From Prasinococcaceae sp. CCMP 1430 (Eukaryota > Plantae > Prasinodermophyta): DNA of 36,726 nt. A model generated the notes under the pieces. It saw nothing but the letters and a program-made list of their open reading frames with translations. It was not told the origin of the DNA and ran no database searches. Shown piece by piece: positions 1 to 36,726 of the stretch. A program made the position numbers and the translations under genes. The stretch covers positions 1 through 36,726 of the forward strand of contig RQSC01000842.1 in assembly GCA_013416795.1 (NCBI GenBank), written 5' to 3'. Positions within the stretch are counted from its first letter, which is position 1; each line of letters opens with the position of its first letter.

Positions 1-2
1 CG

Positions 3-3000
3 TGCTCCCGCCTCCCGCGGCGCGCGAGCGCCGCACGCGACGAGCGCCGCGCGGCGGCGGGCGGCAAGCGCTTCCGCGAGGTCGCGGCAGAGCTCGGCGT
101 GGACGCGTGGCAGCGCTTCACGTCGGTGGCGCCCCCACAGTGCCCGCACGCGCAGACCTCGTTTCGCGACGGCAAGCTCGCGCGTGTCGAGGGGGTCTTC
201 TGCGAGGGCGTGCTATTCAGCGGCGGCGTGGCGACGGGCGACGTCGACGGCGACGGCGTGGATGACCTCGTAATGACGCGCTACGACGACAGCCCGGTGC
301 TCTTCCGCGGCACGCGCGACGGCGGCTTCGAGGACGCCTCGGAGGGGGCGGGACTCGTGGGCGTCGCCGGGCACACAAACGGGGCGCTGCTCTTCGACGC
401 CGACAACGACGGCGACCTCGACCTCTACATCACCACCGTGGGCAGCACGAGCGGGCACCTTTTCTTCGTCAACGACGGCGCGGGGCACTTCACTGAGGTC
501 GCGGAGGAGCGCGGCGTGATGCTGGCGACGCCCTACCCGAACAGCGGCACCAACCCCACCGCGGCAGACATCGACGGCGACGGCTTCCTCGACCTCCTCG
601 TGCCCGAATGGCTGCCCGACTTCAGCCGCACGCCTGAGTCCCCGCAGGTGACAGCCGCCATGGGGGGCTCGCGCCTGCTGCGCAACCGCGGCGCCGAGGG
701 CGACGCGTGCGGCCCCGCGCGCGACCAGAGCTGCGCGGGCCACTTCGTGGACGTGACGGTGAGCGCGGGCATCTCCCTCCCGCCGAACATCAATACGGAC
801 ACCGAGGGGTACGGCAAAGGCAACTACGACTTCCAGGCCGTGTGGCTCGACCAAAACGACGACGATCTCATCGACATGCTGATGGTCTCGGACTTCGGCG
901 GGTCGCGCGTGTGGATGAACGCCGGCAACGGGACCTTCGAGGACGCAGGGACGCCGGGGGGATGGATGGCGTACAGGCCCGACGCGATGGGGTCGGCGCT
1001 CGGCGACTTCACGGGCAACGGCAGGCTGGACGTGTTCCTGTCGGGCATCTACGACATAGACGAGCGCAAAGAACGCTCGCAGCTGATGCACGCGTTTGCG
1101 ATGGGTAACCTGCTGTGCATCGGCGAGCGCGGAGGGCAGAACAACTTCGAGGCGGACAGCCGCGAGACCGCGCGCCTGGGAATCAACCACGACTTCTGGG
1201 CATGGGGCTCCGCGTTCGTCGACCACGACAACTCGGGCGTGCTCTCGCTGGCCGTGACCAACGGCATGGACGTGCCAGGGATCACCGAGGACGACGGGCT
1301 GTACCTGAATCGCTCGGCGCACTTCTACGTGCGGGAGACCGCGGAGCCGACGTCGCCGCTTGCCGACCAGGGGCCGGGCGTGGGGTTCGCGCCTCGCACG
1401 GAAGGGCGCGCGCTGCTCACGTGGGACTTTGACGACGACGGCGCCATTGACATGGTGCACACCGGCAACAAGGCCAGGATGGAGTTGTATCGCAACGAGG
1501 GCGAGGCTGCCGGCCTGGAGCATGGAGCGTGGCTCCGCGTGAGCGTCAAGGAGCCACCGGCCCGCGGAGGCCGCGACTCGCTGGGCGCGCGCGTGCGCGT
1601 GCAGCTCGTCGGCGACGGCGAGTGGCGCCTCGGCTCCATCGGGCCGAAGGAGGGCTACCTTGCCAACGGCATGGTCGACGCGCACTTCGGCCTCGGCGAC
1701 GTTTCTACCGAGACGCCCGTGCACGCTGTGGAGGTGCGCTGGCCGGCGACGGGCAACGAGATGGTCCTTTACAACGTCTCACACAGCCGAACGCTGGTGG
1801 TGACGTCCCCCGCGGGATTCGAGGAGCGGGTGGTCATTGACTTTGCCTCGCAGGTGGATCGGTGCGCGCGCGCCACGATCGAGGCGATCACGCAGCCCGA
1901 GGCGGGAGGGGGCTCGCTTGTGCTCGAGCCATCGAGGCGCTCCATCCGTTACTATCCGCCCGCGCTTGCGCCCGGCACGAAGGCGACGCACAACTTCACG
2001 TACGTGCTCGGCGACGGCCTGGGTGGCACGTCCGAGGCCACGGTGACCCTGGCGCTCAGCGCATCGGAGGTGGCGTCCGGCGGCGAGGCGCCAACGAAAG
2101 GGTACGCGCCCTTCGACGGCCACGGCAACAACGTCGCGAACCCGACGCTCGGCTGCCCCTTCGCCCCCATGCTGCGCAGGGCCGGCTACGATTATGCCGA
2201 CGGCGTCGACGCCGCCGCCGGTCTGAATCGGCCGAGCGCTCGGCTCGTGTCCAACGCGCTGTGCCGGCAGGTCGGTAGTATGCCAGGCAGAGCGCGGCTG
2301 AACGACCTGCACACCAACTTCGGTCAGCTACTTGCGCACGACCTCGACTTCTCGACGCCCTTTGCCAACGCCAAGGTCGAGAGCAACCTCCCCATCGACG
2401 TCCCTGCTGGCGACCCGTGGTTCGACAGCTCCGCGGCGGGAGAGAAGACACTGCGCTTCAAGCGCAGCGGCGTCGTGGCGGGCACTGGCGCCAACTTCGA
2501 GATCCCACGCGAGCAATTCAACAAGGTGACATCGTTCCTGGATCTCTCGCAGGTGTACGGCTCGGACGCGACGCGCGCGGGAGCGCAGCGCGAGCGGAAG
2601 GGCGGCCGTTTGCTCATGGCCAGCGACGGGCTCCTGCCGCTCAACACGCTCGGGGTGCCGAATGCCAACCCGCTTGACAGGCCTCGCGAGGAGCTCTTCG
2701 TCTCCGGCGACAATCGGGCGAATGTGCAGCCGGGACTCTTGGTGCTGCACACGCTGTGGCACCGCGAACACAACGCCAATGCGGACGAGCTCGCGGCAGA
2801 GCTCGTCGAGGGACGCGCGGCGCGTGGCGACGCGCGAGGGGCTACCCTCACGGCCGAGGATGACGAGTCGCTCTTCCTGCGCGCGAGAGCCCTGACGATG
2901 GCGAAGTGGCAGGCCATCGTGGTGTACGAGTATCTGCCGCTCCTCCTGGGTGTGCGCTCGCTGGGCCCGTATGGCGGCTACAACGCCAGCGCGCATCCGG

Positions 3001-3887
3001 GCGTCAGCAACGAGTTCGCGACGGCGGCATTCCGCTACGGCCACTCTGCGGTGGCGGACGTGCTGCTGCGCCTGGACGAGCGTGGCGAAGAGCACGCGGC
3101 GGGCCACCTGCTCCTTCGCGATGCCTACTTCACGCCGGGCCGCGTGCGCGTCGAGGGCGGCATCGAGCCGCTGGCGCGTGGCATGCTCGCCCAGCCGGCG
3201 CAGGAGATTGACACGCGCATGGTGGAAGGCCTGCGCAACTTCCTCTTCGGCACATCGCGCGACGGCCTCGACTTGTGCGCGGTCAACATCCAGCGAGGGC
3301 GTGACCACGGCCTGGCCGACTTCAACAGCGCGAGGGAGGCGTACGGGCTCCCGCGCGTGCGCGACTTCGCGGAGGTGACGCCCGACGCGACCGTGCGCGC
3401 GCACCTCGAGGCGTTGTATGAGTCGGTCGACGACGTGGACCTGTTCGTCGCGGGGCTTGCCGAGCGCCACGTGAGGGGCGGCGCGCTGGGCGAGACGTTC
3501 GCCGCCATCATCGCCGAGCAGTTCGAGCGCACGCGCGCGGCGGATCGCTTCTGGTTCGAGAACGCAGACACGGCCCCCTTCCCCGAGCGCATTCCCGAGC
3601 TGCGCGCGACGCGCATCTGTGACATTCTCCAGAGGAACGCCCCCGGTGTGCGGTGCCCCGACGGTGGGTCCGCCTTCGTGCTCGATGCCGACGTCGGGGG
3701 CGATGGCGGCGACGGCGGCGGGGTCGAGTACGGCGGCGCTGTCGTTGCACTCGTTGGCGCTGGCAGCGCCCTCGGAGGCGCCGGCGTGGCGCTGCTGATG
3801 ACCCTGGCGGCGAGGCGTGCGGCAGCTTCAAGAGGAGGAGGGCGGCCGTACAAGCACGCCGCCCAGGCGAATGGGGGCACTCTGTAG
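3..3887 (+). CDS. Multidomain membrane-anchored heme peroxidase: FG-GAP beta-propeller + ASPIC/UnbV + Ig/cadherin-like (Big_9-type) + peroxidase-cyclooxygenase family domain + C-terminal TM; 5'-partial
   Basis: Frame +3 is open from position 3 (GGKRFREVAAELGV precedes the ORF-track start at 99). Seven DxDxDG-type repeats (GDVDGDGVDDL, DADNDGDLDL, DIDGDGFLDL, DQNDDDLIDM, DFTGNGRLDV, DHDNSGVLSL, DFDDDGAIDM). ASPIC/UnbV motif (WLRV...SLGARVRV...GYLA...HFGLG...VEVRWP). Ig-like FTYVLGDGLGGTSEATVTL. Peroxidase motifs FGQLLAHD, TSFLDLSQVYGS, GDNRAN, FRYGH, NIQRGRDHG. Hydrophobic helix at about 3742-3810 followed by basic residues. Confidence 0.9.
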   Translation, partial: CSRLPRRASAARDERRAAAGGKRFREVAAELGVDAWQRFTSVAPPQCPHAQTSFRDGKLARVEGVFCEGVLFSGGVATGDVDGDGVDDLVMTRYDDSPVLFRGTRDGGFEDASEGAGLVGVAGHTNGALLFDADNDGDLDLYITTVGSTSGHLFFVNDGAGHFTEVAEERGVMLATPYPNSGTNPTAADIDGDGFLDLLVPEWLPDFSRTPESPQVTAAMGGSRLLRNRGAEGDACGPARDQSCAGHFVDVTVSAGISLPPNINTDTEGYGKGNYDFQAVWLDQNDDDLIDMLMVSDFGGSRVWMNAGNGTFEDAGTPGGWMAYRPDAMGSALGDFTGNGRLDVFLSGIYDIDERKERSQLMHAFAMGNLLCIGERGGQNNFEADSRETARLGINHDFWAWGSAFVDHDNSGVLSLAVTNGMDVPGITEDDGLYLNRSAHFYVRETAEPTSPLADQGPGVGFAPRTEGRALLTWDFDDDGAIDMVHTGNKARMELYRNEGEAAGLEHGAWLRVSVKEPPARGGRDSLGARVRVQLVGDGEWRLGSIGPKEGYLANGMVDAHFGLGDVSTETPVHAVEVRWPATGNEMVLYNVSHSRTLVVTSPAGFEERVVIDFASQVDRCARATIEAITQPEAGGGSLVLEPSRRSIRYYPPALAPGTKATHNFTYVLGDGLGGTSEATVTLALSASEVASGGEAPTKGYAPFDGHGNNVANPTLGCPFAPMLRRAGYDYADGVDAAAGLNRPSARLVSNALCRQVGSMPGRARLNDLHTNFGQLLAHDLDFSTPFANAKVESNLPIDVPAGDPWFDSSAAGEKTLRFKRSGVVAGTGANFEIPREQFNKVTSFLDLSQVYGSDATRAGAQRERKGGRLLMASDGLLPLNTLGVPNANPLDRPREELFVSGDNRANVQPGLLVLHTLWHREHNANADELAAELVEGRAARGDARGATLTAEDDESLFLRARALTMAKWQAIVVYEYLPLLLGVRSLGPYGGYNASAHPGVSNEFATAAFRYGHSAVADVLLRLDERGEEHAAGHLLLRDAYFTPGRVRVEGGIEPLARGMLAQPAQEIDTRMVEGLRNFLFGTSRDGLDLCAVNIQRGRDHGLADFNSAREAYGLPRVRDFAEVTPDATVRAHLEALYESVDDVDLFVAGLAERHVRGGALGETFAAIIAEQFERTRAADRFWFENADTAPFPERIPELRATRICDILQRNAPGVRCPDGGSAFVLDADVGGDGGDGGGVEYGGAVVALVGAGSALGGAGVALLMTLAARRAAASRGGGRPYKHAAQANGGTL

Positions 3888-4038
3888 TCTCGAGTCGTCC
3901 GGCAATGGTAGCTGAGACTGTGCGGATGTTGGAGAGGCTGAAGTGGCGCGTGGCACACTGAGACTTTTGTATCGTACTAATCCAATTGACAATCCATTCA
4001 ACCTGTGCATCGATCGAGCGCTCGCGGCCGGCGCCAGA

Positions 4039-4056
4039 CCCCCCCCCCCCCCCCCC

Positions 4057-4090
<34 letters not shown>
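4039..4090. repeat. Abutting homopolymers C20-G32
   Basis: Read directly: C run 4039-4058, then G run 4059-4090, in the convergent intergenic region. Confidence 0.9.
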
Positions 4091-4091
<1 letters not shown>

Positions 4092-4585
4092 GCGTGTCGC
4101 GCCTCGCATGCGCGCGCGCCGTCTCTGAGCGCGAGCGGCGGGCGCGGCCGTTGCCTGCAACGCGGCGCTTTCCGCGCGCGGCATGGTCGGCGCGGGCCAC
4201 GGTGACGCGCGCGCGGCCCTTGCATGCACAACTCGGACCGTCTGCCGGTGCCGCAGCGGGACGGGGCAGCGCCGGGCTACGCGGAGGAGATGGCATGTGG
4301 CTGCCGCTATCGCAGGTGGCGGGCGGAACGGGGCGGCGCCGCAGGGCGGGCAGGGGTGTGTGTGGGCGGGGGAGGGGGGGCAAGGGAAAACGAAAAGGCG
4401 CGCGTTGGATCCCGCAGTGGGCGCGGGCGTTGCAGCAGTACCACGCGCGTGCGTTCAGTGCTGCTCACCGACGTGCGCTGCGCTTACGTTCCCGCGCGGG
4501 GTCGGAGCAGAGGCGCGGGTCGGGAAGCCTCGCGCGGGAGACGGGGGGGAGATCTCGCGTGCGGCGGCCACGGCGCGGCCGCAGC

Positions 4586-5575
4586 TCAGAGCTGTCCAGT
4601 AGCGGCCGGCGCGCCGAAGGCAATGCGCCCGAGGTCGCCGATCGAGCGCTGCACGGCGCGGATCGCCGACTGCCCGCGCGAGCTCAGCAGCATAGCGAGC
4701 ACCGCCGCGCCTGCGACGGCGATCGTCGCGCCATGCGCGTCGAGCGGCCACGTGCCCAGCTTCAGGTTGCTCGCGATGCTGCCGACGCCATCTCCGCCCG
4801 CGGCGGCACCCTTGCTGCTCGCCACCGCGGCGGGCGCCGCGCCCGCCGGGGCCTTGCCAGTCGCTGAGCGCGCGGGTAGGGTCGGCGCCGAGGTAGACGC
4901 CTCCGCTTTGCGCGCGAGCGCAGCCTCCGCCGCGGCAGCCTCCTCCTCCTCCTCCTCGGCCGCCACAGCCTCGGCGATCTGCTTGAGGATCTGGGCCTTG
5001 GCGGTCGCCTCGAGCGCGCCAGCGGGCAGCGCCTTCACCCACGCCTCCGCGGCGGCCGCGTCGCCTTCGGCGGTGTATGTGATATCGAATGCGTACATGC
5101 GCGCGCAAGCAGCCACGCGCTTGGCCATGGTGCGCGTGCTGTCCAGCTTGCCGAGCCGCGCGAGCGCGGGCGACGCGCCGTCCGCACCGGCGACGTACGC
5201 CGCGATCAGCGCCGCCGCCGCGTCGCGGCCGGGCTTGCCCTGCGCGGCCATTAGGTTTGCGAGTAGGACGACGATCGAGGCGTGGCAGTTTGCCACACCG
5301 CCCACCAGCTCATTGAGCACCGCCTCACACTCCTTCGTGCGCATCATCTTGTCGTACGCCTGCAACAGCACGAAGAGCGCGCATGTGACCAGCGAGCCCC
5401 CGTCGGCGGCCTCGCGCGCAGAGGCGCTCCCTGCGGCGCGCACGGCGGCCACGGCCGACTCCGCCGCGTCATCGAAACATCCACACACCAGATAGCGCTC
5501 CGCCTCGTCCAGGCGCGCCTCGGGCCCGACCGCCGCCGTCGCGGCCGCGATGCGCCTGTCGATGTCCGAGAGCAT
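4586..5575 (-). CDS. APEM9: APEM9/PEX26-type tail-anchored peroxisomal membrane protein (PEX1-PEX6 anchor)
   Basis: ATG at 5575, TGA at 4586-4588, 329 aa. RLDEAERYLVCGCFDDA and LFVLLQAYDKMMRTKECEAVLNELVGGV resemble the plant APEM9 N-terminus as I recall it (IERSESYLVCSMYEEA...GMVLVQSL...EIVNELRDVFGEV). C-terminal TM (ATIAVAGAAVLAMLLS) followed by AVQRSIGDLGRIAF, similar to the APEM9 tail KALADLWQLAF. Confidence 0.75.
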   Translation of the reverse strand: MLSDIDRRIAAATAAVGPEARLDEAERYLVCGCFDDAAESAVAAVRAAGSASAREAADGGSLVTCALFVLLQAYDKMMRTKECEAVLNELVGGVANCHASIVVLLANLMAAQGKPGRDAAAALIAAYVAGADGASPALARLGKLDSTRTMAKRVAACARMYAFDITYTAEGDAAAAEAWVKALPAGALEATAKAQILKQIAEAVAAEEEEEEAAAAEAALARKAEASTSAPTLPARSATGKAPAGAAPAAVASSKGAAAGGDGVGSIASNLKLGTWPLDAHGATIAVAGAAVLAMLLSSRGQSAIRAVQRSIGDLGRIAFGAPAATGQL

Positions 5576-6304
5576 CGCCGCGTCGATGCTCTCACCGAAC
5601 TCCTTGCGGAANACACGCGCGCGCCCCGCGCGTCGCGCCGCGCCGCCGCGCCCGGATGCGTTTCGACCTCGCGGTCCGCCGGCGCCGGTCCGACCGGGTC
5701 TTCCTTCGGACGCAGGGGGGGCATCCCAGGCGCACGACCGGGGATCTCCCGCGATGGAAGCGCGTCCCAGGGTTCGTTCGGCGCGCGTCCCTGGTCTGCG
5801 GAGCCGACGGCGTCGCGGCGGCGGCGCGCTCGCGCGCGCTGCGCTGCGCGCGCGCCCGAAAGCCCTCCTCGCACCCATCACCACACAAGGGGAGTTCGGG
5901 AAGACGCGCGGGGTCTCTCTCTGTCCGTGGTGTCTGTGTTGAGAGGAGCGCAGGACTGTGTGCACACGTGCCGTGACGGAACCGTGGGCCGCTTCCTCCT
6001 CGCGCTTCGTCTCGGTCTCTGCCCTTCCATCGAGTTCCCCAAGGCGCACGCCTCGGCAGGGTGAGTCGGCACCGCAGCTGGGGAGTCGACTGCCCGCCAG
6101 AGCACGCGCGGAGCGGCCCATCACCGCGGCCTTGTTCGGATGGACCCATCGCACGCAGCATTCACACCGCACCTCTCTTGCTGGCGAAGGTGCCGGCTGC
6201 GCGCCGCGCTCTTGCGAAGCCGCGGGTGAGAAGCGCGCAGCCGCTCGCAGCTGCGACCCGTGCGACCCGTGCGACCTTGCGACAGCGCGAGGTTGAGGTT
6301 GTCA

Positions 6305-6314
6305 TTTAGGGTTT
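6305..6314. promoter_or_regulatory. Telo-box (AAACCCTAAA on minus strand) in the APEM9/DUF3007 divergent promoter
   Basis: TTTAGGGTTT read directly; matches the plant telo-box AAACCCTA. Confidence 0.55.
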
Positions 6315-6473
6315 ATCCGCGGGTGCGACCGGGCCGCGAGGACAGTCGCGGCGACCCCGTCGTTTTTGTGGTAAAAGAAGTTCTGTGTTTTGCGGAATTT
6401 GGCATTGTCTCTGCGGACTCTGGTTATTTGGCCCGGCGCAGAGCAGGGTTTCCGTTCGGGCGCATGGCGTTTG

Positions 6474-6920
6474 ATGTGGGCGCGCGAGCGGCGCGAGCAC
6501 GGGGCGCCACGGCGGCGCGGCGCGCGACCGCGGCGCGCGGCGGCGCGCGCCGAGGGCGGTGCCGACGGCGCGGAGCAGCAGGAGGGGAGGAAGTTCGTGC
6601 AGAACACCGAGTTCGGGCGCTCGCGCAAGGACGTGCTGCTCATCTGCGCGGCGCTCTTCGTGCTGCCGTTCGGCCTGCGCTCGGCGCTTGAGGCCGCGGG
6701 CATGTCGCACCTGCGCGCGGGCTCGACGAGCGTGGCCCTCTTCATGGTGGTGGTCATGCTCGGCTACACGAGCACGTACCTCTTCCGTGTGGGGCGCAAG
6801 GAAATGACGTACATCACGCAGCTCAAGGAGTACGAGGAGGCCGTCATGGAGAAGCGCCTCGAGGAGATGCCCAGCGCCGAGGTCGAGAAGCTGCTGGAAG
6901 AGCTCTCAGGGGACAAGTGA
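6474..6920 (+). CDS. DUF3007 family membrane protein (cyanobacterial/plastid type)
   Basis: FGRSRKDVLLI...two TM helices...TYLFRVGRKEMTYITQLKEYEEAVMEKRLEEM matches the DUF3007 signature. First in-frame ATG at 6474, Arg/Ala-rich transit-like N-terminus; start uncertain. Confidence 0.85.
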   Translation: MWARERREHGAPRRRGARPRRAAARAEGGADGAEQQEGRKFVQNTEFGRSRKDVLLICAALFVLPFGLRSALEAAGMSHLRAGSTSVALFMVVVMLGYTSTYLFRVGRKEMTYITQLKEYEEAVMEKRLEEMPSAEVEKLLEELSGDK

Positions 6921-7232
6921 ACAGCGTGCTGCGGAGACCGGGTGGTGGCCGCTGCCTCCCCACTCTAGCTAGAGCTGCAGTAGTGAGTCCGCGAGAGGCG
7001 CCAGCTGGCCGGGGGCTGCACACCGCGCGCCGGCGTGACAAGCAAGACTGTTTCGTTTACGTCTGACGTGTGTTTTATGAGTACATGGGCGCCCGCGCTC
7101 GCGTGTGTGCCCGAGCGCGCGGCCTGTCGCGATTTGCTGCATTGTTGGCGCAGCTCTCTCACCACTCCATTCCCCCAGCCCCGCCTGGCGGGGTGGCATC
7201 CGTGCGATTCTTGAGCCAGCGAGTGGCGGCCC

Positions 7233-9045
7233 TCACCCGGACCCGGCCATCTCCTCGAGCTGCAGGGCTCGCTGGTCGGCCTTGGCGCGGTTCTGTTTGC
7301 GGCGCGCGCGCCGGCCGGGCTTGCCGCTGCTGCCCGGCGTGTGCACGTGCTGCGGCGGCGACGCGCCGAAGACCTGCGCGCGCGGTGTGTGGCACATGAT
7401 GGCAGCGCGTGAGGCGCGTCAGCGGGCGGGCGCGTACGGGCGTCCATGCGAGCGCGCGAGGGCGTCGCCAGGCCGATGCAGCCAGCGCGCACGTGCGCGC
7501 GCCGCCCACCTTGTCCGATGGCCCGCTGTTGCGCCTCCCCCATCCCCCGGCCGCATTGGGCGACGTCCCAAGGTAGCCCGCACTGAGCGCGGGCGACTTG
7601 CTGAGCTTGCCGCCGCTATACTTTGGCGAGCGCGCGTGCGCGCTGCTGCCCGCGCCGCTGCTGCCCGAGCCGCCCGCGCCGTTCCTGCCCCTGCGTGGGA
7701 CGGCCGACATGCGGCCGGCCTGCACGTAGCCGCCCGCGCCGAAGCGGCGGTTTCCCAGCGTGATTTGGTTGCGCACCTTGTGGCTCGCGCGATAGCCACA
7801 GTCGTCGTCGTAGTCGCAGTCCAGGTCCCACTGGCACTCGTCGTCGTGGTCGTCGAAGCTGGTGTTGGGCGACGCGCAGTGGTCCTCGGCGCCGCGCAGA
7901 GCCTGCTTGCCGCGCACGAACCATGAGGCGCGCAACAAGAGCGTCACCGGCTCCTCGCCGAGCTCGTCCCCAACGGAGCCGTCCAGCGCGCGCCGGGTGA
8001 GCATGTATTCGAAAGGCACCTTGCAGGTCGGGCAAGGCACCTGCGCGTCGTTGTTGTCCCCTGCCTTGAAGCGCGCCCAGTCGAGGATGCAGCCGATGCA
8101 GTATGCGTGCATGCATCCCTTGACCAGCGAAAGCTCCTCGTATGGCACCTCATCGAGGCAAACCGCGCAAAGCACAGCGTCGTCCTCCTCTTCCGGCGCC
8201 TCGGGCGGCCCTTCGGGCAGGGGCGCCTTGCCCTTGCCGACGAGCGCATCCTCCGCCGGGGCGTATTCCGAAGACGGCGACACGCTGAGTGGCGAGCTGC
8301 TGCCGTGCATTTCCGCCTCTGCGTCGGCCGCTGCGTCGGGGCGCGCGTCCATGTCCACCGCCCACTCGTCGTCGTCGGAATGCGCAAACATGGCGTCGTC
8401 GGCGCCCCAGCCGCACAGCGGGTCAGCGGCGGGCGGCGGGGTTTGAAGCTCCTCGCCGTAGTCGAAAGGCAGCCAGCCGTCGTCGCTGGCATTGCCATCG
8501 CAGCGAACGCCTGGCGCATGGTCGTCCTCGGCCGCCTTGCTCTTGCCCTTGCCCTTGTCCGCCGCTGCCGCATCGGGCGAGCCCTCACGCGCAAGCACGA
8601 AGGGGGGGGTGGAGGGCGTCGCCACGGGCATAGCCGCTGCCGCTGTAGGCGGCGTCGCCGGACACGCCGCCGCTGCCACTGAAGGCGCCGCCGCTGAGGG
8701 AGACGACGCCGTCCCTGCCACAGCCGCGGCCGCCGTGGGCCACGCTTCCACATCAACCACCGTGCCACCCACCTCGGGGAGCGCGCCGTCCGCCTGGGGC
8801 GCCTTGCGCGGCACGCCCCACCCTCCCCACGCGGGTGCGGGGCGCCCGGCCAGCGTCGAGCGCTCGCCGAGCGCAGGCCAACAGCTGCTGCCCCCGGCGG
8901 CGCTTGCGGGCTCGGGCGCGGCCGCTGCCGCCAGGTGGAAGAGGCGCTCTCCATGCGGCGTGGGGAAGAGCTCCACACCCACGCGCCCGCCGTCCACCAT
9001 CAGGCACACCACCACGGCGAGCGCGCCGCCGTCCGCGTGCGACAT
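7233..9045 (-). CDS. C3HC4 RING-finger protein, plant-type family (putative E3 ligase); exons 9045-7510 and 7373-7233
   Basis: CAVC...CMH..CIGC...CPTC RING followed by LDG...EEPVTLLLRASWF and GNRRFGAGGYVQAGR motifs. Intron 7509-7374 (AAG|GTGGGC...GCTGAC...CGCAG|GTC) keeps frame and gives the C-terminus VFGASPPQ...EEMAGSG*. Confidence 0.85.
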
Positions 9046-9341
9046 CGCTCGCGCCCGCGCCCGCACGAGCGTTCCGGAGCTCGAGGCAAACCGCCGCGCA
9101 CGCTCGTCAAGCCCCCTTCCCCTACTCACCCCCCCTTTCTCTCCGCGCAGCTGCGCGCCTCGCCCGGGCGGGTGACCTGCCGCGCGCGCGCGCTCGCGCG
9201 CGCGCCCCAGCGAGCGGCCACAGCTCCCCGCTCCCCCCAGGGGAGCCGGCCGGCCGCGGGTGCGGAGAGGCCGAGGGGAAAGCCGGAGGGACCGCGCCAC
9301 GAGCGGCAGAACGGGCGTCTGGAAAGGTCGAGGATTGCTCG

Positions 9342-9369
<28 letters not shown>
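9342..9369. repeat. Poly-C tract (C28) upstream of the RING gene
   Basis: Read directly. Confidence 0.85.
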
Positions 9370-9372
<3 letters not shown>

Positions 9373-9784
9373 TGCGCCCTGCGCCCCCTCCCCCTCCCAC
9401 CCTCCCCACCACCAGCACACCTCCCCGCGCGCCCGCGCGCGCACACGCGCGCGCGCGCTGAACGCCGGGTCGGAGCCGGCGCCGCCCGCCGCCATCCGGA
9501 GCCGCGCACGCTCGTGCGCGCTCACGGACGCACGCACATGCGACGCCCGCGCGCCTCACCCTCCAGTGTGCCCTGAGCAGCCGCCGGCGCCCGCAGCGCG
9601 CCGCCAGAGCGGTGTGCCGCCACCACCACCGTCACCACCACCTCGGCGCCCGCCGCCGCCACGCTCCCAGCCGCCGCCGCCAAGTCGCAGCACGGGGTTT
9701 GCACCGTGAGGTTCGGGTTTATAGTTAGGGTGTAAATAACGGGTTTATTCGTTAGCAATGAGCTACTATATGAGAGCATGCGGG

Positions 9785-9795
9785 CACACACACGT

Positions 9796-9843
<48 letters not shown>

Positions 9844-9865
9844 GCGCGCGCACGCACGCGCACGC
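9785..9865. repeat. (CA)n microsatellite grading into a (CG)/(CACG) alternating tract
   Basis: Uninterrupted CA run at about 9797-9839, flanked by CACG/CG alternation. Confidence 0.9.
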
Positions 9866-10024
9866 ATCCTTGCATGGACGGGCACGCACATGCTGTGGCT
9901 GTCAGTGCTGCCACTGTCTGTGGTGGCGCGCCGCGCGCGAGCGCGCACTCAGGGTCTGCAAGACTGCAAGTGGCCATTTGGCTGCCCGCGAGCGCCCCCA
10001 CGCTGCGCGGGGCGCACATCAATC

Positions 10025-10846
10025 ATGGCGGCGCCCGTTGCGTGCGGCTGGTCGCTAGCTGCCGGCCACGTGCGGCCGACTGCGCTGCGGGGCCGCGTGC
10101 TGCGGCTGCGGCGTCGGTGCGTACCGAGGGCCTCGGCGAGCTCCGACCAAGAGCCTCGGGACGGCCGCGGCGGGCCCGAGGGCGCGCGCGGTGGGGCGGC
10201 GAAGCAACTTACCAAGCGCAACGTGGAGCGAGTGCTAGTCTCCTCCCGCCTCATTGTGCTCCTCGGGGTGTTTCCAACGTTGTGCGCGAGTGCCCTGGAG
10301 TTTTTGAGCGGCGGTCGGACCGTGTTTTTGTCCGCGTCAGATCTGTTCCTCGAGCCTCCCGAGAGCGCCGAGGCGCTGAGCGCCGCCGCGGTGTCCGCGG
10401 TCGACCAATTTCTGGTGAGCGCATGCGTGGTGCCGGTGGATCGCGACTTCTAGGTGTCCACCTGTTTGACTGCGAACTGACTGCGAACTGACTGAGTACA
10501 TGCGCGTCCATCGCCCGCGCCCACACCACTGCCGCAGCTTGGAACGGTGCTGTACATCTTCGCGGCAGGCGTGTACGAGATCTTCGTGTCTCCGCTGACA
10601 GACGATGTCCTTGGGAGCGCTGCCAGTGCGCCGTGGATTGGTGAGAGCAAGACCACGCTCGAAAATCTCAAGCTGCGTCTCGGGCAAGTCATCGTGGTCA
10701 TTCTGCTAGTCAGAATTGTGGACGGCGCCAAGGCAGTGACGATCGAGAGCACGCTCGATTTGGTCCTCCTTGCGCTGGCGGCAGCGCTGGGCTCGCTCGC
10801 GCTTCGCCTCTCCATCGGCGACTACGTCGACTCCCCAGACCGCTAA
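10025..10846 (+). CDS. UPF0114 (YqhA) family membrane protein, probably plastid-targeted; exons 10025-10414 and 10538-10846
   Basis: VERVLVSSRLIVLLGV...AVSAVDQFL|LGTVLYIFAAGVYEIFVS...LENLKLRLGQVIVVIL matches UPF0114. Phase-0 GTGAGC...CCGCAG intron at 10415-10537. Transit-like N-terminus. Confidence 0.85.
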
Positions 10847-10874
10847 ATATGTGTACATATAGTACTTGCGTTGT

Positions 10875-10879
10875 TTACA
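10875..10879 (-). terminator. TGTAA poly(A)-type signal downstream of the sHSP gene
   Basis: TTACA on + at 10875-10879, about 200 nt past the sHSP stop. UGUAA is the established chlorophyte polyadenylation signal. Confidence 0.4.
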
Positions 10880-11076
10880 TGACTTCTGGCTCTTCTCGCG
10901 TACGATCAGTGGTAGAAGTTGCAATGCTGTCGCGATCAGCGCGTATACGTAAGCGCGTCTTGCGAGCTTCTATGATGCCGTACTCACCACAAAACGAAAA
11001 GTACACAGGCCGCCGCTCTGGTCGTGAGCGACCAACCTCCTCGGTGCGTCTTTGCTCGCTGAGCTTCGCTCGCTCG

Positions 11077-11793
11077 CTAGTTGGTCTCCTCGTGCCATGG
11101 CACCTCCTCCTCACCGTCGCCGTGCTCGGCCGCGGCCTCCTTCTGCACGACGGGCACTTGCACCGTGAGCACGCCGTGGTCGATCTTAGGCTTGATGCCC
11201 CTGACGGAGTCGTATTCGTCGGGGAGCGTCCACGAGCGGTCGAAGGACGCCCTGAAGGTGCTGCGGCTCGAGTACACCGCGCCACCCTCCTCGTCCTGCG
11301 TGGGCTCGCCGACCTCCTCGTCCTCACGGTTGGCGCGCACGCGGAGGACGTTGTCCTTGATGGTCACCTTGGTGTTCTCCTTGTGGCAGCCGGGCAGCTC
11401 GATGCGCACTGTGTAGTCTCCCGGGTTGTCGCCGCCGTCCGCTTGCAGCACGTCCGTGCGCCCCCAGCCGCCGAAGTGGCTGGCCGCGTCGGGCACGCCC
11501 GCGATCGCCGACGGGGCCACCTCATCGAGCATCTTGAGCATGTTGTTGAAGTCACGCAACGGGCTGAGCATGCCCATCGGCATCAGGTCGGAGTTGCGGT
11601 CGAACAGCGAGGGCCCCACCGCGCCCGGCCCGAACTCGTCGAAGAGCGAAAGCGGCGCCCGACCGCCGCGCATGCGGCGGCGGCGCGCCAGGCCGCCGCG
11701 GCCCTCCATCGGAGCCTGCGCGGCCGCCTGGCGCGCCCACCTCGAGGCCGCCGGGCGGCGCACGAGGCGCGCGGCGATCGTCACGGCGGACAT
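11077..11793 (-). CDS. Small heat-shock protein (HSP20/alpha-crystallin domain), organelle-targeted HSP21-like
   Basis: YTVRIELPG..KENTKVTIKDNVLRV and FDRSWTLP...IKPKIDHGVLTVQVP are alpha-crystallin motifs. Met-rich helix MPMGMLSPLRDFNNMLKMLD resembles the conserved region III of organellar sHSPs. Arg-rich presequence; ATG at 11793. Confidence 0.92.
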   Translation of the reverse strand: MSAVTIAARLVRRPAASRWARQAAAQAPMEGRGGLARRRRMRGGRAPLSLFDEFGPGAVGPSLFDRNSDLMPMGMLSPLRDFNNMLKMLDEVAPSAIAGVPDAASHFGGWGRTDVLQADGGDNPGDYTVRIELPGCHKENTKVTIKDNVLRVRANREDEEVGEPTQDEEGGAVYSSRSTFRASFDRSWTLPDEYDSVRGIKPKIDHGVLTVQVPVVQKEAAAEHGDGEEEVPWHEETN

Positions 11794-12004
11794 TCTCCTC
11801 GCGAGGATCCGAGTCGTCGCTCCCAGGCCCAGCAAGTGCGCGTGGCGTACGCGGTGTGGCACCCCGCCTCCCCCCCCCCCCCCTGGCAACGCGCTGCTGC
11901 TTGTTCCCGCGCGCCCGTTGCGTACCGCCGCGACCGCGCGCACATCAAAACGCATTGGATCCGCGCGTCGGCCCGCACAGCCGCGCCGATATGCGCAGCT
12001 CTCT

Positions 12005-12019
12005 GGAAGCTTCGAGAAA
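12005..12019. promoter_or_regulatory. Perfect heat-shock element (nGAAn-nTTCn-nGAAn)
   Basis: gGAAg cTTCg aGAAa, about 210 nt upstream of the sHSP ATG. Confidence 0.85.
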
Positions 12020-12055
12020 ATCAACGCGGGCGTGAGCGTCTTTGGGGTTTTGGTG

Positions 12056-12064
12056 TTAGGGTTT
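12056..12064. promoter_or_regulatory. Telo-box (AAACCCTAA on minus strand) upstream of sHSP
   Basis: TTAGGGTTT read directly. Confidence 0.5.
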
Positions 12065-12191
12065 GAGTTCGGCGCGCGCTGTGTGCGAGTTCATGTGCGA
12101 CGCGCGCGGGGGTGCGACCCCGCAGGCTCCGTGGGTAACGGTTCGCACGGGAGCGCCTAGTGATCCCGACGTGGCGGAGGGTTCCCCCTGG

Positions 12192-12206
12192 GGAAGCTTC
12201 TCGAGG
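12192..12206. promoter_or_regulatory. Second, imperfect heat-shock element
   Basis: gGAAg cTTCt cGAGg (one mismatch in the third unit); shares GGAAGCTTC with the proximal HSE. Confidence 0.65.
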
Positions 12207-12345
12207 GGGCGCGTCGACGGAGGGGCCAGCGTGCGGGCAGGCGGGCAGAGCCCGCGCGCGCTGTCTGCGCGCGCGCGCGTGCCCATTGACTGGACCGAGT
12301 CCAAGCGAGTTGTGCAAGATGGCGGTGCACGTGCCGATTCGTGCG

Positions 12346-12350
12346 TTACA
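12346..12350 (-). terminator. TGTAA poly(A)-type signal downstream of the EGF-repeat gene
   Basis: TTACA on + at 12346-12350, just past the stop at 12364. Confidence 0.45.
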
Positions 12351-12363
12351 GCCGTCGACCGTG

Positions 12364-13338
12364 CTAGGCGCCGAGGTCCGCTGTGTCGTCCAGCATGCTG
12401 CTGTCGTGGCGTCTGTTGGCGACGGGGGGCAGCGCGTCTGCTGCCTGCGGCTTCACCTGCGACGCGCGCGGTAAGTCCCCGCCGTTGCCGAGCTCCAGTT
12501 CGACGTGGTCGTCCTGGACGTCGTCGAGCAGCGGCTTGAACAGCGGCGCGCCCTCCTTCTCGCGCTTCACCATGAAGGTAGCGAACGCCACGGCCACCGC
12601 GGCGACAATCGCGGCAATGACGCCGATCACCACAGCGGCCGTGCTGTCGCCGCCGCCACCATCCGCGCCTTCGTCCGGCAAGAACAGCGCGGTGGCCTTC
12701 TCGCAGTGCCGACCGGTGTACCCATCAACGCAGTCGCACTCGCTCTTGCCCCGGCATCCCAGGCTCGAGTCGGCCATGCAGTAGTGTTTGATGGTGTCGT
12801 ACTTGGTCTTCTCGCATATGACAATCTCGTGCTCGCAGTGCGCACCGGTGAAGCCCTCGGGGCAGCTGCAGCTGATGGCCGCATTGCACGCCCTTGTGTC
12901 GTACGTCCCCCCGTGGCAGAAGTACATGCCCGTGCGCGCGGGGTGCGTCTTGTCCTCCTTGCACACCCCACCGCCATTGTTGCACTCCGTCTCACCGTTG
13001 CCGTGCACCCACGCGGTGCCGCGCGTCGAGCACGTGGCCCCATTGTCCAGACACCACACTCCCGTGCCGCAGTCGACGGTCGGTACCTCGCACTCGGCGC
13101 CAGTGTAGGTCGGGCCGAGCGCCCAGTGCGTGTTGCAGATGCACCGGGGAGCGCCGTCGGGTCCGGTGCCGCACGCCGTGCCCTCGTCGGTGTGTTGGCA
13201 CACGAGGCCCTCGCCGCCGCAGGCCACGCTCGCGGCAAACGCAGGGGGCGCGGCGCAGACTAGGGCTCCTGCGACTGCAGCGGCGGCGGCCACCGCGAGC
13301 ACCCCGCGTCCCCGCGCCGTCCGGCTGGACCGCGCCAT
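12364..13338 (-). CDS. Type I membrane protein with EGF-like repeats
   Basis: Signal peptide (VLAVAAAAAVAGALVCAAPPAFA). Three CxC...TG..CE EGF endings (CICNTH...YTGAECE, CSCPEGFTGAHCE, CDCVDGYTGRHCE). TM AVVIGVIAAIVAAVAVAFATFMV and a roughly 70 aa cytoplasmic tail. ATG at 13338. Confidence 0.88.
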   Translation of the reverse strand: MARSSRTARGRGVLAVAAAAAVAGALVCAAPPAFAASVACGGEGLVCQHTDEGTACGTGPDGAPRCICNTHWALGPTYTGAECEVPTVDCGTGVWCLDNGATCSTRGTAWVHGNGETECNNGGGVCKEDKTHPARTGMYFCHGGTYDTRACNAAISCSCPEGFTGAHCEHEIVICEKTKYDTIKHYCMADSSLGCRGKSECDCVDGYTGRHCEKATALFLPDEGADGGGGDSTAAVVIGVIAAIVAAVAVAFATFMVKREKEGAPLFKPLLDDVQDDHVELELGNGGDLPRASQVKPQAADALPPVANRRHDSSMLDDTADLGA

Positions 13339-13456
13339 GGTGTACCTGTGGGCAGCCCCCTCTTCTGCGGCCGACGGCTCGACGGCGGGCGCGCGCGTTG
13401 GCGCTGACGGCCGTGCCCCGCCCACCCTGCGCAGCCGGCGAGGTGTGGAGCACCCC

Positions 13457-13480
13457 TTTCTCTCTCTCTCTCTCTCTCTG
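13457..13480. repeat. (CT)n microsatellite upstream of the EGF gene
   Basis: Read directly. Confidence 0.8.
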
Positions 13481-14213
13481 TGCCTCTCTTCCGCACATGC
13501 ATTGGCCTTGGCACTCCTCTCTCGCGCGTTCGCGCGCGCACGCGCATATGCGCGCGCCCGCGCGCGCACACGCGCGCGCGCGCTGTGGCCACGCGCGCGC
13601 GCGCGCTATCGCCGCCGCGATTCCGATTCTCTCTCGCGCGCCCACCCTCCCCTCACGTCTATCCAATCCCCAGCTAAATTCAAAAAGTGCGCCAATCAAT
13701 CGACGGTGCGCACGTCCTCGATCGATGGATTGATTTGATTGATGCGCCCAGCCAACCAATGTCATTTGACCTATCGCAGGGGCGCCTCGACCGGCAGAGA
13801 GATCCGCATCTCCACAGCTCAGCAGCGCTTCATCGCGTTGACTCTCGCGGCAGCGAGACCGTCAATCGAAGCAAACCTGTTGTCGCCAAGAACGACAGTT
13901 GCGGTAGATTCGAGCTTGGTTAAGGGTTAGACTATAATAGGGTTAGGGCAGGTCGCGCGCATATGCGCGTATGTGCATGCGCGCAGGCCAGGCCAGGCCC
14001 CCGCCGGCGCCAGGTACAGGCCGGCCGGGCCGCCGCCGGCCAGGCCGCGCTGCGGCCAGGGCGCAGCCGGGGCGGGTGCCTGGCGTCTGCTGCCGCTGGG
14101 TGGGTTGTGTTGGCTTCCAATGGGATCGTGTTCGCATTTATGTGTGGGGTTAGGCCCTTGAGCTACGTGCTCGCTCGCCAGCTAGAGTGGAAAGCTGCCG
14201 GCGAGGCGAGCTC

Positions 14214-17200
14214 CTAGCCGAGGGGCGGCAGGGGCGCGCTCTTCGCGACGCCAGCATCAATGCGCTCAGTGACCGTCACCAAGACCTTGTCTAGACCCAT
14301 GCGCCGCACGTGCGACGAGCTGGAGCCGGGCGACGCGCGGGGCGCCGGCGAGCGGGCGGGCGGCGGGGACCGCAGGGGCGAGCCCGCCGGCGTGCGCCGG
14401 GCAGGGGAACGCGGGGGCGACGGCAGGGGCCCGCGCGCGGGACTCATCGCGTCCGTCGCCTGCGCCGAGGCCGCTGAGGCCGCCTTGGCGCCACCGCGGG
14501 CTCCCGCGGTGAATATGGCTACGCCCGCGCCGGCGACCGCACCCGCGATGCCTCGCAGTGCGCGGAACGGCTGGAGCAGCTCGCGCCCCGCTCCCTCAGG
14601 CCTCTTCGCGCTGGCCTCGCCGCCATTCGCGCCGACGTCGGCGCTCCCGCCGTCACTGGGAGTCGCCTGTCCGGTGCCCGCTGCGGCGGAAGCTGGAGCA
14701 CCCACCCCAGTGCTCTCCTGCGGCTGCGCAGATTGCTCCGGTCGATGCTCGCGCCGGCCCGCCGCCAGGCGCGCCTGCTGCTGCTGGACTCTGCTCAGCT
14801 GCGCGCGCGCGCGCCCGAGCTCCGTGGCCGTCTCCTTGTGCTCCTTGGACGCCTTCGCGAGCTCGCGCTTGCGCTTGTGCGCAGCCGCGGACATCGCGGC
14901 GATGGCTTTCTCGCGCTTGCCGATCTCAGCTTTGGCGCCTGCGAGCTGCTTGGCGAGGGCATCTGCATGCATCTTCGACCGGGCGAGCTCGCCGCGATGC
15001 ACTCGCTCCGCGTTCGCGAGCTCAGCCCGATGCTCGCGCGCGGTGCCCGATGCGGCCCTGAGCTCGCTCGCGAGCCGCTTCACGTCGGCTTCCGAGCGCG
15101 CGCGCGTGTTCTTGAGCGATTCCGACAAGCGCTTGGCACTCTCGCGCGACTTTTCCAGCTCCGCGCGCAGCCTGGCCACGTCTTTCTTCGAAGCAGCCAC
15201 GCCCGCCTTGGCATTGTCCACCTCAGCCCTCGACTTCTGCTCAGCGCTCGCCTGCGCACCCTGCAGGTCTGTCCGCAGCGAGCATAGCTGGGTCTCTAGC
15301 TCCGCGGCGGCGGCCTTGTACCGATCGCCGTCGGCGACAGCACTCCTGAGCCGCCCGTCGACCTCCGCCAGCTCTGACTGCGCGGTGACCCTCCCTGCCC
15401 GCTCGACTTCGAGCTGTGCGCGCACAGCATTGAGCTGCGACTCGTTGGCCTCCGCCTCGCTCGCTGCGGCCGCCACGGTCGAGCGCAACATCTCCTCGGC
15501 GGTGGTGGCTGCCGCCGTCCGTGCGGTCTCCGCGTCGGCGCGCGCGGTCTCCGCGTCGGCGCGTGCGGCCTCCGCGTCGGCGCGCGCGGCCTCCGCGTCG
15601 GCGCGCGCGGCCCCCAGAGCAATCTCGAGGCGCGCCCTCTCCGTGCGGGCACTCGCGAGCTCCTTCTGCAGTTCGGACACGGTCGAGCCACTTGACGCAA
15701 GCTCACCGTCGACGCGCGCGGCCGCCGCCGCCATCCCCTCCAGCTCACCACGCAGCTTCTCCTTCTCGGCCTGAGCGGCGCGCATCTCGACCTCCGCCGC
15801 GTCCCTGCCTGCCAGCGCGGCCTGCGTCTGCTCCTCCGCGCTCTCCTTGTCAGCGCGCGCAATCTTGAGCTCCTCGCTCAACTGCTCGAGAGTGGCCTCG
15901 AAGCCCGAGTTGGTGTCATTGACTGCGTCCAGCGCGCCCTTGAGGCCCGACTTCACCTCCGTGACCACCTTCAGCTCGTTCTGAGCCTCTTCCTTCATCT
16001 TGGTCGTGGTCGCGAGCTCTGCTGCAAGTGCCTCGAGCGTAGATTCGACGGTCGCCTTGGCCTCGGCCACGGCACTCAGCTCCGCGCGCAACGCGCGCTC
16101 CGTGCCGGCGCTCTCGTCGACGGCGGCTTTCAGCATTTCATTCGCCCGATCCAATTCAGACTCGGCACGCGCCCTGGCTTCTCCCACCGCGCACAGCTCG
16201 TCGCGCAAGGCACGCTCGATGTCGGTGCGGGCTTGAACGGTAGCGTCTAGCTTCTCCTCAGCGGCGCTGAGCTTTGCGTCGACGCTTGCTTTGGCCCCGA
16301 CCACTGCGGCCAGCTCAGCCTCGATGCTGGCCTTGGCCTCGGCGAGCGCCTTGAGCTCGGCACGCCAGCCGGTTTCGCTGTCCTCGCTTGCTCGTCTCTT
16401 CGCCGCTATGGCCTCGGTGGCCGTTTTGAGCTCGCCCTCGACGCCGGCTTTGGCTGCTGTGAGCGCAATGACTTCAGTCCTGAGGGTCCGCACGTCTCCG
16501 ACGAGCTCAGTGTTGGTCTCCTTCATCGCAGCGAGTTCCCCTCGGAGAGCTTCCTCAGTCGCGCGGTGGGCCTCCTTCATGGCCGAGATCTCTCCTTCGG
16601 CAGTGGCGTGATCTACATCCGCGTTGGCTGCAGCTTTCGCACTCATCTCCGCCAACTCGAACTCCATGCTCGAATTTGCGGCGGCTGCATCGGCGAGCTT
16701 ATGCTCGAGGCGCCTCGTGTCATCAAGCGTCGCCTTCAGCTCGCCCTCTGCTCGGCTCTTCGCAGCCATTGCTCCATGCAGCGACGTCTCGATTACCTGT
16801 ATGGAAGCCGTCGCGACGCCGAGCTCAGCCTCAGCGTTGGCCTTCGCCTCGGAGATAGCTCGCAGCTTCGTGCGTAGGTTTGCGTTGGCCTCAGCGAGTG
16901 CCTCCAGCTCCCGCTCTGCCGCGTCGCGCGCGTCCTCAACGTCCAGCTTGCGCGCTCGGAGCGCGTACAGCTCACCCTCGGCCTTCGCGCGCCCCTCAGC
17001 CTCCAAGCGCAACTTCGCCTTGGTCACCTCCAACGCGCTCTGGGCAACGAGCTGAGCGGCGCGCGCCTGCTCGAGCTCGGCATCGCCGACCGAGATGGAT
17101 TCCTGCGTTTGCGGAGGGGTGCATTCGGACGCCCCATAGGCTTCTTCTTGCCACTCTAGACCCTTCTTCGCAGGAGTCGAGGGCGAGTCGCCGCCCTCAG

Positions 17201-18719
17201 ACGCCTGCTCAGCTGCGGCCGCGCCTTCCTGGTCACTGTCCCTGCCGGGCGACGACAAGGAAGCGAAGATTGCGGCTGCCGCAGCGGCGGCCTTCTCGGT
17301 TGCCACTGACTTGCGGCTCCGCCGGACCGGCGGCGCTCGCGAGGCCGCGAGCCTGCGCGTGTGCTCCTCTCGCTCCTCGTCCAGAAGTGCCTGACGCAGC
17401 CCGAGCAGCTTCTGCTCTAGGTCCGGATGGTTGGCCTGAGTGCCATCGCCATCGCCTTCGGCGTGCGCCTGCGCGAGCTCAGCGCGCAGCGCAGCAGCAG
17501 CTCCCGCTTGTCGCAGGAAGAAGGAGTCGGAGCTGCTAGTCACCTCGTTCACGCGAACGGCGTTGCGCACCCGCATGCAGCTTGCCGCGAAGCGCAGCGT
17601 TGACTTGTTCTCTTCGACGTTCCACGGCGCGGGCGTCAGGGCGCAGATGACCACCGTCCGCGCATTCCCGCCCAGCGGGGCGCGCAGGATGCGCGTGAGC
17701 ATGCTGTCGCGGTATGGGATGCGGCTGATGCCTTTGTCGGTGCCATACGCTTGCACCCCACGCTTTCTCCGCCCAAGCTTCGAGACGACCAGTCCCAGCG
17801 TGACGAGCGATCTGTTGATGATATCGCCCGGCTCGGCGAGCCTGCCAGCTCTCTCGGCCTCGATGTGCTCACGCCCCACGTTGGCCACCTCCACCAGGTA
17901 CAGCCTCCCAACGCGCGCGCTGGAGTTCCGGCTCCCGCCTCGCTCAGCGGATTCGACGGTGAGGCGTAAGATCGTGTGCGCGCGGCTTTCCTCCGCGCCG
18001 TCGATCGCCCGGCGCGTGCGCTCACCTTCGTCCAAGATGGCCTCGACGTCGTCCTCGTCGCGAACAATCCGCTCCGCGCAGCCCTTCACGACGGCACCGC
18101 TCGTGGCCTCCGCGCGCATCACGAGCGATTCGTTTCGCGCGTCCAACAGGTCAGCAAGCTCCTCGCCATGCACCTGGAAGAAGGCCGCGCGCACGACGCA
18201 CTCGCGCTGCGCGGCCTGCGCAGCGGCGGCCGTGAAGACGTCGCGGGCGGCACGCAGCGCAACGCCCGGGTCGGACGCGGTGCCGCGCATCGTGTGCGAC
18301 TTGCCCGCGCCCTCTGGGCCATAGACGAGCACGCATCCATTGCAGCCCTCGGCGACAGAGCGCGCAATGGACGCGGGCCAGTCCAAATACACCTCCGCCG
18401 TGGATGCGTCCGGACGGTAGACAGCATCGTACTCCCACGGTCCCGTGGGAAGTTTCACGGGAGACGAGCCGGCGGGCGGCGGCGACGAGGGCGCCGCGGC
18501 CGCGTCGCCCGAGTACGCGAGCGTGTTCCCGACGACGCGCAGCTTTGGCAGTGGCACCAGCGCGGATGGAGAGTCAGCGTGCGTGGCCGCGTGCATTGCG
18601 GCTTCCTTGGCAGCCCTTCGGCGCTCGGCGTCGGAGAGCGGCCTGAGGCGCACGACGACGGCCACGCCGAACTCGTCCGTATCCGCGACCACCTCCGAGG
18701 CGCCGCCGGCCGCCGCCAT
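14214..18719 (-). CDS. Kinesin-7 (CENP-E-like) protein with long coiled coil and degenerate switch I/II
   Basis: N-terminal motor domain: VVVRLRPL, P-loop YGPEGAGKSHT, INRSLVTLGLVVSKL, IPYRDSMLTRILRAPLGGNARTVVIC, STLRFA...VNEV. About 900 aa of Ala/Glu-rich heptads. Best ATG at 18719; upstream open-frame sequence looks non-coding. Confidence 0.88.
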   Translation of the reverse strand: MAAAGGASEVVADTDEFGVAVVVRLRPLSDAERRRAAKEAAMHAATHADSPSALVPLPKLRVVGNTLAYSGDAAAAPSSPPPAGSSPVKLPTGPWEYDAVYRPDASTAEVYLDWPASIARSVAEGCNGCVLVYGPEGAGKSHTMRGTASDPGVALRAARDVFTAAAAQAAQRECVVRAAFFQVHGEELADLLDARNESLVMRAEATSGAVVKGCAERIVRDEDDVEAILDEGERTRRAIDGAEESRAHTILRLTVESAERGGSRNSSARVGRLYLVEVANVGREHIEAERAGRLAEPGDIINRSLVTLGLVVSKLGRRKRGVQAYGTDKGISRIPYRDSMLTRILRAPLGGNARTVVICALTPAPWNVEENKSTLRFAASCMRVRNAVRVNEVTSSSDSFFLRQAGAAAALRAELAQAHAEGDGDGTQANHPDLEQKLLGLRQALLDEEREEHTRRLAASRAPPVRRSRKSVATEKAAAAAAAIFASLSSPGRDSDQEGAAAAEQASEGGDSPSTPAKKGLEWQEEAYGASECTPPQTQESISVGDAELEQARAAQLVAQSALEVTKAKLRLEAEGRAKAEGELYALRARKLDVEDARDAAERELEALAEANANLRTKLRAISEAKANAEAELGVATASIQVIETSLHGAMAAKSRAEGELKATLDDTRRLEHKLADAAAANSSMEFELAEMSAKAAANADVDHATAEGEISAMKEAHRATEEALRGELAAMKETNTELVGDVRTLRTEVIALTAAKAGVEGELKTATEAIAAKRRASEDSETGWRAELKALAEAKASIEAELAAVVGAKASVDAKLSAAEEKLDATVQARTDIERALRDELCAVGEARARAESELDRANEMLKAAVDESAGTERALRAELSAVAEAKATVESTLEALAAELATTTKMKEEAQNELKVVTEVKSGLKGALDAVNDTNSGFEATLEQLSEELKIARADKESAEEQTQAALAGRDAAEVEMRAAQAEKEKLRGELEGMAAAAARVDGELASSGSTVSELQKELASARTERARLEIALGAARADAEAARADAEAARADAETARADAETARTAAATTAEEMLRSTVAAAASEAEANESQLNAVRAQLEVERAGRVTAQSELAEVDGRLRSAVADGDRYKAAAAELETQLCSLRTDLQGAQASAEQKSRAEVDNAKAGVAASKKDVARLRAELEKSRESAKRLSESLKNTRARSEADVKRLASELRAASGTAREHRAELANAERVHRGELARSKMHADALAKQLAGAKAEIGKREKAIAAMSAAAHKRKRELAKASKEHKETATELGRARAQLSRVQQQQARLAAGRREHRPEQSAQPQESTGVGAPASAAAGTGQATPSDGGSADVGANGGEASAKRPEGAGRELLQPFRALRGIAGAVAGAGVAIFTAGARGGAKAASAASAQATDAMSPARGPLPSPPRSPARRTPAGSPLRSPPPARSPAPRASPGSSSSHVRRMGLDKVLVTVTERIDAGVAKSAPLPPLG
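15526..15611 (-). repeat. 21-bp in-frame tandem repeat (one heptad, ARADAE[A/T]) about 4 copies
   Basis: Encodes AARADAEAARADAEAARADAETARADAETAR within the kinesin coiled coil. Confidence 0.85.
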
Positions 18720-19640
18720 CGCGCCGGGGCGCTGCGGGCGCGCCGCCGGCGAGGAGATTGCCAGGGATGGGAGGGGACTGCGGCGCGCGGCGGCGACGCG
18801 CCCCCCGCCCGCGCTGTGACCCGGCCGGCGCTCCCCCCTTCTCTCCCTCCCCCATCCCCCTAACCCCCTCCCACCCGGTTCGGCGCCGCACCGAGCGCAC
18901 CCGCCGCGCGGCGCCGTGCCCCCTGGATTCTCCAGCAGCTCGCCAGCCGGAGCGGGCGCGGTCTCGGACGGGCGGGAGGACTCCCCCGAACCCCATCGGC
19001 GGCGGGGGCGAAAGGGCGTCCCAACCGCCGCGCCCCGCCGCGCCCCGCCGCGCCGATGCCGGATCGGATCCGTCGATCGACTCCTCGCTCGGCCGGTCGG
19101 TCGGGTGGATCCGTCCGGATCGGGATCGGGGGGGCGGGGATCCCCACGCTTGCGAGCTGCCTCCTTCTGCGCAAAATTACAGACCCTAACCCTAAATCCT
19201 CGGAGGCCTGCCCGGGCCCACCCACCCCCGCGCACGCGCGCTCGCCGGCCGGCGAAACAAAAACACGTCCGGCTGGCAGGCGGAAAAAAGACTGACAGAC
19301 GGAGAGACACACACNCCGCTGGGAGCGCGGCTGGTGGTGGGCGCGGCGAGGGGATTGAGGGCGCGGATGGCGGTGGCGGCGACGGCCGGCCGCGAGCGCG
19401 GGGGCAGAGGGCGGGGGAGGACGATCGAGGGCCGGTGCCGTCCCGCGAGCGCGGGCATCCGCACGGGGCGCGGGGGCGAGCGAGGAAGCGAGCGCAGCAG
19501 CCACCCCCGCTGGATGGCGCGCCTGACTCCGACCGCGAGGCGCCTGCGCCTGCGACCCTCGGGCTGACGGCGAGTGCGGGCTTGCTCGCGGTGGGCCTCG
19601 TCGCTCGCGCGCTCGCGCGGCGGCGCACGCGGCGGCGCAG

Positions 19641-21200
19641 GCCGCAGCTGAGCGCGCGGCAGCCGCGCAAGCGGCGGCCGTCGCACGGCGCGAGGCGGAG
19701 CAGCGCGCCGCTGCCCGAGCCGTCGCGCTGGCTGAGCTCGAGGCGAAGTTCGAGCCTCTGCCCAATTGCAAGCTCGTACCGCGGGCCGAGCTCGCCAGGC
19801 CGTGGTCGCCCGTCGGCGGAGGCTCGTTCGGCTCGGTCTTCAGCACGTCGTGGCTCGGCCAGCCTGTCGTGGCGAAAAGGCTCAAGCGCGTGCGCGATCT
19901 CGCCGATGTCGACGCGCTCGTCGCTGAGGCGGCCGTCCTCGGCGCGATCGGCCCGCACCCCTGCATCGGGCTCTATTACGGAGTGAGCGTGGACGTCGTC
20001 GACGAGCCCGCCAGGGGGGGAGGCGAAGGCGACGGCAGCGCGAGCGCGGACGACGGCGGCGGCGGCGCGCGGCGGGCAGGCAGCGCACCCGTCTGGGATC
20101 GCCTGCGCCCCGACGTCGCGCTAATCATGGACCTGGCGGAGGGTGACCTGTCGATGCTGCTGTACAGCCGCGACAGCGCCACGGGTGAATTCGACTACCC
20201 GCTCTCGCTGGCAGACGCGCTGGGGCTGGCGCTGCAGATCGCGCAGGCGCTCGCGCACCTGCACTCGACGGGCGTGGCGCACATGGACCTGAAGCCGGAG
20301 AACGTGCTGCTCGAGGCTGCGCGCGAGGGCACGCCCACGGTCGCCGGCGGTCGGTGGCGCGCTCGCGTCGCCGACTTCGGCCTCGCACGCATCTCGACGT
20401 ATCAACGCACGAATTCGCCAACCTCGACATTGCAAGGCTCCACTGTCAGCTCGAGCGTCATGAGCTCGGTTCGTGGCGCGCGCGGCGCTCATTTGGCCGC
20501 GTCGTACGTCGGCAGCACTGCCACGAGCGCCTACCGGCCGTCGGCCGCCGTGGCACTTGGGACGCGTGGCGCTGAGGGAACTGTTGAAGTTGGGGGCGCG
20601 CCCATGGCTGGCGACACCGTCGACGAGACGGAGGCTGCCGGGAGAGGCGCGGAGGAGGGCCGCGGAAGCGCGGGTCAGGCGGCGCAGGATCAGCCCGCAA
20701 CACCGGCGGAGGCCGTGCGCGCGGCGGCCGTCGCGGCGCACGCCGCCGCGCACGGCGCCGCGCCGCGGAATCGGCGCGTTGGAACGTACGCCTTCATGCC
20801 ACCTGAGGCGTTTTCCACGTCTGATAGCGACATGGACGGTTCGTACGACGAGCGCTGCGACGTGTACTCCTTCGGCGTGCTGCTGTGGACGCTCATGACC
20901 CGCGAGCGACCGTGGCAGCGTTGTGGCAGCCGCAAGGAGCTGGTGGCGCGCGTGACGTCTGGCGAGCGGCCACCGTTGCGCCTGCCGCACGCGGAGATGC
21001 TCCGTCCGCAGCCGCCGCAGCTCGTTCACCTGTGGCCAGCGGGCACCCCTCCAGGGGTGGCCTCTCGCTTCGCCGAGCTCGTGCGCGCGTGCTGGCACCA
21101 CGAGCCCGCGGCACGCCCGGACATGTCCACTGCGATCACCGAGCTGCAGGCGATCGCTGCAGAAAGCGCCGCCGCCGCCGCCAGGGCCCCCTCGCGCTAA
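19641..21200 (+). CDS. TKL/MAP3K-like protein kinase, non-RD; 5' end unresolved
   Basis: Frame +3 is open from 19527 with no ATG before the kinase domain. VGGGSFGSVF Gly-loop upstream of the ORF-track start, VVAK, alphaC Glu (VAEAAVL), HMDLKPENVLL, DFG, GTYAFMPPE, DVYSFGVLLWTLMT..PW, CWHHEPAARP. The start given is a candidate CAG acceptor. Confidence 0.85.
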   Translation, partial: AAAERAAAAQAAAVARREAEQRAAARAVALAELEAKFEPLPNCKLVPRAELARPWSPVGGGSFGSVFSTSWLGQPVVAKRLKRVRDLADVDALVAEAAVLGAIGPHPCIGLYYGVSVDVVDEPARGGGEGDGSASADDGGGGARRAGSAPVWDRLRPDVALIMDLAEGDLSMLLYSRDSATGEFDYPLSLADALGLALQIAQALAHLHSTGVAHMDLKPENVLLEAAREGTPTVAGGRWRARVADFGLARISTYQRTNSPTSTLQGSTVSSSVMSSVRGARGAHLAASYVGSTATSAYRPSAAVALGTRGAEGTVEVGGAPMAGDTVDETEAAGRGAEEGRGSAGQAAQDQPATPAEAVRAAAVAAHAAAHGAAPRNRRVGTYAFMPPEAFSTSDSDMDGSYDERCDVYSFGVLLWTLMTRERPWQRCGSRKELVARVTSGERPPLRLPHAEMLRPQPPQLVHLWPAGTPPGVASRFAELVRACWHHEPAARPDMSTAITELQAIAAESAAAAARAPSR

Positions 21201-21373
21201 GCGCGCGCGCATGGCGGTGTGACGAATTGAAGGCGCCTGGTGGGCTCTGCGCGCCCCACGCGCGTCTACCACGCCCGTTCCTCCCAGCAGCGGCTTTCGA
21301 CGCCAAATACGGCCCGCAGTGACACAGTGACGCAGAGAATCGTTGTATACCAAGTTAACAGTACCAATTAATG

Positions 21374-22727
21374 CTAGTCGCACACGGACGGCGTGGAGGG
21401 CGCAACGCACGCCGTGCTGTCGTCAGAGAGCGACGGCGCCGCGTCGTCCGCGAGCTCCTCAAGCGCGAGCGCGGCGAGGCCGTCCAGCGCATCGTGTCCC
21501 TCCCCCCCGACGCCGAGTCCAGCGCCCGCTTCGACGCCCGCACCCGCCCCCACTTCGGCGAGCGCGTCCAGCGCGGGCGCGGTGCCGGCTTCGCAGCCGT
21601 CGCCCTCGCCGTTGAGAGCGCCAGAGGTGCGCGCGAGCCGTCGCTGTCCCATCACCCATAGCGTGAGGGCGTACCTGTCCGGTGCGTCGATGGAGATCGG
21701 AAGCACCTCATGGCGCGTGGCGTCCGCTTCAAAGAGCACGACCGTACCCGCCTCGGGCACAACACGCATCTCCCTCTCGCCCTCCACCTCAACCTCGCCC
21801 ACCTCCTGCAAGCAGCAAGTGCGTCAGCGACGCAGCGCGCACACTCGCGCTCTCCTGGACGTGCGGATGCGCAAGGGGTACGCAGATGCGCGCTCGCGCG
21901 TGCTGACCCGCACGCACGTGCCTTCCGCAGGTCCACTCGCAGGCAGCCCCCGTGCGCGTCGGCGTCCCAACCCTTGGTGAGGTACGCGACGGCGGTGAGC
22001 ACGCGGCCGTCCCCACGGCCGTCGCCGTCAGCGTTGTCCACGTGCGCACCGTAGCCTGATGCACCCGCGGCGTAGCGCGCCACCATCGCATCCGTGCGCT
22101 CTGTACGCTGAAGCACGTCTGTAAGCGCGTCGCACGTGGCCTGCGCGTGTCAGGCAGCGCATGCGAGCGCGTGCCGGGGGCGGGTGTGTGTGGGGGGGGA
22201 AGGGGCAGGGCGTCAGCATGTCAAGTGCATCCGACTGCATACGCACATGCGCGGCGCGAGGCATGCGTGAGCGGTCTCACCTCCGCTATCGCGGCGAGCT
22301 CCCCGTCGACCACCGCGAGCGCACTTGTAGAGAGCGTGCTGAGCAAATCTTCCTGCGTACAGCCGACCCCGCTGGCTCTGCTCGCCGCTGCGGCAGGGGC
22401 TGCGGGTGCTCCCGTCGTCTCTGCGGCGACTCCAGCTCGCCGCGTGGCCATCCGTTCCGCTCGGTGTGCGTGCAGCCACATGACGCTGTCGGATCGCGCC
22501 GCAGCGTCGTGGGCCGCAGTGAGCCCCCCCCTCCCCCCCTCCACCGTCACCTGACCCGCCTCCATCGCGCCCGCCGCGTGCAGCTCGCGCGCCTCCGCGG
22601 CGGCCGCCGCGCAGAGCTCCGCGGGCAGCGCGCCACCTCGCACGCCCGAGCGGGCGCACCGCGGCGGGGCGCGGCCGCTGCGCGCGCCGCGACCTCCACC
22701 CCGGCCGCATCCATACCACCACCCCAC
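21374..22727 (-). CDS. EGLN/PHD-like 2-oxoglutarate Fe(II) prolyl hydroxylase; exons approx 22727-22281, 22140-21922, 21805-21374; 5' end unresolved
   Basis: RTDAMVARY...YGAHVDNADGDGRGDGRVLTAVAYLTKGWD...GGCLRV...VVLFEAD..HEVLP....RYALTLW parallels PHD2 (RTKAMVACY...[25 protein letters not shown]...HEVQP...RYAITVW). HxD...H and the 2OG-binding Arg are intact. No in-frame ATG at the 5' end; the nearest ATG (22714, MDAAGVEV) is in another frame. Confidence 0.85.
21806..21921 (-). other. Probable GC-AG spliceosomal intron (116 nt)
   Basis: AAG|GCACGT...GCTGAC...TTGCAG|GAG is the only phase-compatible junction I found; the nearby GT donor at 21917 is phase 1 with no matching acceptor. Confidence 0.7.
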
Positions 22728-23172
22728 GGGTGGGAGAGAGTGAGAGAGGGAAGGACGAAGGTGGGAGGAGGAGGAGGAGGAGGAGGAGGGTGAGAGAGAC
22801 AGCGAGAGAGAAGGAGGGCACCGGCTGCGGCGGGGAGGGTGGGGCCGAGGCGGGGCGCACCCGCCCGCCCGGGGCGCGGCGCGCCAAGTGGCGCCGGCGA
22901 TCGATTACCCGCACAAATCCAAATCCGCCAGATTATTGATTGATGGATGGGCAAACTCATCGCGCTTCGACCAGTCGACTGACTGACGTGCGTTTGGTTT
23001 GTTGGTTGGACCCCTGCGCGCGCATCTGGATCAAAAGACGGGCTCGTCCGGGGCGGCGGCGAGCGCGGCGGCGCGCCTGGCGCCTGGCGCCGGGTCGCGC
23101 GCGGGGAGGGGGCGTTGCGAGCGCGAGCACGCCCACCCCGCCCGCGAGCAAGCGAGCGCGCCGACGGGCGCG

Positions 23173-24287
23173 ATGGCGCACGCGCGCCCGGTGTCGCTCG
23201 CCGAGCAGCCCATCCTCCAGGTGTCGCCCGCGGGCCCCGTGTACTGCATCGACGTCGAGTGTGCCGCAACCGGGACCGGCCACAACGACCGCGAGATGAT
23301 CCAAATCGGCCTCGTGGACGCCGCGGAGAACGTGCTGTGCAACCTCTATGTGACACCAGAGTCGGCCGTCGTAAGCTATCTGACACCGCTGACAGGTGAG
23401 GGCGAGAAGAGCTGGACAGCCGCCCCACCCACCCACCCACCATCCCTCCCTTCCCTCCCCCCCCCCTCTCCTTTCTCGAGCATCATGTGCGCTGACGCGT
23501 CTGCGCGCGGGCCGGCCCACGTGCCGCCCTCCCCGCGTTGCGGCCCCCCACGCCATGGGCCTCGGCGCCCCGCGCCTGTGCACACAGGCATCACCGCCGA
23601 CATGATCGCGCAGTACGGCATGCCGCGTGACCAGGCGCTGGCTGCGCTGCGCGCATGCCTGCCACGCAACGCCGTCGTCGTGGGCCAGAACATTTCAACC
23701 GACATCAAGTGGCTGCAACTGCGCGAGGGACAGGACTACGCCAGCCTGGTCGACCTCGTGGGCCTCTTCCGCGCGTGGAATGAGAAGTATTCGAGCTACA
23801 CCTACTTTGGGCTGGAGCACGAGACCTCTATGCTGCTTGGCATTGATGACGCAGGCCAGGCGCACAACGCCGTCACCGACGCCATCAAGGTGCGAGCGCT
23901 CTGCCCGCACGCGCCACGAGAGGAGCGGGGTGGCGCGCCGACGCGCATGCCGCTCGATTCACGAGCGCTCGCGCGTCTCCCTCGAGCAGCCGCGCCCAGT
24001 GCACGCCCGAAGCTGGTGCTGTGCGGCCGAGTGAGCCGTTCCCATCGTTCCACGCAACTATGCTGACCTGCGCGCCATGGCAACACGCCGCTGCTCCGCT
24101 GAAGTCCATGCGCCTCTTCAAGCTGTACATGAGCCTGCAAGCGGACCCAGCCGCCATGGAAGCCGCGAGAAGGAAGCTGCTCTCGCGGCCTCCGGCGCCG
24201 TCATTCGCCCGCCTCAACCCGACTTTCGAGGGCTGCTGCATGGGCAACCGAAGAACATGCAAGTGCGGCGCTCCATTCTTCAGCTGA
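23173..24287 (+). CDS. DEDDh 3'-5' exonuclease (REX4/ISG20-like); exons 23173-23395, 23588-23889, 24105-24287
   Basis: CIDVEC (ExoI), VGQNISTDIKWL (ExoII), HNAVTDA (ExoIII). GT-AG introns 23396-23587 and 23890-24104 join in frame. Cys-rich tail GCCMGNRRTCKCG. Confidence 0.88.
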
Positions 24288-24749
24288 GCGGCGCGAGGAG
24301 GGCGCGCGCCTGGCTTTGTCAGGCAGGGGCGGAGGCGGACATGGTGACGCGCAATGGGCGTGGGCGCGAATCAGCGCGACGGGGTGGGCGGAGGATGAGG
24401 CGTGAGAGGGGGGGGAGGGCGGAGTGGGAAGGCGGTCAGGGGCAGCTCGACCGTGCAAGCTCTACGAGCGGCAGCGCTGCCTGAAACCGAGCAGGCCGTA
24501 GGCGGCCTTGTACGATATGAATGCGGACACACACTAGCAAAAGCCAGCAAAAACATGTACACGAAAACTGATGTCACACTTGCCTCGAGCACATAGCCAG
24601 ACCATGCGCGGCCGGCGCACCGCCCGCGACCCGCCTGCTGTAGGCGGCGAGGCGGGGGGAGGGACTCGCTGGCTCATCGCGAGCGCCACACGCGCTCTCG
24701 GTCGCGCCCTCGCGGCCGGGACGCGCGCGCGCACAGGGGCGGGGGGGCG

Positions 24750-27700
24750 ATGGCGCCAGCGGGGGGCGCTGCAACCCCCGCCGCGACCCCGAAAGCGATC
24801 GCGATCGCGACCACGCCAGCGCCCGCGACGACGCCCGCCCCCGGCCTGGTGGACGCTCGTGCGGCGCAGCCGGGGGCTCCTCGGCTCGCGATTGGGGCCG
24901 CCGTCGTGGAGCTCAAGCTGTGGCTACACCGCTTCGTCAACGTGGACCTCTTCGAGCAAGGATGGTACGCCTTCCGCATCTCGGCGAGCGCGGATGCAGC
25001 GAATCACGCCACCGGTGGCAGCGGCACTGGCGGAGCTGCCGGAAACGATGCCAGCGGCACTCCGCGTGGCGGGCTGTTGCGGAGGACACGACGAGCAAAT
25101 GGAGTGGAGGCTAGAGAGCGAGGGGGCGGCGCGGGCCCGCAACGAGCGCGCGTGCTCGTGGCGCGTGGCGTCGGCGAAGAGCATCGGCAGCAGGCGCCGC
25201 AGAGCAGCTGTGGCGTAGTAGAGTCGACGCCGCTGGCGGGGGACTCAGCGGCCGCAGGAGGGGGGGGACATGCGCGTGTGCGGCTAACGGCCAACGATGG
25301 CTCTGGCACCGTGACCTCCTCCCCCTTTCGTATCAACTACGAGCGCGAGGACGTGGAGCTCGACCACGAAGTGTGCCTCGAGCTCGCATTGCGGGCTGAC
25401 GACGTGTGCGATGGCAGCGCGTCTGCCCTGCTGCGCGTCGAGCTGTTGTGCCTACCCAGCGCACGCGAGAGGCTCGACCCTGTCGACGGTTCTCCCCGGC
25501 CCCCGCCGCCGCTGCCACCCCTGTCGGCCCTGAAAGTCGTGTCCACCGCCGAGCTGCGCCTGCGCGGGCTCTCGCACGGCCTGCTCGAGGCCACCATGGT
25601 CCTGTTTGAGAGGCTTCACGTCGCCGCCATCGAGACGACCCTGCTTGCAGGCGTCATTAGATTTGAGCAGGTGGAGACGCTGGGCGTGACGTGGGGCGCG
25701 CGACAGAGCGACGACGACAGGCACGGCGGTGGATCCTTGCGCGCGCTGTCGCCACGTGCGTGCTTCAGCCCGCGGGGGCACGGCGCGCGCGGCGCGGCGG
25801 TTGAGTGGGGCAGCGAGCCACCTGGCGAGACAGCCGCGAAGAACGAGGTCGAAGTGGGCGTACGCTCAAAGGGTAGATCGGTTGGTTTGGATCGGTCCTG
25901 TCTCGATTCGCTGTATCACCGCGGCCTATCGCTCTCCCGTTTTGCTCGCCTCCTGCGGCCGCTGCTATCCACGGACGATGTGCCGCTGTATCCACGCGGC
26001 CTCGGCGGTGACGGATCGGCCGCAAACTCGCAGCTGATGGAATTCACCGACGCGGGCCTTCGCGCCGTGGCAGCGCTCGACGATCTGGTGGATGCCGCAG
26101 AGCTGGCCCGCGCTGCCGCCGCTGCCGCGGCTGACGATCTGCGATACGGAGGCTCTGGTGATCTGGTGTGCTTGGAAACGATGTGCGCACGCGCGCGCGA
26201 GCAGCTCGATGCCGCGCGAGGGGAAGTGTGTGCCATGCAGCGAGTCCGCCCGCGCGCGATGTGGCGCGTGTTGCGCGCGCGGGCGCATCTGCGCGAGCGT
26301 GGCGCTCCCTCGGCCAGACTGAGCAGCGTGCGCTCAACCGACTTCTGGGGCGGCGGCGCGCCGCAGCAGAGGTCGCTCACGAACATTGTTGCGCAGCGCA
26401 AGAGCGTTCGCGAGGCGGCACACGCACATCCTATGGTCGCACCCATTGAGGACTGTACGGCCAGAGGTCACGTGCCCTTCCTGCTCTTGCAGCCCATAGG
26501 AGAGACGGCAGTCGATGAGAGGCTCGAATGGCTGCTCGATGGGCGGACGGCGCACCTGCGGGATGGGACGGATGGCGCGCGCGCGGGCGAGCAAGCAGGC
26601 GTCATCGAGTGCGCTGTCGCCGACGTGGAAACGCCCACGGCGCGAGCCAGCGTCAAGGACGAATCCCGCGCCGCCTCGAATGCGAATGGCGGCGGGGCCC
26701 CACCTGCTCCCCTTGTCCCCTCTGCCGCACCCGCCGCCGCCGCCTCGGCGAGCGAGGGAGAGATGGATGTCGAGTCACCGATCGATGTGCGCTTCGACGG
26801 TGACCTGTTGGTGGGGGACTCAGACACTCCCGGGGAGGGGACTGGCGATTCGGCGGGAGTGCGGCGAGAGGAAAAGGAATCTGAGGGCGTGCCAACCCCC
26901 GAGTGGGACAAGTGCCAGGAGGGCAGCGCGAGCGACAGGAGCAGCACTGGCGCGGCGGGCGCCGCGCCTTGCGTGGGCGATGGAGACGGAGGATGTGATC
27001 GCGCGAGCCACGCGGCCGATGTGGCTGCAGTGCCCTCGCCCAAGGATGGACGCTCGGAGCTCGAAGAGACCGACGAATCTATAGTTGCCTCCCACATCGA
27101 TGGCGCTCCGGCCCCCTCTAAACCTAAGGACCGCAGCTCTGCTGCATCCCCAGCTCTCTTTCGTTTGGCTTCGGATGAACCCGGAGTGTGCCACCTGGTT
27201 GTGCTCGTCCACGGCTTTCTTGGGAACTCGCTCGACCTGCGCCTGTGGCGTAACCACATCGCGCTCGTGTATCCGGGCACGGAGTTTTTGATGAGCTGTG
27301 CCAACGAGAACAAGGGGACCTTCGACGACATCGACCTACTCGCGGAGAGGCTCGCGACGGAGGTGGACGACAAAATCGCCCAATTGGCCGATTGCAATCG
27401 CGGCGTTGTCCGGCTCAGTTTCATTGGCTGCTCCATTGGCAATCTCGTCGTGCGCGCCTGCCTGGGCAAGCCTCTCATGCGGCCGATGCTCGCCCGCCTG
27501 CACACGTACGTCTCCATCTCGGGGCCACACCTGGGCTGCCTCTACATCGGCAACTCGCTCGTCGACGGTGGCATGCGAGTGCTGGGAGCAGGTGCGCGAA
27601 TGAGTGGCTTTTGATTGCTGTGGGCGTGCCGAGCTCCGCGCGATGGTGCTCTAGAGGCGCGCGCGCTTGCTGCTCGCGTGTCCATCGCTCTGACGCCGCC

Positions 27701-28254
27701 CCGCGCGACGACGATGCGTACACACCGTGCGCCGCCGCCGCCGCCCCACGCTGGCGACGGCAGTGTGTCGCTCGAAGAGTCTGCAGCAGCTGTGTTTCAA
27801 GGACGCCCGGCGCTTCTCCGACACGTACCTGTACAAGCTCGCGCATTCCCCCACCGGCCTGGGCCTCTTCACCAATGTGCTGGTAATTTCCAGCCCGCAG
27901 GATCGCTACGTGCCGTACTGCTCGGCGCGGGTTGAGCCGCTGGCGCCCTGGCGCCCAAAGGACGATCGCTGGAGAGAGCACGCACGCATGGCTAGGGCCC
28001 TTTTCAGCCCCCTACTTCGCGCGCTGGCTGGCGGGGAGGCGAGGGCTGGCAAAGAGGGTGGCGTTGGCGACGCCCCGGCTGCTGCTATGCGCGGCGTCCG
28101 AGCGCGGTGCGACGTCGCCTTCGACTGGCCGCGCGCGTCCTCGCTCAGGGATGGCATCAACAAGGCTCTCGGGCGGGCGGCGCACATTGAGCTGGTGGAT
28201 AACGAGGCGTACATCACGCTTCTGCTCACAGAATTCCCGACGCTCTTCGAGTGA
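24750..28254 (+). CDS. FAM135: FAM135 family protein (DUF676 putative serine esterase); exons 24750-27591 and 27764-28254
   Basis: N-terminal LHRFVNVDLFEQGWY. C-terminal HLVVLVHGFLGNSLDLRL, SFIGCSIGNL, SISGPHLG, KSLQQL, SPQDRYVP, LGRAAHI. Phase-1 intron 27592-27763 (G|GTGCGC...GGCAG|TG). Confidence 0.9.
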
Positions 28255-28482
28255 CGGAAGCGACCGGCACTCGCGGCACCCTGCGATGCGGCGCGCCTTC
28301 CCCGTCGGGGCGGCGCGCGCCCGGGACATGCGGGTGGCGGTTTGTGGAACACGGCCGAATCGCGCAATCTGTCCAATGCAATTCTTTCCTTTTAATAAAT
28401 GGCTGCAGAGCAGGTCACATACGGAGGGCCGTCGCACCGCATCAGTGCCCCTCGCTCTACAGTCCGCGGCGCGGTGGTCGGA

Positions 28483-29298
28483 TCAGTTGGCCGCCGCGGC
28501 GTCCTCCTCGGGCGTCCTGCACGTGAGCGCGAGAGCGTGAAGCGAGCCCTTGAACTCATCCGCAAGCAGCTCATACACCTTGCGCTGCCGCTTGACGCGG
28601 TTGAGCCCCTCGAATGCCGATGACACCACCTCCATACGGAAATGCGTCTCCTCGCCGCGGAGGCCGTTGACGCCGGCGTGCCCTGAGTGCGAAGCGCTCT
28701 CGTCGTCGAGCTCCAGACGGGAGGGTGCCAGGGCGGCGCTCACCTTGGACACAATGGCGGCGTACACAGGGCGCGCCGCGTCTGTGTCATCCGTGGCGGC
28801 GCTCGCAGCTGGCTCGGCGTCCGTGCCCGCCGCTGCGCCCGTGGCGCCTCCCGCGGCGAGCGCCGCGGTCTTGGCCTGGATGAGCGCGAGCATGTTCAGA
28901 AACCCGTTGTTGCGAGAGGGCGTGAGGCTCTGCTTGAGACCGAGCTCTTCGACGAAGTCGGGCTGGACGGCCGCAACCTCGTCGGGCGTCGCGCCGCTGA
29001 GGCCCTCCACGAGCAGCGCGGCGAGGCCTTTGGTGAGCTGGGAGTCGCTGTCGGCCTCGTAGAGCATGGTGCCCGTCGCCGCATCCAGCCGCGCCACCAC
29101 CCACACCTGGGACACGCAGCCCTTGACCTTGTTGTCGTCGGTGCGCGCGGCGTCGTCCAGAGGCGCGAGCTTGGTTGCGAAGAAGAGCAGCTGCTTGTAG
29201 CGCTGCATGGGGTCGGGCACGGCCTGGAAGGAGCCGACGATGGCGCGCAGGCGCGCGGGCAGCGCGGCCGCGTCCGCCGCGCCGCACAGGGCCGTCAA
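28483..29298 (-). CDS. SUFE1: SufE-BolA fusion (plastid SUFE1-type cysteine desulfurase activator); N-terminus unresolved
   Basis: RYKQLLFFA...VKGCVSQVW...ADSDSQLTKGL...LTPSRNNGFLNML (SufE, catalytic Cys) plus HSGHAG...ETHFRMEVVSSAFEG..RVKRQRKVYELL...LHAL (BolA). Confidence 0.95.
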   Translation of the reverse strand: MTALCGAADAAALPARLRAIVGSFQAVPDPMQRYKQLLFFATKLAPLDDAARTDDNKVKGCVSQVWVVARLDAATGTMLYEADSDSQLTKGLAALLVEGLSGATPDEVAAVQPDFVEELGLKQSLTPSRNNGFLNMLALIQAKTAALAAGGATGAAAGTDAEPAASAATDDTDAARPVYAAIVSKVSAALAPSRLELDDESASHSGHAGVNGLRGEETHFRMEVVSSAFEGLNRVKRQRKVYELLADEFKGSLHALALTCRTPEEDAAAAN

Positions 29299-29342
29299 AG
29301 AGCTGGTCCTGACACGGGCGCGACTACTCGTAGTATGCCCAC

Positions 29343-29377
29343 CGCCTGCCGCCTGCCGCCTGCCGCCTGCCGCCTGG
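29343..29377. repeat. 7-bp tandem repeat (CGCCTGC)x4 plus one near copy in the SUFE1 5' region
   Basis: Read directly. Confidence 0.9.
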
Positions 29378-29876
29378 CCCGCCCCTCCCGAAGCCCTCCG
29401 TTTGCGCCGCGCAGCCGCGCCCTATCCGCGCACTGTGGCGCGCAGGCAGCCTGCGCATGGAACACTGCATGCGGAGTCACTCGCGCATTCCGTTCTGTGC
29501 TGTGTTGTTGGATGCGCACCTGCCTCGCTGCGGCGCGATCTGCCGGTTGCGGGGTTCGATCCCGCGGTTCGGGGAGGCCCCAGCCGGGTGCGTGAGCGGT
29601 GGTGGGCATTTCGCGGGGCGCTCTCCGCGATTTGATGCAGCCGCCGGCGGCGGCCGGCGGCCGCGCGGACAGGCCGCGAAGAGGCGCGAGGGGGGGAGGG
29701 GGGAGGGGGGGGGAGGAGGAGATGCGGCGGAGGACAGAAGGGGTGTGATGGGATGGGGAGAGCCGCGAGAGTGCCACTCCTCCGGCGCGCGGTGGCTGCG
29801 GCGCGGGTGGAGCGCTCCTGTGCCGGCAGCAGAGGCGGCGGCGCGGCTGGTGCGGCGCGGATCCCGACCTGCCGCC

Positions 29877-31772
29877 ATGCCGAGCTATGACCAGTACATG
29901 TCCGTGCTCTGCCGCACGGACGAGGGCGCCAAGGTCTGCGCCATGAACGGCCTGTCGACCGACGTCAACATTCCGTACGGTGGCATCACCAAGTACTCGG
30001 CTGACGGCTCCCTGCTTGCCGCCGCGCGCGCCGAGACCGTCGCCGTGGTGAACGCGATGACCGGCGAGAGCGTGTGCGAGATCAGGTGCCACCGCGTCAG
30101 CGCGCTTGCCTTCTCGCCCAACAACACCTTCCTGCTCTGCTGGTCCAAACCCAACAAGGATGAGAAGAACCTCAACATGTTCAAGCTCGCCGACGGCAGC
30201 GAGGCCACGCCGTGCTTCAGCGTCTTCCAGAAGGTGCGTGCTGCGCGCGGGCTGTCGACGGACCACGCGTGTGGACGATGGCCGACGTGCTGACGACGGC
30301 ATGCCGTCTGCGATTGCGCGCTCACTCACGTCGCCTGCGCGTCCGTCCCTGCGCAGGGCTTTAGCCGCGACGCGTGGCCGAGCGTGCAGTGGTCCAGCGA
30401 TGAGACCACGGCGTGCCGGTGCGTGACGAACGAGGTGCACTTCTTCGACGGCACCGACTTCTCGAAGGGCATCATCGACAAGCTGCGCCTGCCGGGCGTC
30501 GACGCGGCCATCATGTCGCCCGCCGGGCCATGTGTGGCGTGCTACATCCCGGAGGCGAAGGGCGCCCCCGCGAGTATCGCGCTGTACGACACGAGCCATC
30601 TGACCGACCCGACTGGCAAGAGCACCGCGACAGCGCCGCTCGCACGGAAGTCTTTCTTCAAGTGCTCCTCGGCGCGCTTCATGTGGAACTCGACCGGTAC
30701 CGCTGTGGTGGTGCAGACCACTTCGGAGGTAGACACCGCCAACAAGTCGTACTACGGCTCGTCCAACCTCCACTTCCTCACGGCCGACGGATCGTACGAT
30801 GGCGCGGTCCCGCTGGACAAGGAGGGGCCCATCCACGACGTGCAGTGGAACCCGAACGGCCTGGAGTTTGCGGTGACGTACGGCTTCATGCCCGCGAAGA
30901 CGACCATATTCTCGTCCAGCTGCAAGGTGCTGCAGGACTTCGGCTCGGGCGCACATAACATCGTGCGCTTCAACGCCTTTGGCACGTACATGGCCGTGTG
31001 CGGCTTCGGCAACCTGCCAGGTGACGTCGACCTGTACGAGCGCAAGGCGCGCAACTGGGGCAAGATCAACACGGTGCGCGTGAGCAACGCGGTGGACCTC
31101 GAGTGGTCGCCGGACGGGCTGGCGTTCCTCACGATGACGGTGGCGCCGCGCCTGCGCGTGGACAATTGCTACAAGGTGTTCAACGCCGCTGGCTACAACG
31201 TGTCTTGCGTGAACTTCCCGGTGCTGTACGCGGCGAGCTGGCAGCCAGCACCCAAGGGAATCTACAGCGGGGAGAGGCTCACCAAGGAGGAGCTCGCAAA
31301 GGCCAAGGAGCTGGCGGCAGCGGCGCCTGCCGCGAAAAAGGTTGAAGCCTTCAAGCCCAGGCACCTCCGTGGGGTGGGCAGCGGCAATTTTTCGCTCAGC
31401 AAGGACGATGAAGACCTCAAGGGCAAGGCCAAGGCTGCCTTTGGTGCTTTCCGCTCCAAGCAGACGGTGGTGGGTGCCGAATTCGCCCAGCCGTCGGCGA
31501 GCGCGAAGAAGAACGCCGCCAAGAAGGCCGCCAAGAAGAAAAGGCAGGAGGAGGAGGCTGCCGCGGCCGCCGCGGCCGAGGCTGCGAAACTCAAGCTCTC
31601 CGAGCAGGTGGCTACCGATCCCGCGAAGAAGTTGCGCAACCTCAAAAAGAAGCTCAAGCAGATTGAGGACCTCGAGAAGAAGGTGGCGGATGGCCTCGCT
31701 CCTTCGGCTGAGCAGCAGGCCAAGCTCGCGGGCAAGGATGCGCTGCTGGGCGAGATAAAGGAGCTCGAGTGA
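29877..31772 (+). CDS. eIF2A: Eukaryotic translation initiation factor 2A (beta-propeller); exons 29877-30233 and 30357-31772
   Basis: KSYYGSSNLHFL, KEGPIHDVQWNP, YGFMPAK, GFGNLPGD, TVAPRLRVDN, and basic tail KKLRNLKKKLKQIE. Phase-0 intron 30234-30356. Confidence 0.95.
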
Positions 31773-32009
31773 ATGGGGCGCCGCCTGTGCGCATATTGAT
31801 CGATCCTGCGCCGCTCTCGGTGCGGCCACGAGCTGCGGGGTGTCGGGGGCACATTGCCCGCCGCGCATGCCCGCGCGCACGCATCTGTGACTAATAGGGA
31901 CGGAACGAGTAACGAAAATCAGAAACACATCACTGCTCAGCAATGCGGTGCGGTGCGCACGCAGGCGGCGTGGAGCACGTGGCCGCTCGACTGTTCGGCC
32001 GCTCGGCCG

Positions 32010-33200
32010 TCAGTCACAGAGCACGTGCGCCCAGGCGTCAATCACCGAGTCGCTGCCGTACCAGGCAGTAGGCGTGTTCATGGCATGAAAGACGCCGTCC
32101 AGGATCAGGGATTCACTCCCGGCATCCTCCCCCAGCAGCGCGTAGTGCGTGGGTACCACGCCGTCCCCCGCCGTGGCGCTGGTGCAAGCTACTTCCTTGT
32201 AACTCTCGCTTGCGCGCATGCGCCAGAGCAGCTGCCAGGGTAGCTCGGAAGCCCCATCGCCCGCCTCAGCCGACATCGCGCTGGCATCGACCCCTGCATC
32301 GGCCATGGCAGCGCCCAGCTTCTCCTTCTCGAGGCCGACGACCGCTCGCCCTGCAACGCAAACAACGCGGGTCTCTCCGCTGTCCAGCGGCGGTGCGCGT
32401 GCCACGCTAGTGAGCGCACCCCCTGTCATGTCGCGCCCGGGCGGCGGCGTCGGGAAGTGAGGCGTTCCCAAAGTCACCAGGTGCGAGGCGAGGTCGGGAC
32501 GGGAGGCAGCCACGCTGCGCGCCAGCCAGCCGCCGGCGCTGTGGCCCACCAGTGCGGCGCGGCGGCCGCTGCACTGCGCGGCATTGCGCAACGCGCTCTC
32601 GAGCCGCCGCAAGTACCAGCCGTACGCCACGTCTGGGGTGGCCGATGCTGCCCAGAAGTCGCGGCGAGGAAGCCCCGCAGCAAAAACACGCAGCCAATCC
32701 GCACGCGCCACGCTCGCCACCAGAACGCGGAAGCCGCGCGCCTCCAGAGCGCGCACCATGAACCTGTAGTCGCTACTCGCGTTGCCAAAGCCGGGCGCAA
32801 TCACAATTGTCGGCGCGTCGGCACCCGCACGGACTGAGCCGACCTCCCAGCTGCGTTCGATGTTGAAGACGCCGTCGAACCGTTCGCACGGCGGCGCGTG
32901 GCCGCGTGCGTCGCACAGCGCCGACACGTCGTCCGGCGACAGCGGCGGCGAGAGCGCCGGAGAGGGGGGATCGGCCTTGGCACCACGCATGCCGAACGCG
33001 CTGGACCAACTCGCCGGGTTGTGCCAGGGAAGCTCGGCCTGCGCCACCTCGCCGTTGGCCCCGCCGGCCCCACCCCCGTTGCGGCCACCGGTGCTGCAGC
33101 ACCGGCGGGGCGACCGCCGCTCCCGCGCCCTCGCGGCACGCCTCCCGCCCATGAATACGATCCCGACCCACGAGCCCGTGCATAGGAACTTGTTCTGCAT
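32010..33200 (-). CDS. Alpha/beta-hydrolase (PGAP1-like/lipase-like, probable plastid family)
   Basis: IVIAPGFGN..SDY, VARADWLR, WYLRRL, LVGHSAGGWLAR (nucleophile elbow), LVTLGTPH, GDGVVP, GVFH, WYGS. Start at ATG 33200 is tentative. Confidence 0.85.
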   Translation of the reverse strand: MQNKFLCTGSWVGIVFMGGRRAARARERRSPRRCCSTGGRNGGGAGGANGEVAQAELPWHNPASWSSAFGMRGAKADPPSPALSPPLSPDDVSALCDARGHAPPCERFDGVFNIERSWEVGSVRAGADAPTIVIAPGFGNASSDYRFMVRALEARGFRVLVASVARADWLRVFAAGLPRRDFWAASATPDVAYGWYLRRLESALRNAAQCSGRRAALVGHSAGGWLARSVAASRPDLASHLVTLGTPHFPTPPPGRDMTGGALTSVARAPPLDSGETRVVCVAGRAVVGLEKEKLGAAMADAGVDASAMSAEAGDGASELPWQLLWRMRASESYKEVACTSATAGDGVVPTHYALLGEDAGSESLILDGVFHAMNTPTAWYGSDSVIDAWAHVLCD

Positions 33201-33628
33201 CGCGCCCGCCCCGCCGTGCCGTGCCGCACGTGTGTGGCCGCCCGCCGTGCGCGCACACCCACCCGCAGACGCGGACGCCACCGCGCCACCCACCGACAGA
33301 CGGTCGCGAAACCTCGGAAGCCGTGCGATGTGAAGTGTCGATTTCCCTTGATCTTCGCACACGAATTGGCCTTCTTTCCGACCTTTCCGAAACTCTGCGG
33401 CGGCCGGCTCCTTCGCGCCTGTCGCGTCGTCGGAAATTGGCAGCCTGCGCGGGCGCGCCAGGTCGATTCGCGTGCGCCAGAGGCGGGGCAGGGTGCGGGG
33501 GGCACCCGGGGAGTCGAGATGGCGCCGATAGCGTCCATGTGCTCCATAATCTTGAGGTCCAGCAGGAGAGCCTAGCGTTCGCTGGATCGGGGGGGGGGCG
33601 GCGAGAGAGGCGTGCGCGCTGGGGCGCC

Positions 33629-35731
33629 ATGGACGCGCTCGCGGCTGGCGCGCGCGGCAGAGGCGCGCCGGCCTACGGTGGAGGCGCAGGTGGGGGCGCA
33701 AATGGGGACAGTCGGGGCAAGGGTGGGACTAGGGACGGGTCGGGTGGCGTTGCGGGTCGAGTGGAGGCGCCCATGGCCGTGACTGTGCCCGCAGGTGGCG
33801 GTGGCGTGGCGTCAAAGCGCTTGCGAGAACAGAGCGGCCAGCTCGAGTTGGCGAAAGGGCGGACAGCGGACGAGCGTGCACGTGCCGAGGCAATCGCGGA
33901 GGCGAGCTTCAGTGTGTACTACAAGCCGACGGAGCTGTATCTGGAGCTCCAGCAGAGGCTGTCATGGAAGGGGAATGGTGTGCCTGTATTCATGCGACGT
34001 AACCTGCTCTTCCGCCGCGTGGCGCCGCGTCCACCACGACCCACATCTCCTAAGGTTCGCGTGACCGTGCGCTCAACGATCAAGGCACCAGTGACACTGC
34101 TCATCATGCTCGCTCGGAAGGTGTCCGCGGGTGGGAGCACGGTGTACGACGTGGCGCAGACGCTGGCGGCCCCCGTAGGCAAAGCGCATGACGGCGGCGA
34201 CGGCGCGGCGTTCTCGGAGCCGTGCACGGTCGAAGTCGACACGCTTCGCTTGGCCAGCAAAGACGGCGCGCGACTGATAATCGCCGTGCTCCACGATCGG
34301 CCCCAGCTGTCATGGGCGCTGCCAAGGGCTGCCGCTAAAGCAGTCGAGAGGCCACTCCGCAGAGTGGACATCGGCGCGATCACCGGGGCAAAATCGATGA
34401 TGTGGTGCGACAGGCTTGACTTGGAGAAGCACATGCGGTCGGCGGGCACGGGGGACCACGCCAATGCTGGCGTGCACACGGTCAGTGGCATTTCCAAGTG
34501 GGACGCGCGCCTCAAACCGATGAGAATTATGGTGCAAAATCGCAACGGAGGCGGCGTGAGCTTGGTCTTTGCGAAGGGGGAAAACCTGCCCGGGGATGTT
34601 TCCCGCCTGCAGGCAATGCAAGTGACTGTCGAGACCGCTGACGCAAGGCTGTCAAGGGGGCAGGCGCTCCTCTCGCACTCCAGTGCACGTCACGATGAGG
34701 GCGCCGTGCTCTTCCACTACCTGTACTTTAACAACACGCGCCGCAAGGTGGAGCGCTGCACGCAGTGGAGCTGCCCATGGTGTATGCTCAAGTGCGGCAC
34801 GTACGACGGGCTGCAGTGTCACCTCTTGGCGTCGCATGACCTTTTCGGCTACGACTTCGGGCCGCGGACTTCTGACGGCAGCGATGTGAACATCAAAGTG
34901 ATTTGTCGCACAGACGCTCATGACAAGCTCGGCTCGCTGCGCATCCTCGACAGTGAGATGCTCGCGGAACCGTCGGAGCGCACATTCTGGTACCGCAGGG
35001 GGCACGGGACTAAGTCGCTTCACAAGCAGCTGGACAGTGAGCGGCGGAGCTTGCTCGTGGCGTGGCAGGAGAACGAGGTCGCAGCGATCGAGGCTGCCCG
35101 AGCGCGCGTTCAGGCTGGCGACAAGGACAAGGTCAAGGACGCCACAGACAAGGACGTCGGCGTTCGCGCGCGCAAGAAGCAGCGGGGCGAGGGCGGTGGG
35201 ACGAGCGGCGCGGGAAAGAAGCGCGACAAGGCTGCTGAGGTGAACGCCCGGCCTGGCACGGGCCGCCGCACGGGCCCGACCCCTCTCGACCAGCGGCAGT
35301 TTTACCACTCGCGCACGTGCCAGCCAATGTCTTTGGAGGAAGTCTACGGCGAGGAGGACAGCGACGACGAGATCGATATCACCGTCGCCGATGCTGAGGA
35401 CCTCGCGATGCTGGGCGAATACGCCAACCTTGACGACGCGCAGCTCGAGTTTATGCACCTGTGGAACATGTTCACGATGAGACACCAGATCTTCGCGGAC
35501 ACGTACGTGCCGAAAGCGTGCGGCATTTTCGCGGGGGAGAGTCGCGAGCAGTTGTCCAAGCCCGCGATGCGGAGGTGCTTCGTGCTTCACTTGCTCAACC
35601 TCACAGAGTTCGGCCTGCTGGACGGCCAAGCCATGACCGAGTGCCTGCGAGTCGTGGACGGCAAAGCATCGACCGCGCCAGCCGACGCAGGCGCGGTAGC
35701 CGGGTCGCCATTTGTGACGGCAGCGCAATGA
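33629..35731 (+). CDS. EMF2: Polycomb PRC2 subunit, SUZ12/EMF2-type (C2H2 zinc finger + VEFS box)
   Basis: N-terminal YYKPTELYLELQQR...FMRRNL; FHYLYFNN...WSCPWCMLKC....GLQCHLLASHDLF zinc finger; VEFS box RQFYHSRTCQPMSLEEV...EDSDDEID...FMHLWNMF...IFAD...ACGIF...GLLD. Intronless, ATG at 33629. Confidence 0.92.
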   Translation: MDALAAGARGRGAPAYGGGAGGGANGDSRGKGGTRDGSGGVAGRVEAPMAVTVPAGGGGVASKRLREQSGQLELAKGRTADERARAEAIAEASFSVYYKPTELYLELQQRLSWKGNGVPVFMRRNLLFRRVAPRPPRPTSPKVRVTVRSTIKAPVTLLIMLARKVSAGGSTVYDVAQTLAAPVGKAHDGGDGAAFSEPCTVEVDTLRLASKDGARLIIAVLHDRPQLSWALPRAAAKAVERPLRRVDIGAITGAKSMMWCDRLDLEKHMRSAGTGDHANAGVHTVSGISKWDARLKPMRIMVQNRNGGGVSLVFAKGENLPGDVSRLQAMQVTVETADARLSRGQALLSHSSARHDEGAVLFHYLYFNNTRRKVERCTQWSCPWCMLKCGTYDGLQCHLLASHDLFGYDFGPRTSDGSDVNIKVICRTDAHDKLGSLRILDSEMLAEPSERTFWYRRGHGTKSLHKQLDSERRSLLVAWQENEVAAIEAARARVQAGDKDKVKDATDKDVGVRARKKQRGEGGGTSGAGKKRDKAAEVNARPGTGRRTGPTPLDQRQFYHSRTCQPMSLEEVYGEEDSDDEIDITVADAEDLAMLGEYANLDDAQLEFMHLWNMFTMRHQIFADTYVPKACGIFAGESREQLSKPAMRRCFVLHLLNLTEFGLLDGQAMTECLRVVDGKASTAPADAGAVAGSPFVTAAQ

Positions 35732-35765
35732 TGTCGGCGCGCGAGCCGGGCGAGGGACACGGTGA

Positions 35766-35770
35766 TGTAA
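35766..35770 (+). terminator. TGTAA poly(A)-type signal downstream of EMF2
   Basis: TGTAA 35 nt after the stop, in an AT-richer patch. Confidence 0.5.
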
Positions 35771-35931
35771 GATATTATAAGCGCAGATGAAGGCGCAATG
35801 GTACAACCTGGGTGGCGCGCGCGCGGCGTGGGGGAGCGACCCTTTCCAGCCCGAGCGAGTAGACGGGGGCACGACGAAGAGCCTTCGCGTGCACATCTCC
35901 CACATACGCGCGCACGGACGCACGAGGCCGC

Positions 35932-36666
35932 TCAGTCATCGTCGAGCGTGACGGCGCGCGGGCGCTTGCGCTGCTGCCCCCCGCTGAGCATGTGGTCGCA
36001 CTCTTCGAGTGTGTCTTTGGTGACGTAGTGCGTCGTGCCCGGGCACGGGCACGCTACGCGGCCCCCTCTCCCCTTGGCCGCAATGTACTGTAAGATGAAT
36101 TCCTTTTCGTACACGTACCCCTTCTCGTCTTGCACGGGTTCTCGGAGCTCTGGCAGCGGCACAGCACACAGCGGGCACTTCTTGTTGATGGTGCCCTGCG
36201 TCGGCTCCATTACGAGGTCCTCATCCTCCTGCCCCGGCATTGCCTCGCCGGCGTGGTTGACCGCCCAGATCTCCTGCTCGAACTTGGCGATCCTGTTGCG
36301 CGCGTTCTCCTGCTGGCGCGGATTCTGCTTCGCCTGCTGAGCGAGCTGTTCGATCGCGGCCGTGAAGCCGACGACCGACATGGCGCCGCTCTCCTGCCTC
36401 TGAGGCACGGCATGGTTGCCCTTTGAGATTTCGGCCAGCGCCTTGACGTGCGCGCGCGCGTCGGTCTCGACCTCGGTGAGCTCCTTGAACGCCGCCCTGA
36501 GCTTCTCAACACGCTCAGAGTCGCCGTACTTCTCGCACGCCAGCGCGGCGTCGATCACGGAGTTCATGCTGTTGACTCCCTCCTTCACGAACTCCTTGGC
36601 GCTCGTCATGAGGTCGGCCGCCTTCTCGTGCACCCGTGAGAGCTCGGCCACCCCCGCCGCCGCCAT
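35932..36666 (-). CDS. NSE2: NSE2/MMS21 (HPY2) SUMO E3 ligase subunit of SMC5/6
   Basis: Helical N-terminus, then WAVNHAGEAMPGQEDEDLVM (plant HPY2 WNVHHAGEPMPGDDDEDIVM, from memory) and CPL...PV...VYEK..ILQYI...CP domain. ATG at 36666. Confidence 0.88.
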   Translation of the reverse strand: MAAAGVAELSRVHEKAADLMTSAKEFVKEGVNSMNSVIDAALACEKYGDSERVEKLRAAFKELTEVETDARAHVKALAEISKGNHAVPQRQESGAMSVVGFTAAIEQLAQQAKQNPRQQENARNRIAKFEQEIWAVNHAGEAMPGQEDEDLVMEPTQGTINKKCPLCAVPLPELREPVQDEKGYVYEKEFILQYIAAKGRGGRVACPCPGTTHYVTKDTLEECDHMLSGGQQRKRPRAVTLDDD

Positions 36667-36726
36667 CGCGTCGCACGACGCGCGGCGCCTCGTCCCCGGC
36701 GCCGGGCGCAACGGCTGCGCGCGCGG

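Follow-up and report, generated by a model that had tools for sequence, protein, structure and literature searches.

Does a kinesin whose nucleotide pocket has lost many of its canonical letters still walk? This question is raised by a kinesin-like gene of Prasinococcaceae sp. CCMP 1430, a very GC-rich marine green picoalga, in contig RQSC01000842.1, of which we analyzed the whole stretch of 36,726 nucleotides (referred to here as the window). The initial annotation had described the product as a probable pseudo-kinesin, with a retained but atypical P-loop, degenerate switch motifs, an intact microtubule-binding face of kinesin-7 type, and a role as a non-motile microtubule tether or heterodimer partner. 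The features on which our analysis is based are collected in the table.

Table. Features of the kinesin-like gene and its product (positions in the window)
Feature	Position	Strand	Basis or remark
Kinesin-like protein CDS	14217..18719	(-)	1501 codons, no intron evident (ORF and translation)
Kinesin motor domain, residues 18-395	17535..18668	(-)	Pfam, PDB matches, AF2, Foldseek
N4 motif RLRP (RxRP), residues 24-27	18639..18650	(-)	Retained (motif alignment)
P-loop GPEGAGKS	18297..18320	(-)	Walker A Gly, Lys and Ser kept; kinesin-specific Gln-Thr replaced by Pro-Glu
Beta4 motif FFQVHGEE	18159..18182	(-)	Replaces conserved (S)YxEIYNE
Codon 212 (AAG, Lys)	18084..18086	(-)	TAG in one Tara metagenome scaffold
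Switch I DGAEESRAH	17976..18002	(-)	3-residue deletion; N to G, S to E, S to A
Switch II EVANVGRE	17868..17891	(-)	EVANVG at 17874-17891
L11	17823..17873	(-)	Net charge -2, most acidic of 96 aligned motors
Alpha4 (IINRSLVTLGLVVSKL...)	17766..17822	(-)	Near KIN-7/CENP-E consensus, Asn302 kept
L12	17721..17774	(-)	8-residue insertion, basic cluster GRRKRG
L12/alpha5 IPYRDSMLTRIL	17685..17720	(-)	Canonical but for Lys to Met in YRDSK
Neck linker RVRNAVRVNEVT	17538..17573	(-)	Canonical N-terminal-motor type
Stalk, residues 545-1326	14742..17087	(-)	Proline-free, Ala/Glu/Leu/Arg-rich (composition)
Ala/Gly-rich hydrophobic stretch, residues 1387-1405	14505..14561	(-)	Kyte-Doolittle 1.57
Basic Pro/Ser-rich C-terminal segment	14370..14444	(-)	Four S/T-P-x-R sites

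Comparison with independent sequences revealed that the bases are correct. A DNA contig of another study showed 0 differences over 14000-19314, an interval that spans the gene, and contigs from RNA libraries (17623-17784 and 17825-18348) carried the P-loop, switch I and switch II unchanged, with no joints across the motor. A Tara metagenome scaffold with 98% identity had the same motif bases, and switch II read EVANVGRE in this allele as well as in the RNA-library contigs. The reading frame ends in a stop codon at 14214-14216, and canonical kinesin motifs were absent from all six frames of the window. An assembly error, a missed intron or an alternative exon restoring DLAGSE and SSRSH was rejected, as far as the contigs show, by these identical independent contigs and the six-frame scan, and we give such an artefact practically no chance. 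The atypical P-loop and the degenerate switch I and switch II were confirmed where they had first been noticed, on the minus strand.

With regard to the fold, the N-terminal domain is a true kinesin motor. It matched PF00225 in Pfam (E=2.4e-60; score 204.7 bits, cutoff 29.3) and PDB kinesin-1 at 8e-45, kinesin-1 motors in PDB ranking slightly above human CENP-E. The AF2 model of the motor had a pLDDT of 86.2 and a pTM of 0.87, and Foldseek with this model returned kinesin motors only (TM up to 0.92), as the ESM Atlas feature search returned only generic kinesin clusters. NCBIfam gave nothing relevant for the protein, and Pfam had no match beyond the motor along its 1501 residues. The PF00225 score of the motor (205 bits) was low next to those of its relatives (354-394), and 29 of 101 highly conserved columns were mismatched, compared with a median of 4; the deviations therefore lie far outside the usual variation of the family.

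These deviations are unevenly distributed. Mismatches affected 15 of the 35 conserved columns in the nucleotide motifs and only 4 of the 29 in the L11-alpha4-L12-alpha5 face (Fisher p=0.014), so the asymmetry proposed by the initial annotation, with degenerate switches next to largely kept tubulin-binding elements, was borne out. In the P-loop, the pattern GxxxxGKS of Walker A is present, whereas the Gln and Thr of the kinesin motif GQTxxGK[ST], which are 99-100% conserved in 95 relatives, are replaced. Over residues 176-192, half of the ten conserved columns were altered, four of them within FFQVHGEE and the fifth (S179A) just upstream. In switch I, GAEESRAH stands in place of NxxSSRSH, with substitutions at the Asn and at the first and third Ser, and Ser245, Arg246 and His248 are kept. 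Also conserved in the motor are Lys140 and Ser141 of Walker A, Asn302 in alpha4 and the neck linker.

The reading of switch II is more complex. The ungapped alignment, which is favored by the profile HMM, converts DLAGSE into EVANVG, as first described, with both the Gly and the Glu lost. However, because RE follows EVANVG, a gapped alignment that keeps both residues is also possible: in BLAST, phmmer and a 285-sequence MAFFT alignment, the segment was read as EVA[NV]GRE, with a 2-residue insertion that brings Gly282 and Glu284 into register with the Gly and Glu of the canonical motif. The AF2 model, in which a helix starts at Arg283 directly after Gly282, is in line with this version. In neither alignment is DLAGSE with DxxG spacing present, and this makes the motor unique among the 285 aligned. 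In favor of the tether, motility of kinesin-1 is uncoupled or lost upon the substitutions G234A, E236A and R203A.

Switch II also bears on the rival reading of an active but atypical motor. In such a motor, the EVA[NV]GRE bulge, Glu277 in place of Asp and an Arg246-Glu284 salt bridge would sustain hydrolysis, perhaps slow, and CENP-E-like movement or end tracking. The gapped alignments and the helix start speak for it, as do the retained Walker A, RxRP, Ser-Arg-x-His, Asn302 and neck linker. On the other hand, a Gly two residues out of register with DxxG occurred in none of the 285 aligned motors, the profile HMM prefers the version in which Gly and Glu are gone, and changes in the P-loop (Gln-Thr), switch I (Asn and first Ser) and beta4 (EIYNE) coincide. 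We consider an active motor possible but somewhat unlikely. The motor likely binds nucleotide, because it still has the Walker A Lys/Ser, RxRP, Ser-Arg-x-His, a Gly-x-Glu two residues past its usual position, Asn302 and a canonical neck linker; hydrolysis, if slow or atypical, may also occur. On balance, these motifs suggest that the domain is probably a microtubule tether that binds nucleotide, with impaired hydrolysis, and not a walking motor. The unique motif changes and the selection on the gene fit a functional non-canonical protein, and the term pseudo-kinesin goes too far in view of the retained Walker A Lys/Ser, RxRP, Ser-Arg-x-His and neck linker.

The microtubule-facing elements had been called intact, which holds for most of them. 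INRSLVTLGLVVSKL was found at 17775-17819 on the minus strand, the position originally given, and only one of ten conserved columns in alpha4 was altered. However, the lysine of YRDSK, which is 96% conserved, is Met here (K340M), L11 has turned acidic and L12 carries a basic insertion and has a net charge of +5, the highest of the 96 motors. In ordinary kinesins, L11 activates the ATPase upon contact with tubulin, and its acidity here argues against an active motor. A Lys/Arg-rich L12, the K-loop, provides electrostatic diffusive tethering to tubulin tails in KIF1A (kinesin-3), although KIF1A itself moves fast and is fully catalytic. With 8 additional residues and the most basic charge among the 96 motors, the L12 analyzed here resembles the K-loop, an analogy of loop charge and not homology.

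Analysis of relatives showed that the top single-domain matches were named CENP-E or KIN-7O. The closest non-self relative was about 42% identical, with Auxenochlorella CENP-E highest (41-44%), and the motif changes occurred in none of about 150 best relatives found by phmmer in 1.84e9 protein representatives. The terminal branch of the motor, which lies among CENP-E/KIN-7-like sequences, was approximately 9 times the median (3.09 vs 0.35). In the tree, a 98* split sets the query together with CENP-E/KIN-7 apart from the kinesin-1, kinesin-14 and KIF6/9 rows; no starred set holds the query, whose branch is long and whose composition is biased, and the other families are represented by few sequences. 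Thus, the kinesin-7 identity assumed at first stands on best matches and not on tree resolution: kinesin-7 affinity is our best guess for the motor, without tree support for a placement inside the clade. No orthologue was found by word-index searches (lengths 226-719 and 825-2626 aa), exhaustive phmmer or a JGI metagenome scan; these yielded only an environmental fragment of the same species (P0121). The exact 1501-aa product was absent from a 15e9-protein collection. Two candidates for a canonical paralogue (P0302 and P0271) are GC-rich and fully canonical, but come from other metagenomes and were set aside.

The architecture matches that of kinesin-7, with the N-terminal motor (residues 18-395) followed by a long putative coiled-coil stalk. 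The composition of the approximately 780-residue stalk, within which TRF detected a 21-nt tandem repeat (15523-15612), points to a long coiled coil. Further downstream, the hydrophobic stretch at residues 1387-1405 is a borderline candidate for a membrane anchor, and the last 96 residues are basic, at a net charge of +10. As in CENP-E and in algal and plant KIN-7 (e.g., KIN-7O), the protein combines an N-terminal motor, alpha4/L12/alpha5 elements near the KIN-7 consensus, a neck linker and a very long stalk. It differs from them in that all three phosphate-sensing motifs are non-canonical, in its very long branch, and in that PF11995, the C-terminal domain of plant NACK/KIN-7 that Pfam finds in plant KIN-7 matches, was absent here by Pfam. 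CENP-E has a second microtubule site that is regulated by CDK, which the basic C-terminus with its CDK-type sites recalls.

A long putative coiled coil capable of pairing, together with degenerate catalytic motifs and a kept tubulin-binding core, would also suit a non-catalytic subunit that heterodimerizes with a canonical kinesin, as Vik1/Cik1 do with Kar3. Vik1 and Cik1 are obligatory Kar3 partners with a C-terminal motor-homology domain and no nucleotide site. In the present protein the domain is N-terminal and has the Walker A Lys/Ser, no second kinesin was found in the window as a candidate partner, and no feature tells hetero- from homodimerization. The heterodimer partner of the initial annotation thus found little to sustain it, and we regard this role as improbable.

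To what extent the gene is maintained could be judged from the two alleles. Comparison of the Tara allele with the reference revealed no indel within the 1501-codon CDS, which is open in both, and indels only in both flanks. The dN/dS of the CDS was 0.21; values for the motor and the tail were 0.15 (binomial p=0.005, with only 10 substitutions) and 0.22 (binomial p=4e-8), respectively. A dN/dS of about 0.2 indicates that the gene is not a decaying pseudogene, and the intact frame, the purifying selection and the presence of the gene in several RNA libraries together fit a functional non-canonical protein. Purifying selection on the motor also counts in favor of the active but atypical motor. 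A gene drifting toward loss, with little or no function left as constraint relaxed in a small cell without flagella, might be suspected from the very long branch, the lack of an orthologue in the databases searched and the premature stop at codon 212 in one environmental scaffold. However, this stop was missing from the metatranscriptome contig that covers the place and could stem from misassembly; the p value of 4e-8 speaks against neutrality, and the frame, the RNA libraries and the highly conserved alpha4/alpha5 core point in the same direction, which makes such drift very improbable.

Returning to the tether, we propose the following scheme. A dimeric-looking, CENP-E-like protein with an N-terminal motor, a neck, a coiled-coil stalk and a basic C-terminus with many CDK-type sites would hold nucleotide through the Walker A Lys-Ser, RxRP and the P-loop His within its kinesin fold. 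The canonical arrangement by which a kinesin senses the gamma-phosphate and activates water would be lost with the DxxG/Glu of switch II, the Asn and first Ser of switch I and the Gln-Thr of the P-loop. Bound nucleotide would then be hydrolyzed poorly or not at all, and there would therefore be no stepping. Attachment to microtubules may rely on the conserved alpha4/alpha5 core and the K-loop-like basic L12, possibly with the basic tail, and we infer that the protein acts as a tether or cross-linker of static or diffusive type, with the spindle or kinetochores as the most plausible site. Against this scheme stand Gly282-Arg-Glu284, two residues past the canonical place, with which switch II is possibly a working insertion variant; the kept Ser245, Arg246, His248, Lys140, Ser141, Asn302 and neck linker, unexpected if the cycle were wholly abandoned; and the fact that no orthologue in the databases shows the motif changes to be old and maintained.

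Kinesin-fold proteins with degenerate catalytic sites have been described in a few lineages (kinesin-11, Costal2 and Vik1/Cik1). Costal2 and the Vik1/Cik1 domains have the kinesin fold and bind microtubules without catalysis. The P-loop is lost in Costal2, whereas its Lys/Ser are intact here. KIF26B, in which IFAYGQT and DLAGSE are missing, binds microtubules constitutively (PMC3387196). The picoalgal motor, with LVYGPE and EVANVG at these two places, shows a motif loss of the same type, and microtubule binding without motor activity, as in kinesin-11 (KIF26A/KIF26B; Smy1), is the logic proposed here. No specific sequence kinship with kinesin-11 was seen, the nearest relatives being kinesin-7-like; the motor still has Walker A, RxRP and some of switch I, and its L12 has gained a basic insertion. 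No catalytically degenerate kinesin is known to stem from the CENP-E/kinesin-7 group. In the literature searched, no paper relevantly linked Prasinoderma with kinesins, and the word "pseudokinesin" occurred in a single paper. The protein might be the first pseudo-motor derived from kinesin-7/CENP-E, maintained by selection, in which nucleotide would be bound as a switch or cofactor but not hydrolyzed and microtubule affinity would have moved from the ATP-gated L11 to an L12 of K-loop type and to a basic tail under CDK control, possibly forming a kinetochore or spindle tether that replaces a walking CENP-E; as a whole, this extended proposal is speculative and we think it unlikely.

The pattern found here is intermediate: the neck linker and the parts that hold nucleotide persist, gamma-phosphate sensing appears broken, and charge is redistributed among the tubulin-facing loops. 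If the motor is an active ATPase, the near-universal DxxG spacing would tolerate a two-residue insertion, which would be notable for the mechanics of P-loop NTPases. If the tether is true, the gene would serve as a natural experiment showing which parts of the kinesin cycle are dispensable while selection maintains the head, and it would bear on the organization of mitosis in the third, early-diverging phylum of green plants.

A single long minus-strand ORF, from a Met at 18719 to a stop at 14214-16, encloses the kinesin-like region and encodes 1501 residues, with no sign of an intron along this frame. All motifs from which the initial annotation had proposed a probable pseudo-kinesin were recovered by translation at the coordinates where it had placed them.

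Sequence motifs of the kinesin-like motor (window coordinates)
Feature	Position	Strand	Evidence
P-loop GPEGAGKS	18297-18320	-	translation
Switch I DGAEESRAH	17976-18002	-	translation
Switch II EVANVG	17874-17891	-	translation
INRSLVTLGLVVSKL (alpha4)	17775-17819	-	translation
IPYRDSMLTRIL (L12/alpha5)	17685-17720	-	translation

ORF length alone is a poor guide to genes in this DNA of 70% GC: off-frame and antisense ORFs (for example, 14260-15774 on the plus strand) reach 300-500 codons over 14200-20000, and even the kinesin frame continues without a stop for 413 further codons upstream of its real start. Comparison with an allele on a Tara Oceans metagenome scaffold (L001) revealed 85 substitutions and no indels inside the 4.5-kb CDS, indels being confined to the flanks (18757 and 18839 upstream; 14008, 13976-7 and 13907 downstream). 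Since they spare the CDS and hit both flanks, the start at 18719 is supported, and the upstream extension, marked by frame-breaking indels, is non-coding.

The bases were confirmed at the level of contigs rather than raw reads. A 6134-base DNA contig from a separate study had no differences across 14000-19314, marine metatranscriptome contigs spanning 17623-17784 and 17825-18348, including all three nucleotide motifs, differed from the window solely at 18087, 18198 and 18200, and the Tara scaffold (98.07% DNA identity) carried the three motifs unchanged. No RNA-library contig had a joint within the motor, and no hidden DLAGSE, SSRSH or GQTxxGK turned up when the entire window was scanned in all six frames. 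Therefore, errors in the bases and an alternative exon that would restore the motifs, the two routes by which the initial annotation had thought DLAGSE might return, are effectively excluded. The RNA libraries may hold DNA; their contigs run along the coding region and are absent from the upstream intergenic stretch, a pattern consistent with, although not proof of, transcription of the kinesin gene.

Residues 18-395 form a genuine kinesin motor (Pfam PF00225, 2.4e-60), with kinesin-1 motors as the best PDB sequence matches (8e-45). An AlphaFold2 model from a 96-sequence alignment (mean pLDDT 86.2, pTM 0.87) resembled kinesin motor structures only (TM up to 0.92). Among the searched proteins, from which 33,060 kinesins were retrieved by word-index searches and an exhaustive search of 1.84 billion representatives, no relative was closer than about 42% identity except P0121, which is this gene's own Tara fragment. 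The P-loop, switch I and switch II were essentially invariant among the best 150 matches, none of which had the motif changes seen here. Of the 101 alignment positions with 85% or more conservation among 95 relatives, the motor was mismatched at 29, whereas the other sequences had a median of 4 and a maximum of 18; its Pfam score was 205 bits (354-394 bits for six relatives), and its terminal branch in a maximum-likelihood tree was 3.09 substitutions per site (median 0.35). To our knowledge, hardly any other member of the phylum has been sequenced, and this sparse sequencing may explain the missing orthologues; it is no explanation for the loss of residues invariant from animals to plants. The best matches were green-algal, and the 70% GC of the window is close to that of the Prasinoderma coloniale genome (69.8%; PMC7455551).

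With regard to family, the top single-domain matches bore the source names CENP-E or KIN-7O, and the highest identity to the motor was that of Auxenochlorella CENP-E. A well-supported split grouped the protein with CENP-E/KIN-7 rows, apart from kinesin-1, kinesin-14 and KIF6/9; the tree had no supported clade containing it, and families other than kinesin-7 were thinly sampled. The protein thus appears kinesin-7-like rather than a proven kinesin-7 member. The top local identity to the motor outside its own species (42-45%) came from P0302 (L002:309-3899 and L003:163-3753), whose gene is kinesin-7-like, canonical throughout and carried on a compact metagenome contig (62-69% GC); it may stem from a relative of this alga or be a candidate canonical paralogue.

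Mismatches affected 15 of the 35 conserved columns in RxRP, the P-loop and the two switches, in contrast with 4 of 29 in L11, alpha4 and L12/alpha5 (Fisher p=0.014); the beta4 EIYNE region (residues 176-192) had five of ten. Thus, the contrast first drawn between degenerate switches and an intact microtubule face was upheld, but the face is itself altered: the YRDSK Lys (96% conserved) is Met, L11 has the lowest net charge of 96 motors (-2; median +2), and L12, 8 residues longer with GRRKRG, has the highest (+5; median 0, maximum +3). The proposal of a non-motile pseudo-kinesin was likewise only partly supported, as the nucleotide motifs are altered but Walker A, RxRP and a canonical neck linker are kept. 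Retained parts of the nucleotide-holding apparatus are Gly134, Gly139, Lys140 and Ser141, all within the P-loop that the initial annotation called retained but atypical, together with His142, RLRP, Ser245, Arg246, His248 and alpha4 Asn302. Arg-Glu directly follows EVANVG in switch II, which phmmer, BLAST and a 285-sequence MAFFT alignment read as EVA[NV]GRE, a two-residue insertion keeping Gly and Glu; smaller MAFFT alignments and a profile HMM left it ungapped, with both residues lost. The main rival explanation, an atypical ATPase that is still active although two extra residues bulge from its switch II, would fit the former alignment and seems rather unlikely; under either alignment, the universal DxxG spacing is broken and Asp is replaced by Glu.

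Comparison with the Tara allele (Nei-Gojobori) gave dN/dS values of 0.15 for the motor (3 nonsynonymous and 7 synonymous changes), 0.22 for the tail (16 and 25) and 0.21 for the whole gene (19 and 32). Nonsynonymous changes were significantly depleted, both across the gene as a whole (p=4e-8) and within the motor taken by itself (p=0.005). These values contradict the alternative of a gene on its way to being lost. SNPs in two metatranscriptomes, mostly in the stalk, comprised 14 synonymous and 13 nonsynonymous changes. On the Tara scaffold, codon 212 of the motor (18084-18086) reads TAG instead of AAG (change at 18086), which split its gene call into two ORFs (L001:172-1353 and 1402-5223). Because a metatranscriptome contig over this codon has the neighbouring synonymous change at 18087 and no stop, the TAG is either a null allele segregating at low frequency or a mistake in the assembly.

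Beyond the motor, no Pfam domain was found in the 1501-residue protein. A low-complexity linker comes after the neck helix, and residues 545-1326, lacking proline and abundant in Ala, Glu, Leu and Arg, are predicted from composition to be a long coiled coil; a 21-nt tandem repeat (15523-15612, 4.3 copies, 95% matches) encodes heptads of the ARADAEA type within this stalk. An Ala/Gly-rich hydrophobic stretch about 95 residues ahead of the C-terminus (residues 1387-1405, 14505-14561; a borderline Kyte-Doolittle value of 1.57 over 19 residues) could be a membrane anchor or mere GC-driven low complexity. The C-terminal tail is basic and Pro/Ser-rich (net charge +10), with four S/T-P-x-R sites. This architecture is similar to that of CENP-E-type kinesin-7, whereas NACK-type kinesin-7 carries PF11995, which is absent here.

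On the other side of the intergenic region, the product of a divergently oriented ORF (19869-21197, plus strand) matches a protein kinase domain over its C-terminal two thirds (Pkinase 2e-25, starting near profile position 73). HMDLKPEN and DFG are present, as is a long insert rich in Ala, Gly and Ser; the N-lobe is either encoded by an exon further upstream or absent. Between the two genes, one run X1 DNA contig differed at 19634-19639 by 10 inserted nucleotides (GCGCGCGGCC) and by two adjacent substitutions. Many contigs stop around 19600-19640, and this clustering suggests a short dispersed GC-rich repeat.

On balance, we lean toward a tether with impaired hydrolysis. The head would still bind nucleotide and microtubules and would no longer run the canonical hydrolysis-coupled cycle; mounted on a long dimeric stalk, it would serve as a tether or cross-linker. 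Such a role would best explain why the fold, Walker A and RxRP are kept while the gamma-phosphate sensing motifs are broken, why L11 is acidified, L12 K-loop-like and the alpha4/alpha5 core conserved, and why the gene is under purifying selection. The closest functional precedent for tethering is kinesin-11: KIF26B, which has neither IFAYGQT nor DLAGSE, binds microtubules constitutively (PMC3387196). A Vik1-like partner subunit, for which we found no evidence, shares with drift to loss the small remaining probability. Only what the sequence itself says is shown; that ATPase activity is lost, that the protein tethers and that it acts anywhere in mitosis are inferences. Degenerate kinesin-fold proteins are already known, and this protein adds a further variant, probably derived from a kinesin-7-like ancestor.
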